Assembly: GCA_963665235.2 (NCBI GenBank)
Contig: CAXXLX010000001.1
Span: 2,272,001 to 2,336,000, forward strand
Length of the DNA: 64,000 nucleotides
Direction of reading: 5' to 3'
Source: Candidatus Poribacteria bacterium
GTDB lineage: Bacteria; Poribacteria; WGA-4E; WGA-3G
The notes under the pieces are model-generated. The model was not told the origin of the DNA. It saw only the letters and a list, made by a program, of their open reading frames with translations, and searched no databases. Positions 1 through 64,000 of the stretch are shown here, piece after piece (positions within the stretch are counted from its first letter, which is position 1; each line of letters opens with the position of its first letter). A program made the position numbers and the translations under genes.

Positions 1-225
1 TATATCGTTGAAACGAAGCTATGGGAAGGAAATAGGTATTATCAGGCGGGCAAAAAGCAGCTTGCCGCGTATCTCAAATCGGAGCGGGTGTCGAAAGGAT
101 ACTATGTTGTGTTTGACCATCGTGTGAAACCTGAAGCGCGCGTTGAAACGGAGACACTATCCGGTGTGACAATTCGGAGCTATGTCATTCCTGTGATGCA
201 AGAAAACCCTTCAACCTTAAGATAG
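1..225 (+). CDS. Partial (C-terminus) ATPase / PD-(D/E)XK nuclease-like protein
   Basis: Open frame 1 translates YIVETKLWEGNRYYQAGKKQLAAYLKS...GYYVVFDHR...* (stop 223-225). The ExK...Q..Y pattern is typical of PD-(D/E)XK C-terminal domains. 5' end lies outside the window. Confidence 0.6.
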   Translation, partial: YIVETKLWEGNRYYQAGKKQLAAYLKSERVSKGYYVVFDHRVKPEARVETETLSGVTIRSYVIPVMQENPSTLR

Positions 226-229
226 AGCA

Positions 230-1555
230 TCATTTTTGACTTTGTCGTCTGTGCCAAATTCTCCAGAGCAAGGCGGGAATAAGCGGAAGCGCAGCCATGC
301 CCCATAGCACATCACGGACACCAAAAACGTCGAGTGCTGCCCCGACAACTGCGGTAGCAATAGCTCCCATTAGTGTGAAGAGGGCAAACTCAGTACCGAA
401 GATTCTGCCACGTATCTCGTTGGGGGCATATTGGAGGAGCAGCTGTGTTGAAAATACCCAAGCAATTCCGCCGCCAATACTGCGAATGAACCCACCTATA
501 AGCACGTGGGGTAAACTCAAAAGGGGTGCGGCGATAGCGAGTCCAACCGTGCCGATTATATAGCCGAGGCTGATACTCCACCTAAGCGGTGCATCCCGGT
601 CTCCGGTCCAATGCCTTGTGACAATAGGACCTATACCGCTCCCGATACCGGCCATACAGTACATCAGTCCTAAACTGATTGCGCCATCAATGCCGATAAC
701 GAAGTGGGATTTCGCAATTTCGACTTGGGCGATCTGAAAACCGGAATATAGGAATAGCATGATAGCGGCTTTATGAAGGGATATAAATAAAATATCGGGA
801 TGCCGGAGCATGTAGCGCAGCGTCGTAAACTTTACCCCCTCACGAACCACTTTTTTAGCGGTGGCCCGGTGTGGCAGTTTAATCTTTAGCAGAAATCCAG
901 CTGAAATGAGAAAGGTTAATCCGTCGATTATAAACGCGGTGTGAACGCCAAAGAGCCCTGTTGCTAAACCCCCAATAGCAGCACCAAAGGCACACATGAC
1001 GGACCAGGTTGTCGAGCTCAAGGCATTCGCGGTACCGAGTTCGCGTTGTACGGTAATATCCGGGAGGATAGCACTTTTGGTGGGAGTGAAAAAACCGCTT
1101 ACCCCAGAAAGCAGCATCGCGAGGAGATAGAGCAGCCAGATATCGTTTGCGTCTTTGACAGAGAGAAACCCGAGAACAATTACGCCTCTCACAATGTCGG
1201 TGATGATTAGAAGATGCTTCCTATTGTAGCGGTCGGCACATATCCCCGCGAGGGGGGCGACAAAAAAGGGGGCGAGCATTCGTATTGTAAACAGCAACCC
1301 TAATGCAAGTCCCGATTCCGTCAACTTCCTAATCAGGAGCGCAGCCGCAATCACGTTAAACCAATCCCCTAAGAGACTGACAACCTGTCCTGCCCAGAGC
1401 CAGCGGAAGTTTGGATTCGTTCGGATAAGTTCAAGGTAACCGACTAGTTTTTCTCTTTTTGCTGATTCGTCTTTGGGCACAACGGTTTTATCAGGCACAA
1501 CGGTTTTATCAGGTGTTACAGCAGATTGTTCTTTATTAATTGAAAATAAGCGCAT
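230..1555 (-). CDS. MFS transporter (H+ antiporter / macrolide efflux-like)
   Basis: FRWLWAGQVVSLLGDW N-terminal motif, GxxADRYNRK motif A, about 12 hydrophobic segments. Start set to the ATG at 1555 (ORF extends to 1618). Confidence 0.85.
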   Translation of the reverse strand: MRLFSINKEQSAVTPDKTVVPDKTVVPKDESAKREKLVGYLELIRTNPNFRWLWAGQVVSLLGDWFNVIAAALLIRKLTESGLALGLLFTIRMLAPFFVAPLAGICADRYNRKHLLIITDIVRGVIVLGFLSVKDANDIWLLYLLAMLLSGVSGFFTPTKSAILPDITVQRELGTANALSSTTWSVMCAFGAAIGGLATGLFGVHTAFIIDGLTFLISAGFLLKIKLPHRATAKKVVREGVKFTTLRYMLRHPDILFISLHKAAIMLFLYSGFQIAQVEIAKSHFVIGIDGAISLGLMYCMAGIGSGIGPIVTRHWTGDRDAPLRWSISLGYIIGTVGLAIAAPLLSLPHVLIGGFIRSIGGGIAWVFSTQLLLQYAPNEIRGRIFGTEFALFTLMGAIATAVVGAALDVFGVRDVLWGMAALPLIPALLWRIWHRRQSQK

Positions 1556-1695
1556 GAGATTACGATACCACAGTTTCGGTTTTTTGGCAAATTTGGATAA
1601 TCTTCCACTTGACTGCAAATCTATAGAAAATGTATAATTGCGTTGGATATTAACCTTCCTCCAATTGCTTGAGGAATCTTTTTGTGCGGATTAAA

Positions 1696-4047
1696 ATGCT
1701 ACACGCCTTCTTAACTGCCACCCTGATAACCTTCGCCTCTATTATGCCCGGGGCAGCAGCGGAAATCGCCGATAACAGGGCAGATACGTCTCCGATAACA
1801 GATTATTTCGATTACATTACGGTCTTTTCTGATGGGAGGATTACGCGCTTTACGCACATGCCGATTCAGGTGTACATTTCGTCTATGCTGAAGGATGAAC
1901 CGTACTTGGCAGCGATCCGCTACGCGATGCGCGAGTGGGAGACAGTCAGCGCAGGGAAAATTCGCTTCGAAGAGATAGATGTACCGAAGCATGCAGATAT
2001 CCGTGTCACCTGGGGTTACAGTGATCACATGGCATTTCAGGATACTCGGCTCGGCAGTGCGGAGCTAACGCGCTTACGCGATACCGCCGAAGAGGCTCCC
2101 GAGCCAAACGGCAATAATTTTAGGGTGACGGTTATCCTGATGCTGGCGGACGATGAAAACATCGGTAAACTTTCAGACGCAGAGATGCGGACAGTATGTC
2201 TGCATGAGTTCGGACATGCGATTGGATTGTGGGGGCATAGTCCGCATCCGAACGATGTCAGCTACCCCACGGCAACAGCGCAGCATCCCACATTGCGCGA
2301 TATAAACACGTTGCGTAAACTCTATAGTACGCCCTTCAATACACCACAGCACGACACAGCTATTGACATACTCAAAACCGAAATTGCGCGGGAACCGAGG
2401 AGATATTCTCTCCACTATCGACTCGGAACCGTCTACTTCGATAAAGGCGATACGGAATCCGCAATCGCTAGTTTCAAGGCGTGCCTTCGTCTGAATGAAA
2501 ATTTTCAGCCTGCTACTGAGAAACTCCTATCGGTTTACGAAGAGACAGGCCAGTTGTTCACAGCGGTAAATCTCCTTAAACAACAGCTTGAAAGGCAGCC
2601 TTCCGCTTCGAACTATAACACGCTCGGCATTCACTACTACCGCCAAGGGGCGGTGGATAAGGCGATAGCTGCGTTTGAGAACGCCGTTAGTATTGAACCG
2701 TATCACAAAGCTGCTCGACATAACCTGCATCAACTTTTCCTAGAAAAAGCACGTCACGCTTTGAATGCCAGAGACTTCACAACCGCAGAGAACACTTTTA
2801 AGAGGGCCGTTCAACTCAAACCGCTAGATTTGATGATGTACCGGTCTATGGGAGATAGGTATGCACGTGCAGGACTTTATCCAGCAGCTATTCAGCATTA
2901 TCGGGCGGCACTACAATTAAATCCTGCCAATAAATTAACACAGCGGCATCTCGCGCAATGCTATAATAACTATGGAGTCACGCTCAGAAACAGCGGGCAT
3001 TGGGATGAAGCGATTGCTGCCTATCGCAACGCTTTGGAAGTACAGCCGACACTCCATATAGCTCAAACAAATCTGAGCGATGTGTTTTGGCAGCGTGCGA
3101 GGACATATTACAAATCGGGACAGGTGGACAAAGCGATTGCCGCCTATCTTGAATTGCAGGAGCTTCATCCGAAGGATACGGAAATTTTCAGCATGCTTGG
3201 GGACCTATATCTCAAAAAGGGGAATTATCCAGCAGCGGTTTCAGCCTTTCAGAAGGTTCGCGCGGCGAAACCGCATCTCCATAGTGCGCGGCATAACCTC
3301 GTCGTTGCCTATCATCATACTGCACAGGATTTGATGCGGCAGAAAAATTATCGAGCCGCTATTGACCCGCTTCAAAAAGCACTCGCTCTCTCCCCGACCA
3401 CGCCCGGGCTCCGTGTGAGCTTGGCGCGGGCATATCAAAATATCGGTGATTATAGACGGGCCCAAGCCGAATTGGCCTACGTTTTAGCACTAGCACCGGA
3501 GAATCAACAGGCAACAACGGAACAGATAAACCTTCACATTTCGCGCGGAAACGTTTTGATGCAGCAGAAAAACTATGCCGCTGCCCTTGCACAATTTACG
3601 TCAATCCCCGAAACGGAAAGGGATGTTAATATTTGGAACATAATCGGTTACCTCTATCTCATGCAAGATAGACCGTCGGAGGCGTTGGTGGTTTTTGAAA
3701 GGGTGCTCGCGCTTGAACCGCTTAACATCTCAGCGTACCAAAATCTGCTTTCGCTTGAATCACGGTTGAACAACCGGCGCGATACAACAAAGATGGGTGC
3801 GCTGATTCGCACACGGTGTCTACTTGCTATCTCTTTGATGAACCGAAAACAACCTGATGCTGCACTTGTGAAGTACAAACAAGCAAAAGATAACACATCG
3901 GCAGGGCAATACTACCCTATTCTGTTTAACACAGGGGGGCAATTGGCACACGGTTTTGATGCACAAAACGATACGGAACGCAGTGCGAAAATTCGGCGAT
4001 GGCTTGAAGAACTAACTCACAAATTCGGCGGTGTGATTGACCGGTAG
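1696..4047 (+). CDS. Secreted matrixin-family (M10) zinc metalloprotease with long TPR array
   Basis: Signal-like N-terminus, HEFGHAIGLWGHS zinc motif, followed by >10 TPR units. Confidence 0.85.
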   Translation: MLHAFLTATLITFASIMPGAAAEIADNRADTSPITDYFDYITVFSDGRITRFTHMPIQVYISSMLKDEPYLAAIRYAMREWETVSAGKIRFEEIDVPKHADIRVTWGYSDHMAFQDTRLGSAELTRLRDTAEEAPEPNGNNFRVTVILMLADDENIGKLSDAEMRTVCLHEFGHAIGLWGHSPHPNDVSYPTATAQHPTLRDINTLRKLYSTPFNTPQHDTAIDILKTEIAREPRRYSLHYRLGTVYFDKGDTESAIASFKACLRLNENFQPATEKLLSVYEETGQLFTAVNLLKQQLERQPSASNYNTLGIHYYRQGAVDKAIAAFENAVSIEPYHKAARHNLHQLFLEKARHALNARDFTTAENTFKRAVQLKPLDLMMYRSMGDRYARAGLYPAAIQHYRAALQLNPANKLTQRHLAQCYNNYGVTLRNSGHWDEAIAAYRNALEVQPTLHIAQTNLSDVFWQRARTYYKSGQVDKAIAAYLELQELHPKDTEIFSMLGDLYLKKGNYPAAVSAFQKVRAAKPHLHSARHNLVVAYHHTAQDLMRQKNYRAAIDPLQKALALSPTTPGLRVSLARAYQNIGDYRRAQAELAYVLALAPENQQATTEQINLHISRGNVLMQQKNYAAALAQFTSIPETERDVNIWNIIGYLYLMQDRPSEALVVFERVLALEPLNISAYQNLLSLESRLNNRRDTTKMGALIRTRCLLAISLMNRKQPDAALVKYKQAKDNTSAGQYYPILFNTGGQLAHGFDAQNDTERSAKIRRWLEELTHKFGGVIDR

Positions 4048-4061
4048 GTTGTAAGGCAGCA

Positions 4062-4090
4062 AAAAAGGTCGGGCGAACCCGCCCGACCTA
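4062..4090. terminator. Hairpin between convergent genes (intrinsic terminator, U-tract on minus strand)
   Basis: AAAAAA-GGTCGGGCG-AACC-CGCCCGACC inverted repeat. Confidence 0.6.
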
Positions 4091-4119
4091 GACCTGGTAA
4101 ATTCACAGCAAACGTAACC

Positions 4120-4692
4120 TTAACGCTGGCCGCCTTGACCGCCGCGCTGGCCGCCTTGACCGCCACGGAATCTATTCCTGCGTTCCTGTTCGGCGATGAG
4201 CCGTTCTTTCGTCAATTCGTTGAGTTTCGTCAATTCCTCTTCAGACAAAACCTCTTTGAGGCTTGTTTGGAACTCTTTTCCGACGCTTGCAACGATTGTC
4301 TGTCTTTCTTGGTACATCTCCTGCATAACTGTTCTGATATCCCCCCTATTGGGGTCGTCGCGGAATTTTTGCATCTTCTCGCCGAGTGCTTTCATCTTCG
4401 TCGTAAGCGTTTCTCGAGCTGCCTGATGGATAGGACGGGCCTGCACTAACGTTTCGTCGTCCACCTGTACTCTGAACGTTAAGTCCAGCCAAGAGTTATC
4501 GATAAGGGACGTAGCGTCCATGTTCATCATACCCCGGGGGGAGCGTTCACCACGTTCGCCGCGTTCACTACGTTCACCGCGTTCACCGCGTTCACCACGC
4601 TCTGGCCGCTGTGCCGTTGCATGCTCAAAAACAAACACACCAATTACTGCGATTGCTACAATTGCGCTGAGGACAAACCATTTCTGCTTCAT
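4120..4692 (-). CDS. Secreted hypothetical helical protein with ERG/GGQ low-complexity repeats
   Basis: Signal peptide ending HATA-Q, (ERG)n repeats, GGQGGQR x2 tail. Confidence 0.75.
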   Translation of the reverse strand: MKQKWFVLSAIVAIAVIGVFVFEHATAQRPERGERGERGERSERGERGERSPRGMMNMDATSLIDNSWLDLTFRVQVDDETLVQARPIHQAARETLTTKMKALGEKMQKFRDDPNRGDIRTVMQEMYQERQTIVASVGKEFQTSLKEVLSEEELTKLNELTKERLIAEQERRNRFRGGQGGQRGGQGGQR

Positions 4693-4865
4693 TTCACTTC
4701 TCCTATTTTCAAATTGTAAGTGGTTTTCGGCTATCGGTTTTCAGCAAAGAAGGGTTAGGTGATTCTAAAGGGTTATTGTAATTATCAGTCCCTTTTGCTA
4801 ATTGCCGATGGCTATTTAGTTTCACTTCTTTAGTCAAATTTGTTCAGAAAAGGTTCGTTTTTTTA

Positions 4866-4894
4866 TTGACACCTCTCGCTAAGAGCGGTATAAT
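4866..4894 (+). promoter_or_regulatory. sigma70 promoter of fumC
   Basis: TTGACA-17bp-TATAAT perfect consensus. Confidence 0.7.
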
Positions 4895-4949
4895 ATGACT
4901 TGCAAGAATTGCCAATTACCGATTACCAATACAAAATCAGGAGGACTAT

Positions 4950-6341
4950 GTGAAAACACGGATTGAAAAAGATAGCTTAGGCAACGTAGAAGTTCCAGAA
5001 ACTGCATATTGGGGGGCGCAGACACAGCGTGCCCGTATCAACTTCAACATCGGGACTGAACACTTTCCGCCCACCTTCATTCGCGCCCTTGTAATTATCA
5101 AGGCGGAAGCGGCTTCAGTCAATGCGGAACTCGGCTTAATCCCAGGTGACGTGGCGGAGGTCATTATACGTGCTGCGGATGAGATTGCTGCTGGTGAACT
5201 TGCTGACCAATTCCCACTCCGAATCTGGCAGACCGGCAGCGGGACGCAAACACACATGAACGTCAACGAGGTTATTGCTAACCGGGCGAGTGAACTTTTA
5301 GGCGGAAAGCGTGGTGAAAAATTTCCTGTTCATCCGAATGACCATGTGAATCGCTCACAATCCACGAACGACGTTTTTCCGAGTGCAATTCATATTGCAG
5401 TCGTCACAGAAATTACCGAACGGTTGCTGCCAGCTGCTCAAGCATTGCAAACTGCTTTTGAAACCAAAGCAGCTGAATTTTCAGAGATAGTCAAAACAGG
5501 TCGGACGCATTTGATGGATGCAACCCCCTTGACATTAGGACAGGTTTTCAGCGGGTATGCACAACAGACCGCGCATGCACAGACAGCAATTCGGCAGGTG
5601 TTGCCGTTTCTGTACGAGCTCCCGATTGGCGGCACCGCTGTCGGCACAGGGTTAAATGCACATCCTCGGTATGCGGATGCTGTCACGGCAGGAATTGCGG
5701 AGCGAACGGGGCAGCCCTATATCAGTGCCCCTAATAAGTTTGAAGCGTTAGGCGGTCGAGACGCGCTCGTTTCAGCGAGTGGGGCTTTCAAACGACTTGC
5801 CTGCGCGCTCTATAAAATCGCTAACGACATCCGATGGTTAGGCAGTGGACCGCGATGCGGTATCGGTGAATTGGTTTTACCCGAAAACGAGCCAGGTAGC
5901 TCTATAATGCCGGGCAAGGTCAATCCGACGCAGTGTGAAGCGATGACAATGGTGTGTGCCCAGGTTATCGGCAACGATACGACGATAGCACTTGCTGGCA
6001 GCGCAGGCAACTTTGAGCTTAACGTCTTTATGCCTGTCATAGCGTTCAATAGTTTACAATCCATTCAGTTGCTTGCCGATGCTTGTGATGCTTTCCGGGA
6101 GCATTGCGTTGTCGGGATAGAAGCGAACCTCCCTGTCATTGAAGGGTATCTCCAATCGTCTCTGATGCTGGTCACCGCTCTCACCCCGCGCATCGGTTAC
6201 GATGCTGCTGCGCGGCTTGCCCAGCGAGCTCATCGCGAAGGATTGACCCTCCGCGATGTCGCTGTTCTTGAAGGCGAATTAACCCCCGAAGAATTCGATG
6301 CCATAGTTGTACCAAGTCAATTAGTTGCTCCGAACCTATAG
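4950..6341 (+). CDS. fumC: Class II fumarate hydratase
   Basis: [15 protein letters not shown] signature, [33 protein letters not shown] before the GTG start. Confidence 0.95.
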
Positions 6342-6561
6342 CTATGTGCTAGCTGATGGCTAGGGAGTAGGCATTGTCTGAATGCCATGTTGGCTATTGG
6401 AAACCTATGGCTATTGGCAATTAGCAAGAAGGTTGTGATGCTGAGCATATTTCTGCTGTGCGTCAACCCCTCTTCCTCTGGTTTCCAATTGCCAATCGCT
6501 AATCGCCCTTAATGCTAGTAACAACCCCGCCTGCAACAACGGCAGCAGGCGAGCGGCGGCT

Positions 6562-9500
6562 CTATGATTCAAGCTCTTCAACAGGCTCAGCCAGCTCTTC
6601 AACAGGCTCAGCGAGCTCTTCCGGGGGCGTTTCTGTTTGCGACAGCGAGGTATGATTCACCTCGATATGTTGCCATTCTGAAAAGCCAGTGCCAGCCGGA
6701 ATAAGCCGTCCGAGGATAACATTCTCTTTCAACCCTGTCAAGTAGTCCACTTGTCCTTCAACTGCTGCATCCGTGAGGACTTTTGTTGTCTGCTGGAAGC
6801 TGGCAGCGGAGATGAAGCTGTCCGTACTCAGAGAGGCTTTGCCGATGCTTTGGAGCACGGGTTCACCAGTTGCGGGGGTGCCGTTCTCTTCTTGGACGCG
6901 CCTATTTTCTGTGTGGAAGAGCGTTCGGCTGACCTCATCGTTTGCGTAGAATCCGGTGTCGCCGACATCAATGATTCGTATCTTAGTCAGCATCTGTCGG
7001 ACGATGACTTCGATGTGTTTGTCATTTATCGCGCCACTCGGGTAAACGGTTTGGACTTCGTCAACGAGGTATGTCCAGACAGCTTCTTCGCCTTCAAGCG
7101 AATGCCCGTTGATAGTTGTTCTCCCGATAGCGAGGATATCGTGTGGGTTGAGGTATCCATCGGTGAGCCGTTGTCCCGCTTCGACCCAGTCGCCTTCGTC
7201 GACGCGTCGTTTTTCGTCCGGAATTTGGTATAGACGACTTTTCGTTTCGCCATCGACGATTCGGTATTGTGGAATACCCGATTTTTGTCCTTCAAGCTGG
7301 ACGTACCCTTCGATTTCTGCGATTTCGGCTGCATCTTCGCGCTTCGGACGCCGCGCCTCAAAGAGGTCGGTGACGCGCGGGATACCCCGAACGATGTCGA
7401 GGTTTGTCGTTTTCTCGTGCAATTCCGCGAGGGGTTGTTGGGCTTTCACCTTTTCCTCGGCTTCAACAGACACAGAGTATCCGGGCGAAATCAGATGCTC
7501 TTGAGGTTCAGATTTTCCACCATCGACCTCAAGCACAATCCGAAGTGTTGGAATCAAGCCATCTACCTCAACGCCCGGGTACCGCTTCATAGCGGCATCG
7601 TACTCCGCCTGTGAGAGCGTATGTCCGACCTTAAAGGGACAGCGCGGATGTGTGACTGTGTTTACCTTATAGGTAGTTTGTGCTGACGCTTTAACCACTT
7701 TCTTATAATCAGCATCGCTCAACACCTCATCCACCGTAAGGTCTATTTCGGGGTCACTCACCTTTGTCACTTTATAGACGCGTTCTGTCTCGAACCCTTT
7801 GTATTGGCGTTGTGCCCGTTTATAGTCCTCCTCGTCAATTTGTTCATCGGCAGTGAGCGGGCAGTCAGCATGATGAACAGCGAGTATGTGGTACGCTAGT
7901 CGGATATCCGGTAAGGGTGTCTCGGTGTCTCGGTGGTGTTTGACAAGTGCCTTGTAGTCTGTATCTGTCAACACCTTTTCCGCCGGGGCATCATCTACTG
8001 CGTCACTGTTTTCCTGCGTTAGGAAATAAAGTTTTTCCGCGTCAAACCCCTTAAAGTTTCGACGGAACCGGTTCGATTCAGACGATGTAATGAGGTCCCC
8101 CACCTTTGCGGGGAATTCTTCGCTGTGATGAATTGCCGTGATGCGATAGAGCCGTTCGACCTCGAACGCACTTGGGCCTTTCGTCGAAGTCACCTCAAAG
8201 CCGGGGTATTTCTTGAGCGTTTCCTTGTATTCCTTCTCTGTGAGGTACGTCCACTTTGTGGCTGTCTCGGTCTCCTCTATCGCCGGTTCCATCGGACATT
8301 CCGGGTGATGCACCGAGATTAGGCGGTGCTTGAGCCGTTCTACCGTCACTCCTTCGAATTTATCTTTGAGCTTCGATAAATTTTCCGGGGGGATGTGTTC
8401 GCCCGGTTTTAGCGGACATTCCGGGTGATGCACTTCGGTGACACAATAAGGTGGGTTTGTTCGTCGTTTGACTTCAAACGCCTTATACTGCTGCCGTGCT
8501 TCGTCATACGCGGCTTTGGACAACTCCTGCTCGACTGTCAGTTCAACCCCTTCGCTCACCTCTGTAACCCGGTAGACCGGCTCATCAAGTTCTAAGTGGT
8601 ATTGCCGTTCCTGTTCTGGGGTGAGGAGGTCACCTACCTTAAAGGGGCAGCTGGGATGCATTATAGTTTGGATTCTATACATCTGCGGCAGCTCTGGGTT
8701 GCTTTTCCCTTTTCCTTGTATGCGGAGGTATTCCGGATATTCGTCTTCAGTCAGGATATCGCCAGTTTTGGTTTGACGGACCCATTCGCCATCAAAGGGT
8801 CGGATTTGGTCGCGCCATTCTTCTACCTCATTCTCTGATAGGAGCTGCCCCGGTTTGAGGGGGTTGTCTGGATGTGTGACCTGCTTGATAGGGTAGTGGG
8901 CTGCATCGCAACGGAACCGTGAAAAACGTCGGGAACATTCCACATATCCACGGTCTGTGAGCAGTGTTCCGATTTGTAGCTCGGGGGCTGTCGAAACGAT
9001 ATCCGGATTCACAGCCGTCACCTCGTGCGCGGCTAGTTCCGCTTTAAACCCTGGAAAATCTTCCAATGCCTTTTGGTACTGTTTCTCTGTCAGCAGTTCG
9101 CCCGGTTCTAACCGACAGTCAGGATGTTGAACCGTTCTGATTTTGTACCTTGGCTGGTCGGAGTCTTCCTCGTACTGTTTGGCAATCCAGAGGTCGCCCT
9201 CTTTTCGGACAGTTCTGTCGGGGATAAAGTCTCGGAATCGGACGGTACCTGCAGCTTTTGCGAGTGTTTTTCGGGCAAGCCGTTCGCTCACATCTTCAAC
9301 GACCCCGCCTGTATGGAATGTGCGCATCGTTAGCTGTGTGCCAGGTTCACCAATGGATTGGGCTGCGATAATACCAATCGCTTCGCCGACGTTCACTAGG
9401 CGTCCTGAGCTTAAGTCAGTTCCATAGCAGGTCGCGCATGCACCTTTTTCGGTTTCACATGTCAGGACAGAGCGGACACGGACGCTTGGCACTTCCGCCT

Positions 9501-12255
9501 CTTCAAGCGATTTCGACATTGCTGCATTCAACAGGGTACCACTAGCAACCAAGGTTTCCTCTGTTTCTGGATGGTGGACAGCCTCAACGGTTACCCGGCC
9601 CTCAATTTTGAAAGCGAGCCCGCCAGCATCTGTAGCGAATTTGAGAATACCGTGCGTTGTCCCACAGTCCTCCTGCGTAATCATGACATCTTGTGCAACA
9701 TCCACTAGTTTGCGCGTTAAATATCCGGAGGCCGCGGTTTTCATTGCGGTATCGACCAACCCTTTCCGTGAGCCGTAGGTTGATGTGAAGTAGTCGAGCA
9801 CATCAAGTCCTTCACGGTAGGAGGACTGAATAGGCGTTGAGAGGATTTCGCCGCTCTGCTTGGATTTCAATCCGACAATTGCACTGATTTGTACGAACGG
9901 ATTTTTACGCGCTCGCGCACCACTCTCTGCCATGAGATGAACGGGACTAAACCCTTCTACCGCCTTGTCTTGCTCGACGAGGTGTGTTTCCGTAGCGGGT
10001 AGCAGCGAGAACAATCGTTCCTCAATTTGTTCAATTGCGGAGAACCATAACCGAATTTTTTCGTTTTCCAGCTCCTCCATCTCGAGGTCACCTTGTTCCA
10101 TCAGGCTTTCGATTTGCGCGTTTGCGTTCGCCAGAATTTCGGTTTTGTCCGGGGGTATCAGATAATCTCGGATACCCGGTGAGATACCGCTCAACGTTGC
10201 GTATTCAAAGCTCAGTGTTTGCAACCTATCTAAGAGTGCGACTGTCTCTGCTGTGCCGAGTTCATTAAAGCAGCGGTTCACAAGTGCGGACAACCGTTTG
10301 CCGCGTGCTTCATTGTTAAAGAAAGGCAGTGCCATCCCAGTTGTCTCATCAGTCCATAGGAGCGGTGTCCCGGCACCGCTGTCTTGCGGCAGTACTTCGT
10401 TGAAAATTACCCTGCCAACGGTGGTGAGAATCGGTTCTCTGTGTCCTTCAAAGAACAGTTGAATTGAGTCGTGGAGTTTCAATGCGCCGCAGCCGTGTGC
10501 GTGCGTCACTTCATCCATAGAAAAATAGCGGCGGCTCGCCCAGGATTCCGCTTTCAATCCTGTAAGTGCTTTCTCCTGAGCGCGTCCTTTTTTCGTGTAT
10601 GCCTCATGTAGCTGCACTGCGGCATCTTCATGCTCTGGCAGTGCCCTTGTGAGAAAACTGGCGCCCAGTATCATATCCAATTCTGGTACCGTGATGGGGC
10701 CACCGTGTGAGGGTTTGAGGATATTGCCGCTGCTGAGCAGTAACATTTTCGCTTCTGCGCGGGCTTCAACTGTCAACGGTACATGTACAGCCATTTGGTC
10801 ACCATCGAAATCGGCATTGAAGGCTTTGCAGACGAGCGGTGGAATTCGGATGGATTTCCCTTCAACGAGAACAGGCATAAAGGCTTGTATGCCGAGCCTA
10901 TGGAGCGTCGGGGGACGATTCAGCAGGACAGGGTGGTCAGCGATGACGGTCTCTAATGCCTCCCAAACGGGGGAATCGGGTGCGACGTGGTCAGTCATAT
11001 ATTGTCCCTGCTTAATCGTTTCTGCCTTTCCGCTGAGCATGAGTTTCTCAATAATAAACGGTTTGAAGAGTTGAACCGCCATCCATTTGGGCAGTCCGCA
11101 CTGATGCAGTTCCAATTCTGGACCGACGACAATAACGCTTCTGCCGGAGTAGTCGACCCGTTTTCCGAGTAGATTTTGCCGGAAGCGTCCCACTTTTCCC
11201 TTCAAGATAGCGGAGAGGGATTTGAGTTCACGGTTTCCTGGGCCTGTTACGCGGCGTCCGTGTCTGCCGTTATCTAGGAAAGCGTCGACAGATTCTTGTA
11301 GCATCCGTTTCTCATTTCGGAGGATTACCTCTGGGGACCGAATGTCTATGAGTTTCTGCAACCGGTTATTACGATTGATGACGCGTCGGTATAGGTCATT
11401 CAGGTCGCTAGTTGCGAATCTACCGCCTTCTAGAGAGACGAGGGGCCGGAGGTTAGGACTGATTACGGGGAGGACTTCGAGTATCATCCATTCTGGACGC
11501 ATGTCGGCTTTTTCGAAGCCGGCGACCATCTTCAGCTTTTTTGAGAGTTTGAGCCGTTTCTGGTGGCTGGACGTAGCTTCAAGTTCCTCTGTCAGTTTTT
11601 CGACCTCTGTGGGCAGGTCGATTTGGCGCAAGAGTTCCTGTATTGCTTCCGCGCCGAGGCCGGCACTGAAGTGTTTCGGAAAATCGCGCTGCTTTGCTAA
11701 CAACTCCGGTTCTGTCAGGATTTCACCTATCTTTAGCTCACAGGCATCATCATGTACCGCTGTTACAATAAATGCTTCAAAGTAGAGTACACGTTCGATT
11801 TGCCGGGAACCGAGTTCTAGGAAAGCCCCGAGTCGTGACGGGATTCCTTTGAAAAACCAGATATGGGAGACAGGCGCGGCGAGTTTGATGTACCCGAGGC
11901 GCTCACGTCTCACCTCCGATTTGGTGATTTCAACGCCACATTGGTCACAAATCACCCCTTTATGCTTAATGCGCTTGTATTTACCACAATTGCATTCAAA
12001 ATCCTTCTGCGGTCCGAAGGTGGCTTCACAAAAGAGGCCTTGGTGTTCAGGTCGAAAACTGCGGTAATTGATAGTTTCCGCTTTTTTGATTTCTCCGCAG
12101 TCACAGGTCCCCATTTCGGGGCAGCCGCCTGCTGGGAAACCTGTCAGATTCCGCCGTTTACAAGACGTGCGTTTCGCCCATTCCTTTATCTGTGCAGGTG
12201 AGGCGATGCGGATGGAGATACGGTTAAACGGCTCTTTCGGATTGGGACGTGCCAT
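6562..12255 (-). CDS. rpoC: RNA polymerase beta' subunit (very large, with repeat insertion)
   Basis: NADFDGDQM catalytic motif, N-terminal zinc ribbon, QLTMRTFHTGG trigger loop, GLKENVILGRLIPAGTG C-terminus. Confidence 0.98.
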   Translation of the reverse strand: MARPNPKEPFNRISIRIASPAQIKEWAKRTSCKRRNLTGFPAGGCPEMGTCDCGEIKKAETINYRSFRPEHQGLFCEATFGPQKDFECNCGKYKRIKHKGVICDQCGVEITKSEVRRERLGYIKLAAPVSHIWFFKGIPSRLGAFLELGSRQIERVLYFEAFIVTAVHDDACELKIGEILTEPELLAKQRDFPKHFSAGLGAEAIQELLRQIDLPTEVEKLTEELEATSSHQKRLKLSKKLKMVAGFEKADMRPEWMILEVLPVISPNLRPLVSLEGGRFATSDLNDLYRRVINRNNRLQKLIDIRSPEVILRNEKRMLQESVDAFLDNGRHGRRVTGPGNRELKSLSAILKGKVGRFRQNLLGKRVDYSGRSVIVVGPELELHQCGLPKWMAVQLFKPFIIEKLMLSGKAETIKQGQYMTDHVAPDSPVWEALETVIADHPVLLNRPPTLHRLGIQAFMPVLVEGKSIRIPPLVCKAFNADFDGDQMAVHVPLTVEARAEAKMLLLSSGNILKPSHGGPITVPELDMILGASFLTRALPEHEDAAVQLHEAYTKKGRAQEKALTGLKAESWASRRYFSMDEVTHAHGCGALKLHDSIQLFFEGHREPILTTVGRVIFNEVLPQDSGAGTPLLWTDETTGMALPFFNNEARGKRLSALVNRCFNELGTAETVALLDRLQTLSFEYATLSGISPGIRDYLIPPDKTEILANANAQIESLMEQGDLEMEELENEKIRLWFSAIEQIEERLFSLLPATETHLVEQDKAVEGFSPVHLMAESGARARKNPFVQISAIVGLKSKQSGEILSTPIQSSYREGLDVLDYFTSTYGSRKGLVDTAMKTAASGYLTRKLVDVAQDVMITQEDCGTTHGILKFATDAGGLAFKIEGRVTVEAVHHPETEETLVASGTLLNAAMSKSLEEAEVPSVRVRSVLTCETEKGACATCYGTDLSSGRLVNVGEAIGIIAAQSIGEPGTQLTMRTFHTGGVVEDVSERLARKTLAKAAGTVRFRDFIPDRTVRKEGDLWIAKQYEEDSDQPRYKIRTVQHPDCRLEPGELLTEKQYQKALEDFPGFKAELAAHEVTAVNPDIVSTAPELQIGTLLTDRGYVECSRRFSRFRCDAAHYPIKQVTHPDNPLKPGQLLSENEVEEWRDQIRPFDGEWVRQTKTGDILTEDEYPEYLRIQGKGKSNPELPQMYRIQTIMHPSCPFKVGDLLTPEQERQYHLELDEPVYRVTEVSEGVELTVEQELSKAAYDEARQQYKAFEVKRRTNPPYCVTEVHHPECPLKPGEHIPPENLSKLKDKFEGVTVERLKHRLISVHHPECPMEPAIEETETATKWTYLTEKEYKETLKKYPGFEVTSTKGPSAFEVERLYRITAIHHSEEFPAKVGDLITSSESNRFRRNFKGFDAEKLYFLTQENSDAVDDAPAEKVLTDTDYKALVKHHRDTETPLPDIRLAYHILAVHHADCPLTADEQIDEEDYKRAQRQYKGFETERVYKVTKVSDPEIDLTVDEVLSDADYKKVVKASAQTTYKVNTVTHPRCPFKVGHTLSQAEYDAAMKRYPGVEVDGLIPTLRIVLEVDGGKSEPQEHLISPGYSVSVEAEEKVKAQQPLAELHEKTTNLDIVRGIPRVTDLFEARRPKREDAAEIAEIEGYVQLEGQKSGIPQYRIVDGETKSRLYQIPDEKRRVDEGDWVEAGQRLTDGYLNPHDILAIGRTTINGHSLEGEEAVWTYLVDEVQTVYPSGAINDKHIEVIVRQMLTKIRIIDVGDTGFYANDEVSRTLFHTENRRVQEENGTPATGEPVLQSIGKASLSTDSFISAASFQQTTKVLTDAAVEGQVDYLTGLKENVILGRLIPAGTGFSEWQHIEVNHTSLSQTETPPEELAEPVEELAEPVEELES

Positions 12256-12304
12256 GCGTTTTCGCTCCTTTGGTAAATGGTAAATTTGTTAATAGTAAAA
12301 GCTA

Positions 12305-15300
12305 CTACTCTTTTGTCTGCCAGGGTAATTTCATTGACAGTTCAGATTCTAAAGATTCGGTTGTATCCGCCTCCGTGTCTGTCTCGATTGTTTGTTGGAG
12401 AAAACGGAGTGCTTCGCGAATATCTGCTTTCGGTTCCGGTACCTCATCTGTCTCGTCATCTTCTGTGAATTTGACGTTGAGCCCGAGGCTTTGAAGTTCC
12501 CTGACTAAAACGTTGAAGGACTCCGGTGTCCCAGGGGGTATCGGGTTATTGCCTCTGACAATGGATTCATAGATTTTGCTTCTGCCCTTTACATCGTCCG
12601 ATTTGACAGTGAGCATCTCCTGCAAGGTGTGTGCAGCCCCATAAGCCTCCAATGCCCAGACCTCCATTTCGCCGAGGCGTTGGCCTCCGTGTTGTGCTTT
12701 ACCGCCCAGCGGTTGCTGTGTCACTAGCGAGTAAGGTCCAGTTGAACGTGCGTGCATTTTATCAGCGACGAGGTGATTGAGTTTCAGGAAGTAGACATAG
12801 CCTACGGTCACTTCTTGCCCGAACGGTTCGCCGGTGCGGCCATCGTAGAGGATGCTCTTTCCGGACTCTTTCACGCGTTTCGGTAGGTCGGTTTGTGCCA
12901 ACATGTCGAAAACCTCCTCCTCCGTCGCGCCATCAAAGACAGGAGAGGCGACGTAACACCCGAGTTCATGACAGGCTAAACCGAGGTGTATCTCTAGGAT
13001 TTGTCCGACGTTCATTCGGGAGGGAACACCTAACGGGTTCAAAACGATGTCTATAGGCGTGCCATCGGCGAGGTATGGCATATCCTCTTCGGGCAGTATT
13101 TTTGCAACGACCCCTTTATTTCCGTACCGGCCTGCCATTTTATCACCGACAGAAATGGGCCGACGGCTAGCAATGTAAACCTTTACTAATTTGAGTACCC
13201 CGGGTTTCAGCTCTTCACCTGCTTCTAATTTTTGCAGGGCGACCTCTTTTTCCTGGGTATACGCATCAATCCGTCCGCGTGCGATTTGCTGTAAACTTTG
13301 GAGGTATTCCATCGCTTCTTTGTCAGTGATTTGGAGTGCTGCCAATTCGGTATCATCCAACATATTGAGATACGCCTCTGTGAGGGTATCACCTGCTTGC
13401 ATCGCGCCATTTTCGGGGGTAGCTTCAGGAGCAGGGGCGGGAGCGGCGAGCTTCTTCCTGATTAATGTTTCGCGAAGTTCTACCGTTAATCGTTCTTTAA
13501 TCTGTTCCCGTTGTGCCTGCCAGGCCTGCTCAATCTGCTTGCGTTGTGCTTCTTGGCGCCAAGCCGTTCGTTCGCTATTGGGGGTCGCTTGCCGTGCGAA
13601 GACCTTAACGTCGATGACCACGCCTTCAACCCCAGGGCGTGTATACGTGGAGGCATCCTTGACCTCTTTCGCTTTTTCACCGAAAATTGCGTTCAGAAGT
13701 TTCTCTTCAGGCCCGTATTCGCTTTCACCTTTTGGTGAGATTTTACCGACGAGGAGGCTGCCTGTGCCAACGACACTGCCTACGCGAATGATACCTTCAT
13801 CGTCTAATTGTGCCAAACGGGTGCTAGACATATTCGGGATGTCGCGAGTAATTTCTTCATCACCCATTTTGGTTTGCCGCGCCGTTACCTCAAATTCCTC
13901 TATATGGATAGAGGTAAACGTATCGTTTTTGATAAGGGATTCGCTGATGAGTATTGAATCTTCATAGTTATGCCCGCCCCAGGGCATGTAAGCACAGAGA
14001 ATATTCCGGCCGAGGGCGAGTTCCCCCCCTTCAGTTGACGTTCCATCTGCAATGACATCCCCAACTTCAATAACATCGCCAATATTAACGCGGGGCAACT
14101 GATGAATGCAGGTTCCGCTATTACTGCGCCTGAAGTTTTTCAGATGGTAGACATCGTATCCCATTTCACTGAAAGCATGCTCACCCGATTCAACATGAAG
14201 TGCCTCTCCTGTACGAATCAAAATCTCTTCTGCGTCAACACTAGAGACAACGCCACCTCGACGGGCAATAACCATTGCGTTGGCATCCCGCGCAGCGCGA
14301 TGTTCTACGCCAGTCCCCACCCAAGGGGCTTCTGGAGAAATAAGGGGCACTGCTTGCCGTTGGTGGTTCGCACCCATCAAGGCACGGTTCGCATCTTCGT
14401 GCTCTAAAAACGGAACGAGTGCAGCGGAGACACCTACAATCTGCTGTGGAGCAATTCCGACGTAATCCACATCCGACAAATTGTGAAGCGTCACATCCTC
14501 GCCCTTGCGTGTACGGAGCATGCCGCTCTTGTTGCGAGGCGAAATCGCATCTGCGGGAGCAATATTGTACCGGTCTTCAGCATCCGCTGTGAGATAATGT
14601 ATCTCTGAACTGATTTCACCATCTGCTACTGGCCGGTAGGGTGTCTCTAAAAAGCCATACGGGTTGATTCGGGCAAAAGTCGCAAGCGACACAATAAGAC
14701 CGATTGAGGGCCCCTCAGGTGTTTCTAAAGGGCAGACACGTCCGTAATGCGTTCTATGAACGTCCCGGACTGCGGCAGTCGCACGGTCACGGCGAACGCC
14801 CCCAGGACCGATTGCCGAAATTCGACGTTTATGCGTTAATTCGTCTAACGGGTTTATTTGCTGCATGAACTGTGAAAGTTGGTTTGACCCGAAAAACTCC
14901 CGTAACCCGACCATCAAAGGTTTCGGATTAATCAGGTTTTTCGGATTTTTCAAAGATGCCTCTGTCGTTGTGCTCAGCTTTTCACGAGCGGAACGACGAA
15001 TCTGCAAGAGCGCGATGCGGAACTGATTTTCCAAGAGCTCCCCTATCACACGAACCCGACGATTTCCTAAATGGTCTAAGTCGTCAACAAGTCTGTCACC
15101 GTTCCGGACCAGCATGAGATGATAGAGCGTCGCTGCGATATCTTCCGGTCTCAAAATGTGCAGTTCTTCAGGCGGCAGCTCCCCTGTTTCCTCTTGATAT
15201 ATGGCGTGGTCCCCAAGTTGTCTATTTAACTTGTATCGCCCGACTTTCCCTAAATCGTAACGGGCTTTGTCAAAGAAAAGACGCTTGAGGCACTGTGATG

Positions 15301-16330
15301 CAGCGTCAGGTGTCGGAGTATCCCCTGGACGGAGAGCCCGAAATATTTCAATCAACGCGCCTTCTTGCAAGGTAGTACCTGCATAGTCTTTGACGGTATC
15401 GCGCGACAATGTATTCCGCAAAAATCGCAGCATGTGTGCATCGGTTTCAGCCAAAAGCGTCACGTGTGTCACGCCTGTATCCGTGAGGCGATTAAACTCC
15501 GCTTCTGAAAGCCGCGTGTTTGATTCAAGTAAGACCTCGCCTGATTCAGTATCAACTACGGGGTCAGCGATGACGCGGCCGACAATGTTCTGGGTTATCG
15601 GAACAACCTCGGTCTCGCCAAAAAGTTTTAAAATGTCGGCATCGGTTTCCCAGCCGAGGGCGCGTAAAAGGATAGTTGCTGGCAGTTTCCGGCGCCGGTC
15701 TATCCGGACATGGAGGCAGTCCTTCGAATCGAATTCAAACTCAATCCAGGCCCCCCGATAGGGGATAATTTGCCCTGTGGGGAGTTTCTGAACACTAGAT
15801 GGATGCGATTTGTCAAGAAAAATAACACCGGGCGACCGCTGCAACTGATTGACAATAACCCGCTCCGAACCATTGACGATGAACGTCCCGTTTTCTGTCA
15901 TCAGCGGAATATCGCCGAGGTAAACGTCCGCTTGGGTAATGTCAACGACGCGCGTCTGCCCCGTATCGCTATCTTTTTCACGCTCAACGCACATAAGACG
16001 CGCTTGTAAACGGACCTGATAATTAAGCCCGCGTGCCTGGCAATCGACAAGGTCATGCGTCGGTGTACCGAGGGCATAACTCACGAATTCAAGACTTGCA
16101 GTCTCTTTAAAGTCGTAAATCGGAAAAATTTCTTCAAACAGTGCCTGAAGTCCTATTGATTCCCGTTTATCTTCCGGTACAGAACGCTGCATGAACGCGT
16201 CGTAGGACAGCTTTTGAGTCTCAATTAAGTCAGGCAATTCAAGGATAGAAGGGGTCTTGGCAAAGGAGATACGTTCCCGTAAGGCTGCTGGACTTCCATT
16301 TGTTTTTTTATTCGCTGGCATAATTTTCAC
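12305..16330 (-). CDS. rpoB: RNA polymerase beta subunit
   Basis: [49 protein letters not shown] motifs. Confidence 0.98.
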   Translation of the reverse strand: [1341 protein letters not shown]

Positions 16331-16673
16331 CTACTATCGGGCGCAGATGGGGTAATCAACGCTTTTGAATTAGGGTTCCTGCTCGCCTGCCGCCGTTGCT
16401 GGCAGACAGCTAGCTTTCTTCTTAGGTTTGTAGGTCAGGTTGAACGAAGAAAACCCGACAAGTGGATTTCGGCATTCAGAGACATTTTTGTTAGATGCTA
16501 ATTGCCGAAGCAACCGTTTCTGTGCAAAAACAGTTGCATATTTTTTGAAAAAGTTGTATACTCCGGGCAGAAATAAATTCGCTACTCTATAGGGAAACGT
16601 CCCTATGTTAAAGTTATGCTATATATCAAAATTCAAAAAAAGAGATAACAACATTTCAATAGCGTAACACAAT

Positions 16674-16702
16674 ATTATACACCAATATGTACGAAATGTC
16701 AA
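16674..16702 (-). promoter_or_regulatory. sigma70 promoter of rpoBC
   Basis: Minus strand reads TTGACA-17bp-TATAAT. Confidence 0.7.
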
Positions 16703-16803
16703 GAAAAAATGCAGAAAATTATCAAAAAACTTTATTTTTTAGCTAAATTTTCGCCTGTGAACACGGAAATCCGTTATAGTAACAGTACAGGGATGTAAGA
16801 ATT

Positions 16804-17334
16804 ATGGGAACACTCGGAGCACAATTGCCGGTCAAAGCTATCATCGGCGTACTGACAGCAGAACCACTTTTACTGCCAACCGTTTATCAGGAATTAACAC
16901 AGCACCTCGGTCCCATTGACTTTAGGAGCCAACTTCTTCCGTTCACGAGTACCACCTATTATGAGGCAGAAATGGGACGAGGACTTCAGCGGCAGTTCAT
17001 TAGTTTTGAACGACTTATTCATGCTGAAACGTTGGCAGCTATGAAATTGTTTACAAATCAGGTGGAGCAAACGTTCCTTCGTACAGGGACCTCACAGCGA
17101 CGGGTCAATTTAGATGCGGGGTACGTCTGTATGGCAAAATTAGTCCTCGCCTCTACGAAAGACCACGCCCACCGTATCTATCTGCGGGACGGCATTTACG
17201 CGGAAATCACCCTCCGCTTCTATCGCAAAACGTTCCAACCCTTGGAATGGACCTATCCGGACTACCGGTCCGCCGACTATATCGCTATTTTTAATCAGAT
17301 TCGCACAATTTATAGGGAGGAATGCAACACATGA
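16804..17334 (+). CDS. DUF4416-family protein
   Basis: F..T.YYEAEMG..L.R, RRVNLDAGY...KLVLASTK...HRIYLRDGIYAE, WTYPDY motifs. Confidence 0.8.
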   Translation: MGTLGAQLPVKAIIGVLTAEPLLLPTVYQELTQHLGPIDFRSQLLPFTSTTYYEAEMGRGLQRQFISFERLIHAETLAAMKLFTNQVEQTFLRTGTSQRRVNLDAGYVCMAKLVLASTKDHAHRIYLRDGIYAEITLRFYRKTFQPLEWTYPDYRSADYIAIFNQIRTIYREECNT

Positions 17335-18485
17335 AGATATGGACTACTCGAACACCTTTCAGGGGTATGACCGCTTTCATCTTATGCACTTTTTTCACAT
17401 ATTTAGCAGCATTTGCTATCGCTCAACAGCCTGATACACAACGGAAACGTGCCCGCGAACTCGGTATACATATCGGGCGCCTTCCAACCGGTGAATACAA
17501 CGCGATTACAGATGTCACCGGAGTCAAGGTCGGGCATGTTACCCTGAACCGGGGGGACTCTATTCGCACCGGTGTAACGGCTATCCTTCCGAGCGATGAT
17601 ATATGGAAGGTGCGGCTGTTTGGTGCAGCCTATACGATACATGGCAACGGAGAGGCTACCGGCATTGCCCGAATTAATCAAGCCGGATGGATTGAATCGC
17701 CAATTTTGTTGACAAATACGCTCAGCGTCGGTGCCGTCCACGATGGAGTCGTCCGCTATATTGTCAAGCGGTACCCGAACGATAACATTGTGCTTCCGAT
17801 TGTCGCTGAATGCTATGATGGCGGTTTGAATGACATCAGCGGGCTCCACGTAAAACCTGAACATGCAATCGAAGCAATTGAAAAAGCGACATCCGGGCCC
17901 GTAAAAGAGGGAGGTGTCGGCGGCGGCACCGGTATGCGGTCCTACGGTTTCAAAGCTGGCATCGGCACTGCCTCAAGAGTACTCCCACCGGACAGAGGGG
18001 GATGGAAAGTCGGCGTGCTTGTCAACGCTAACGGCGGACGCAGGCATCAGTTACGCATTGACGGTGTACCGGTCGGTAAGGTTATAGAAGCTGAACGGTT
18101 GAAACCGGGTAGAGACGGTTCATTTATTATTGTCATTGCAACCGATGCCCCGCTGACACATCGGCAATTGAAACAGTTGGCAATCCGCGCAACACACGGA
18201 CTCGCTCACACGGGGACACCGAGTACCGACAGCAGCGGTGAATTCGTTATCGCATTTTCAACAGCAAACGTTTTCCCCCGCAGGACCGAAAGCGGCACCT
18301 TTCAGATTCAGATGGTCGTCAACAGCCGCTTAAGTTCACTTTTTGAGGCTGCAATAGAAGCGACAGAGGAGTCCATTATTAACGCAATGACGATGGCAAC
18401 TACAATGACCGGACGAGGTGGCAGGACGATGCACGCTATCCCCCTACAGCGGTTGCAACAGGTCATGAAACAGCATAACCGCTAA
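17331..18485 (+). CDS. P1/S58 family aminopeptidase (DmpA-like)
   Basis: RARELGI...NAITDVTGVKVGHVT, EGGVGGGTGM, DGSFIIVIATDAPL autoprocessing site. Start overlaps the upstream stop (ATGA). Confidence 0.88.
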   Translation: MKIWTTRTPFRGMTAFILCTFFTYLAAFAIAQQPDTQRKRARELGIHIGRLPTGEYNAITDVTGVKVGHVTLNRGDSIRTGVTAILPSDDIWKVRLFGAAYTIHGNGEATGIARINQAGWIESPILLTNTLSVGAVHDGVVRYIVKRYPNDNIVLPIVAECYDGGLNDISGLHVKPEHAIEAIEKATSGPVKEGGVGGGTGMRSYGFKAGIGTASRVLPPDRGGWKVGVLVNANGGRRHQLRIDGVPVGKVIEAERLKPGRDGSFIIVIATDAPLTHRQLKQLAIRATHGLAHTGTPSTDSSGEFVIAFSTANVFPRRTESGTFQIQMVVNSRLSSLFEAAIEATEESIINAMTMATTMTGRGGRTMHAIPLQRLQQVMKQHNR

Positions 18486-18597
18486 TTTGAATCATGGGGT
18501 CTCCGCTCGCTTGTGCCTAAGTACACTTGAACTTATACCATTTTTATTAATTATTCTATCATTACCGGTTGTTAGCAATGAAACGGAGAACGGAAGA

Positions 18598-18880
18598 CCC
18601 AAACTGGAAGTTTATGCTACGATAAAGGGCACAAACTGGAAGTTTATGCTACGATAAAGAGGCACAAACTGGAAGTTTATGCTACGATAAAGAGGCACAA
18701 ACTGGAAGTTTATGCTACGATAAAGAGGCACAAACTGGAAGTTTATGCTACGATAAAGAGGCACAAACTGGAAGTTTATGCTACGATAAAGAGGCACAAA
18801 CTGGAAGTTTATGACGATAAAGAGGCACAAACTGGAAGTTTATGCTAAATAAAGAGGCACAAACTGGAAGTTTATGCTAA
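18598..18880. repeat. Tandem array of about 9 x 33-bp GTAG-type REP hairpins
   Basis: Unit GGCACAAACTGGAAGTTTATGCTACGATAAAGA; internal imperfect palindrome GCACAAACT-GGA-AGTTTATGC. Two degenerate copies at 19117-19180. Confidence 0.9.
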
Positions 18881-19303
18881 CGAGTTGTGCTAAATGACTT
18901 TTTGTACAACATTATTTCACACAAACAGAACGTTTTGTCCGTGCTTCTCATTGGTTTGGACGCTCTTCAGTCCCAGTATTCGGGCAAGCAGCCCGCTCTT
19001 TAAGGACGATATCTTTATAGCTAAGCGTTCCACCTTTCTCTTTAGTCCCATAGGGACGATATGTTTGTATGACAACATCCAATATCTGTGAGAAAAACAA
19101 AAACAACCAGTTAACTGGCACAAGTCATTATGCTACAATAAAGAGGCACAATCTGGAAGATTATGCTACAATAAAGAGACATTTTCAATTAGAAATGGTA
19201 TTAGTTTTTGCGTCATAAGTGTAAGCCCAACCATCGGGCGGGCTGGATATACGTCGGAAAACCCTTTTTGGACAGATAACCCTCAACGAACCGCAAGGAA
19301 ATA

Positions 19304-20677
19304 TCAAAGAGGTTTGCCTATCATCGATTTTGGGATGTCAATACCGAATTCCTTCAGGACTGTCGGAGCGATGTCGTATAAACTTTTTGGCGGGAGATGT
19401 CCGTGTGTGTGTCCGTGTCCTTTTATAATAAAGAGGCCCATCTCCGCATGGTTGCAATCGTCCGGCCCGGTGTCATTTTCGTAGGTATAGATGCTACTGT
19501 ATCCAACACTGCCCACCGAACGCCAAAAGAGATTACCGAAGTAAACAATGAGGTCCGGAGCGATATTTCTGCATTCTCGATAAACTGCTTCAGGTTTAAA
19601 CACACGTGTGCCGATGTTATGTCCCGCTTCATCCGATATTGCTTCAAGCTGCGCCTTCAATTCGTCTCGAACCTTTTCATAGTCCTGCCTATTGACAGTG
19701 CCGTGTGGTTCTCTACCTGCCACATTTATAAAGATTCGTGCGTAATATCCCCCCTCTCCCCACGCTTTTGTCCGATGCCAGTCTACCATATCCGCTGTCC
19801 AGGGGGTAATTGTTTGCGGTTGTGTTTTAAGTGTCAAATAGCCGTGCTTTTGCAGCCACTCGTTGACACAGATACCGCCATCCATCCGTTTTGCACCGTG
19901 GTCAGAGACGACCAGGACGGTAGTATCTTCAGGCACAGCGGCTAACGTTTCGCCGAGTTCTGCATCAAGTGCGCGATAATAGTCTTGCATTGTGTCAGCA
20001 AAAGGTGAATTCGGTTCATGTTTCCGATGCGTTTTATCCCAAAACCGCCAGAACGCGTGATGAAGTCGGTCTGGTCCCATTTCAACCATCGCAAAGAGGT
20101 GCCAATCCTTTGTTTTAAGGAGATGGCGGGCCACTTTGAAACGTGCGGCTGTCATTTTATGGAGTTCTCGTGCCAATTCAGTCCGTCGGTCTGTTCGAAA
20201 ATTCGGAATATCGATTTGGTAGTCGCTTGCGACCTGTTCTATTTCTCGCGCGAGCCGCCGTGGAAATGTCCACTGCACATCGCGACTCGGAGTCAGAAAA
20301 CTGCTTACCATCCATCCAGGAAACGGCTTGGGGGGATAAGTCAAGGGCACCCCCAAAACGACCGATTTTTTGTTTGCGTGGCCTAGAAGTTCCCATAACG
20401 TTGGCACTGACACCGTGTGTGCGTTAGCAATAGTCAATGCATCGTAGGCATAATCCGAGCGGTTCCGGAATCCGTAAATGCCGAGTTCACCTGGGTCCCG
20501 GCTCGTCATCATGCACATCCATGCTGGGACGGTGATAGGCGGAATAGTGCTTTCGAGGAGCCCATAGCTGCCCGCTGCCATCAAACGTTGTGTGTTAGGC
20601 ATATCCGCTTTGAATGCGTCAAACACAAGTTCAGGAGCGGCACAGTCCCACCCAATAATCAAAACTCGTTTCTTCAT
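19304..20677 (-). CDS. Alkaline phosphatase superfamily / type I phosphodiesterase-nucleotide pyrophosphatase
   Basis: IIGWDCA, STIPPITVPAW, VVSDHG, DIAPTVL motifs. Confidence 0.85.
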   Translation of the reverse strand: MKKRVLIIGWDCAAPELVFDAFKADMPNTQRLMAAGSYGLLESTIPPITVPAWMCMMTSRDPGELGIYGFRNRSDYAYDALTIANAHTVSVPTLWELLGHANKKSVVLGVPLTYPPKPFPGWMVSSFLTPSRDVQWTFPRRLAREIEQVASDYQIDIPNFRTDRRTELARELHKMTAARFKVARHLLKTKDWHLFAMVEMGPDRLHHAFWRFWDKTHRKHEPNSPFADTMQDYYRALDAELGETLAAVPEDTTVLVVSDHGAKRMDGGICVNEWLQKHGYLTLKTQPQTITPWTADMVDWHRTKAWGEGGYYARIFINVAGREPHGTVNRQDYEKVRDELKAQLEAISDEAGHNIGTRVFKPEAVYRECRNIAPDLIVYFGNLFWRSVGSVGYSSIYTYENDTGPDDCNHAEMGLFIIKGHGHTHGHLPPKSLYDIAPTVLKEFGIDIPKSMIGKPL

Positions 20678-20689
20678 TGCTCAAATCCG

Positions 20690-22042
20690 CTATGCCCATC
20701 GTGGGTTTCTGCCGCCGAATCGCTGCTCACTAATGTTCCACAGTTCCGATAAACCGAGTTGCCGAATGTGTTCTAAGCCCGGCAGGAACGGGTCATTTAC
20801 ACGGGTTAACCATCGTTGAAGTTCCGCTTCTAATTCTGTTCTGAGTGCTTGTGAATTTTGAGCATCAATCAGGTTGTTACGCTGATACGGGTCATTTTCA
20901 TTATCGTAAAGGAGCCACCCTGTTTGGTCATAGTGACGTGCGTAGGTATAGCGGTGCGTTCGGATGCCGCGCCATTCGCGAATACCTGCATTGAAACCCT
21001 CGCTCCCGTGGAGTTGTATGCCAAATAGGATTGACTGTGGTTCATCAATCGGTTTTCCGAGCATCGCCTCCGAAAGGTCAATACCTTCTACACCCTCCGG
21101 AATCGGCAAACCGCACAACGCTAGCATGGAGGGCATGAAATCGACGAGGCTTAGCAAGGTGTCACGGGTAACACCTGCTGGAATCTGGCTCGGCCAGCGA
21201 ATGATGAACGGAATGCGACTCGATTCGTCCCAAGGACGTTCTTTTCTGACGTGCCCGTGGCTGCCAAGCATATCCCCATGGTCGGAGGTGTAGACGAGGA
21301 TGGTGTCTTCAGCGATACCGAGTTCGTCAAGAGCGGTCATCAACCGGCCCAGATTTTCATCCAACGCGGTAATATGCGCGTAGTAGCCGGAGAGGTCTCT
21401 CCGTGTGGCTGGCGTATTTGTAGCGTTCGGCCGGAGTTGAATCTCTTCAGGGGGGTACATCGCTTTGTAACGTTCAGGCACGTGCTCGTAAGGGTTATGT
21501 GGGGGCCCCCAGCTCATATAGAGACAGAAGGGTTCATCCGCATGGTCTCGGCAGTATTGAATGGCTTTATCGGTTTGAAAATCCGGTTCGTAGCCCTCAA
21601 TCTGCATCCGATTTCCGGTGCTGTCATGGTAGGGAGCATTGAAATAGTTGTGGTGGCAATTCCAACCGAGCCACTCCTCAAAACCGAACCGCATCTCCGG
21701 GCTAATAAACTTATCTCTCGGCATGCCGCCGAGGTGCCATTTGCCGATATAACCTGTCGCATATCCCGCTGCTCTGAAAACTTCCGCGATACCCGTTTCA
21801 GATAACGGTAACGGCAGGTCATTGGAGACAGCTTTGTGGCTTAAGGGATATTTACCTGTCATAAGGCAACCGCGTGCAGGCACACACAGCGGCACATTGG
21901 TGAAGGTATTCGGGAAGAACATTCCCTCTTGGGCAAGGGTATCCATAGCAGGTGTTTGCACCTGTGGATTCCCCGCACACGCCACATCACATTGGCGATG
22001 TTGGTCGCCAAAAACAAAGATTAAATTCGGTTTACGTTCCAT
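20690..22042 (-). CDS. Sulfatase (formylglycine-dependent)
   Basis: KPNLIFVFGDQ, CVPARG (CxPxR), GKWHLG, YTSDHG. Start at MERKPN. Confidence 0.92.
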   Translation of the reverse strand: MERKPNLIFVFGDQHRQCDVACAGNPQVQTPAMDTLAQEGMFFPNTFTNVPLCVPARGCLMTGKYPLSHKAVSNDLPLPLSETGIAEVFRAAGYATGYIGKWHLGGMPRDKFISPEMRFGFEEWLGWNCHHNYFNAPYHDSTGNRMQIEGYEPDFQTDKAIQYCRDHADEPFCLYMSWGPPHNPYEHVPERYKAMYPPEEIQLRPNATNTPATRRDLSGYYAHITALDENLGRLMTALDELGIAEDTILVYTSDHGDMLGSHGHVRKERPWDESSRIPFIIRWPSQIPAGVTRDTLLSLVDFMPSMLALCGLPIPEGVEGIDLSEAMLGKPIDEPQSILFGIQLHGSEGFNAGIREWRGIRTHRYTYARHYDQTGWLLYDNENDPYQRNNLIDAQNSQALRTELEAELQRWLTRVNDPFLPGLEHIRQLGLSELWNISEQRFGGRNPRWA

Positions 22043-22093
22043 TTTTTTTACCGCCCTTATCAAGGAGGGAATTGCGTAAGTCCTGGCAAACAA

Positions 22094-22285
22094 TTAATTT
22101 GGGGGTTTGGGTGCTTCTGGTGTAACAACTGGTCTATTGTCAGGCTTAGTCTCTGGTTGAATTGGCTTAGGTTCAACAGGAGTTACAGGCCTAACTTTAG
22201 CCGGTGGTTTAGGACCTGTCCATGGCTTCCAATGTTCAGTCTTTTTCTGCTTAGCAGACCGATTTTGACTATTTTTGCGTGCCAT
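22094..22285 (-). CDS. Small basic proline-rich hypothetical protein
   Basis: Strong AAGGAGGTGA RBS before ATG 22285; 63 codons, K/P-rich. Confidence 0.5.
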   Translation of the reverse strand: MARKNSQNRSAKQKKTEHWKPWTGPKPPAKVRPVTPVEPKPIQPETKPDNRPVVTPEAPKPPN

Positions 22286-22290
22286 TTTAT

Positions 22291-22899
22291 TCACCTCCTT
22301 TTACCAGACGCTTCAGGAAATGTGACGCGCCCATATATTTCCTGCAACGGTAATTCGCACTGAAGAGAAGTCAGCGGAAGTTGCTGCTCAAGTCCTTGAA
22401 AGAAAGTGTAACTCCATTCACCACGCTTTCGCAGAAAACGTTCAACGTTCACACTATCTTGTGAAACAAGGATATATTCTTTCAAGGAATCGACTTGTCG
22501 GTAGCGCGAGAACTTTTCACCTCTGTCATAGCCCTCGGTACTCGGAGAGAGGACCTCTACGGTAACAATCGGGTTCAGGAGTGTGTCAAAAACATTGTCT
22601 TCGAAACGCGGTTCATCACAAACGACCCCTACATCAGGGTAAAAGTAGGATTCTGCTGAAGGGATACCGACACGCATTTCATTCGCAAAAACGACACAAC
22701 TGCTTTCTATCAAGCGATTGTGAAGTTGAACGAAGATGTTCCCTTTAATAAGATTATGTGTAAAACTGGCACCGGACATAGCGATAATTTTACCTTGGAT
22801 GTATTCGTTTCTGACTGTGTTCGCGTCAGGTTTTGCTTTACGTTCCGAAGTGATGTATTCTTCTGGGCTAAGGTATGTTTGGGCAGCACTTATCGCCAT
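22291..22899 (-). CDS. Uma2 (DUF820) family endonuclease
   Basis: YPDVGVVC, VEVLSPSTEGYDRGEKF, LKEYILVSQD. Confidence 0.9.
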   Translation of the reverse strand: MAISAAQTYLSPEEYITSERKAKPDANTVRNEYIQGKIIAMSGASFTHNLIKGNIFVQLHNRLIESSCVVFANEMRVGIPSAESYFYPDVGVVCDEPRFEDNVFDTLLNPIVTVEVLSPSTEGYDRGEKFSRYRQVDSLKEYILVSQDSVNVERFLRKRGEWSYTFFQGLEQQLPLTSLQCELPLQEIYGRVTFPEASGKRR

Positions 22900-23052
22900 G
22901 ATTTCCTCCGCGTTTTAAATTATATCACATGCCAAAAACTTGGTCAAATCAAAATTAACTGAATTCTAGTAGGTCATTAAACACATCCACAACACAAGCA
23001 CAAATGACAGAGGCTGAAGTGATGACAACTGCGATTATTGCATGTCCGGATG

Positions 23053-24081
23053 CTAACGGCTATTCTGCATCCATGTATAGACTTTGCGGAGCATGCTCTC
23101 ACTCTTAGCCCATAAAGCCCTTTTTATAGGCAACACGACCTTTGTATAGCTACAGAAGTCGGTTCGCTCAGCGCGATACTGCTCCTTGTGTGCAATTAAC
23201 CCGCTGCTTTCCGGGGGCGACGCACCAAAATCCACCCATGCATACCCAGCCTGACATGCCCAGGTGATAATATGGTGAAAAATTGCGTTATTGGGGCGAT
23301 ATTGCAAAAACTCAGGCACAGATGCTTCACACCACAGCGTCACAGTCCGATTAAAGTGTAGATACAGCAGCCCAGCGATAATTGTGTCTTGGTATGTAGC
23401 AACGGCAAGCTTAGCGACATTACGTTGCAAAAGAGTATCCATAAGCGTGCGCGGTTTCGGGGTGCCCCCTAACCGCTTTACTGTCGTTAGATACATGTTG
23501 TAAAATGTGGATACTGCTGCGATATCCGTGGTATCCGTGACAACCACACCCGATTTTTCTGCCTTCCGGACTGCCCCTCGCACCCGTTTATTATAGGCGT
23601 GCCAGAGGGACTTGACATCTCCGTGCGTTTCTAGAAGATGCGTAAAATGCGTTGTCTCTTTATAACCCGCTGCTGTGAAAATATTGCCGTACCGCACACT
23701 ATTCTGAGGGGAGAGCGTCCAACGAAGTTCACACCAGCCTTTCTCCGCCGCTTTAGTTTGTAGATACGTTTCAAGGGTAGCCATCAATTCTGCGACATCT
23801 GCCTGCACCGATGCAATAAGGTGCGGCCCCCCGAACAAATTCCACGGCATTGAATGCCACAAGCGGATGCCCGGTATCGGTTGAAACACGAAGGCAGGCA
23901 AACCGCCAATTATCACATCACCCTGTTTAATAAGGAGATACATAGGGTCAAGCTGCCTGAAAGAATTGGCAAGCGCGTCCCGCCAAGCAAGCCCTTGAAA
24001 GGCGACGCTATGCGGGCACTGCTGGATGAGCGCATTCCATCTGTCCTGATTCTGGGGGGTAAGCGGTTCTAGTGTATACAC
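23053..24081 (-). CDS. GNAT / FemAB-like N-acyltransferase
   Basis: KRVRGAVRKAEKSGV, PNNAIF...W, DFGAS...GLIAHK pattern. Confidence 0.78.
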   Translation of the reverse strand: MYTLEPLTPQNQDRWNALIQQCPHSVAFQGLAWRDALANSFRQLDPMYLLIKQGDVIIGGLPAFVFQPIPGIRLWHSMPWNLFGGPHLIASVQADVAELMATLETYLQTKAAEKGWCELRWTLSPQNSVRYGNIFTAAGYKETTHFTHLLETHGDVKSLWHAYNKRVRGAVRKAEKSGVVVTDTTDIAAVSTFYNMYLTTVKRLGGTPKPRTLMDTLLQRNVAKLAVATYQDTIIAGLLYLHFNRTVTLWCEASVPEFLQYRPNNAIFHHIITWACQAGYAWVDFGASPPESSGLIAHKEQYRAERTDFCSYTKVVLPIKRALWAKSESMLRKVYTWMQNSR

Positions 24082-24091
24082 GGATATTGTT

Positions 24092-24841
24092 TTAAGGAAT
24101 CAGGATACGGCCCCCACTAGCAATTACGGTGGCACCTGTCATATAACTCGATTCTTCGCTTAGGAGGAATGCTATCACGTTCGCCATCTCTTCCGGTTCA
24201 CCGAGCCTGCCAAGTGGGGTTGTCTCTTGCAGCTGTGCCACCATCTCCGGGGAGACCTCACGCAACATATCTGTCGCAATTGCCCCGGGGGCAACCGAAT
24301 TGATGCGAATATTGTGTTGTGCAAGCGGCCCACAGCACGATTTCGTCAGCGAGATAACACCCGCTTTCGCCACCGCATAGGGCAACTGGTTGGGACGGAC
24401 TGCTAATGCAGCAATTGACGAAACATTCACAATACGACCAAACCGCTGCGCTATCATACCCGGCTTCACTGCCCACAGGACATTGAAGGGGCCAGTCAGG
24501 TTAATAGCGATGATTCTGTCCCAATGTTCAGGGGGCAGCACTTCAAACGGCATATCACCGACATCCCCAGCATTGTTCACTAACAATTCAATTGTGCCGA
24601 GTGCTTCTGCTGCCGCTGCGACCATGCTGTTGACCGCCTCTCTGTCGGCTATATCGGCTTGCACAGGTATCGCTTTCTGCCCTAAGGCAGCAATCTCTTC
24701 ACAGACCGCTTCCGCTTTTGCAGCCGAGCGAGAATAGTGTACAGCAACAGTTGCACCTTCACTGGCAAGTTTGAGAGCGGTTGCCTTTCCGATACCGCGG
24801 CTTCCGCCGGTTACCAACGCAACCCTTCCCTGAAATTTCAT
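24092..24841 (-). CDS. SDR family oxidoreductase (FabG-like)
   Basis: TGGSRGIG, NNAG, YxxxK, RINSVAPG. Confidence 0.92.
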   Translation of the reverse strand: MKFQGRVALVTGGSRGIGKATALKLASEGATVAVHYSRSAAKAEAVCEEIAALGQKAIPVQADIADREAVNSMVAAAAEALGTIELLVNNAGDVGDMPFEVLPPEHWDRIIAINLTGPFNVLWAVKPGMIAQRFGRIVNVSSIAALAVRPNQLPYAVAKAGVISLTKSCCGPLAQHNIRINSVAPGAIATDMLREVSPEMVAQLQETTPLGRLGEPEEMANVIAFLLSEESSYMTGATVIASGGRILIP

Positions 24842-24859
24842 TTTTTCTCCTCAGTGGTT

Positions 24860-25237
24860 TTACGTCGTTGTGAATTCTCGATGCAAATGTCCACTGCGTG
24901 CATCGGCATCACGCACGCTTATCCACTGCACTCCTTTAACAGTAGCATCAGGGATATGTCCATGTTCAACGCCTTTGGGGGTGACAACCAAATCACCTGC
25001 CCCGACGCGATAAGATTCGGAGTGTCCATCAGCTGTTCGGAGTGTCACCGTTGTTGCGCCCTCCGTGAAGTACCAATATTCGTCGTAATCGTGATAGTGA
25101 AGTTCCGTGGGATGTGCTCTGGACACAACAAAAGGGGCGATTGTCGTCATATCCGGCGTATCAAGCACTTTTCCGAGCGTGTCGCCAACGCGTTCTCCCG
25201 CACCGAGTCGAACGATACAAAGATTCGTATCCATCAA
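24860..25237 (-). CDS. Cupin domain protein
   Basis: HYHDYDEYW...GDLVVTPKGVEH cupin motifs. Confidence 0.85.
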   Translation of the reverse strand: MMDTNLCIVRLGAGERVGDTLGKVLDTPDMTTIAPFVVSRAHPTELHYHDYDEYWYFTEGATTVTLRTADGHSESYRVGAGDLVVTPKGVEHGHIPDATVKGVQWISVRDADARSGHLHREFTTT

Positions 25238-25995
25238 ATAACTCCGATGTCTTTCAGGTGTTGAAGCGAATCAGCCACGCGCGCCTTAACCCCATCTTCA
25301 TCAAGGTTTTCCCCCTCGATACCCTCCAATTCCATCGTGAAGGGACCGTAAAAACCGGCATCGTTCAATGTTTGAAATACCGCTTTGTAATCAACGACAC
25401 CTTCTCCGAGGGTTGGAAAATGCCACGTCCGATACCCCCCGTTCGTGTCCTTGAGATGAACCGCTCCGACGTACCCAACAATCTTTTGAACTTCCGTGAC
25501 AGCCGTCACGTTATGGTTATAGAAATAGACGTTGCCGGTATCGAAATTGACGCGTATATTTGGATGGTCAACCGCTTTCATCGTCTCAAGAGCAATATCG
25601 CCGTTGTGTACTATATCAGGGTGAGTCTCCAGACACACTTTAATATCGAAGGGGGCAGCGTTCTCCCCAATAGCGCGGAGTCGGTCATATACCACTTTCC
25701 GGTCCGTATCGCCTGCATGAACGCTAACAAAGATAATTTTTACGTCCATCTGATTCGCAATTTCCAACGTTGGTTGGAAGTCCGCCACAACCGTATCTGA
25801 TTGAACATCGCAACTGCCTAATAAACTGGTAGCGGTGAGGCCGTGTGAGTCCAATTCTGAGAGGACCGTCCCAATCGATTCAGCAGCGGGCACCCTGATT
25901 TCCACGTTGGTCAATCCGATTTCTGCTAAGTGCGCGTAAGCACTCCCGCCAAACTGCCGATAACTTCCGAGGTTACATGCAATAATATTTTCCAT
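25234..25995 (-). CDS. Sugar phosphate isomerase/epimerase (TIM barrel)
   Basis: LETH, NFDTGN, VHLKD, GEGVVD, TMELE. Confidence 0.88.
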   Translation of the reverse strand: MENIIACNLGSYRQFGGSAYAHLAEIGLTNVEIRVPAAESIGTVLSELDSHGLTATSLLGSCDVQSDTVVADFQPTLEIANQMDVKIIFVSVHAGDTDRKVVYDRLRAIGENAAPFDIKVCLETHPDIVHNGDIALETMKAVDHPNIRVNFDTGNVYFYNHNVTAVTEVQKIVGYVGAVHLKDTNGGYRTWHFPTLGEGVVDYKAVFQTLNDAGFYGPFTMELEGIEGENLDEDGVKARVADSLQHLKDIGVI

Positions 25996-26040
25996 ATTTA
26001 AACTCCTATAAATTGATTGAATATGTTCAGAGGTTCACGT

Positions 26041-27045
26041 CTACGGAATTTTCCGGAGGAACGTGTTGCTCAACAAAATTTCTAGGCCTAACAGAAGTGC
26101 GGCCGGTAAGAGTAAATAGGCTGCTAACTCTTTGTAGTCAACAGCACTGATATTTTTAAATTGTGTTTTCTCAAATTGGTCAATTTCGGTATAGATGCGC
26201 GTCAGCGATTCCGTGTCAGTGGCGCGAAAATAACGCGCGCCTGTGATATTAGCAATCTCCTTGAGCGTGTCTTCGTCAAGATATGTTAAAACCTTACGAT
26301 ACCGTTTACCGAATGTGGTATCTTCATAAGGAATAAGGGCGCCCCCCTCTTTTCCCATACCGATAGTGTAAACCTTTATCCCGAAAGAGTGTGCTATTGT
26401 TGCCGCGGTACTCGGCGCAATTGTCCCGGCGTTGTTTTCGCCATCTGTTAAAAGTATGACGATTTTGGTTTTCGCTTCGGATACACGTAACCGATGAATA
26501 GACGTTGCGATTGCATCACCGATAGCAGTCCCATCTGCCAGCTGCCCATTCATTGAAACGTCCACATCGCGAAGCGACTCACGCAACACAGGGTAGTCTA
26601 GTGTAAGCGGACAGAGCGTGAAACTTTCACCGGAGAAAACAACTAAACCCACCCTGTCGTTTTCTCTATGCATGAGAAAATTGTTGATGACCGATTTAGC
26701 GGTTTGGAACCGGTTGGCATCCTTAAAATCCTCTGCCCGCATACTTTCAGAAATGTCTAGGGCTAACAAAATGTCAATTCCTTCAACAAACCGCTGTTCT
26801 CGACTTTGAGAGAGTTGCGGACGGGCAAGCGTGAAGATGAGAAGACCTATCACAATATATCTCAGGACTTTAAGTAGCGGCAATGCTCTGACAGAAAGTG
26901 TACGCGGAATCTGCCGAATCCCCCGAAGGTCCGAAAACCGAATGATTGGCACAACTGCCCGTTTGCGAAGCCACCAAAAATACCCAATTAACAATGGCAG
27001 AACAATTAACAAACTGAGAAAAATAGGGGATTTTAACGTCATCAT
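26041..27045 (-). CDS. VWA-domain membrane protein (BatA-like)
   Basis: LARPQ, DISESM MIDAS motif, GTAIGDA, ILLTDGENN. Start coupled to the upstream stop (TAATG). Confidence 0.88.
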   Translation of the reverse strand: MMTLKSPIFLSLLIVLPLLIGYFWWLRKRAVVPIIRFSDLRGIRQIPRTLSVRALPLLKVLRYIVIGLLIFTLARPQLSQSREQRFVEGIDILLALDISESMRAEDFKDANRFQTAKSVINNFLMHRENDRVGLVVFSGESFTLCPLTLDYPVLRESLRDVDVSMNGQLADGTAIGDAIATSIHRLRVSEAKTKIVILLTDGENNAGTIAPSTAATIAHSFGIKVYTIGMGKEGGALIPYEDTTFGKRYRKVLTYLDEDTLKEIANITGARYFRATDTESLTRIYTEIDQFEKTQFKNISAVDYKELAAYLLLPAALLLGLEILLSNTFLRKIP

Positions 27046-28112
27046 TAGAGCCCCCTTTCGGACCGATATACGTTCCTGTCTTTGTCTCGACTCACGCTCA
27101 GTAAACAGAGCCCTATACCGATAACGTGAAAGATAAGAAATGTTATCCAATCGATATACGGGACCTCGGTAGCCATGAAATAGAAAATATAACCGAAAAT
27201 CACGGCAAGCGGTTTCAATCTGCCAGCGAGCAGCGTACTGCCGAGTGTCAGAAAAATTGCAGCTTTTCCAAACAGTGCTAATGGCAACAGCAGACAGAGA
27301 CCCAACAACAGAGACGGAATGCCAACAATGGAAAAGGTTAATCCAACGCAGAGGAGGACTATCGCAACTAATATTAGGATACTAAACAGCACACTGCCAA
27401 TTGGCCTTTGTGTCAACACCGTGCTCATCGCGTTTATCGGTTTAGGAAAAATCACAACTATCAGTAGATAGGTCAACAGAAAAAGCACAAACTTTGCGAT
27501 AGTCAAGCGGACATTGTCCTGTTTGCTGATACCCCAAACGGTGTGTGGAGACATGAGAAGCTTTGCTGCTGCGGGTACCATATCCCACCGCTCACTCAAC
27601 CGAATATCTTTTGTGGCTGCGAGATTCCCAGTTATCTGTCCCCCGATAACTTGGAGCATTCCGTTCACTTGTGCGCCTTGTCCAATTTCAACATCCCCCC
27701 CAATTATTAATACATTCCCAGTGATTTTTCCGTGCAGTGTCGCGTTGCCAGCAATTATGACAAGCATTGTTATGCTCTCATCTGCCTTGAGGTGATAATC
27801 GTTAACAATTTTTAGAATTCGCTGTTTTCCTGTCCATTGTATCTGTGGAGACGCGGGAACGTCGGGTGTGTTTTCGGCTGCCAGTTCCGCCGAAGTGGGG
27901 TCCGAATCCTGTTCGCCCGGGTCTACAACCTCTGCTTGCGTTGATGGCGACGCACCCTCAGTATCCTGTTCATCTCTCTCCATAACCTGTTCATCTTGCG
28001 TGGGTGGCGAAACAGGCTCGGTTTGTTGTTCTTGTTGTGCTAACTGTCCAAATAACGCGGGGGCACCAAATACGAAAATTATTATGAGAAAAATAAGTCC
28101 TATGTGTTTCAT
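27045..28112 (-). CDS. Membrane protein with polymer-forming (bactofilin-like) beta-helix region
   Basis: Signal peptide, acidic linker, GNVLIIGGDV...VNG..VIGG repeats, then several TM helices. Confidence 0.65.
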   Translation of the reverse strand: MKHIGLIFLIIIFVFGAPALFGQLAQQEQQTEPVSPPTQDEQVMERDEQDTEGASPSTQAEVVDPGEQDSDPTSAELAAENTPDVPASPQIQWTGKQRILKIVNDYHLKADESITMLVIIAGNATLHGKITGNVLIIGGDVEIGQGAQVNGMLQVIGGQITGNLAATKDIRLSERWDMVPAAAKLLMSPHTVWGISKQDNVRLTIAKFVLFLLTYLLIVVIFPKPINAMSTVLTQRPIGSVLFSILILVAIVLLCVGLTFSIVGIPSLLLGLCLLLPLALFGKAAIFLTLGSTLLAGRLKPLAVIFGYIFYFMATEVPYIDWITFLIFHVIGIGLCLLSVSRDKDRNVYRSERGL

Positions 28113-28265
28113 GTTGAATAAATATACAAAAGAAAAGCATCCTCATCGTTTTTAATAGTATAAATGGAAAAACTTTTGATGTCAACTCTTTTTTGATATG
28201 AATTTTTTTTCTTGACATATCCCCTAACATTCTGATATGATATAGATATAGCACATTTTGGAGGT

Positions 28266-28832
28266 GTGATAATGATATTCAACTTTGATAAAACGGACGA
28301 CTTTAATGAGGAAGAACTAGCCCCTTCCCCGAATGAGGCGGAGGAAGACGAATCCTCCGAAGCGGACGCGCCTGTGGATATTCCGCTCGAGCTTGACGAT
28401 AGAGACGACGCGGTGAATGAAAGCGACATCGCTTACGACCCCGAAAACGAACCTCAAGACGAAAACGAGGTGGACGCTGAACCTGAACCGCCACCGCTTA
28501 TTGAGATTGCCCCCTTCAATCCACAGGAGATAAACAACTTCGCTTACACAGAAGCATCCAATGCATTCTATGAAGAGAAAAATTATGAACGGGCAATTGA
28601 GAAATTTGACGAAGCACTCAACAGTGAGCAACAACGCAGAGCCGCCGGCGAACCCAAGGATGCCGACATTATAGCAAAATCGCTGTACTGGAAGGCGGAA
28701 GCTTGTGTCAAAACACAAGACATTCCCAAAGCTCTCGGAATTCTTAAAGACCTTATTGAAACCTGCAAGGGCCATTACCTCACGGTAGCAGCACAACGCC
28801 GGGTAGAACAATTAAAGGCGAAACACTCTTAA
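28266..28832 (+). CDS. TPR protein with acidic N-terminus
   Basis: D/E-rich N-terminal half; C-terminal TPR helices (YERAIEKF, SLYWKAEA). GGAGG RBS. Confidence 0.75.
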   Translation: MIMIFNFDKTDDFNEEELAPSPNEAEEDESSEADAPVDIPLELDDRDDAVNESDIAYDPENEPQDENEVDAEPEPPPLIEIAPFNPQEINNFAYTEASNAFYEEKNYERAIEKFDEALNSEQQRRAAGEPKDADIIAKSLYWKAEACVKTQDIPKALGILKDLIETCKGHYLTVAAQRRVEQLKAKHS

Positions 28833-28853
28833 GAGAAAGGATAAACGAAATTC

Positions 28854-30695
28854 GTGGAAACTCTAAAGAATCTTCTCACACAGACAGCGACGAACTTACG
28901 TATCCACTCCATCGCCGCGACATCGGCGGCAGGCAACGGGCATCCCACGACGTGCATGTCCGCAGCGGATATTGTCGCAGCACTCTTTTTTCACGCGATG
29001 CGCTACGACCCTACCAACGCACAACACCCGAACAACGATAGGTTCATCTTATCAAAAGGGCACGCCGCACCGCTCCTTTACGCAGCGTACGCTGAAGCCG
29101 GTGTTATCCCTAAAACCGACCTGCTCACATTGCGGCAGATTGATAGCATCCTTGAGGGACACCCCACGCCTCGCTTTGAATGGACAGAGGTCGCCACGGG
29201 CTCGCTCGGGCAAGGTTTATCCCTCGGACTCGGCATGGCACTCAACGGCAAATACTTAGACAAGTCGGATTACCGCGTGTATGTCCTGCTCGGCGACGGT
29301 GAAACGGCTGAAGGTGCGGTTTGGGAAGCAGCTGCCTTAGCATCACATTACAACCTGAATAACCTCATCGGGATTATAGATGTAAACGCCCTTGGGCAGA
29401 GCCAACGGACTATGTACGGGTTCGATATCGATACCTACTGTCAACGTTTTGAGACCTTCGGTTGGCAAGCTATCGGCATCGATGGACACGATTTTGATGA
29501 AATCCTGCCCGCGCTCACACAGGCGAAAGCCTCTACCGATAAACCGACCATGATAGTCGCCAAGACGTTCAAAGGAAAAGGCGTTTCATTCCTCGAAGAC
29601 GCAGACAACTGGCACGGGAAACCTGTACCGCAAGGCGAAGACCTTGACAAGGCGTTAGCCGAACTCGGGCCATTGCAGACAGATATTCCGCTACAAATAG
29701 AGCCCCCCACCCCCATAGACATTCAGATTTCTCCATCTACCGAATCTGAACCGCCAAACTATATGCCCGACGAAGAGGTGGCAACCCGCGGCGGCTATGG
29801 CACCGGGCTTGCAAAACTTGGGACAGCAAACCCCAATGTTGTTGCCCTAGATGGCGACACCAAAAACTCGACGTACGCCGAACAATTCATGGAACTATAC
29901 CCAGCTCGGTATTTTGAGATGTTCATTGCCGAACAGAATTTAGTCGGGGCAGGCATCGGTTTAGCGAAACGCGGTAAAATTCCGTTCGTCTCAACGTTCG
30001 CAGCGTTCCTATCGCGTGCTTATGACCAGATTCGGATGTCCGCGATTTCGCAGGCGAACATTAAATATGCAGGGTCACATTGCGGCGTTTCAATCGGAGA
30101 AGACGGCCCCTCACAAATGGGATTAGAAGATATTGCGATGTTCCGCGCAATTCCCGAAGCAGTCGTGCTGTATCCAAGCGATGCTGTTGCAGCAGAACGG
30201 CTTGTCGCAGAAGCCGCCGCACATGAAGGCATCGTGTACATCCGAACCTCGCGCCCGAAAACCGCAATTCTTTACGAAGCAACAGAAGATTTTCCCATCG
30301 GGGGATGTAAAATCCTCAAGAGAAGTGCTGAAGATAAAGTGACCGTCATCGGGGCAGGTGTGACGCTACACGAAGCCTTAAAGGCACATGACATACTCGC
30401 CGCGGAAGGCATCGCAATCCGAATCATCGACCTGTATTCCATCAAACCGATTGACACGGAAACCCTCCTCGCTGCTGCAGCCGACACGAACAACACCTTA
30501 ATCACTGTTGAGGACCATTATCCTGAAGGCGGTTTAGGCGAGGCAGTTTCAGCAGCTGTTTCTACCGAAGGTGTATCCGTTCACAAACTCGCTGTCACAG
30601 GCATACCGCGCTCTGGCAAACCGGAGGAGTTATTGGAATTTCACGGAATTAGCGCAAACGCCATTGTACAGAAGGTGAAAAGCATCGTCTCCTGA
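28854..30695 (+). CDS. tkt: Transketolase (~610-aa animal-like type)
   Basis: DRFILSKGHAAP, ATGSLGQG, GDGETAEG TPP motif, SHCGVSIGEDGPSQM. Confidence 0.93.
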   Translation: METLKNLLTQTATNLRIHSIAATSAAGNGHPTTCMSAADIVAALFFHAMRYDPTNAQHPNNDRFILSKGHAAPLLYAAYAEAGVIPKTDLLTLRQIDSILEGHPTPRFEWTEVATGSLGQGLSLGLGMALNGKYLDKSDYRVYVLLGDGETAEGAVWEAAALASHYNLNNLIGIIDVNALGQSQRTMYGFDIDTYCQRFETFGWQAIGIDGHDFDEILPALTQAKASTDKPTMIVAKTFKGKGVSFLEDADNWHGKPVPQGEDLDKALAELGPLQTDIPLQIEPPTPIDIQISPSTESEPPNYMPDEEVATRGGYGTGLAKLGTANPNVVALDGDTKNSTYAEQFMELYPARYFEMFIAEQNLVGAGIGLAKRGKIPFVSTFAAFLSRAYDQIRMSAISQANIKYAGSHCGVSIGEDGPSQMGLEDIAMFRAIPEAVVLYPSDAVAAERLVAEAAAHEGIVYIRTSRPKTAILYEATEDFPIGGCKILKRSAEDKVTVIGAGVTLHEALKAHDILAAEGIAIRIIDLYSIKPIDTETLLAAAADTNNTLITVEDHYPEGGLGEAVSAAVSTEGVSVHKLAVTGIPRSGKPEELLEFHGISANAIVQKVKSIVS

Positions 30696-30711
30696 CACAT
30701 GCTAGGTCAAC

Positions 30712-30882
30712 GGAAAGTTAGATTTGGAACATAAGTCGGTGGGTACATATCGAAGGCGTAGTGGTGCCGCCTATTGGGATGGTAAGAACGAAGACGGTGA
30801 ACCGGTCGCTACTGGCCTCTATTTCTATCAGTTTGAGGCAGGCAGCATGAGAAGTGTGCGGAAAATGTGGCTATTGAAATAA
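30712..30882 (+). pseudogene. Orphan remnant of FlgD-Ig / C-terminal sorting domain
   Basis: Frame reads GKLDLEHKSVGTYRRRSGAAYWDGKNEDGEPVATGLYFYQFEAGSMRSVRKMWLLK*, with no start for the domain. Confidence 0.7.
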
Positions 30883-30949
30883 ACTCAAGTGAATTGGTTT
30901 CTCTGGGTACATATCCAGCGAATCAACTGTCTATAAAGGAGTTAGAACA

Positions 30950-31141
30950 GTGGAACTTCAAGATTTATACGATTTGATGAAGGACAATTTTTCGGATGTA
31001 AAAGAACGTTTTTCGGAGATTATTACGCGGTTGGACGGTATTGACGAACGGCTTCGTAAGGTAGAGACCGACGTTGCCGAACTGCGCGGACGCAAATTGG
31101 GCATAAGCGTTGCGCGGATGGTACGTTGGTTCGCAGGTTAA
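30950..31141 (+). CDS. Small coiled-coil hypothetical protein
   Basis: AAAGGAG RBS; heptad pattern RLDGIDERLRKVETDVAELRG. Confidence 0.6.
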   Translation: MELQDLYDLMKDNFSDVKERFSEIITRLDGIDERLRKVETDVAELRGRKLGISVARMVRWFAG

Positions 31142-31251
31142 ATTTGAGACAGAAGTCCGTGGGTATAGCTCAAAATCGTAGTCGTCGTGCGGCCTATTGG
31201 GATGGCAAAGACGATTTCACCGCAACACGAAAGATGCTCATAAGGAAGTAA
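31114..31251 (+). pseudogene. Second, internally deleted FlgD-Ig / sorting domain remnant
   Basis: ADGTLVRRLNLRQKSVGIAQNRSRRAAYWDGKDDFTATRKMLIRK*. Confidence 0.65.
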
Positions 31252-31266
31252 AAGGCTCACCAAGAT

Positions 31267-31635
31267 ATGCAACAAGCGATAGTTTGGATTATAGTAATAG
31301 CGGTTATCCTTTTAGCGGCCATCGGCATGATTTTCGCCTTGCGAGCACCGAGCACTGCCCCAAAAACATATCCAGCAGATAAGGGCCCCAACTTTATTGA
31401 TGTCTCCACCTATCCGCAGGAGATGCAAACCCTTTATGAACTGTTTACCCGCAAGTGCAGCCGATGCCATACCGTCGCACGACCGATTAATTCGGTCTTT
31501 GCCCCAGAGGAGTGGCGAAAATATGTCCACAAGATGATGCGAAAGCCGGGCTCCGGACTGAACCCCAAAACAGCTGAACAGATAATCAAATTCTTAACTT
31601 ACGATGCCCGACATCGAGAGAGAAGCACACCGTAA
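31267..31635 (+). CDS. Membrane-anchored monoheme cytochrome c
   Basis: N-terminal TM helix, CSRCH heme motif, distal Met (KMMRKP). Confidence 0.75.
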   Translation: MQQAIVWIIVIAVILLAAIGMIFALRAPSTAPKTYPADKGPNFIDVSTYPQEMQTLYELFTRKCSRCHTVARPINSVFAPEEWRKYVHKMMRKPGSGLNPKTAEQIIKFLTYDARHRERSTP

Positions 31636-31639
31636 AAAT

Positions 31640-32059
31640 ATGAAACCTTATGAATACCTTGACCATACAGCAGATGCCGCCATGCGCGTCACAGGCGACA
31701 CCCTTAAAACCCTCTTTACCCATGCTGCGCACGGTCTGTTCGAAATGATAGCCGTCACCGATACAATTGACGAAACAACCACAATTGATATCCAACTCAC
31801 TGCTGAAGCCGTTGATATCCTCTTCGTCGAGTGGTTAGATACGTTAATCTTCAGACACGAAACAGAGGAACTTTTCTTTAAACGGGTCGACATTCAAGCT
31901 ATTTCTCAAACGGAACTCTCTGCGGTAGTATACGGTGAACCCACAAATTTTGACAAACATGTCGTTTATACAGAGATTAAAGCGGTAACCTATCACCAAT
32001 TATCGGTTAAGCAAACCGCTAAAGGAGCCTGGGAGGCACAAGTCATCTTCGACCTGTAA
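31640..32059 (+). CDS. Archease
   Basis: YEYLDHTADA N-terminus, EIKAVTYHQL, C-terminal VIFDL. Confidence 0.92.
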   Translation: MKPYEYLDHTADAAMRVTGDTLKTLFTHAAHGLFEMIAVTDTIDETTTIDIQLTAEAVDILFVEWLDTLIFRHETEELFFKRVDIQAISQTELSAVVYGEPTNFDKHVVYTEIKAVTYHQLSVKQTAKGAWEAQVIFDL

Positions 32060-32117
32060 TGGGATAAAATTGATTACTGACTGCCGTTCGCCTAGCTTTT
32101 AATAAAAGGAAAACAGA

Positions 32118-32324
32118 ATGTTAATAGGCGTGTTCGCGCTCGTCGTTTTAATTATTATCGGGGGTGGCATCCTGCTTGCGCGTCTGTCAACTGTCGCGAA
32201 ATATAGAGGGTCTTGGGTTTGGGGATTCTTTATCCTCATCCTACTTATCTGCATTCCGCTTTTTCTGTTAGGTGTTTGCGTCTGGTTGCTGGCCTATTAC
32301 AACGTAGACTTTGGCCCATTCTAA
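32118..32324 (+). CDS. Small two-TM hypothetical membrane protein
   Basis: AAAGGA RBS; two hydrophobic helices. Confidence 0.5.
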   Translation: MLIGVFALVVLIIIGGGILLARLSTVAKYRGSWVWGFFILILLICIPLFLLGVCVWLLAYYNVDFGPF

Positions 32325-32516
32325 AATTACTTAGTGTGGACAATATCTGTGGGACTGATGCCCGATTTTCAAAGCATCTCTCATTTTGTTGTTCACAGTT
32401 GCACACACATGAATGCACACACATGAAAATAGGAGAAAAATAGACCCTAATGGGCAAAAGCGCAGCCCCATCGGGGCGATATCTTTATAGCAAACGCAAC
32501 CACCCCCCAACCTAGC

Positions 32517-32632
32517 TGGTCTACTCGGCAAATTCTTATGCCTTATGAGTTTACGGATAATAGCCGTGACATCGCACTGTGCCTGTGATTATGGCGTGTC
32601 TATTTTACGATATAAACTTAGCGAGCAGACCA
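32517..32632. mobile_element. 116-bp MITE (copy 1) inside REP array
   Basis: Imperfect terminal IRs TGGTCTACTCGGCAAATT / AACTTAGCGAGCAGACCA, flanked by TAGC direct repeats. Confidence 0.7.
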
Positions 32633-32834
32633 TAGCCCCATCGGGGCGATATATTTATAGCAAACGCAACCACCCCCCAACCTAGCCCCATCGGGGCGAT
32701 ATTTATAGCAAACGCAACCACCCCCCAACCTAGCCCCATGGGGGCGATATATTTATAGCAAACGCAACCACCCCCCAACCTAGCCCCATCGGGGCGATAT
32801 CTTTATAGCAAACGCAACCACCCCCCAACCTAGC

Positions 32835-32950
32835 TGGTCTACTCGGCAAATTCTTATGCCTTATGAGTTTACGGATAATAGCCGTGACATCGCACTGTGC
32901 CTGTGATTATGGCGTGTCTATTTTACGATATAAACTTAGCGAGCAGACCA
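32835..32950. mobile_element. 116-bp MITE (copy 2, identical)
   Basis: Identical to 32517-32632, with the same TAGC flanks. Confidence 0.7.
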
Positions 32951-33249
32951 TAGCCCCATCGGGGCGATATCTTTATAGCAAACGCAACCACCCCCCAACC
33001 TAGCCCCATCGGGGCGATATATTTATAGCAAACGCAACCACCCCCCAACATGGGGGCGATATATTTATAGCAAACGCAACCACCCCCCAACCAGCCCCAT
33101 CGGGGCATAGCCCCATCGGGGCGATATCTTTATAGAAGCGCCAACACCCTAACCTACAATCACAAAACTTGGAGTGTTACGCACCTTACAATCCTCGGAA
33201 TCCGTGTAATCCGCTATAATCCGCGATTCAGAAAAGTTCTTCCACTCTT

Positions 33250-33927
33250 CTATTCCGTACCCTCCGTAGCACTCGAAGGTTTTCCTGCTATATAGAGAAA
33301 CCACAACGTCAACCCAATAGCGATGACAATCCACAGTATACCCCAAAACTCTGTCGGAAAAGGAGTCACCTCTGACAACATCCATGCATCTGAGCGTAAA
33401 TGTGACCGGTCTAACACATCACTTTTTATATCAAGGATAGCGTAGAGACAACTCGTCACACCAATGATACGTAATACCCAATCGTTGAACCGCTCCGGCA
33501 GGAACACCCCGAAAAAGATGAGCAATACCCCAAAACCAACGCCAAACAGGTAGGTAAACACACTCGTCCCGAAACTGATAGTAATCACGACCAGGCAGAT
33601 GCCGATTATCACACTCACCGTTTTATCGAAATGTGTCTTCGCGGCAAATAGGAGGATAATGCCGCCCCATAATAGGCTACCCAGATAACCGGCGGTTAGC
33701 GTCCAAAACCGAGAGCCACCTTGCGTAAGGGCATGTCCACCTTGTTGCGGATTAACCTCAAGCCCGACGATACTTCCGCCAGTAGCAATCGCTGCAAGCC
33801 CATGGCTCACTTCATGCATAAAAACAACGAAGATTTTGAGCGGATACATAAGCGGCGTATTCCACAAAAACATGATACCGACAAAAATTAATAGCAGCGC
33901 AATATACCGTTTAAAGAGTGCTGACAT
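33250..33927 (-). CDS. M50B-family membrane zinc metallopeptidase
   Basis: HEVSHG motif, AGYLG, SDA motif, multiple TMs. Confidence 0.88.
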   Translation of the reverse strand: MSALFKRYIALLLIFVGIMFLWNTPLMYPLKIFVVFMHEVSHGLAAIATGGSIVGLEVNPQQGGHALTQGGSRFWTLTAGYLGSLLWGGIILLFAAKTHFDKTVSVIIGICLVVITISFGTSVFTYLFGVGFGVLLIFFGVFLPERFNDWVLRIIGVTSCLYAILDIKSDVLDRSHLRSDAWMLSEVTPFPTEFWGILWIVIAIGLTLWFLYIAGKPSSATEGTE

Positions 33928-34005
33928 AGATGTTCATCCAACGTTTCAATGGATGCCTCCCAAAAATGCCTATACGAAAATTAGGCGGAGCCCCTGATTC
34001 AAAAA

Positions 34006-34132
34006 TTTTACTTGAACTAAATCGTGAAATCTGTTATAGTATAACATAGAATGCATAAAACTAACAACATTAACTGGTACTTGACCTCCTATTTTTACTT
34101 GAATCTGCGCGCAAAACCTGTTATAGTATAAC
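34006..34132 (+). promoter_or_regulatory. Tandem duplicated promoters with palindromic operator
   Basis: Two copies of TTTTACTTGAA-N-TGTTATAGTATAAC; TGTTATA-G-TATAACA is an inverted repeat overlapping the -10. Confidence 0.5.
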
Positions 34133-34330
34133 GCAAGTTGCCACATAGTCGCACAAACTTTCTAGTTTGTGGCATAAGGTGCAACATAAAAGTTCACGGT
34201 ACAATTATCAGTATTTTTTGACTAAAAGCGGCGTTTCCAAGTCTAAAAATTTATAGGAGGCAACTTAGGTTAACCTAATAACAAACCCGCCTGTAGCAGC
34301 GATGCAGGCGAGCGGAGACCACAGGAGCCA

Positions 34331-35404
34331 ATGAATACGTTCGGTCATCTTTTTCGGATTACAACTTGGGGCGAATCGCACGGCGGCGCAGTCGGTGTTG
34401 TCGTTGATGGATGTCCCCCACGGCTTACCTTAGATGAAGCTGCCATACAGTTCGAACTCAATCGGCGAAGGCCGGGGCAAAGTCATCTGACTACACCGCG
34501 TCAGGAGGGGGATGTCGTTCAAATTCTCTCAGGCGTTTTTGAGGGCAAAACGATAGGAACGCCTATCTCCATGCTCGTGTGGAATAAGGACGCGCGCCCA
34601 TCCGCCTATACACATCTGAAAGACCTTTATCGGCCATCACATGCCGATTTCACCTATCAGCAGAAATACGGCATTCGAAACTGGCAGGGTGGTGGGAGAG
34701 CCAGCGCACGCGAAACCATCGGCCGCGTCGCCGCAGGCGCAATTGCCAAACAGGTTTTGCGCGAAACAGCCGGAACTGAAACGCTCGCTTATGTCAAACA
34801 GATACATACACTATCGGCGGAGGTGGACACAGATACGGTGACGCTTGAACAGATAGAGGAAAGCCCGGTGCGGTGTCCCGACCCGATTGTGAGCCCGAAA
34901 ATGGCAGAACGGATCGATCAGGCGAGACGGGACAGGGATTCCCTCGGCGGCATCATTGAATCTGTAGCACGCAACGTTCCCACCGGGCTCGGTGAACCGG
35001 TTTTTGACAAACTGAAGGCGGATTTAGCAAAAGCCATGATGTCCCTCCCCGCCACAATGGGATTCCAAATCGGCTCCGGATTCGATGGGACCACAATGAC
35101 AGGCTCAGAACACAACGATGCATTCTATAATGATGCAGGACAGATTCGAACCCGAACAAACAATTCGGGCGGGACACAAGGGGGGATTTCGAACGGAGAA
35201 AATATCGTATTCCAAGTTGCTTTCAAACCGACAGCGACAATCGGGAAACCGCAACAGACCGTCGATACAGAGGGAAACGAGGTGACGCTTGAAGCAAGCG
35301 GCCGCCATGACCCGTGTGTATTAGTCCGCGCACCCGCAATTGTAGAAGCGATGGCCGCACTCGTACTCACAGACCATCTGCTCCGCCACCGGGCAAAACT
35401 GTAA
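34331..35404 (+). CDS. aroC: Chorismate synthase
   Basis: [30 protein letters not shown]. Confidence 0.96.
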
Positions 35405-35417
35405 GAAAGAGACTCAC

Positions 35418-35891
35418 ATGGCAGGTCAAAATATTATTGTGGATATAACGCCAGAAATGCCTTTAGCAGAGTGTGCTCGACACATTATCGTCACCCGATT
35501 TCGAGAAATGATGGTTTACAAAGCGGCAGCAAGCGACCTCACCGATATGGAATTCGTCCACGATATGCGGGTCGCATCCCGACGGTTGCGCGCCGCAATG
35601 GATAACTTCCGTGGTTGCTTTGAAAAAGAACAATTCAAAGCGCACTACAAACAGGTCAGAGCTATTACGCGCACAATGGGAGCCGTTCGCGACCTGGATG
35701 TTCTCATCGCTCGTTTCCAAACTTGTTTGCCGACCCTTATAGAAACGGAGCAGGGAGATATCCTACGGCTAATTGAACACCTGAAACAGGAACGGGAAGA
35801 AGCGAGAAAACCGATGTTCGCACTGTTCGCAAAACTTGAAACGGACAATTTTGAAGAAACGTTTTTGACATTCTTTAAGGCAGAGAGATAA
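35418..35891 (+). CDS. CHAD domain protein (N-half type)
   Basis: VHDMRVASRRLR...MGAVRDLDV motif. Confidence 0.88.
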   Translation: MAGQNIIVDITPEMPLAECARHIIVTRFREMMVYKAAASDLTDMEFVHDMRVASRRLRAAMDNFRGCFEKEQFKAHYKQVRAITRTMGAVRDLDVLIARFQTCLPTLIETEQGDILRLIEHLKQEREEARKPMFALFAKLETDNFEETFLTFFKAER

Positions 35892-35892
35892 G

Positions 35893-36390
35893 ATGGCAAA
35901 AGCACAAAAGATTATAGGCCTTGAACCGAACCGGAGCTACCGCATCAATGCCCGGACAATTCTAACACAAAAGGTTGAAGAGGTTTACACCTACGAACGT
36001 TTTATTCGAGACCCGATGCGGCATAAAGAGCTCCACAACATGCGAATTTCCATTAAACGGCTTCGGTATACCATGGAATTTTTCGCAGTAAACTACAATC
36101 AACGGCACACAGTAGATGGCAGGACAGAACAGACCTACTACCAGGAATGCCTAGCAACAATTGTTGACCTACAAGAAATACTCGGAGATATCCATGATGC
36201 GGATGTTGCCGTGGAGGTTTTAACCACTTACCAGAAAAAACATGAGCCTGATGCACTACCGGGGATTGTCACGCTCATTGCACGCACCCAGGAAACTCGA
36301 CAGGCAGACTACGAAACGTTCCTAGAAAAATGGGAACAACTTTCAAAAACAGGTTTCAAACAGAGATTACTCTCATTTTTTAAACGATAG
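35893..36390 (+). CDS. CHAD domain protein (C-half type)
   Basis: LHNMRISIKRLRY...LQEILGDIHDADV motif. Confidence 0.88.
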   Translation: MAKAQKIIGLEPNRSYRINARTILTQKVEEVYTYERFIRDPMRHKELHNMRISIKRLRYTMEFFAVNYNQRHTVDGRTEQTYYQECLATIVDLQEILGDIHDADVAVEVLTTYQKKHEPDALPGIVTLIARTQETRQADYETFLEKWEQLSKTGFKQRLLSFFKR

Positions 36391-36429
36391 GAGCGAGCTC
36401 CCAATCGCGAAATAGGAGATTATTTCACA

Positions 36430-37404
36430 ATGAGCACTTACGTTGTCGGTGTAGATGTAGGCGGTACTAAAATTCTTGCCGCCGTTGTTGATGAAACGGG
36501 CAGCATTTTGGGACAAGCGAAAATGCCCACAAAGGCTAAAAAAAATAAAGATATTGTCATTGACCGCATCGCTGACTGTATCCAAAAGGCTATTAACGAC
36601 GCTGGCGTACCCCTCGAAGCAATTCAGGCAGCTGGCATCGGCGCACCAGGCACACTTGACCAAGATACCGGAATTGTCACGCTTGCACCCAACCTCGGCT
36701 GGAAAGATGTACCGCTGAAAACAGAACTCGAAGACCGCATCAGCATGCCCATCTTCGTTGAAAACGACGTTAACCTCGGCACCCTCGGCGAGCACACCTT
36801 CGGGGCTGGACAAAACGTCTCCAATTTAGTCGGCATTTTCATCGGCACCGGTATTGGCGGCGGCATTATTATGCAAGGTGAACTTTTTCGAGGCGCGTCC
36901 AAAACCGCCGGTGAAATCGGGCATATCGTCGTCAAAGTGGACGGGCCGAAATGTGGCTGCGGGAACCGAGGATGCCTCGAAGCATTAGCGAGCCGCACTG
37001 CAATGACGAAACAGATTCAGAACGCTATTCTCAAGAAAAAGAAAAAAAGCATCCTTCTGAAACTCACGGATGGAGACCTTGAATTAATTCGCAGCGGGGT
37101 TTTAGCCGAAGCAATTCGCCGCAAGGATAAATTAACACGGAAAGTACTCAAAAACGCCATAAAATATATCGGAGCCGGCATCGGCACTATCGTTAACTTC
37201 TTAAACCCTGAGATGATTGTGCTCGGGGGTGGCGTTGTTGAAGCGTTGGATGAGACATTCCTTGATGAAATTCAGAACGCCGCAGCCAAGCACACGCTCC
37301 CTAATACCTTAGACGCAGTTCAAATTGTACAGGCACAACTCGGGGACGACGCGGGTATTCTCGGCGCAGCCGCATTGGCTCGACAGCAAATCAAAGCGAC
37401 GTAA
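36430..37404 (+). CDS. ROK family sugar kinase (glucokinase-like)
   Basis: GVDVGGTK, ENDVN, GEIGH...CGCGNRGCLE. Confidence 0.92.
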   Translation: MSTYVVGVDVGGTKILAAVVDETGSILGQAKMPTKAKKNKDIVIDRIADCIQKAINDAGVPLEAIQAAGIGAPGTLDQDTGIVTLAPNLGWKDVPLKTELEDRISMPIFVENDVNLGTLGEHTFGAGQNVSNLVGIFIGTGIGGGIIMQGELFRGASKTAGEIGHIVVKVDGPKCGCGNRGCLEALASRTAMTKQIQNAILKKKKKSILLKLTDGDLELIRSGVLAEAIRRKDKLTRKVLKNAIKYIGAGIGTIVNFLNPEMIVLGGGVVEALDETFLDEIQNAAAKHTLPNTLDAVQIVQAQLGDDAGILGAAALARQQIKAT

Positions 37405-37504
37405 ATTTAACACACGCGAACAGTAGAAACAAGTCCCCGGGCACAATTTTAACACACGCAACAGTAGCATAAACTGTTAGTTGGTGCAAACGGAGGGTCC
37501 AGCC

Positions 37505-39175
37505 ATGTTAGTAGATGATAATCGAGAAGAACATCGGATGATTATTTTTGGCAACGATAGTCGACTTGTCCAAGAACAGCTAATTGCCGAAGATGCCAGA
37601 AAATCTGACAGACTTTTAGAACAGAAAGTTCACGAAGAGTCCTATACCGTGACTCTATATGTGTTACTCAAATATTATGGACTAACCCCCGTGTTCCGTA
37701 TCAAGCCGCGCATTCGGTTCCACCGTTCTAACTACGATAACCTCTCTTCAAGCGCGCCGCTTCAGTACAGTCTTGATGATATCATCCACTTCGCGGAGCT
37801 CAAACGCGGGAGCGATTTGACCGAAAAAATTGACGATGCCAAACTCGCTGCAATACTCGGCGATGCGCCAGCACTCTCCGACATGACTGAAAATGCTGCA
37901 CTCCAACTGGTCTCACAGCGCGATGCCTCCCTACGAAATCCGCCTTTCAAAACTAAAACCAAGGTCTTTGGAAACGTCGAAGGTGCCGGCGGTATTCCGA
38001 TTGGCACATTTCTGGATGCACTCAATCAACCCCAACGCACAGAACAGATTTTTAAAGAATTTACGCGCGGAAGTGCTTTTGCACGAGATTTACGCGACGC
38101 TTTAGAGCCCTATGAAACGTTCGAATTTCAATTCGGGCTCTATTCCCGATACGAACGACGCGATTGCATACTCGCCAGCGATGATGTTGAAATGCGCGGA
38201 AGATACCGCGCCACTTTCGACCCATGGACATCCCTCGGCTACATCCGAACCACCGGCGATACCCAGCAGCAGTTCCAAATCCTCTCTCACGAACGCGGCA
38301 CCCGATGGGAACATAAAATTATGATAGAGGACCTCGACGCAGCAACACTACAGCGACTCGCTACAGAAATTCCTGCACTCCGCAGAGAATACCTCATCGG
38401 CCGCGTCTTATCCAAGAGCCAGACAGCCTTGACTATGTTGGCCTATCTCCGAGAATCACAACTGAACCTACTCCCTGATTTACCAATAGGGTATCAGCTC
38501 AGGTTAGAGGTACCGCTCCCAAGCAAGCGATTTTCAATTATAGAACATCGCAGAAAATTGCACCAACTATTCAACGGCACCAATGCATATCAATTGCATC
38601 CGCACAACGTCGAAATCGTTGAAAAACACCGAAACCTCGCCAAAGGCATCAGAGATGGCATCGTCTGGACGCTCGATAACGTCGACCTCCTCATAGGCGT
38701 ACCCCCCAAATTGGAAAACAGGGACGGGTTTCTTATCATAAAAATGCCCCAACAAAATAGATTCGTCGTCCGCTCAGCCCAAGAACTTCGGGAACGTCTA
38801 CCGAAAAACGGATTTGAAAAATGTTGGAATGAGACGATTGATGAAGGCGGATATACGCTCATCAACCAACCCACAGGCAGATGTTACACTGTGAGTTATG
38901 GACGAAAAGCCACCGGCAGTATTCAGGAAAACAACATCACCGAACAGCAGATAAACCATTATCTCTCTATTGAATACTTGGGCATAGTTCCACCCCGTGC
39001 ACCTGCTTTACACAGCACTTTACCGGAGGAATCTAACCGAAATTTCTTTGACAAACTTTTTAAAAGACAATTTGTGCCATCCTTCTTCAATCAACTGATG
39101 GAAACCGAGGCACAGGTCATTTCCGAAATGAAAACACTTGCACGGTATTGCAAAGAGAAGCTTGCAATACCGTAA
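37505..39175 (+). CDS. Hypothetical protein, putative VTC/CYTH (triphosphate tunnel) fold
   Basis: Ordered motifs REEHR, PRIRF, AELKR, YERR, RATFD, WEHK, LSKS resemble VTC/CYTH. Remote and unverified. Confidence 0.5.
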   Translation: MLVDDNREEHRMIIFGNDSRLVQEQLIAEDARKSDRLLEQKVHEESYTVTLYVLLKYYGLTPVFRIKPRIRFHRSNYDNLSSSAPLQYSLDDIIHFAELKRGSDLTEKIDDAKLAAILGDAPALSDMTENAALQLVSQRDASLRNPPFKTKTKVFGNVEGAGGIPIGTFLDALNQPQRTEQIFKEFTRGSAFARDLRDALEPYETFEFQFGLYSRYERRDCILASDDVEMRGRYRATFDPWTSLGYIRTTGDTQQQFQILSHERGTRWEHKIMIEDLDAATLQRLATEIPALRREYLIGRVLSKSQTALTMLAYLRESQLNLLPDLPIGYQLRLEVPLPSKRFSIIEHRRKLHQLFNGTNAYQLHPHNVEIVEKHRNLAKGIRDGIVWTLDNVDLLIGVPPKLENRDGFLIIKMPQQNRFVVRSAQELRERLPKNGFEKCWNETIDEGGYTLINQPTGRCYTVSYGRKATGSIQENNITEQQINHYLSIEYLGIVPPRAPALHSTLPEESNRNFFDKLFKRQFVPSFFNQLMETEAQVISEMKTLARYCKEKLAIP

Positions 39176-39310
39176 TCGGAGGAGCAAACTTCGGTGCGCG
39201 TCGGGCGGGGAAACCCCGCCCCTACGCATAAATCGACATAATGTCTACTCTATTAACACAAACACGATTAAAGGTAGCAGGCGCGCTCCGCCGTGCCGAC
39301 ACAAATAAAC

Positions 39311-40753
39311 ATGAGAAAAAGCAATTCACGCCGCATTATCGGCACTTCGACAGCAATAGAAAAAATTCGTCGCCTCATACAGCAGGTCGCCCCCACAAAC
39401 GCAACTGTCCTTATTACAGGTGAAACCGGTGTCGGTAAAGATGTAATTGCACAGGCTATCCATGATAGCAGCTCGCGAAAAGACAACCCCTTTAAAGCGG
39501 TTAACTGCGGAGCGTTTTACCAAGACCTCCTCCAAAGTGAACTTTTCGGACATGAAAAGGGCGCGTTTACCGGGGCAGTAAATCTACGACGCGGCGTGTT
39601 TGAACAGGCAGATGGCGGCACGTTGTTCTTAGATGAGGTGGGAGAAATGTCCCCCGAGGTCCAAGTGAAGTTTCTCCGCGTGCTCGATAAGCAGGAATTC
39701 ACACGCCTTGGCGGAGATAAAGACATAAAAGTCGATGTGCGGATTGTCGCCGCTACAAATGTTGACCTCAGAATCGCCGTAGAGCAGAAGAAATTCAGAC
39801 AAGACCTATATTACCGACTCAACCTCTTTCGTATCCACGTCCCACCGCTTCGCGAAAGACGAGAGGATATCCCTATCTTCGTCGATGCTTTCATCAAGGA
39901 ATTAAGTAAGCAACACGGTAAAATCATCGACAGCATAGCACCGGATGCCCTTAATTATCTCGAAAATGCTGACTGGCCCGGCAACGTCCGTGAGCTGAAA
40001 AATGCAGTTGAAACCGCTATCATCTTAGCCAAAACCGAAGAATTGGCATTGCAAGATTTCCCTGAACCTGAAAATAGGATGTTACCTGTGCTTGTAGGTG
40101 ATTACGGCACTCCACTTGCAAAGGAAATTCATCAACAAATAGGTGAATTTGTCCCCACACAAATTCACCCGCGTGAACCTGACACAGTCCCAGCAGGTTT
40201 GGAAAGTCCTGAAGATGTAGCCATCTACAACACTATTGCAGGACTTATCCTATCCGCAATCCGATTACTTGCACCAGCAGCACTTGCAACACGAAACGGT
40301 GAAGTACCATCCCTAATTCCGGATGATGATACAAGTTGGATGCAGGCAGTAACGGATATGGACGCGGAAGTGGACTCAGCGGTTATCCTTGAAAAAGCAT
40401 TAAAGGTGATTTCAACCATTATCAAAATGCTGAAACTTCCGACAGACGCAGGGCTGGTCCCATTGCCTATCCCTGATAACGAACAGGCTACGACACCAAC
40501 CGTAGTACCGCAAGCGGAAGTGGTCAGCCCCAAACCGAATATTGACGCGGATGCTATCGGCAGAGTTGGCATGACAATGGCAGAAATTGAGAAAGCGGCG
40601 ATTGAGAAAACCCTCACAGAGACAGAAGGCAATAAGACAGAAGCAGCAAAAATTTTAGGCATCGGCGTGCGAACCCTACACCGAAAATTGGATACGTACG
40701 AACGGGAAGCTAACAAGATGCAGGATACGACTGAATCCGGAATAGAAAATTAA
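39311..40753 (+). CDS. sigma54-dependent enhancer-binding protein (AAA+ and Fis HTH, no N-terminal sensor)
   Basis: GETGVGKD, ELFGHEKGAFTGA, LDEVGE, WPGNVREL, C-terminal GNKTEAAKILGIG HTH. Confidence 0.92.
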   Translation: MRKSNSRRIIGTSTAIEKIRRLIQQVAPTNATVLITGETGVGKDVIAQAIHDSSSRKDNPFKAVNCGAFYQDLLQSELFGHEKGAFTGAVNLRRGVFEQADGGTLFLDEVGEMSPEVQVKFLRVLDKQEFTRLGGDKDIKVDVRIVAATNVDLRIAVEQKKFRQDLYYRLNLFRIHVPPLRERREDIPIFVDAFIKELSKQHGKIIDSIAPDALNYLENADWPGNVRELKNAVETAIILAKTEELALQDFPEPENRMLPVLVGDYGTPLAKEIHQQIGEFVPTQIHPREPDTVPAGLESPEDVAIYNTIAGLILSAIRLLAPAALATRNGEVPSLIPDDDTSWMQAVTDMDAEVDSAVILEKALKVISTIIKMLKLPTDAGLVPLPIPDNEQATTPTVVPQAEVVSPKPNIDADAIGRVGMTMAEIEKAAIEKTLTETEGNKTEAAKILGIGVRTLHRKLDTYEREANKMQDTTESGIEN

Positions 40754-41101
40754 AGGGGCTTCGGTCTGATCATCTGATTGGGGGTGCGTAAAGTTTTTGG
40801 AGACCCAAAGAATAGATAGAGGTCTGGAGGCGTGGAAATCCAAAATGACGGGTTCGTTTTTTGGATGTATGCCCCCGTTATAGGCCCCGCCTAAGTTTCG
40901 ACCCCAAATAGCACTACGTCATTTTAGAAACGGCGGAGAACTATAGGGTAAATTGAAACATAAGTACAAAATGTTTACACACCCTCTGATTGGTCCTATT
41001 TGACATTTTTAAGATTATGTGGTATTTTTAAAAAGAAAGAAAAATCTTAGAGACAACATGTCATTCAAATTTTGAAATCCACGGAGGAGAATAGAAATTT
41101 C

Positions 41102-42307
41102 ATGAAAAACTTCTTAATCATACCACTGATTATCGCCCTATTCGTCAGTTTCGGTTGTGGTACGGAACGGAAAGGTCCCACCCATCTGTCGGTAGGGAAA
41201 GATAAACTGATTAATAGCGGGCTGGCTTTCGAAGCCGTTAAACTTCTCAAGAAGGCGGAACAGGAGGAGGCGGATAAAATAGAATCGCGCGCCTTGCTTA
41301 TTATAGCATATTCACACGGACTGGCGACAGGAGACGCAAGACAACAAGGCGTTGAAGCTGAATTCAAAAACCAAAAAGCCAAACGGATTAGGGAACTGAC
41401 AGAGATAGAGATGCGAAAAATGCTTGAAGTGCTCAAAACCCCCTCGCGCGTCCAAAAAAATGGACTACAGGCATTGGTAGAGAAGGGCCCAGATGCTGCC
41501 GTTCTGCTGGTAGATAGCCTCGCTAAAGGACGGTATCCAAAAATTCACACCGATTTTTACAAAATGCTAGGCGATATTGGCTCCAAAGCGATTGAACCGA
41601 TTTTAAAGCAGGTCGCCGACGTAACTACACCGCCTACGGTTCAAATTAAACTCATTCGCGTTATTGGCGATATCGGCGATAAAAAAGCAATTGAACCGTT
41701 AAAAGCTTTACACATCGAAAATATGGACGCTGCGCTGAAAATGGAAATTAACACAACACTTTACCGACTCGGCGAGAAAAACTATAAAACCGTTATTCTC
41801 AAAGGCTTGCAAGCCGACGAGCTGACAGTCCGACGCGCCGCAGCAAAAGCCATGGCCAACCTCAGCAACGTCCCAGCAAAAACCCTCATCGCAGGACTTC
41901 AGGACAGTGATACAACCGTCGTCACTGACATCGCAATAGCCTTAGAAAAACACAAAACCAAGGATGCAGTCAACCCATTGGTGGACATTCTCACCAGTGA
42001 CCATGGCGAAGCAGCAAAAAAGGCCGCCCTAAATACCCTTACCGTTTACGTCGATAACAAACTCACCAAAGGGTTAGGGTTAGCGAGCCGCATTTCACAG
42101 CTGATTATCGACCAAAAAGTTAGCGATGCCAATGACCGGTTGCGACTTATCAAATTTCTTAAGCACCCGGCGATGCTGAGGCAGCTGAGAATCGCAAAAT
42201 TACAAAGCGATGACCCAAGCTACAAACTCTATGAGTACACCCGAGACGTTGAGACTAATGACCTAGTCAAAACCGCATTGAATGAACTCATCGACCGCAT
42301 CAAATAA
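41102..42307 (+). CDS. HEAT-repeat lipoprotein
   Basis: Lipobox SFGC; HEAT-like repeats (VRRAAAKAM, AVNPLVDIL). Confidence 0.8.
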   Translation: MKNFLIIPLIIALFVSFGCGTERKGPTHLSVGKDKLINSGLAFEAVKLLKKAEQEEADKIESRALLIIAYSHGLATGDARQQGVEAEFKNQKAKRIRELTEIEMRKMLEVLKTPSRVQKNGLQALVEKGPDAAVLLVDSLAKGRYPKIHTDFYKMLGDIGSKAIEPILKQVADVTTPPTVQIKLIRVIGDIGDKKAIEPLKALHIENMDAALKMEINTTLYRLGEKNYKTVILKGLQADELTVRRAAAKAMANLSNVPAKTLIAGLQDSDTTVVTDIAIALEKHKTKDAVNPLVDILTSDHGEAAKKAALNTLTVYVDNKLTKGLGLASRISQLIIDQKVSDANDRLRLIKFLKHPAMLRQLRIAKLQSDDPSYKLYEYTRDVETNDLVKTALNELIDRIK

Positions 42308-42563
42308 AGGCAGACTTGTAGAGCGGGATAATCGTAAAACTTAGCACCCGACTACGAAACACAGACAAACCCGGCGAAAGCAGAAACGGACGATGTCAAT
42401 TAATTTAATTTTAAAAATGTCTTGACACAAAAACGGATCTGTTTTATCATAATTTCTAAATTCTAAACTTCCCTCGGTTTGCGGGGGACAAATCCTTAGC
42501 CCCAACACGGCTAAATTTCGCATTTATACTGAATTGACAGACATAGGAGAAGACGAACGGGAC

Positions 42564-43760
42564 ATGAAAAAACTTTTTTTAACGATATGCCTAATCGGAC
42601 TATGGGTTGTGTCGTTTGGATGTAACCAGGACCAGGTCATTTCCCAACTTGAAGTTGGCAAAGGCAAACTACTCGGTATGGGGCTCTCAATTGAAGCCGT
42701 TAATCACCTCAAACGAGCCGAACAGGAAGAGGTAAATAAGGTAGAACCTCGGGCTCTACTACTCATTGCCTATAGCAACGCCCTTTCAACCGACATGGCA
42801 AAAAGCTATAACCTCGAAGCGGAATACCGAAGCGAACGCACCCGACGAATTGACGAATTGAGTAAAACAGAGATAAAGAAAATTCTTCAAATTCTCAATG
42901 AACGCCACCGCATCCAAAAGGATGCCATACAAATTCTAATCGACAAAGGCGAAGACGCTATTCCACTCATCTTGGAAGCACTCCACAAAACCAGCTATAA
43001 AGACCTAGAACCGACACTCCTAGAAATTCTACGGCAAATCGGCTCTAAAGGACTCGACCAACTCTTTGCCGCAATTAGTGACACACAAACATCGCCCATC
43101 GTTAGAATTAATTTAATTCGCGTTATCGGCGCAATCGGCGATACGATAGCTGTCAAACAACTTGAATCGCTTCAACAGGCAATGTCCGATGCAATTGTGA
43201 ATGTAGAACTGAACGCCGCGCTCTATAAACTCGGAAAGGAAACGGTCAAAACCGAAATCCTCCAAGGGTTAAGCGCAAAACACGCCGAGGTACGACAAGC
43301 CGCAGCAAATGCTATGAACGAACTTAACGAAGTGCATACAGCAATCTTAATCCAGATGCTACAGGACCCAAATGACACTGTCCGCATGAACATCGCTAAA
43401 GCACTCCAAAAACATTGTGATGCAGAGGCTGTCAACCCACTCGTTAAAACCCTTTACAATGACTCAAGTTGGCACACAAAGAAAATTGCTAGCGAAACCT
43501 TAAAACTTTATGCCGAAAAGGGACTCGCAGATAAACTCGCCAATCAACTCATCGCGATGCTGATAGCACAACAAATCGCTGAATATGAGGACCGACTCCG
43601 TATCGTTCAACTCCTCAGAAAGCCAGTAGTGCTAAAACAGATTCAAGCTGCAGACCCTTATGACAATCTGCCACATAAACTGGACGATTACTACAGAACC
43701 CAGGAAACCAACACGATGGTCAAGGAAGAACTTAGCAACCTTCTCCTCAAACTTGAATAG
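42564..43760 (+). CDS. HEAT-repeat lipoprotein (tandem paralog)
   Basis: Lipobox SFGC; colinear similarity to the previous gene (VGKxKL, EAVxxLKxAEQEE, RALLxIAYS). Confidence 0.8.
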   Translation: MKKLFLTICLIGLWVVSFGCNQDQVISQLEVGKGKLLGMGLSIEAVNHLKRAEQEEVNKVEPRALLLIAYSNALSTDMAKSYNLEAEYRSERTRRIDELSKTEIKKILQILNERHRIQKDAIQILIDKGEDAIPLILEALHKTSYKDLEPTLLEILRQIGSKGLDQLFAAISDTQTSPIVRINLIRVIGAIGDTIAVKQLESLQQAMSDAIVNVELNAALYKLGKETVKTEILQGLSAKHAEVRQAAANAMNELNEVHTAILIQMLQDPNDTVRMNIAKALQKHCDAEAVNPLVKTLYNDSSWHTKKIASETLKLYAEKGLADKLANQLIAMLIAQQIAEYEDRLRIVQLLRKPVVLKQIQAADPYDNLPHKLDDYYRTQETNTMVKEELSNLLLKLE

Positions 43761-43817
43761 AATGGGAGCACGAACCTTCGGAGAATGCCTACTCCCTTCA
43801 CAAAAGGATGTAAGTCT

Positions 43818-44989
43818 ATGTTAAACTATCCAGACGACATCAGGATTACCAAAATTGAGCAGGTCACAATAGAAATCGACCAGCCCGCCATCGGTTGCAA
43901 CTCGGGAGCTAAAGAAATCCGACAACCGGACCCCAACGGAAAATGGCGCGAACGCATTACCCGCATCTATACCGACGATGGCACGCTCGGCTGGGGACCA
44001 ACAAGCTGGGGCACCACCACCCCAGAGGAGGCACAAGGCGCACTCAATAAAAACCCTTTCGACCTCTTAACACCTGAAACCGGGGTCGTCACTGAATTTC
44101 GAGGACTTAAAGTGCTTTATGGGACACTATCGGAAAAATAGTAGGGAAACCTGCCTATCAACTCATCGGAACCGAGGTATATGACGAACCGCTGCGTGCT
44201 TACGACAGCACTATCTATTTCAATGACCTCCTTTATGAGACGAAAGCGGAAGGACTCAAACGGATTGAAGACGATGTTAAAAGCAGCCTCGCCAACGGGT
44301 TTGTCGCCTGCAAGATGAAAATCGGACGCGGAAATCACCTCATGGAACGCACAGCCGGACTACACCGAGACATAGAACTCGTCCGACTGGCACGCGCCAC
44401 TGCCGGAGAAACGTTCAATATCCTCGTCGATGCCAACAACGCATACACCTACGACGAAACCATCACCTTCCTTAACGAAACAAGCGACTGCAACGTCTTT
44501 TGGATTGAGGAAATGTTCGAAGAAGAGGTCGAACTATACCGTAACCTGAAAACCTTTATCCAGGAGAACGGGCTAAAAACACTAATTGCCGATGGTGAAA
44601 CCCGGACCCGAGCCCCGCTCGAATTCTACGACCCCTTTTTCGAAGCAGGTGTACTTGATGTCATACAGCACGATATGAAGGGACTCGGCGTTACCGGATG
44701 GCGACACCTCTCCGAAATGGCAGCCGCCCACAAGGTCCACTGCGCCCCACATAACTGGGGCTCGCTGCTCGGATTCTATCTCAGCCTCCAATTCGGCAAA
44801 ACCATCCCGCATTTCCTTTATGGCGAAGTCGCAACACTTAATAGCGATGTCGTCGATACATCCGCTTACGGTTTTACCGATGGACACTTCACAGTACCGG
44901 ATTTGCCCGGCCTCGGTTTGGAATTGAATAAAACCGTTTACGATGCCCGATACGCAGGCAATGAAGATTGGACAATTGAAAACGATTAG
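43818..44989 (+). pseudogene. Mandelate racemase / enolase superfamily protein, frameshifted
   Basis: Frame changes near 44105-44111. The second frame reads SALWDTIGK..GKPAYQLIG...KMKIG...VDAN...WIEE...ADGE...APHNW. Confidence 0.8.
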
Positions 44990-45072
44990 ACACCCCACGG
45001 ATTCCCGTTTCTGAGGAAATATACACATCTATAATCTGTCCAACTAAATGGCCCTAGTGCAGGAATAGATAT

Positions 45073-46224
45073 ATGGCGAAAGACGATTTTCAGGAAAAAA
45101 TCCTTAGCAAACCGCAAGGAAATATCAAAATTTTAGTTGCAATGAGTGGCGGTGTTGACAGCTCCGTCACTGCCGCGATGATGGTCGAAGCAGGATACGA
45201 CGTTACAGGTATCACCATGCGCCTCGGCGCACCGGATACAATTGAGGTCGAACCCGAAAGACCCAACTGTTGCTCCCTCGAAGGCATTGAGGACGCACGG
45301 CGCGTCGCCACGCAACTCAATATTCCTTTTTACGGTGTCAACTACGAGGATATTTTTCAAGAACAGATTATCGACTATTTTGTCGCAGAATACCTCGACG
45401 GCCGGACACCAAGCCCATGTATGGTATGTAACCGAGAACTCAAATTTGGCAGACTTCTCGACCTTGCCAAAACATTGGAGTGTGAGGCCATCGCCACTGG
45501 ACATTATGCGCGCGTTGAGCAACATCCAGAAACGGGACGTTATCTCCTACGCAAAGCACTCGATATTAGCAAAGACCAATCCTATTTCCTCGCCGGGCTT
45601 ACCCAAGAGCAATTACAACGTGCCATGATGCCCCTCGGTGAATACACAAAAGCCGAAGTCCGAGACCTTGCACGAAAGTACCAATTACGCACCGCCGAAA
45701 AGATTGAAAGCCAAGAGCTCTGTTTCGTCGCCGATACCAACTATAGACGTTTCCTCAAAGACAGAGTCCCTGAGAAAATTCAGGGCGGCGATATTGTAGA
45801 CGAAAAAGGCAACGTCCTTGGTAAACATGATGGGGTACCATTTTATACCATCGGACAGCGGCGCGGGCTCGGCATTGCAGTCGGAAAACCGCTTTATGTG
45901 ACAAAACTCAACGCAGCTGAAAACACTGTCACCGTAGGTGACCCGGATGACCTATTAGATGATACCATGTACGTTGAACGTCTCAACCTCATCGCGATAG
46001 AGAAATTGACGGAGCCAATTCGGGCGCATGTCAAAATCCGTTCCAGGGATGTAGGCGGGCCCGCAACAATCGCGCCTATCGGCGACACAGAGGCACTCGT
46101 CACTTTTGATGAACCGCGCCGCGCAATCACCCCCGGACAAGCCACCGTCTTTTACGATGGCGAATACGTCCTCGGCGGCGGTTGGATTGTAGGGGCACGC
46201 GATTTAGAAGCAGCCCCCAAATAG
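45073..46224 (+). CDS. mnmA: tRNA 2-thiouridine synthase
   Basis: AMSGGVDSS, TPSPCMVCN, ATGHYA, KDQSYFL, TPGQATVFY. Confidence 0.96.
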   Translation: MAKDDFQEKILSKPQGNIKILVAMSGGVDSSVTAAMMVEAGYDVTGITMRLGAPDTIEVEPERPNCCSLEGIEDARRVATQLNIPFYGVNYEDIFQEQIIDYFVAEYLDGRTPSPCMVCNRELKFGRLLDLAKTLECEAIATGHYARVEQHPETGRYLLRKALDISKDQSYFLAGLTQEQLQRAMMPLGEYTKAEVRDLARKYQLRTAEKIESQELCFVADTNYRRFLKDRVPEKIQGGDIVDEKGNVLGKHDGVPFYTIGQRRGLGIAVGKPLYVTKLNAAENTVTVGDPDDLLDDTMYVERLNLIAIEKLTEPIRAHVKIRSRDVGGPATIAPIGDTEALVTFDEPRRAITPGQATVFYDGEYVLGGGWIVGARDLEAAPK

Positions 46225-46237
46225 GAGGACAATCCGA

Positions 46238-46849
46238 ATGCAAGAAAACCCATATAACACGGTCGGAAACCTACCGGAGCTGCCTAACGCTGAAAACTTC
46301 AACAAAGTGCTCAAACGGTATCTGATAAAATTCGGCATTGTGTACACAATTTTAATATGCTTAATATCCACCATTGCTGTTTGCATCACCGAACCCAAGT
46401 GGCAATTTTCACAGTGGCTTATCTCCCTGTTTCTGGACACAGGCGCGCTGTTCGATGGTAAAACGATAAGTTACGGGGTATTTTCTATAGGTATGAACCT
46501 CCATGGCATTATCGTTGCCTGTATAAATGGAATTGGAGCATTTGCTTTCGGTATGCTCACTTGCGGAATTATTACTATCGGTCTAATTGCAGGAGGTGTT
46601 GTTGCTATTGGAGGCAATGTAGTTGGTATTATTGCTATCGGTCTAAATGCTGTGGGAGTTGTTGCTATTGGGTGCAATGCAGTGGGTATTATTGCTATTG
46701 GATACAACGCCTGTGGTGTCTACACGTTCTCTTACTCACAGAGAAGCAGAGGCAAATATCTATTTGCACCGCACCGCCAAGATGCCAAAGCGGTTGTCTT
46801 CTTTACAAAGTGGTTTCCGAAATTGATTAAATCGCCACCTACGGAATAA
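46238..46849 (+). CDS. Hypothetical membrane protein with Gly-rich 10-aa repeats
   Basis: AGGAGG RBS; (GxxAIGxNAV)n repeats; TM segments. Confidence 0.7.
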   Translation: MQENPYNTVGNLPELPNAENFNKVLKRYLIKFGIVYTILICLISTIAVCITEPKWQFSQWLISLFLDTGALFDGKTISYGVFSIGMNLHGIIVACINGIGAFAFGMLTCGIITIGLIAGGVVAIGGNVVGIIAIGLNAVGVVAIGCNAVGIIAIGYNACGVYTFSYSQRSRGKYLFAPHRQDAKAVVFFTKWFPKLIKSPPTE

Positions 46850-46870
46850 TAGCACGTAAGGCACAAAAAA

Positions 46871-47791
46871 ATGAAGTCAAAACTCCTCTGCCTCCTCGGG
46901 CCTACAGCAGTCGGTAAAACAGAGATAGCGATTCAACTTGCACAACGGCTTAACGCTGAAATTGTCTCCGTCGATTCTCGCCAAATCTATCGGCAGATGG
47001 ACATCGGCACAGCGAAGCCTACTGCTGAAGAACAGCAAGCTGCGCGGCACCACCTCATAGATTGTGTTGACATAGACCAACCCTTCTCCGTTGCTGACTA
47101 TCAACGGTTGGCGGACACCGCGATTGCCAACATCCAAAGTAGAAACAAGCAGGTTTTGCTTGTTGGCGGTGCCGGGCTCTATTTTCGCGCAATCGTCGAC
47201 GGTTTGTTTGAGGGACCGGGGGCTGATACCACCCTCCGAAAACGGCTTGAGCAGGAAGCAGCACAACACGGTGTCCATGTCCTTCACGACCGCCTCCGCG
47301 ACTGTGACCCCGTATCTGCTGACCGAATTCATCCAAACAATGTCGTTCGCGTCGTCCGTGCCTTGGAGGTCTACGAATTGACAGGCGTTCCGATGTCTCA
47401 ACACCAGCAGGAGTGGCATCAGGAGAAACAACGTTATCCGTTTACCGCCTTTGGGTTAACAATGCCACGCGAGCAGCTTTACCAACGCATAGAACGCCGC
47501 GTAGATGTAATGCTTGAAAAAGGGTTGATAGCAGAGGTTGAATCGTTGCTCAAAGCGGGATATGCACGGGATACCACCGCTCTCCAAAGTTTTGGTTACA
47601 AAGAATTAATTGCATATATAGATGGAAACTGTACATATCCTGAGGCGGTTTCGCAATTGAAGCAAAACACACGACGGTTCGCTAAACGGCAGCTGACGTG
47701 GTTCCGCAAAGACAACCGTATTGCCTGGCTTGAGCGGACATCAACACCGGATGTTGTTACAGCACTGTTAGAGAAAATTGGGAAGGCTTAA
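46871..47791 (+). CDS. miaA: tRNA dimethylallyltransferase
   Basis: GPTAVGKT, DSRQIY..MDIGTAKP, AKRQLTWF. Confidence 0.96.
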   Translation: MKSKLLCLLGPTAVGKTEIAIQLAQRLNAEIVSVDSRQIYRQMDIGTAKPTAEEQQAARHHLIDCVDIDQPFSVADYQRLADTAIANIQSRNKQVLLVGGAGLYFRAIVDGLFEGPGADTTLRKRLEQEAAQHGVHVLHDRLRDCDPVSADRIHPNNVVRVVRALEVYELTGVPMSQHQQEWHQEKQRYPFTAFGLTMPREQLYQRIERRVDVMLEKGLIAEVESLLKAGYARDTTALQSFGYKELIAYIDGNCTYPEAVSQLKQNTRRFAKRQLTWFRKDNRIAWLERTSTPDVVTALLEKIGKA

Positions 47792-47853
47792 TTTCTCTTA
47801 CAGAGGTTTTCGGGTGAGAGACATTAAGCCTTCATAAAAACACTTTGTGAGGC

Positions 47854-48966
47854 TTATTGGATGTTTATTTTTAATGGACACATATTGAACCGGGTCCATT
47901 GTAGAAAGATTCTACTCACTAAAATATGGCTTCCCTTCAGAAACACCTTGAGTTGTCCCCACTGCACAGGCTGCTTGCCGGCAGGCGACACCGCCAGGGG
48001 ACCACGGATCCAGTGAGGGTCAAAGTCCCCAGCCACATGTTTGGTTAGGTTTGTTAATTGGCGACTTTTCAGATCATAGCGATAGATGTCATAGTACGCT
48101 GTCTCGTCAGTCCAGTCTTCTTCCAACGATAAGAGCACTGTCCGGTCATCGCCCATCCAACAACTCCTCGAAGCGATTAACGTCTCTTTTGGGAATTCGT
48201 GTACCTCAAGATGTCCTGTCCGAAGATTCAGAATCATAAGACGCGTAGCAACTCTATCTTGTAGATTAGGCGTTCGTTCTGTTTCCCGATACATAATGTA
48301 TTTGCCTGATGGAGACCAACTCGGTGTGCTTAGAAAAAATGTTCCTGGTCGCGGGGAACTGACCCGCTTTTTCTTTGTGCCATCGGCATTCATAATCCAA
48401 ATGGTATTGCCATGAGGCCCCTCACGTTCATAAGCAAGCTGCTTGCTATCAGGTGACCAAGCCATACCGAAGGATGCAGCAACATCACCATCGTTCGTCA
48501 GCTGTTTCAGGGTCCCACTTTCTAAAGTGAAAACATAAATATGCCACTCTTCGCCGCGCACACTATTAAAAGCGATATGCTTACCGTCCGGAGACACCAT
48601 CGGCTCCCTATCTGTTGGATGGTTTTCCATAAACTTCTCCTCCTTACCACTTTTGACATCAAGAATATAAAACTCAGAATTCGCATTGTGAAGAAGTGGA
48701 TCCCCACGGGTCAAGTCTCTTTCAAACAGAATCTGTTTCCCATCCGGAAACCAACTCGGGTTTCGGTCGTAAAACGTTGAGTCTGTTATTCGCCGCACAT
48801 TGCTACCATCGTCTTCCATCACAAAGAGCTGGCGGGTTTCACCGTCTACACGTTTTGAAGTAAAAACGATTTCAGCTTGAGAGAGGATAGGAAAAAGCAG
48901 CAACAGGAAAATGAGCACCTTGATGTCAGCATAGCGGTATCGTCCAATGAAAAGGTTCTGTATCAT
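47854..48966 (-). CDS. TolB-like (PD40) beta-propeller secreted protein
   Basis: Repeated PSW(F/S)PDGK units; signal-like helix; AAAGGAG RBS. Confidence 0.85.
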   Translation of the reverse strand: MIQNLFIGRYRYADIKVLIFLLLLFPILSQAEIVFTSKRVDGETRQLFVMEDDGSNVRRITDSTFYDRNPSWFPDGKQILFERDLTRGDPLLHNANSEFYILDVKSGKEEKFMENHPTDREPMVSPDGKHIAFNSVRGEEWHIYVFTLESGTLKQLTNDGDVAASFGMAWSPDSKQLAYEREGPHGNTIWIMNADGTKKKRVSSPRPGTFFLSTPSWSPSGKYIMYRETERTPNLQDRVATRLMILNLRTGHLEVHEFPKETLIASRSCWMGDDRTVLLSLEEDWTDETAYYDIYRYDLKSRQLTNLTKHVAGDFDPHWIRGPLAVSPAGKQPVQWGQLKVFLKGSHILVSRIFLQWTRFNMCPLKINIQ

Positions 48967-49035
48967 AGAACATCTCCTTTTGAGGAATACGGATGTTCCG
49001 ATGTGAAACATCCGCATTCACAAGAATTGAGGAAT

Positions 49036-49931
49036 TCACTTCCGATTTGTATGTGTAGCCTCGGCTTTTGCGGTCCATTCATCGTCATTCGCATCATCAC
49101 CTAAGTGATATGCTGCGACCTCAACATACATTTTGACTCTGAATGTATCACCGTCCTCCCAATTATTTGTGTGCAGCGTCATGGAAACGCTGTCGTGATG
49201 GACTTCAGAGGTTCCGGGTTTTACTATCGGGAATTTAATGTCTCCAGCACCATTAGGGCCTACCAGATACTGTATCACATCGGCATCCTCTCGCCCACCG
49301 CGGGGGTTTGGATTAATCCGTGCAACGTAATGCCCCGGCCAAAAACCGGTTCCTATATTCTTATTAGCCATAGGGTTAAAGACCCTTAAAAACGATGAAC
49401 CGACGGCTTCCCAATTGGACGTTCTTCCCGGTCGAGGAATCTCTTTCCAGGTCACCTGTGTGATTTCCGCCCAACCCCAACATCCCGTTATGGTCCCCTT
49501 GCTTTCGTCCACAAGAGGTTTATACACCGTTACGGTGTAGGATTTGGTATCTGAAAGCGTCTCACTGTGATCTTCTTGATCCCACGCTTTTGCCTTAATC
49601 TCGTACTTTTCGCCTTGTACGCTACCAGTGAGGTAAGTATAGAAAGAATCTTCAGTCGGCCCGTTTTCATCGCCCTCGTAACCGCCGGGGGTAACCTGAA
49701 CCAGATTCCCATTCACATACCAGTGAATGGTATAATAGGGTCTATCCGTTTTAAGATAAGATAAGTCCCATGGTACGCACCATAACCATAATCCCATGCT
49801 TCGGACGATGACCAATTTTCGGGTTCCATTTTCTCAATCTCAAGGGCATCTGTTATGCTCACAAAACTGAAGAGAAAGAGGACCATGCTCACACTTATGA
49901 CCAACCCTATTTTCAATGTGGATTTGTACAT
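49036..49931 (-). pseudogene. Secreted hypothetical protein split by a 5-nt duplication frameshift
   Basis: Signal peptide MYKSTLKIG...TDA. Removing one CTTAT unit at ~49752-49765 gives continuous ...HGTYLKTDRPYY... Confidence 0.75.
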
Positions 49932-50151
49932 TTCTTTCTCCTTATGACACCCGCGTGGGGTATCTGTCTGTAGAAAAATCAACGTCCGGGACGTTGGTTT
50001 TCTTTACCGCTTGTAAATTAACAGCGGATATGAAGGAAACGGACTTGATATCCGACCATTTCCAGTTTCGGATAAATGGGGCGTTCCTGAGTTCCATTAA
50101 CACGGTTGCTAATTGGGTTCAACAGAAACATCTTAACGTAATGAATATTCG

Positions 50152-50168
50152 TGCAAATTCCGTGCCAA
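50152..50168 (-). promoter_or_regulatory. sigma54 (-24/-12) promoter
   Basis: Minus strand TTGGCACGGAATTTGCA matches TGGCACG-N4-TTGC. Confidence 0.75.
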
Positions 50169-50254
50169 TTTCTGGAAAATACCGTGCTACTCCGAGAAGG
50201 CACTTACAGTGTAGCATCATCGCTCTTTCTGTCTTTCTAATAGCAAAATGTTAC

Positions 50255-50440
50255 TGTTCAGATTCTGGACAGACCTTTTTCATAATTTGGACATTTTCGC
50301 TGAATTTATAGCGAAATCTACAAATATCCACACATTGATAAACCCAGTGACAGTAGGCGATGATGGCATTTTTACTACCTGTTTTCCGCGATAAGGTGCT
50401 ACTGTCCAGATTCTGGACAACACTTGTCAAAATTTGAACA
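50255..50440. promoter_or_regulatory. Two pairs of palindromic enhancer (UAS) sites
   Basis: TGTTCAGATTCTGGACA (50255), TGTCCAGATTCTGGACA (50403, perfect IR); degenerate partners at 50277 and 50424. Confidence 0.6.
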
Positions 50441-50590
50441 CTCAAGGTTTATCAATTTGCGGTTTTCCAAATCATGGCGATAGGTATTTAAGAAAGATCA
50501 AGACTTACGCAGATTCGGGTTCATAGCGTAGATTTTCCAAACTATTTACACATCCCATTTGTCCATCCATTTACCCCATTTACGCACCAT

Positions 50591-50619
50591 TTGACAAAAG
50601 CGTTATTTCATGGTATAAT
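50591..50619 (+). promoter_or_regulatory. sigma70 promoter upstream of sdh operon
   Basis: TTGACA-17bp-TATAAT with extended TG. Confidence 0.6.
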
Positions 50620-50958
50620 GTTCTAAAATAGGATCAAAAATCTAAGTTGCTCGGATGAAAGAGGCATTCGCTGCCTAATTCAACGCGAAACATCCCTTAA
50701 AATTTAAAGCATTCGGTTAGAAATATCCGCCGGTGTCGACCTCCGGACGTAAAGTAGGAAAAATAACTCAACCATCAACGCCGATGTCTCTATACCCGGC
50801 ATAACTTTGTAACAAGTTTCGATAGTTTGTGGTCACTACCCTTCGCGATATCTCGTTTTTACACAGCAATCCAAAAAAAGAAAAAATAGCTTGCTTTTAA
50901 TCCTTTTCTATAGTATCATAGTATCCATAAAGAAATATGTAGAAGGGAAAAATCACCT

Positions 50959-51771
50959 ATGGCACAGCCAGAGCTCACATTAACAGCACATCGCCCGTTT
51001 CAAACCCAACGCCAAGACACCTGGTGGGTACAACCGCTATCCGTCCTTATCGGACTGGGCCTATTTATCGTTTACGCCACCTTCCGGGTTTTTGAAGGTG
51101 CCCATTTTCTTCACGGCCCCTATTTGTCGCCTTTCTATTCACCGCTCCTTTTTGGGATGAACGAGGTGGCACATAGCGTTGAGCATAGTTGGTTTGGGCA
51201 GATGCCTGCTTGGATTCCCGGTTTTATTACCCCAGCGGTCCTGATTTTGTGGGCACCTTTAGGATTTCGCTTTACCTGCTACTATTACCGCGGGGCATAT
51301 TACAAAGCATTCTGGGCAGACCCACCCTCTTGCACGGTGTCGGAACCGCGTAAAGGTTATCGAGGTGAACACTCCTTTCCTTTGATTGTGCAAAATATCC
51401 ATAGATATTTCCTTTACGTCGCGTTTGTCATCCTTGGCGTACTCGCCTATGATGTATGGAAAGCGTTATGGTTTGACGATGGAAACGGGGGAAAAACCTT
51501 CGGCATCGGGATAGGCACTCTCATCTTAGCAGGCAATGTTATCTTACTAGGCGGATATACCCTCGGATGTCACTCCTTACGCCACCTCGTTGGCGGTGCA
51601 GTGAATTTACTGTCTAAAGCACCGGTGCGGCGAAATATGTATAACTGCGTCAGCTGTCTAAACCGCAGACACATGCTCTGGGCATGGATGAGCCTCTGTT
51701 GGGTAGGTCTCTCCGATTTGTATGTCCGAACAGTTGCCACCACCGGTTGGCAGGACTGGATTACGTTTTGA
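50959..51771 (+). CDS. sdhC: Succinate dehydrogenase membrane anchor, actinobacterial Sdh1 type
   Basis: FRFTCYYYRGAYY, QNIHRYF, GCHSLRH motifs; directly upstream of sdhA. Confidence 0.85.
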   Translation: MAQPELTLTAHRPFQTQRQDTWWVQPLSVLIGLGLFIVYATFRVFEGAHFLHGPYLSPFYSPLLFGMNEVAHSVEHSWFGQMPAWIPGFITPAVLILWAPLGFRFTCYYYRGAYYKAFWADPPSCTVSEPRKGYRGEHSFPLIVQNIHRYFLYVAFVILGVLAYDVWKALWFDDGNGGKTFGIGIGTLILAGNVILLGGYTLGCHSLRHLVGGAVNLLSKAPVRRNMYNCVSCLNRRHMLWAWMSLCWVGLSDLYVRTVATTGWQDWITF

Positions 51772-51807
51772 TGAATATCGTGTTAAGAGAAGTGAGGACA
51801 TTTTAGC

Positions 51808-53625
51808 GTGGCATCTTATGAAACTTTTGACTATGATGTATTAATAATCGGTGCGGGCGGAGCAGGACTGCGCGCCGCCATTGAGGCAGCTACAGGTGAC
51901 CTGAAGGTCGGTCTCGTTTGCAAATCTCTACTCGGAAAAGCACACACCGTTATGGCGGAGGGCGGAGTCGCCGCCGCATTGGCAAATGTGGACGAAAGGG
52001 ACAGCTGGCGGGTTCATTTCGCTGACACCATGCGTGGCGGACAATACCTTTCTAACGCCCGAATGGCTGAACTTCATGCAAAGGAATCACCGGACCGCGT
52101 CCGCGAACTTGAAGCATGGGGGGCACTCTTCGATCGGACCCAAGATGGCAGTATCCTCCAACGTAATTTTGGCGGACATCAGTACCCACGGCTTGCACAC
52201 GTCGGTGACCGAACCGGTTTAGAGATGATTCGTGCTTTGCAAGACCACGGTATTCATCAAGGCATTGAGGTCCACATGGAGAATACCGTCGTTTCACTTC
52301 TCAAAACGGGTGATAGGGTTTCAGGTGCATTCGGCTACGAACGCGAAAAGGGACGGTTCAAAATCTTCGCTGCAAAGGCGGTCGTGTTGGCAACCGGGGG
52401 TGTCGGCAAGGCGTATAAAATCACTAGCAACAGCTGGGAATATACCGGCGACGGTCATTCGCTTGCCTACCACGCGGGGGCAGAACTGATTGATATGGAG
52501 TTTGTGCAATTTCATCCGACCGGCATGGTGTGGCCTCCGAGTGTGCGCGGAATTTTGGTTACAGAAGGCGTTCGCGGCGAAGGCGGCATCCTTAAAAATA
52601 GCGAAGGCAAACGTTTCATGTTTGACGACATTCCGGAACTCTATGTGAACCAAACAGCCGACAATCCCGAAGAAGGATGGCTCTATACACAAGGCGACCG
52701 CGAGGCACGTAGACCCCCGGAATTGCTAACTCGCGACCATGTTGCACGTTGTATCGTCCGAGAAGTACAGGAGGGCAGAGGCAGTCCTCACGGCGGAGTC
52801 TTTTTAGATATTGCGTGGATTCGGGAAAAACTCCCCAACGCCCCAGAACACATCCGCAGGAAACTGCCGAGCATGTACCATCAATTCAAGGAACTCGCTG
52901 ACATTGACATCACGGCTGAACCTATGGAGGTAGGACCAACGACACACTATATTATGGGCGGTATCCGCGTTGATGCCGATACCCAAATGACATGTGTGCC
53001 TGGCCTTTTCGCAGCAGGTGAGTGTGCAGCGGGATTACACGGTGCCAATCGCCTCGGTGGCAACTCCCTATCCGACCTGCTTGTCTTCGGAAAACGGGCG
53101 GGTGAATACGCCGCACAATTTGCATCCGAAAACGGATCGGTACCGCTCGAGGAGAGCGGCATAGATGATATTGCACAGCAGGTCCTCAAATCCTTTGACA
53201 ACCCAGCGGAGGGCGATAACCCGTACCAGATTCAGGCGCAACTTCAAGACAAAATGCAGGAATTAGTAGGAATTGCAAGAAGTCAAGAGAGTCTGACGCA
53301 AGCCCTGGCGGAGATTCAGATTTTGCGGGAAAAGGCGGACAATGTCCACACTATCGGCAATCGAGAATATAATGCAGGGTGGCACACCGCGCTTGACCTT
53401 GACTGCCTGCTCACTATTTCAGAGGCTATTGCACTCGCGGCACTTGAACGGAAAGCCAGTATCGGCGCGCATTCCCGCGATGATTACCCCGAAAAGGAGG
53501 AGCCGGCGGCAGGGAAATATAACACCATCGTCCGAAAAGCTGACGATGGCACGATGGCTATTCGGCGTGACCCCGTTCCTGAATTATCTGAAGAACTTCA
53601 GAAAATCATAGCCGAAATAGGATAA
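51808..53625 (+). CDS. sdhA: Succinate dehydrogenase/fumarate reductase flavoprotein
   Basis: GAGGAG, KAHTVMAEGG, QFHPTG, HYIMGG, GANRLGGNSL. Confidence 0.95.
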   Translation: MASYETFDYDVLIIGAGGAGLRAAIEAATGDLKVGLVCKSLLGKAHTVMAEGGVAAALANVDERDSWRVHFADTMRGGQYLSNARMAELHAKESPDRVRELEAWGALFDRTQDGSILQRNFGGHQYPRLAHVGDRTGLEMIRALQDHGIHQGIEVHMENTVVSLLKTGDRVSGAFGYEREKGRFKIFAAKAVVLATGGVGKAYKITSNSWEYTGDGHSLAYHAGAELIDMEFVQFHPTGMVWPPSVRGILVTEGVRGEGGILKNSEGKRFMFDDIPELYVNQTADNPEEGWLYTQGDREARRPPELLTRDHVARCIVREVQEGRGSPHGGVFLDIAWIREKLPNAPEHIRRKLPSMYHQFKELADIDITAEPMEVGPTTHYIMGGIRVDADTQMTCVPGLFAAGECAAGLHGANRLGGNSLSDLLVFGKRAGEYAAQFASENGSVPLEESGIDDIAQQVLKSFDNPAEGDNPYQIQAQLQDKMQELVGIARSQESLTQALAEIQILREKADNVHTIGNREYNAGWHTALDLDCLLTISEAIALAALERKASIGAHSRDDYPEKEEPAAGKYNTIVRKADDGTMAIRRDPVPELSEELQKIIAEIG

Positions 53626-53660
53626 GCACAACACCCCGGAGGAAAGCGAAAAATGACGGA

Positions 53661-54080
53661 TAAACCTTAACAGGTTTCCCAAGCATTTATGCTTGGGTCC
53701 AACCCCGTTTTTGTGTTGATAAGAAAAGATATTTGCTTTTGAGTTATTTTTGTGATATAATATTAACAGCATCGTGGATAGGAGTTCTACGCTGCACACG
53801 ACTCCGTGCGGGTCCTATCCCTCACCTGTCCAATGGTGTGTGATGTTGATGCGAAATCATCTCAAATATGTTAGTTAAAAAGTACGGTGGGGCACACCGG
53901 AATTCACGCTTGTGGAGTCCAACTAAGACCCGCTAACTCTCATGCCAATGAGAGGGGGGCACGAGAGACAGGCTTCAGGCAAACAGCCTGCTCTTAAGCA
54001 GGAACAGCCATTTAGGAGGCAAATATGTCTACTGATTTAAGAGCTAAGAACCCCACTCCTTTAGGTGTGGGAGATGTCAG
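53661..54080 (+). mobile_element. Non-autonomous IS200/IS605-family mini-element (420 bp) inserted in sdhB codon 3
   Basis: Left end (CCCAAGCATTTATGCTTGGG hairpin) and right end (CCCACTCCTTTAGGxGTGGGAG...TCA) are shared with the tnpB element at 54.8 kb; tnpB-3'/omega-RNA-like sequence; excision restores MTDKATFRIW. Confidence 0.82.
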
Positions 54081-54816
54081 TAAAGCGACTTTTAGAATCT
54101 GGCGCGGCGATGCAGACGCAGCACAATTTGTGGATTACGAAACCGAAATCGGCGAAGGCATGGTAGTCCTAGACGCTGTCCACCGTATCCAAGCCGAACA
54201 AGCAAATGACCTCGCTGTCAGATGGAACTGTAAGGCAGGAAAATGTGGCTCCTGCTCCGCAGAGGTGAACGGCAACCCCAAATTAATGTGTATGACACGG
54301 CTCAACGATTTACCGCTTGACGAACCGATCACCATCGAACCGATGCGTGCATTTCCCCTCATCAGAGACCTCGTTACAGACGTATCATGGAATTTTAAAG
54401 TCAAAAAGAAGATGAAACCTTTCACACCGCGCCCCCCTGACGCAGAGGATGGAACGTGGCGCATGGAACAGGAGGACATTGAGCATATTCAAGAATTCCG
54501 AAAATGCATTGAATGTTTTCTCTGTCAAGATGTTTGTCACGTCCTGCGCGAGCATGACCTCCACGATGAATTTGTCGGACCCCGTTTCTTCGTCTACGCC
54601 GCCTCTTTGGAGATGCATCCGATAGATACTGAAAATCGGTTAGAAGAATTGAAGGATTCGGACGGTATCGGGTACTGTAACATCACTAAATGCTGTACGA
54701 AAGTCTGTCCGGAGCATATCACAATTACGGATAACGCAATTATTCCGCTTAAGGAACGCGTCGTCGACGAATTCTATGACCCGATTAAAAAGCTCTTCCG
54801 TATTTTTAAGGGGTAA
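54025..54816 (+). CDS. sdhB: Succinate dehydrogenase iron-sulfur subunit
   Basis: NCKAGKCGSC, CIECFLC, CNITKCC..VCP. Start and first ~18 codons lie inside the IS end. Confidence 0.95.
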   Translation: MSTDLRAKNPTPLGVGDVSKATFRIWRGDADAAQFVDYETEIGEGMVVLDAVHRIQAEQANDLAVRWNCKAGKCGSCSAEVNGNPKLMCMTRLNDLPLDEPITIEPMRAFPLIRDLVTDVSWNFKVKKKMKPFTPRPPDAEDGTWRMEQEDIEHIQEFRKCIECFLCQDVCHVLREHDLHDEFVGPRFFVYAASLEMHPIDTENRLEELKDSDGIGYCNITKCCTKVCPEHITITDNAIIPLKERVVDEFYDPIKKLFRIFKG

Positions 54817-54838
54817 GCCTATCGCAATGCTTGATGGA

Positions 54839-55578
54839 TAAACCTTAACAAGTTTCCCAAGCATTTATGCTTGGGGCCAACCCCCGTGTTTTGTGCGTTG
54901 ATAAGAAAAGATATTTGCTTTTGAGTTGTTTTTGTGGTATAATTACCCTGTCAGGTTGGCAAGGATAACGCGTGTAACCTCTTGGTTCCGTGCTTGCCTC
55001 CCACTTGTTAGGGGATAAACGCCTGGTACCTGATGGTTTCCGATGATAAAGACACACAAAATCACGTTAAATCCAAATCGCGAGCAGATAGTTTGGTTTT
55101 TTCAGCAATGCGGTTATGCGAAGTTTGCTTATAATCAAGCCTTGTCTGATTTTAAAACCGAACTTGCCTTGGATAACTTCTTATGCAAAAATCGCCTTTC
55201 GAAGCGCTTCAATAAGAAAAAGAAAGCTTTTGAGTGGACCCCCTCACAAGATCAACGTGCTGCGAAATACGCGATAGACCATCTCGGCTGCGCGATTGAT
55301 AACTGGATAGGAAAGCGTGCGGGTTTTCCGAAGTTTAAGCGTCGCGGTTGCAAGCATTCCTACCAAACGGACGAACAATCAGTTCGGATAGAGACTATCA
55401 TTGTCAAAAGTGTGGATTTCGCGAAGAGCGCGATGTGAATGCGGCTCTCAACTTACGACAAGTCGCGGTGGGATACACCGAGACATAAAACGCTTATGGA
55501 GTCCGTGTAAGCCCTCTATTGAGGAGGCTTTGGACGATGAAGTAAGAGGTCCCACTCCTTTAGGGGTGGGAGTATCAC
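54839..55578 (+). mobile_element. Degenerate IS200/IS605-family element with deleted tnpB
   Basis: Same left and right end hairpins as 53661-54080; contains tnpB fragments. Confidence 0.85.
55043..55488 (+). pseudogene. tnpB: tnpB, internally deleted and frameshifted
   Basis: N-terminus MIKTHKITLNP...CGYAKFAYNQAL...GFPKFK; another frame gives C-terminus YHCQKCGFREERDVNAALNL; central RuvC region missing. Confidence 0.85.
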
Positions 55579-55769
55579 GAAGACAGTCTACTCCCGCCTA
55601 GCGTAGAGTTAATTAACTTAGATGTTGAGGATTTAAGCATTGACCCCTATGAATTTTTGGAATTATCGCCATAAAATCATTGGTGTCACTCAAACTGCTA
55701 CCCCTTTAGTGTACGAGTATATAGAATTAACTATAATGTCTTTTTCCCTATCCCGGAGATGCTAAAACA

Positions 55770-56903
55770 ATGGCAAGCAAAAACGATATTTTAAGAGTAG
55801 GTGTGATTGGTCCTGGCGGTGCTGGCCGTGGCAACACACTCGGCTTTGCAACCCGTCCCGATGCGCAAGTTGTCGCTGCTGCGGATGCGCATGAGGGAAG
55901 TTTAGATGCGTTAGAAAACGCGCTTCAGCAACGGGTTGAAGATTATAAACCGAATAGTCTTAAGCGATATCTCGGTGAACACGAATTTATCGAGATGCTC
56001 AATCATGAAGACCTTGATATTGTGGGGGTTTTCTCACCGCATTCCTTGCATGATATTCATGTGAAGTACGCGCTCCGCGCGGGGTGTCATGTCATCGTTG
56101 AAAAGCCGATGGCGAATATTGTCGGGGATGCAATTACGATAACCAAAATTGCGCTCGGCAGCGAATTGCACCTTGTCGGCGGGTATCAGCGTCACTATGA
56201 CAATACCTATATAGCTGGCAGACGTGCGATTGCGGAGGGCCGCATCGGGACCCTCAAAAAGTTTGAGGTCTACATGGCACAGCGATGGGGGGCTGGTGGT
56301 TGGCGTGGTGACCCACGTTTTTCAGGCGGTGGACAACCCAACGACTCTGGCAGTCATCTCCAGGATATTTTTCTCTGGATGACAGGCGCGCTTCCCGCGG
56401 AGGTCTACGGCACAACCGACATGAAATTTGAGGACAACGACGGAAATTTAGTCCCGAAGTTCGTCGAGATTAATTCCTACTCCGACGTAAAACTAGATAA
56501 CGGGGCTGAAGGCACTATTACTATCCTCGGTAACACACGCGTCGGATTCGAAGAGTGGGTGATTCTCGAGGGTGATGAAGGCACCATTGAAATCAAGGGT
56601 GGCATCCGTTATATCCCCAAAGGTGGAGAAGCGGAACCGCTTGAATATCCAAGACCCGAAGGATACCCCAGCAGTAAGGTGGACCAACTTGTCGGCCTCG
56701 CCAAAGGCAACTACGATACGAACTACACATCCGGGGTCAACGGCATCCGAACGAGTTGGTTGACAAATTCTATCCTCGAAGCAGGCCGGGGCCCCGAACC
56801 CAAAAACCGCGTGGATTGCAATAACCTTATAGAGAAAGAGGGGTACAATTACCAAGCGATTTTAGACTTAATCGATGAATGTGCATCGAAAAAGATGTAT
56901 TGA
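55770..56903 (+). CDS. Gfo/Idh/MocA family oxidoreductase
   Basis: RVGVIGPG, HVIVEKPMA, GGG..NDSGSH.QD. Confidence 0.9.
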   Translation: MASKNDILRVGVIGPGGAGRGNTLGFATRPDAQVVAAADAHEGSLDALENALQQRVEDYKPNSLKRYLGEHEFIEMLNHEDLDIVGVFSPHSLHDIHVKYALRAGCHVIVEKPMANIVGDAITITKIALGSELHLVGGYQRHYDNTYIAGRRAIAEGRIGTLKKFEVYMAQRWGAGGWRGDPRFSGGGQPNDSGSHLQDIFLWMTGALPAEVYGTTDMKFEDNDGNLVPKFVEINSYSDVKLDNGAEGTITILGNTRVGFEEWVILEGDEGTIEIKGGIRYIPKGGEAEPLEYPRPEGYPSSKVDQLVGLAKGNYDTNYTSGVNGIRTSWLTNSILEAGRGPEPKNRVDCNNLIEKEGYNYQAILDLIDECASKKMY

Positions 56904-56918
56904 TAAGGAGAAAAAACG

Positions 56919-58868
56919 ATGAAGTTCGCAAAATACGTTTCCCTTTTAGGTGTCATGCTGTTCAGTTTTGTGCAGGTAGGGTGTTTTACCGGCAACGCGA
57001 CCCGCACCGCTGAGAAATTCGTTGAAGCGAAGGATTACCACAGGGCTGTTGAGGTTTACCAAAGTATCATTGATACCGAACCGGACAGCACAGAAGCCCG
57101 GAAAGCGCAACTCGCTATCGGTGAACTCTATGTCGAACAGATGAATCAACCGGCCGCAGGAATTAAAATGTATGAAGCACTTATTGCCAATGCACCGGAA
57201 AGCGAAGAGGCGGCTGAAGCACACTACGAACTCGGCATGCACTATTACCGTGAAAAGGATTTTGACAACGCACAAACCCAATTTGACTTAATTGTCAACC
57301 AATTTCCGAACTTAGAATTGAGCCATAAGGCGCAGCTGATGTTGGCAAAAAGCTATGAGGAGGCAAAAAACTTTGAAAAAGCTGTAGAAGTTTTCGATAA
57401 TTTTGCTCACCGTAATCCGCAAAGTCAACGTGCAGCGCAAGCCCTCGCGAACAAGGCAAGAATCCAGCGCGAACGTCTCAAAAATGAGGAGGACGCGAAA
57501 CGGACATATCAATTTATCGTGAAGAAATATGGCAAAAATGATGACGCAAAATCCGAGGTTGACAAGGCAAAGGAGCGGCTGCAAGACCTCAACGCTTCTA
57601 TACCTGAACCGGAAAACCCAGAGGCAACGCAGGAAGGCCGCGCTATGAAGAGACGCGAAGAGCGGAGGGAACTTAATAAACCCCGCAGCGGCGGTGAACG
57701 GAGCCCCGCCCTAGGCAAAACTGACGTGGCAGTAGAGGACTCCGGCTTCGGCGTTAGTCCAGAGCAGCTCATGCAACAATTTGGTGGAGAAAGCGGGGTC
57801 ACTACCGACGCGGAAGGCACCTATTATGACGCGGAACTGATGATTGCCAAATTTTTCTACGGCAATGAAGAATATCAGAAAGCAGGCGCGTTATTCTACG
57901 ATGGCATCGCACGCGCGAAAGCCGCAGGTGCAAAAATCGATCCGTATAACTACCTCAATCTCTCTATTTGCTACCGAAAACTCGGCATGCATAAACGCGC
58001 AAAAGAGGTACTCCGAAAAGCATCAAGCCGAGATGGACGCATCATCGTCGCTATTATTAACACCGGCCGGAACCAATATAGTGAGGCTACCAGCGAGGAA
58101 GACTATGAAAAAGCGATAGAAACCTACAGCTCTGTTATCGGATTCAACCGCAACAAGGACTCTGAACTCCATTGGTTAGTCGGGTTGGCGTATAAAAAAC
58201 TTGGGAACGTCGAAAAAGAGCGAGAATCTTTTGAGCGCGCTATCGCCGCGGATACCACGAATACCGATGCGTTGCAAAGTCTTGCTGAAGCCCTCAACGA
58301 ACGGGTCAAGGACCGGAAGGCTGCTGTCATTTTCAAGGACCTAATAGACCAGCGGGGAGATAACTATATCGGTTCAAAGACGCTTGGTGACCTCTGCTAT
58401 AAATATGGAAACTATGCACAGGCACGGGTTAAATACAATGCCGCCGCGAGAACCGCCAAACGACTCCTAGGAAAGGCGAAAAATAAAGCGGAGGAACGGG
58501 TGCTAACGAGTCAATACGTTTATGCCACTATCCGCACCGCACAAGCTGTTTACAAACTTGGACAGGAAGACGCTGCGCAAACCGCTGTTGACACCTTAGC
58601 GACGGAATACCCTGAACATGCGTTAATTCCTTACGGAAGAGGTGAACTCGCTGCCCTCAAAGGCGATGAAACCACAGCAATCGCCGCTTTCAAAGAAGCT
58701 ATTGAGAAAGATGTGAAGTCTGATATTCCGGTCATAGCCCTCGGCGATTTTTATCTCTCTCGAGGCTACAATGACGATGCAATCGCTTTGTGGGAAGGGT
58801 ACTTGGAGCAGAATAAGTATAACACTACAGTGCGGGCTCGCCTTAAAAAGCTAAAGAGCACGAACTGA
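56919..58868 (+). CDS. TPR lipoprotein (BamD/CpoB-like repeats)
   Basis: Lipobox QVGC; multiple TPR units; AAGGAG RBS. Confidence 0.82.
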   Translation: MKFAKYVSLLGVMLFSFVQVGCFTGNATRTAEKFVEAKDYHRAVEVYQSIIDTEPDSTEARKAQLAIGELYVEQMNQPAAGIKMYEALIANAPESEEAAEAHYELGMHYYREKDFDNAQTQFDLIVNQFPNLELSHKAQLMLAKSYEEAKNFEKAVEVFDNFAHRNPQSQRAAQALANKARIQRERLKNEEDAKRTYQFIVKKYGKNDDAKSEVDKAKERLQDLNASIPEPENPEATQEGRAMKRREERRELNKPRSGGERSPALGKTDVAVEDSGFGVSPEQLMQQFGGESGVTTDAEGTYYDAELMIAKFFYGNEEYQKAGALFYDGIARAKAAGAKIDPYNYLNLSICYRKLGMHKRAKEVLRKASSRDGRIIVAIINTGRNQYSEATSEEDYEKAIETYSSVIGFNRNKDSELHWLVGLAYKKLGNVEKERESFERAIAADTTNTDALQSLAEALNERVKDRKAAVIFKDLIDQRGDNYIGSKTLGDLCYKYGNYAQARVKYNAAARTAKRLLGKAKNKAEERVLTSQYVYATIRTAQAVYKLGQEDAAQTAVDTLATEYPEHALIPYGRGELAALKGDETTAIAAFKEAIEKDVKSDIPVIALGDFYLSRGYNDDAIALWEGYLEQNKYNTTVRARLKKLKSTN

Positions 58869-59000
58869 TAAGGACAACCCTGTTTGATACGTTTTCGGTT
58901 CTCGGTTATTCGGGAACTGAAAACGTTATCCGGGCTTCCGCAGCAGACTCCAACGTTTTCGTTTTGGGATTCGGGTACAGGGCAGTGGCTAAAAATAAAT

Positions 59001-59115
59001 TTGACTTTTGCTTATAAATGTGATATACTATATACATCTGCTACTTGAGAGGTGTAAACGTCAGCACCCTTGCTGACGCTCTCAACCGTTCTTTTACACG
59101 GATTGTGCAGATGTA
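59001..59115 (+). ncRNA. Putative structured small RNA with own sigma70 promoter
   Basis: TTGACT-17-TATACT with extended TG (59001-59029). Transcript 59033-59115 folds into closing stem TACATCTGC/GCAGATGTA plus two hairpins. Confidence 0.45.
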
Positions 59116-59165
59116 GCAAACCATGGACACTACCAAAAACGGAACGGACACTTTTTTGAAAAAAG

Positions 59166-59194
59166 TTGACATTTAGTGATTAGTTCGGTATAAT
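59166..59194 (+). promoter_or_regulatory. sigma70 promoter upstream of rho (long leader)
   Basis: TTGACA-17bp-TATAAT. Confidence 0.65.
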
Positions 59195-59815
59195 TTACGA
59201 TGGTATGGTTCAATCAGTGGAGTAAACAATTGATGCAAGCCTAAGGCGTTGTGCATTTGGGTGTGCAGAAAACTGCTTAAAATTCCTGCCAGCCACTATC
59301 ATACGGACTCCAAAAAACACCTCCAAATCCTGTTTTAATGAGATACGTGCCCTTCTGGTCCGTGTCGGGGGTGCCTGCTGACTTTTTAGTAGTATGCGGG
59401 ATACTGTGAAATCTACCCTACAATGTTTAAAACCTTCAGCAAATATCGTTTCTTTGCTGTGCTCACACCAGCATGAGAACCCGGTGTTTTATTCATATAT
59501 CAATGCCAGTTCCTGTGGTATTTTGCGGGGCTGTCAAATTCACGAGTCATTAATTGCCCTGTTACGTTCAAGCGTTGGCAGGAAATCGGACACACTTTGC
59601 TTTGTGATAAGGTGTTCTTAGCGTTGCGATGTTGGCGCAAGTAAAAAATACGAACAATTGCAGTTAGAAGAAATAAGCGCGTAGTTTTTTGCTATGTGTT
59701 TTCGGAGATAACCCTGCACTGCTGTTTATCAGTAGTGTTGCAAACCATGCGGACACAGATAAATATAGTTTTATCTATGAATGTATAGGTTAAATTTATC
59801 GGAGTATGAAAAGCT

Positions 59816-61165
59816 ATGGAGAGCTTGGACATAGGCACGCTCCAGGAAATGGAGATGTCGGACTTGATTACCCTGGCAGAGACCAGCGGTATAGAAGATG
59901 GCGGTGGACTTCCTAAAGATGAGCTGATTATGCGGATTCTTGAAGAAATCGCTGAACAAAATATACCCCTTTACGGAAAAGGCGTGTTGCAAATATTAGA
60001 TGACCGGGAGCAGAATTACGGATTCCTCCGGTCCCCCCGCTCTAATTATTTGCAGAGCAACGAAGACATTTATGTTTCCTCGTCACAAATCCGTTTGTTC
60101 GGATTACAGACCGGGCATGTCGTTGAAGGATTAGTTCGGCCCCCTAAGAAGTCAGAAAGCAAAACGGAGCGATACTTCGCCCTGTTACAGATTGAAAAAG
60201 TTAACGGTGAGCCGCCTCAAGAGGTCAAAATGCGAACCCCTTTCGACAATCTCAGGCCTGTCTACCCGTATGAACAACTCAAATTGGAACATAACCCATC
60301 TGAATTTGGCACGCGTATCATTGACCTGATGTCCCCCATCGGTAAAGGGCAGCGTGGATTAATTGTGGCACCGCCCTACAGTGGAAAAACAACCCTCCTA
60401 AAGAACATCGCGCACGGAATAGAAGCAAATCACCCTGAAGTTTCGCTTATCTTCCTGCTCATCGATGAACGCCCGGAGGAGGTCACTGATGTCACACGTT
60501 CCGTTAAAGGTGAGGTTATCAGTTCCACATTTGACGAGCACCCCGAACGGCATATACAGGTCGCTGACATGGCAATTGAGAAAGCGAAACGTTGGGTCGA
60601 GTGTGGAAAGGATGTCGTTATCTTATTGGATAGCATGACACGTCTCGCCAGAGCACACAATATGGTCGCACCTTCCACCGGAAAAACGTTGACCGGCGGG
60701 TTAGATGCGATGGCGTTTATCGAACCTCGCCAATTCTGTGGGGCTGCCCGAAAATTTGAGAACGGCGGGAGCTTAACAATTATTGCCTCTGTACTCGTTG
60801 ATACCGAAAGTCGTTCGGATACGTACATCTATGAAGAATTCAAAGGGACTGCCAACATGGAACTCCACATGGACCGTGCCTTGTTAGAGCAGCAGATCTT
60901 CCCGCCTATTAATATTGAAAAATCGAAGACGCGTCGGGAAGAACTCCTATTAGAACCGGACGTTCTTAACAAGGTTTGGGTACTACGGAAAGTCATCAAC
61001 CAAATGAGCTTATCCGATGCCATGGAACTCCTTATCAAGCAGTTCGGAAAGGCATCGACAAATGAGGAATTCCTTGAGCTTATGGCTGATGCCGGACAAG
61101 TGAGTGTTGCCCGGCCCCAGAAAACCAAAAGTCCCAGGCGGGAAACACGGCCTGTCGCGCCTTAG
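59816..61165 (+). CDS. rho: Transcription termination factor Rho
   Basis: YGFLR, DIYVSSSQI, PIGKGQRGLIVAPP..GKT, LIDERPEEVTD, EEFKGTANMELH. Confidence 0.97.
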   Translation: MESLDIGTLQEMEMSDLITLAETSGIEDGGGLPKDELIMRILEEIAEQNIPLYGKGVLQILDDREQNYGFLRSPRSNYLQSNEDIYVSSSQIRLFGLQTGHVVEGLVRPPKKSESKTERYFALLQIEKVNGEPPQEVKMRTPFDNLRPVYPYEQLKLEHNPSEFGTRIIDLMSPIGKGQRGLIVAPPYSGKTTLLKNIAHGIEANHPEVSLIFLLIDERPEEVTDVTRSVKGEVISSTFDEHPERHIQVADMAIEKAKRWVECGKDVVILLDSMTRLARAHNMVAPSTGKTLTGGLDAMAFIEPRQFCGAARKFENGGSLTIIASVLVDTESRSDTYIYEEFKGTANMELHMDRALLEQQIFPPINIEKSKTRREELLLEPDVLNKVWVLRKVINQMSLSDAMELLIKQFGKASTNEEFLELMADAGQVSVARPQKTKSPRRETRPVAP

Positions 61166-61312
61166 CGCATCCCGTGTGATTAAAAATAACCGAAGGAGTA
61201 ACCCCAGACCGAGGAGGCCTGCTACGGACCACCCCAACGTTGTCAAAACCCTATTAAAATAGGGAATGTTACGCCGGGGACACCTTCAAAACTAAATAGA
61301 GGAGTGATTTTT

Positions 61313-61525
61313 ATGAAATCTGAAATCCATCCAGAAACAACGGAGTGTACCATCACTTGTGCATGTGGTGCCACATATCAAACGATTGCGATTCAATCAA
61401 AGATGCGCGTTGACGTTTGTGCGAAGTGCCACCCGTTTTACACGGGACAACAAGCACGGTTTATTGATACTGCCGGGCGTGTTGAGAGTTTCCGCCGACG
61501 TTATGGAATAACCGAGACATCCTAG
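61313..61525 (+). CDS. rpmE: 50S ribosomal protein L31 (zinc-binding type)
   Basis: MKSEIHP, CACG...[19 protein letters not shown]. Confidence 0.96.
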
Positions 61526-61781
61526 GGGCTGTCCCCCAAAAAATTGTCCATGGAAACCATCGGTTATCAGTTATCAGTCTTCGGTTAAGAGGAAATTATA
61601 GGTTTCGGTTCATGTAAAAGGTGTGTGCAATTGTTTTAATAAACGCAATGGCCACGTGGGTTAAATTTCATTCGCACTCATTCTTTACATCAGCCTGTAG
61701 GTTTCTTTTAACTGAAAACCGAAGACTAATTTGATTATGCTAAAGCATTCTCCGAATGCCTACGACAAGAGCGGAAGTGAA

Positions 61782-62855
61782 ATGTTTGACAAACTCAACG
61801 ATATTCAAACGAAATATGCTGACATTGAAAACGCATTAGCAGACCCGGCACAAATTTCTAACCCACAGCGCCTGCAAGAACTCGCTAAATCGCATGCTGA
61901 ACTCACCCCAATTGTGACGGCTTACCGAACGTATCAGAAACTACAAACCGCAATTGAAGATACGCAGACGCTGCTAGATACTGAAACTGATGCCGAAATG
62001 CTGGAACTCGCCGAAGAAGAATTGAATAGTCTCGAATCTGAAATGGCACAACTGACTGAAACGTTGAAGATGCTTCTCATTCCGAAAGACCCGGACGATG
62101 AAAAAAACGTCATCATTGAAATTCGGGCAGGCACCGGGGGGGAAGAAGCCTCCCTGTTCGCTGCAGAAATATTTCGGATGTACACACGATACGCTGAACG
62201 CAAAGGCTGGAAATTTGAAACCCTCAGCGTAAATGTCACTGGGCTCAAAGGGGTCAAAGAGGTAATCTTTTCAATTGAAGGCAACAGCGCATATAGTCTC
62301 CTTAAATATGAAGGCGGCATTCATCGCGTCCAACGCGTACCAACAACCGAAACCAGCGGCAGAATTCATACTTCCGCTGTAACCGTAGCCGTCCTCCCTG
62401 AAGCGGAAGAAATTGATTTAGCGATTGATGAAGCCACGGAACTACGGATTGATACATACCGCTCTTCCGGACCCGGCGGGCAAAGTGTCAATACAACCGA
62501 CTCCGCAATCCGGATTACCCACATCCCCACAGGGTTAATTGTAACTTGCCAAGATGAAAAATCGCAGCACAAAAACCGCTCACGGGCAATGAAAATTCTA
62601 CGCGCTCGCCTCCAAGAGAAAAAACAGGCTGAATTGAACAGTGAACGCTCCGAAACGCGACGCTCCATGGTCGGCAGTGGCGACAGAAGCGAGAAAATTC
62701 GCACATATAACTTCCGAGAATCTCGCGTAACGGACCACCGAATCCGATTTACCTCTTATCAATTAGAGACTATTCTAGATGGAGACCTAGAGGACTTCAT
62801 TGAACGATTGAGAACAGCTGAACAGGCCGAAAAACTAAAAGCGAGTGACGTTTAG
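61782..62855 (+). CDS. prfA: Peptide chain release factor 1
   Basis: EIRAGTGGEEA, PTT (PxT) motif, GPGGQSVNTTDSA, GDRSEKIRTYNF. Confidence 0.96.
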   Translation: MFDKLNDIQTKYADIENALADPAQISNPQRLQELAKSHAELTPIVTAYRTYQKLQTAIEDTQTLLDTETDAEMLELAEEELNSLESEMAQLTETLKMLLIPKDPDDEKNVIIEIRAGTGGEEASLFAAEIFRMYTRYAERKGWKFETLSVNVTGLKGVKEVIFSIEGNSAYSLLKYEGGIHRVQRVPTTETSGRIHTSAVTVAVLPEAEEIDLAIDEATELRIDTYRSSGPGGQSVNTTDSAIRITHIPTGLIVTCQDEKSQHKNRSRAMKILRARLQEKKQAELNSERSETRRSMVGSGDRSEKIRTYNFRESRVTDHRIRFTSYQLETILDGDLEDFIERLRTAEQAEKLKASDV

Positions 62856-62900
62856 TGCGGCTTGTTACGGCATTCTTCGAATGCATACTACCAAAAAACT

Positions 62901-63770
62901 ATGGCTACTAAAATCTGGCACGTACTCGAACTCCTTGAATGGACAACGAGCTATTTTGATAAGTACAGCATTCCTAACCCGAGATTGGACGCAGAACTCC
63001 TGCTCGGACACCTGCTCGAAAAAACCCGTTTGCAACTCTACCTCCACTTCGATATGCCGGTCTTTCAGGAGCAGCTGACCGCCTTCCGGAACCTCATTAA
63101 AAAGCGAATTGCCCATACGCCGATTAGCTATCTCACTAATCACAAGGAGTTTATGTCCTTAGATTTCTATATCGATGAACGGGTGCTTGTCCCACGACCG
63201 GAAACTGAATTCCTTGTTGAGGCAATTTGCAAAATGGAGGTAGACGAACCGCAACGTTTACTAGAAATCGGGACCGGAAGCGGTATCATTGCGACAACCC
63301 TTGCCCTTCATGCACCGGACTGGGAAATCATCGCAACCGATATATCCAAGGAGGCACTCGCGGTTGCCCAGAAAAATAGAGATACACACGGTTGTACCGA
63401 ACGTATTACTCTCCTGCACGGTGACCTGTTTGAGCCGATTCAGCAACACAAATTATCCCGTTTTAATTGTGTCGTCTCCAATCCCCCCTATCTTATGAGC
63501 GGGGAAAACGACACCTTGGGGCCAGGGGTCCGAGAACACGAGCCGCACATTGCGCTCTTCGCCGGGGAAGATGGCCTTGATGTCATTCGCCGCCTCATTG
63601 CTGAAGCCCCGAACTACCTTCACTCCGGCGGGAAACTTATTTTTGAAATCGGGTACAGACAAGCGGAGGCTGTGGGACCTTTACTTAAGGCACACCCTTC
63701 GTATCAGAAACACCGGCTCATCAAAGATTACAGCGGCATAGAACGAATTGTCATCGCAACGGTTGCCTAA
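62901..63770 (+). CDS. prmC: Release factor glutamine methyltransferase
   Basis: VLVPRPETE, EIGTGSG, SNPPY. Confidence 0.95.
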   Translation: MATKIWHVLELLEWTTSYFDKYSIPNPRLDAELLLGHLLEKTRLQLYLHFDMPVFQEQLTAFRNLIKKRIAHTPISYLTNHKEFMSLDFYIDERVLVPRPETEFLVEAICKMEVDEPQRLLEIGTGSGIIATTLALHAPDWEIIATDISKEALAVAQKNRDTHGCTERITLLHGDLFEPIQQHKLSRFNCVVSNPPYLMSGENDTLGPGVREHEPHIALFAGEDGLDVIRRLIAEAPNYLHSGGKLIFEIGYRQAEAVGPLLKAHPSYQKHRLIKDYSGIERIVIATVA

Positions 63771-63820
63771 CGCGGAGAATTTGACAGGGAGTTATCGGTA
63801 CCGGCCTCCCTATTTTCACC

Positions 63821-64000
63821 TTAGTTCGCCTTAATGACCACAAGCGTTACGTCATCCGCCTGCGGCTCGCCGTTTGCCCAGGATGTGCACTCTGTGAAAA
63901 TATGGTTGATAATCACTTTCGGGGACCGATTTGCTACCGCTGCGAACAGTTCTTTCGTCTTTGGATAATCTAGCATTTCGTTCTCAGGGTTCAACATTTC
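63821..64000 (-). CDS. Partial (C-terminus) PP2C/SpoIIE-family phosphatase
   Basis: Minus strand reads EMLNPENEMLDY...GEPQADDVTLVVIKAN*. Confidence 0.75.
   Translation of the reverse strand, partial: EMLNPENEMLDYPKTKELFAAVANRSPKVIINHIFTECTSWANGEPQADDVTLVVIKAN

Follow-up and report, generated by a model that had tools for sequence, protein, structure and literature searches.

The analysed window, a 64,000-nucleotide stretch of a Candidatus Poribacteria contig (CAXXLX010000001.1), contains the RNA polymerase genes rpoB and rpoC in direct succession on the reverse strand. The beta' subunit is encoded as one unsplit polypeptide, and a long insertion lies between the two halves of its trigger loop (TL). 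The features of the locus are given below with their positions in the window, in the order in which they are translated.

12305..16330, minus strand: rpoB, 1341 aa, directly upstream of rpoC (open reading frame)
6562..12255, minus strand: rpoC, RNA polymerase beta' subunit, 1897 aa (TIGR02386, 1408 bits; Pfam Rpb1 domains 1-5)
11665..11772, minus strand: clamp segment (beta'-bD2 / sLC, 'small left claw'), aa 162-197, the closest sequence to the array modules elsewhere in this genome (hhalign and genome-wide HMM)
9304..9330, minus strand: N-terminal half of the TL, TMRTFHTGG, aa 976-984 (invariant in 68 aligned sequences)
9154..9303, minus strand: linker and N-terminal part of a single sandwich-barrel hybrid motif (SBHM), aa 985-1034, containing '..LAKAAGTVRFRDFIPDRTVRKE..' (hhalign; beginning of the second SI3 SBHM)
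7558..9153, minus strand: 13 tandem modules of ~40 aa, R1-R13, aa 1035-1566, of which 11 are solid, R10 is diverged and R4 is truncated (profile comparisons)
7399..7557, minus strand: C-terminal part of the SBHM, aa 1567-1619, '..RIVLEVDGG..HLISPGYSVSVEAEEKVKAQQPLAEL..' (hhalign; end of the second SI3 SBHM)
7372..7398, minus strand: C-terminal half of the TL, DIVRGIPRV, from aa 1620 (motif position; 68 aligned sequences)

The insertion comprises aa 985-1619 (window 7399..9303) and separates TMRTFHTGG from DIVRGIPRV by 635 aa at the SI3 (beta'i6) site. A first-pass annotation of this DNA had described about 630 aa between these motifs, with repeats at 7560-9150 that resemble the clamp segment of the same protein at ~11662-11773; the measured length, the repeat array (7558..9153) and the clamp segment (11665..11772) agree with this description. 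The base composition of the insertion is that of the remaining rpoC, and searches of the rpoC protein covered the module with no Pfam or NCBIfam family. The SI3 of E. coli has the same insertion point between the TL halves, but there only 198 residues lie between the same two motifs (TL-N 934, TL-C 1133). In the literature it is given as an insertion of 188 aa with two SBHMs, whereas one SBHM and 13 non-SBHM modules make up the insertion described here.

Thirteen units were delimited in the array, and per-unit profiles built from 68 orthologues were compared all-against-all with hhalign. Eleven units (R1-3, R5-9 and R11-13) were mutually homologous with probabilities of 72-99%. The diverged unit R10 connected to R12 alone (86%), and R4, by eye a truncated unit reading 'EWV..T..GDILTEDEY', was not detected by the unit profiles (<=3%). 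The initial count of ~13 diverged ~40-aa repeats is a fair one, given 11 solid units, one diverged and one truncated. A two-module super-repeat, in which His-bearing and His-less units alternate, was also considered and was dropped because the raw hhalign scores gave no clean two-class split. At the DNA level, Tandem Repeats Finder (longest period 500) detected micro-repeats of 8 and 11 nt only and no tandem repeat near the ~120-nt period of the unit, which argues that the amplification is old.

A pooled module profile of 253 sequences was compared with the rest of beta' (1305 columns) and yielded a single match, aa 162-197 (hhalign 96.4%, E 1.3e-9), with the runner-up at 0.2%. A six-frame search of the 5.3-Mb genome with an 11-module profile returned the 11 modules themselves (E 1.4e-10 to 3.2e-19, the profile having been built from these same modules), the clamp segment as the sole significant non-self match (E 2.5e-6), and then noise at E 0.30. 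The profile self-search proposed in the first-pass annotation was thereby carried out and recovered the clamp segment of rpoC, so that the reported resemblance is homology at the profile level. The segment aligns colinearly with E. coli beta' at about residues 141-176 (solved chains) and, by position, is the bacterial beta'-bD2 element (sLC, CATH 3.30.60.280). A domain table in PMC11515920 names the beta' elements including bD2/sLC, and bD2 (E. coli beta' ~142-181) is a constitutive bacterial element according to that paper. The best match of the module profile in E. coli beta' was once more this segment (aa 157-178, 2.8 bits); 200 shuffles gave 1.5 bits at most. Scored against the TL-module profile, the clamp segments from four array-free genomes of sister families reached 28.3-36.3 bits and that of E. 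coli 4 bits; the clamp segment of some close relatives scored low (P0010, 8.2 bits). A PDB sequence search with the 11-module profile returned nothing significant. Three beta' chains and calmodulin-like 'LTEEE' helices shared first place at E 0.3-2; among the beta' chains, that of B. subtilis scored best (aa 136-162, 13.7 bits, E 0.45, not significant), which is only a hint. No match of the module profile was obtained at the second sLC element of beta' (bD7), at the BEAN element (bD5) or at E. coli beta-i4. A BLAST self-match of the insertion to aa 883-1145 was examined as possible BEAN homology and rejected, since subject aa 1035-1145 lie inside the repeats of the array and a bD5 profile match is absent. 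As far as profiles can tell, the array modules and the clamp element bD2 of bacterial beta' are members of one sequence family.

Matches to SBHMs were confined to two pieces of the insertion, aa ~997-1034 and 1567-1612. In the SI3 of sister families and of E. coli, the beginning of the second SBHM was matched by the N-terminal flank (hhalign 88.7%, E 2.6e-6) and its end by the C-terminal flank (95.1%, E 3.4e-8; 98.7% with the TL-C flank included). Judged by these comparisons, the array is flanked on either side by one half of a single SBHM that is homologous to the second SBHM of the classical SI3, as expected from the earlier proposal that the modules were placed into an SBHM loop. The first SBHM of E. 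coli SI3 is without a counterpart in the insertion. One SBHM, the counterpart of the second SBHM of an E. coli-type SI3, would thus remain and host the 13 tandem ~40-aa modules in a loop, and the array would leave it from the loop equivalent to E. coli 'SAERTAGGKDLRP'.

Of the genomes sampled from the same family (f1), 97 of 99 have the insertion, single-contig assemblies among them, and it is absent from all 51 sampled genomes of the sister families (f2-f9); 139 related proteins carry it. The TL insertions of five sister-family genomes were read, and four of them measure 193-212 aa and are colinear with the two-SBHM SI3 of E. coli, while one measures 369 aa. Both length and register are conserved across genera: the insertion has 613 aa in most of a close group of orthologues and 617-657 aa in most of a distant group, and every repeat aligned in register across the groups. 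Identity to the window protein is 54.9% (close group) and 35.6% (distant group) in the array, compared to 80.8% and 69.4% in the core. Sequence change is faster in the array than in the beta' core, which is compatible with a largely passive, tolerated appendage.

It is exceedingly improbable that the insertion is an assembly artefact, or that the mature enzyme lacks it because it is an intein or another removed element. Nothing was found in favour of this idea, and it is contradicted by the open frame, by the retention of the insertion throughout the family and in the related proteins counted above, and by the absence of any intein family in Pfam searches. All bins (30 of 30) of window 7000-9700 are covered by DNA run X6, which stems from another study, and no joint or indel over the insertion was observed in any of four sequencing runs; uncovered stretches in runs X5, X7 and X9 carry no meaning. 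Contigs from RNA libraries fall inside the array and none bridges it, a result that speaks to presence in RNA libraries only. An authentic insertion could also be an ordinary multi-SBHM insertion, like cyanobacterial Si3, that has diverged past recognition by eye. The shared insertion site, the similar size of Si3 (639 residues in the text of PMC10895346) and the true SBHM pieces at both ends of the array would suit such an origin. However, the whole-insertion profile matched sister-family and E. coli SI3 at the flanks only, and inside the 532-aa array the best SI3 match was 0.1%, so by sequence this is not an SBHM (HABAS)-built insertion. As the ~40-aa unit is also about half the size of an SBHM and the units match bD2 at 96.4%, this explanation is very improbable. 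The first-pass annotation had further suggested that recurrent His/Cys pairs bind metal or sense redox state. A device of this kind on the TL, formed by His-Pro-x-Cys motifs, would agree with a His that is nearly invariant in seven modules (R1, R3, R7, R8, R9, R11 and R13) and a Cys that is nearly invariant in four (R1, R7, R8 and R13) across the 68 orthologues, as well as with the H-x-x-C of modules in TPR proteins. Yet no module has more than one His and one Cys, in contrast to the three or four conserved ligands per site of a zinc- or metal-binding repeat. The Cys position is occupied by Phe (R5, R9) or Leu (R11) in half of the orthologues and by Ile, Thr, Leu or Val in R3; these replacements suit a buried hydrophobic position and not a ligand, and thus argue against metal binding. 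There are six H..C modules in the close group and five in the distant group, which makes pairing into four-ligand sites uneven, and the clamp segment keeps its Cys in 68 of 68 sequences but has Thr, Ile or Met where modules have His. The suggestion does not hold up well against these data and a metal or redox function is improbable.

The origin of the modules is less clear-cut. They carry a phylum-specific bD2 signature, 'D/H-P-x-C-P-L ... G-x-L-L-T-E-x-E-Y', and since this signature is common to the modules and bD2, most likely the bD2 of this lineage was the template for the modules and their amplification preceded the radiation of the family. The clamp segments of sister families without the array, at 28-36 bits, fit a donor within the lineage. 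Alternatively, the modules could represent a mobile family that spread in-frame within the lineage and is not derived from the clamp, with the clamp segment being a distant cousin or itself remodelled. In genera g3, g4 and g6, rpoB does have this module at its beta-i4 site (hhalign 96.7% and 95.2%), unlike the rpoB of this genome, which is without extra modules there. Orthologues P0003-6, P0008 and P0014 bear it too, within an insertion of 450-560 aa at beta'-bD5 and alongside PF18741/PF04480, and it is present in the TPR proteins P0133, P0134 and P0146; the best relative of P0134 is encoded in a genome of the same family. Module sites therefore include the beta lobe, two or three positions in beta' and TPR proteins, sometimes beside a restriction-endonuclease-like domain, and the TL modules score alike against beta-lobe modules (61 and 52) and the clamp segment (58) in hhalign. 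Even so, this alternative is unlikely. The bD2 element is constitutive in bacteria according to PMC11515920, its full signature is already present in sister families without an array at the TL, the site examined there (28-36 bits), and the six-frame profile search of the own genome found no module outside rpoC; modules of 40 residues are too short for a resolved tree. Of the proposed copying from clamp to trigger loop, the homology stands and is strengthened by the bD2 scores of the sister families. The direction is likely and not proven, and the donor cannot be fixed, because the module also occurs at beta-i4, at a second beta' site and in TPR proteins of the family.

The preferred reading is that of a domain insertion specific to this lineage, located at the classical SI3 (beta'i6) site, that is fixed in one family of Poribacteria, consists mostly of modules from the own bD2 and serves as a TL-tuning arm, and we consider this reading probable. 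Each module is predicted to fold like bD2 (strand-strand-helix), and the array would be a mildly acidic, folded appendage with a mass of ~60 kDa, tethered via the SBHM to both TL halves. Such tethering implies that each folding of the TL into the trigger helices must displace the array. By analogy to E. coli SI3 and cyanobacterial Si3, it would be a mobile TL arm on the polymerase that most likely tunes TL folding (pausing, catalysis) and/or docks along the polymerase surface.

The Si3 of cyanobacteria and chloroplasts is likewise a giant insertion in the TL, of nearly equal length, whose domains are nested inside an SBHM. Cyanobacterial Si3 contains eight SBHMs (639 residues in T. elongatus), covers the Gre/DksA site and swings as the TL folds, as stated in PMC10895346. 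The same text describes cyanobacteria as a lineage without Gre and DksA, and Pfam searches gave a similar picture for the Poribacteria order. Among the families searched for Gre and DksA, PF03449 was found in 0 of 151 genomes, and PF01272 gave five weak matches only, all in frames of 1300-1455 aa. PF01258 was present in 0 of 144 genomes of families f1-f5 (plus the window's own genome) and in six of six genomes of f6-f9. The lineage thus appears to be without secondary-channel factors, Gre and DksA not having been found in the order. A link between their loss and the array in particular was rejected, as sister families f2-f5 are without these factors and also without the array. The two appendages differ in their building blocks, eight SBHMs in the cyanobacterial Si3 described there and an sLC-like ~40-aa repeat unit in Poribacteria, and cyanobacterial beta' is split into two genes whereas the Poribacteria protein is one 1897-aa chain. 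They evidently arose independently. A bolder reading is possible, if rather doubtful. Here the array is a second, independent giant TL appendage of Si3 size in a lineage likewise without Gre/DksA, built from a bD2 brick that acts as an in-frame mobile module in the family (beta lobe, two or three beta' sites, TPR proteins, sometimes beside an endonuclease-like domain), and the TL and beta-lobe arrays may gate TL folding by docking onto one another.

Other insertional modules of RNA polymerase were compared as well. Rare beta' variants with extra sLC, BEAN and HABAS insertions have been reported (Alvarez-Carreno et al. 2024, PMC11515920); according to the main text these insertions lie in bD2, bD4, bD5 and bD7 and those in the TL are HABAS (SBHM), unlike the array described here. 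That main text does not mention a 13-copy tandem array or the word 'Poribacteria'; supplementary Table S4 could list a Poribacteria variant. BBM2/BEAN modules are small alpha+beta modules that occur in one to six tandem copies in the lineage-specific inserts beta-i4 and beta-i5 (PMC2939025; bioRxiv 2022.01.17.476619), and BBM2 in beta' is treated in PMC2939025, PMC1586193 and bioRxiv 2022.01.17.476619. A parallel exists in that the Poribacteria module itself occupies the beta-i4 site in related genera. These modules of relatives match at 96.7% and 95.2% and the conserved 'TGE' unit at only 3%, and no sequence match was detectable at E. coli beta, including beta-i4, or at beta'-bD5; BEAN (CATH 3.90.105.10) and sLC (CATH 3.30.60.280) are separate CATH entries. 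The first-pass annotation knew of no description of such a TL architecture, and our literature searches, which covered the text of papers, found none either.

The TL insertions in the literature examined are SBHM repeats only, which shape pausing, proofreading and factor access. In this family of Poribacteria a different module takes the architectural role of the SBHM repeats at that site, and the insertion becomes as large as cyanobacterial Si3. This provides a natural convergent case for asking what role a giant TL appendage has, and raises the question of whether it substitutes for, or excludes, the secondary-channel factors, none of which were found in the order. The polymerase would here reuse its own constitutive element as a building block, and the dispersal of this block within one bacterial family offers a tractable example of how insertional domains arise.

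The trigger loop (TL) of the RNA polymerase beta' subunit encoded in the window contains an insertion of 635 residues, whereas the two motifs that flank it are 198 residues apart in E. coli beta', where SI3 resides (own count).

Features of the rpoB-rpoC region (window coordinates unless marked aa)
6562..12255, minus strand: rpoC, beta' of 1897 aa (TIGR02386, 1408 bits; Pfam Rpb1 domains 1-5)
12305..16330: rpoB, directly upstream of rpoC
aa 976-984 of beta': N-terminal half of the TL, TMRTFHTGG
7399..9303: TL insertion, 635 residues, between TMRTFHTGG and DIVRGIPRV
7558..9153, minus strand: array of 13 consecutive units, aa 1035-1566
from aa 1620 of beta': C-terminal half of the TL, DIVRGIPRV

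The base composition of the insertion is that of the remaining rpoC. The possibility of an assembly artefact, raised in the first-pass annotation, was checked with independent contigs and did not hold up: DNA-run contigs from another study covered 30 of 30 bins of 7000-9700, and no joints or indels were found across the region in four runs. The window's contig spans over 2.3 Mb and belongs to a four-contig assembly. Contigs from two RNA libraries also fall within the array, which establishes that it is present in RNA libraries but does not prove transcription.

About 13 tandem repeats had been proposed, at a location that agrees with the delimited array. Profiles of each ~40-aa unit (R1-R13), built from 68 orthologues, were compared all against all. 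Eleven of the 13 delimited units (R1-R3, R5-R9, R11-R13) recognized one another at 72-99% probability, whereas R10 was linked to R12 alone (86%) and R4 went undetected by the other unit profiles (<=3%), so that mutual homology was upheld for the 11 units. In more distant orthologues the consensus is plainly present in R10; R4 looks like a truncated unit, its sequence apparently retaining 'W-V-x-x-T ... G-D-I-L-T-E-x-E-Y'. Tandem Repeats Finder detected no tandem repeat in the DNA whose period is close to the ~120-nt unit, and the amplification of the array is therefore old.

The flanks of the array were compared with SI3 of sister families and E. coli, the TL itself being excluded. Residues 990-1034 match the beginning of the second of the sandwich-barrel hybrid motifs (SBHM, also HABAS) in SI3 (88.7%, E 2.6e-6) and residues 1567-1612 its end (95.1%, E 3.4e-8), while the array interior gave no match (best 0.1%). 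The order is therefore the N-terminal TL half, a single SBHM interrupted by the 532-residue module array and the C-terminal TL half, in line with the earlier placement of the array within an SBHM. E. coli SI3 comprises a first and a second SBHM; in contrast, the profile comparison found no counterpart of the first in the insertion of the window's family, which consists of the second-SBHM counterpart and the module array.

Relatives of the modules were sought by comparing one profile that pooled the 11 solid units (253 sequences) with the rest of beta', insertion columns removed (1305 columns). The single match was the N-terminal clamp segment at aa 162-197 (96.4%, E 1.3e-9, 35 columns), with the runner-up alignment at just 0.2%; the resemblance to the protein's own clamp, suspected from the first reading, was thereby recovered. 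When the entire 5.3-Mb genome was searched in six frames with a profile of the window's own 11 units, the clamp segment (11677..11766, E 2.5e-6, 30.5 bits) came next after the 11 self units, and below it noise began at E 0.30. In solved structures of E. coli beta', the stretch colinear with this segment is about residues 141-176, and the segment is therefore placed in the element that the consulted portion of Alvarez-Carreno et al. 2024 (PMC11515920) names beta'-bD2, also 'small left claw' (sLC, CATH 3.30.60.280). E. coli beta' scored best against the module profile at aa 157-178, within bD2, with 2.8 bits (maximum of 200 shuffles, 1.5 bits), and the top beta' chain among PDB sequences reached 13.7 bits. 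In four array-free genomes of sister families, the clamp segments scored 28.3-36.3 bits (e.g. '..VLEVSDPNCPLKVKQLLTEEEYNEH..'). These high scores are the main argument for copying: judged by sequence, the modules take the form that bD2 has in this phylum, and they were most likely copied from it. A 2029-aa beta' of unknown lineage, P0139, has ~7 tandem copies of bD2 plus the following 'GxGxEA..LL' helices, an in-place amplification in the N-terminal clamp.

TL insertions in the literature surveyed are SBHM/HABAS only, and sLC and BEAN insertions are known at other beta' sites (PMC11515920, in part). The main text of that paper does not mention 'Poribacteria', and no text combining 'Poribacteria' and 'trigger loop' was found in the literature searched (supplements outside the scope of both). 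Giant TL insertions as such are known; one built of non-SBHM, bD2-like modules would be new.

The insertion was found in 139 related proteins, those named by their source being mostly beta' of 'Candidatus Poribacteria bacterium' and one being labelled hypothetical. Among 151 sampled phylum genomes it occurs in 97 of 99 from the window's family (the two others are 90% and 81% complete) and in none of 51 from eight other Poribacteria families. Five genomes of three sister families have TL insertions of 193, 198, 203, 212 and 369 aa, the first four aligning with E. coli SI3. The 369-aa insertion (locus L008, genome G053, family f4) holds a Lys/Glu-rich, apparently helical insert within an SBHM pair and is a third TL architecture in the phylum. 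Most close relatives have insertions of 613 aa and most members of a distant group insertions of 617-657 aa, with outliers of 688, 798, 884, 922, 1052 and 1258 aa; detectable modules number 11 in the window and close relatives, 12 in the distant group and 13-18 in five scanned outliers. Throughout the family, the repeats all align in register. The close and distant groups share 54.9% and 35.6% identity with the window's protein in the array, 65.9% and 46.2% in its SBHM flanks and, in the beta' core, 80.8% and 69.4%; the array is evolving more rapidly than the core, yet its length is maintained.

E. coli SI3 moves with TL folding, and the Poribacteria array, which the SBHM would anchor to both halves of the TL, should likewise move with each TL folding cycle. 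Cyanobacterial Si3 swings by about 50 Å upon TL folding and shields the secondary-channel site, according to the consulted portion of PMC10895346; there it has 639 residues and eight SBHMs, whereas the 635-residue Poribacteria insertion has one SBHM and the module array. The array is most likely a folded, mobile TL appendage that would tune TL folding, dock along the polymerase surface, or both. The first-pass annotation had also suggested that recurrent His/Cys pairs could bind metal or sense redox. Across 68 orthologues, seven modules indeed have a nearly invariant His and four a nearly invariant Cys. However, at the Cys position half of the orthologues have Phe in R5 and R9 and half have Leu in R11, R3 has an aliphatic residue or Thr there, and the clamp segment has Cys in 68/68 and no His. 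This pattern indicates a buried position, not a ligand, and a metal-binding or redox device is very improbable.

The Gre N-domain (PF03449) was found in 0 of 151 phylum genomes, and the Gre C-domain (PF01272) gave only five weak matches there, all within very long frames. None of 144 genomes of families f1-f5 (f1 being the window's), nor the window's own genome, was found to have the DksA/TraR zinc finger, which was found in 6/6 of f6-f9; controls were positive in all three profile searches. The polymerase of the window's family therefore appears to manage, like that of cyanobacteria, with none of the usual secondary-channel factors. The loss of Gre/DksA either predates the array or is independent of it.

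Among 1.84 billion library representatives, the 11-module profile matched 36 proteins at E <= 0.001, including pieces of Poribacteria-type rpoC and rpoB, P0139 and three TPR proteins (P0133, P0134, P0146) with clear 'H-P-x-C' modules. In these non-polymerase proteins and at locus L018, full and half modules alternate ('..WRVTETYHPKCSLKIDKYISDDEYKRAQ..') upstream of the TPR repeats; P0134 has its best relative in a genome of the window's family. The rpoB products of three related genera (g3, g4 and g6; L002 4466-9100, L003, L004; 1545-1915 aa) carry 3-5 modules at the beta-i4 lobe site, matching the TL module profile at 96.7% and 95.2%; no module is found in the rpoB of the window (1341 aa). 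Beta-i4 is the site of BBM2 repeats in other phyla (PMC2939025, in part). However, E. coli beta-i4 had no detectable similarity to the module profile, and the conserved 'TGE' unit reached 3% only, so that the module is at most a candidate BBM2 unit. Six orthologous beta' proteins (P0003-P0006, P0008, P0014) have an in-frame 450-560 aa insertion in the beta'-bD5 region, at the position of window aa ~890-905, with 4-6 more H-P-x-C-type modules, ~20-aa 'HYKVT.V.DGIIG' repeats and a restriction-endonuclease-like domain (PF18741/PF04480); no intein family is listed for them. A separate 320-430 aa beta' insertion near aa 700-725 occurs in P0044, P0045 and P0057.

The C-terminal tail of the window's beta' (aa 1877-1897; 6565-6627, minus strand) is acidic with short repeats, 'PPEELAEPVEELAEPVEELES'. 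Near the N-terminus (aa ~31-52; ~12100-12165, minus strand), an additional four-Cys element, 'SCKRR..CPExGTCxCGE', is inserted ahead of the conserved 'E(I/V)KK.ETINY'. It is found in rpoC of f1, f2 and f3, with nearly invariant Cys columns, is absent from f4 and E. coli, and may be an extra zinc knuckle close to the N-terminal zinc ribbon.

Follow-up and report, generated by a model that had tools for sequence, protein, structure and literature searches.

Cas12 has its ancestors in the single-strand transposons of the IS200/IS605 type and their TnpB guide RNAs, and small elements of this kind without a protein gene, the PATEs, were reportedly described by Dyall-Smith et al. in 2011. IStrons, which combine a group I intron with IS605 or IS607, target TTGAT-like sites. 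Insertion sequences are also known to carry outward promoters and to activate host genes, and Rickettsia palindromic elements are repeats that are tolerated as in-frame insertions. How hosts coexist with insertions that a guide RNA makes hard to lose is, to our knowledge, little documented. PATE-like minimal IS200/IS605 elements encoding omega RNAs have been described, as set out in the sections of Meers et al. (2023, PMC10055086) that deal with them.

The window analyzed here, a stretch of 64,000 nucleotides from the genome of a sponge-symbiont-type bacterium, contains a mobile element directly 3' of the sdhB start codon. In common with PATEs, this element lacks a protein gene, has hairpins near its ends, follows a short target that is not duplicated, keeps an omega-RNA-like scaffold that ends at its right end, and presumably depends on TnpA/TnpB in trans. 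Its family differs from PATEs by the addition of a conserved promoter and a pseudoknotted 5' domain of ~95 nt, and the sdhB copy differs in lying within an essential-type gene, to which it would supply the translation start. It resembles outward-promoter insertion sequences and Rickettsia palindromic elements as a mobile element that gives expression signals to, or is tolerated in, a host gene, whereas here the signals lie in a guide-RNA scaffold hairpin and a right-end DNA hairpin of a single-strand transposon. Like IStrons, as these are outlined in two reports (PMC4227781 and, in its main points, 10.1101/2023.11.20.567912), it is an IS605-type element that inserts into genes and may neutralize the damage to its host gene; unlike IStrons, it has no intron signature, and a new start together with an N-terminal extension would do the neutralizing. 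The element type is known. Its novelty here lies in where it sits, at the second codon of sdhB, in start signals that only this copy has and that are overprinted on its scaffold hairpin and right end, and in a 5' domain specific to the lineage. A literature search, which was not exhaustive, returned no report of an IS605-type element supplying the start codon of a host gene and nothing relevant on IS605 insertion in essential genes.

The interrupted gene belongs to an sdhCAB operon on the plus strand, the strand on which all features are given here. Upstream lie a gene for an sdhC-like membrane subunit (50959-51771) and the operon gene sdhA (51808 to 53625), which encodes the flavoprotein subunit in an intact 605-aa ORF with the Pfam domains FAD_binding_2 (E 3.7e-93) and Succ_DH_flav_C (E 1.9e-21). 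The native sdhB start (53638 to 53670) is orphaned: GGAGG at 53638-53642 and ATG at 53653 occupy the position of the starts of 29/29 orthologues, and the ATG now opens only the five-codon remnant MTDKP, followed by a stop at 53668-53670. The present sdhB frame (54025 to 54816), recognized from the ORF list, Pfam and a match to the solved structure 7d6v_B, has no stop before 54816 and encodes 263 aa beginning MSTDLRAKNPTPLGVGDVS-KATFRIWRG, that is, 19 element-encoded residues followed by the native body from K3, with native DNA resuming at 54081. A first-pass annotation of this DNA had pointed to the native GGAGG and ATG at 53653 and to a frame open from 54025 through the terminal hairpin into sdhB, and all of these are present in the sequence.

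To place the left boundary, the left end was compared with those of eight related copies (a neighbor at 54836, a further one on contig C2 and those in six other genomes), and this set the first base of the element at GGATAAAC. The target pentamers preceding the nine copies, that in sdhB included, were ATGAC (sdhB), TTGAT, TTGAC (two copies), ATGAA (two), TTGAA (two) and ATAAA (one). Eight of the nine thus follow the pattern WTGAH, and, as in PATEs, there is no target duplication and the empty site is scarless. At sdhB the target is the start codon plus AC (53653 to 53657), with the element inserted 3' of it. The right ends of relatives finish in GAGTATGTCA followed by A or G, and that of the sdhB copy finishes in GAGATGTCAG at 54080. 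In an RNA library of a different study, a 325-nt contig, derived from a ~97%-identical relative and differing from the present genome at 11/325 positions, joins 53657 directly and unambiguously to 54081. The end comparison and this joint define a TnpB-less mini-element of the IS200/IS605 family and PATE type, 423 bp in length (53658 to 54080). Its removal gives ATGAC+TAAAGCG, hence MTKATFRIWRG, so that the ancestral start of sdhB is ATG ACT AAA GCG (MTKATF). All 29 orthologous loci obtained from relatives (29/29) lack an insertion and have M-x-x-x-T before F[RK]IWRG, the length of MTKATF. The first-pass annotation had separated the native start from the sdhB body by 420 bp and had given MTDKATFRIWRG as the excision product, with boundaries one codon off; it had rightly anticipated an empty site in relatives, but it expected MTDKATF as the N-terminus there, which exceeds the ancestral one by a residue.

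An assembly error does not account for the insertion: in runs X1 and X4, contigs span the left and the right junction with the same depth as the flanking DNA, and run X5, which belongs to another study, covers 53961-54200, including the right junction, with no difference. The filled allele is dominant; it was assembled in four runs of one study and was seen in the second study too. Metagenome contigs were also scanned for closer alleles, both with the exact 32-nt 5' stretch of sdhB and with a degenerate codon pattern; neither scan found any, and no intermediate states were seen. The 40 genomes of relatives that were searched come from outside the genus, and together these comparisons give no date for the insertion.

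Consistent with a PATE, the element has no transposase or tnpB gene. It is overlapped solely by the ORF from 54025 and by a junction-spanning minus-strand ORF, its 423 bp are too short for a gene, and the tnpB matches of the genome lie elsewhere. Subterminal imperfect hairpins are found at both ends, without terminal inverted repeats, and are conserved in relatives. The left-end hairpin, CCCAAGCAT-TT-ATGCTTGGG (53678 to 53697), is separated from the target by 20 nt. Over 112 nt, the left end shares 91% identity with that of the neighboring element (54832-54943), a second, decayed IS605-family element with a broken tnpB that lies directly 3' of sdhB (54836 to 55580), after TTGAT at 54831-54835.

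Behind the left-end hairpin is a putative promoter (53733 to 53761) consisting of TTGCTT at 53733-53738, a 17-nt spacer with TG at 53753-53754, and TATAAT at 53756-53761, for which a transcript start near 53768 would be expected. In 14/23 copies of the family, a promoter with a 10-12/12 match to the sigma-70 consensus is found at the same position. The sdhB copy matches at 9/12, with a perfect extended -10 and a weak -35 (3/6), and it is because of this -35 that a consensus promoter scan did not flag it. The promoter assignment draws on the conserved position across the family. The earlier claims of a protein-less IS605-type mini-element just after the sdhB start, of a TTGCTT-17-TATAAT sequence with an extended TG near its left end, and of retained tnpB-3'/omega-RNA-like sequence were all borne out, the first by the ends, the target and the lack of a gene, the last by the identities to tnpB elements given below.

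At a fixed distance from this sigma-70-type promoter follows a 5' RNA domain of ~95 nt (53767 to 53860), built from helices P1-P5 and a pseudoknot, PK, and recognized by covariation among 23 copies. In the alignment of these copies 92.3% of cells were paired and 19/38 pairs showed double changes, while none of 500 shuffles scored as high and slid controls reached 32-47%. The sdhB copy has 2/7 PK pairs broken, whereas no other copy among the 23 has lost more than one. In the genome there are 11 occurrences of the domain, each 292-703 nt upstream of a right end and therefore never with tnpB; it is combined with three different scaffold/right-end types, and the one full-length tnpB element that was examined is without it. 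A covariance model of the domain found it in 62/99 genomes of the same bacterial family, in 1/26 of a sister family and in 0/25 of seven further families sampled. An Rfam search of the element and 12 related loci, with E up to 1, matched no family, group I introns included; hits to Chlorobi-1 (19 bits against a cut-off of 50) and to miRNA models were set aside as noise. The pseudoknotted 5' domain is a lineage-restricted, strongly covarying hallmark of the TnpB-less elements in this bacterial family.

The remainder of the element, up to the right end, is an omega-RNA-like scaffold derived from the 3' part of tnpB (53883 to 54080), identified by homology and by a consensus structure. Within it, 53906-53969 shares 88% identity with the end of a full-length element of the same genome that has an intact 402-aa TnpB (OrfB_IS605, TNB and HTH), and 53906-54079 shares 79% with a decayed tnpB element of that genome. 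Alignment with 11 related right-end regions gave 29 consensus pairs, with compensatory changes at 14, and the sdhB copy keeps 28/29; a nested hairpin insert of ~27 nt lies at about 53968-53995. As is typical of an omega RNA, tnpB-3' homology thus reaches the right end and the structure is supported by covariation. Folds of the whole region gave z-scores of -0.9 to -1.4, which are not significant. The scaffold closes with the right-end hairpin (54052-54071) and the tail GAG-ATGTCAG (54052 to 54080 for both), as placed by alignment of relatives. This tail is 1 nt shorter than the GAG[T/C]ATGTCA[A/G] of 11/11 relatives. Tails of 9, 10 and 11 nt occur across different subfamilies, however, and the 1-nt difference need therefore not have arisen after insertion.

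The candidate new start of sdhB (54014 to 54027), visible in the sequence and located by the scaffold alignment, lies within this scaffold. AGGAGG (54014-54019) forms the 5' arm of H3, the last hairpin but one in the scaffold, and ATG at 54025 is the 3' end of the H3 loop; the first-pass annotation had named both, in frame, but with a spacer of 6 nt where there are 5. It had also asked whether other copies share an outward ribosome-binding site and ATG, and none of those compared do. When we searched for an ATG with AGGAGG, GGAGG or AGGAG 4-13 nt upstream and a frame open to the right end, only 1/53 right ends found in the genome by end motifs qualified, namely the sdhB copy, and 0/11 aligned relatives have a Shine-Dalgarno sequence or ATG at H3. 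The reading frame sets the copy apart as well. Two of the three right-end frames are closed by the conserved TAAGAGCTAAGAA and the loop TTTAG. The phase that matches sdhB, in which two element bases precede the T of ACT, runs into the loop TAG after 5 codons in 10/11 relatives and ends after 11 codons in the other. In the sdhB copy the tail, 1 nt shorter than that of any of the 11, keeps this phase open for 21 codons. The sdhB copy is the sole one whose long open right-end frame is in the sdhB phase, and in it alone do a Shine-Dalgarno sequence, an ATG in an open frame and the correct phase coincide. That they do so just where sdhB needs them argues for selection for SdhB, and the start signals probably reflect such selection, either through survival of a pre-adapted copy or through adaptation after insertion.

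The structure around the start tempers this picture. In the sdhB copy H3 forms 7/8 pairs at -6.4 kcal/mol (relatives, -3.2 to -10.0), and since both the Shine-Dalgarno sequence and the AUG lie within it, initiation should be damped. We had at one stage read H3 as destroyed by the start signals and the omega RNA of this copy as dead; a structure-aware alignment, which keeps the 7/8 pairs at this energy and with them H3, ruled out the first reading, and the second was dropped. The 5' arm of H3 is purine-rich in all copies (TTGGAAGC, TTAGGTAG and others), so that one or two changes suffice to give AGGAGG, which could be due to chance.

SdhB itself appears functional, being single-copy and complete in its domains, with conservative changes. 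The genome, which is 92.6% complete, has one sdhB-like match. Proteins that share a 90% cluster with SdhB are assigned to Candidatus Poribacteria in their source records. As expected for SdhB/FrdB, the product has a 2Fe-2S ferredoxin-like domain (Fer2_3, E 1.9e-24, residues 23-121) and 4Fe-4S dicluster domains (Fer4_8 and Fer4_17) and is encoded beside sdhA; the Pfam domains begin at residue 23, which corresponds to the native N-terminus. The closest solved chain, 7d6v_B (E 1.6e-101), aligns from its residue 6, and other solved SdhB chains carry N-terminal extras of 20-80 residues, which makes an N-terminal extension plausible in the SdhB fold. Compared with the 29 orthologues, SdhB has two changes at invariant sites (others, 0-4) and four at sites conserved in at least 90% (S>G, K>R, D>E and I>V; others, 0-9), the latter conservative; both counts are within the range of the orthologues. 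The dN of sdhB to its nearest relatives is 0.036-0.05, and with dS to other genera saturated, pairwise dN/dS cannot isolate the branch after the insertion. Six differences from the empty-site contig fall within sdhB, comprising four synonymous changes at third or first positions plus a double change in a codon that varies. Should the insertion be recent, the intact ORF would carry little weight.

Taken together, we consider it likely that SdhB is rescued by the AGGAGG-N5-ATG of the element (54014/54025). The mini-element entered a target of the WTGAH type that the start codon of sdhB provides (ATGAC|T) and separated the native ribosome site and ATG from the sdhB body. Initiation at 54025 would then read through the right-end hairpin into sdhB, with a 19-residue leader in place of Met-Thr and a predicted fusion N-terminus of NPTPLGVGDVSK. 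Either a pre-adapted copy alone could have survived at this site, or the copy could have adapted after it had inserted. The mRNA would come from sdhCAB read-through, from the conserved promoter of the element, or from both, and the internal promoter may add to operon transcription or offset polarity over 354 untranslated bases. No plus-strand terminator-like site was found in the element, leaving room for operon read-through. The first-pass annotation had sdhB uncoupled from sdhCA; this holds for translational coupling, which is lost, but operon transcription could well run on through the element.

The same locus could instead hold a knocked-out sdhB, either as a pseudogene of recent origin or as a loss that a symbiont can bear, with the in-frame AGGAGG and ATG arising by chance from the purine-rich arm and the AT-rich loop. 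The hairpin that sequesters the Shine-Dalgarno sequence and AUG at -6.4 kcal/mol would fit such a loss, as would the already Shine-Dalgarno-like hairpin arms of relatives and the other elements of the genome that interrupt long ORFs or lie at their starts and have no strong start signal. The sole sdh contig from an RNA library, moreover, is that of the empty-site relative. A coincidence would nevertheless have had to bring three independent requirements together only in the copy that needs them (1/53 right ends, 0/11 relatives). Neither sdhA nor sdhB shows decay, and the filled allele was assembled in four runs of one study and seen in a second. We regard a knockout as unlikely.

Two further explanations would restore the native start. 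In one, some cells of the population lose the element by precise excision through TnpA acting in trans, which regenerates ATGACTAAAGCG, as might be expected from the scarless excision of IS200/IS605 elements (covered in the relevant part of PMC10055086), from the 8 near-full-length matches among 13 to Y1 transposases in the genome, and from the exact empty site in a close relative. Yet runs X1, X4 and X5 yielded no empty-site contig (contigs do drop rare variants), the genome has no intact element with the same left end, its two other copies being decayed or without a nearby tnpB, and the right-end tail is atypical in length; a functional omega RNA, too, would mean that the empty site is cut. 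Such a reversible switch seems to us very improbable. Self-splicing of the element from the mRNA, with use of the native start, has a precedent in the IS605-related IStrons, which splice out of host mRNA according to the portions of PMC4227781 and 10.1101/2023.11.20.567912 that concern them, and the exact 53657-54081 joint did come from an RNA library. The contig with this joint, however, with its 11/325 differences, belongs to a different strain, in the simplest case one that lacks the element; the Rfam search brought up no group I intron or other match, the conserved internal promoter would start a structured RNA downstream of the left end, and the last upstream base is C, A or T and not uniformly U. 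We give splicing hardly any credence.

The scaffold may also have kept its role as a guide RNA. In the TnpB/omega-RNA model, as presented in the pertinent passages of Meers et al. (PMC10055086), the guide is formed by the flank of the right end, which here would be TAAAGCGACTTTTAGAATCT (54081 to 54100), and a guide RNA against the empty sdhB allele is possible in principle, a possibility we kept because the scaffold has 28/29 consensus pairs. Such a transcript would extend ~16-20 nt into the flank and direct TnpB to the empty site beside the TAM. In its favor are the intact scaffold, related TnpBs in the genome, a TAM that would be ATGAC (ATGAA at other copies), and, as a weak hint, RNA-library contigs from a related organism that cover the scaffold region of paralogous copies; the weakened 5'-domain pseudoknot and the atypical tail of the sdhB copy speak against it. 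Candidate partners in trans are numerous: 33/44 matches to the TNB domain in the genome lie in stop-free open frames of at least 370 aa, and 8 of the 13 Y1-transposase matches are near full length. Two copies of the left end occur elsewhere in the genome, one in the tnpB-broken neighbor and the other without a nearby tnpB match. A search for intact tnpA/tnpB sharing the ends, as the first-pass annotation had suggested, thus found none with the same left end, but did find TnpB genes with a related right end and scaffold. In its strongest form, the element would be a working guide-RNA gene with which one of the many TnpB proteins of the genome cuts element-free chromosomes (TAM ATGAC, guide TAAAGCGACTTTTAGA), so that reversion is barred and evolving a start within the scaffold was the sole escape left to the host. 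This form is speculative, and we hold it doubtful.

With rescue from the element as the favored explanation, the sdhB locus offers a natural case of a gene-less element in the second codon of a core respiratory gene. If confirmed, it would mean that ATGA+H start codons are bona fide targets of this IS family, that a translation start and a protein leader can be written over a transposon end, and that the damage of an IS605 insertion can be neutralized without splicing. Should retention by a guide RNA also prove true, ~65 nt would serve together as omega-RNA hairpin, transposon right end and Shine-Dalgarno/start/leader, and the locus would preserve, as a fossil, a conflict between transposon and host that overprinting had settled.

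The 423-bp mini-element inserted directly behind the sdhB start (window 53658 to 54080, plus strand) carries, in its 5' part, a pseudoknotted RNA domain of about 95 nt (window 53767 to 53860) that is supported by strong covariation. Ten more copies of this domain were found across the source genome, e.g., at loci L008 (1470 to 1587) and L084 (407 to 524), and in every case it was preceded by a promoter and hosted by an element lacking TnpB. The domain was joined to three distinct scaffold/right-end types and was present in 62 of the 99 genomes of the same bacterial family, and Rfam contained no family for it. In one mini-element copy (locus L006, contig C1:892516-893214), the 5' domain was partly duplicated, and the scaffold of this copy contained an 18-nt unit expanded into a long tandem array.

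Positions 53883 to 54007 of the window, in the omega-RNA-like scaffold of the sdhB element, were covered by RNA-library contigs of a related organism from sequencing run X7, each with 3 to 5 differences. Word depth in this run was 30 to 300 on the scaffold, compared to approximately 3 on sdhA and sdhB. This contrast may point to a high abundance of RNAs from paralogous scaffolds; contig depth reflects expression only poorly. Nested inside the scaffold (window 53968 to 53995) is a hairpin motif of about 27 nt, ACAGGCTTCAGGCAAACAGCCTGCTCTT and variants thereof. The motif has 16 other occurrences in the genome. The scaffold of one sister copy also holds such an insert, and unrelated contexts contain the motif as well, two tnpB reading frames among them; it looks like a tiny insert, either mobile or templated.

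Other elements were located in, or at the start of, long ORFs. At C2:528790 (minus strand), a full-length element terminates 1 base before the ATG of a 624-codon ORF, thereby separating it from its ribosome site, and the element's own terminal ATGAC supplies an in-frame ATG two codons upstream. This ORF starts MRLERIRLKTF..., which we take to resemble an SMC/RecF N-terminus. At C1:63521 (minus strand), a full-length element interrupts a large ORF, its open right-end frame being in phase with 468 further codons, with an ATG 54 nt from the element end and no ribosome site. Tandem 32-nt repeats lie beside two elements, in opposite orientation (C1:102300-102420 and C1:2105960-2106250), adjoined by a sequence of about 60 nt common to both loci; a CRISPR array was rejected because spacers were absent.

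Fifteen bases past the sdhB stop, a second IS605-family element (window 54831 to 55580, including the preceding TTGAT) follows in the same orientation as the first. It shares 91% identity with the sdhB element across the left end and promoter, and its tnpB is in pieces (55043 to 55438, 55348 to 55488, and 55401 to 55601). sdhB thus has a left end on its upstream side and a right end on its downstream side, both of one orientation, and the left end, sdhB and the downstream right end could in principle move together as a single unit.
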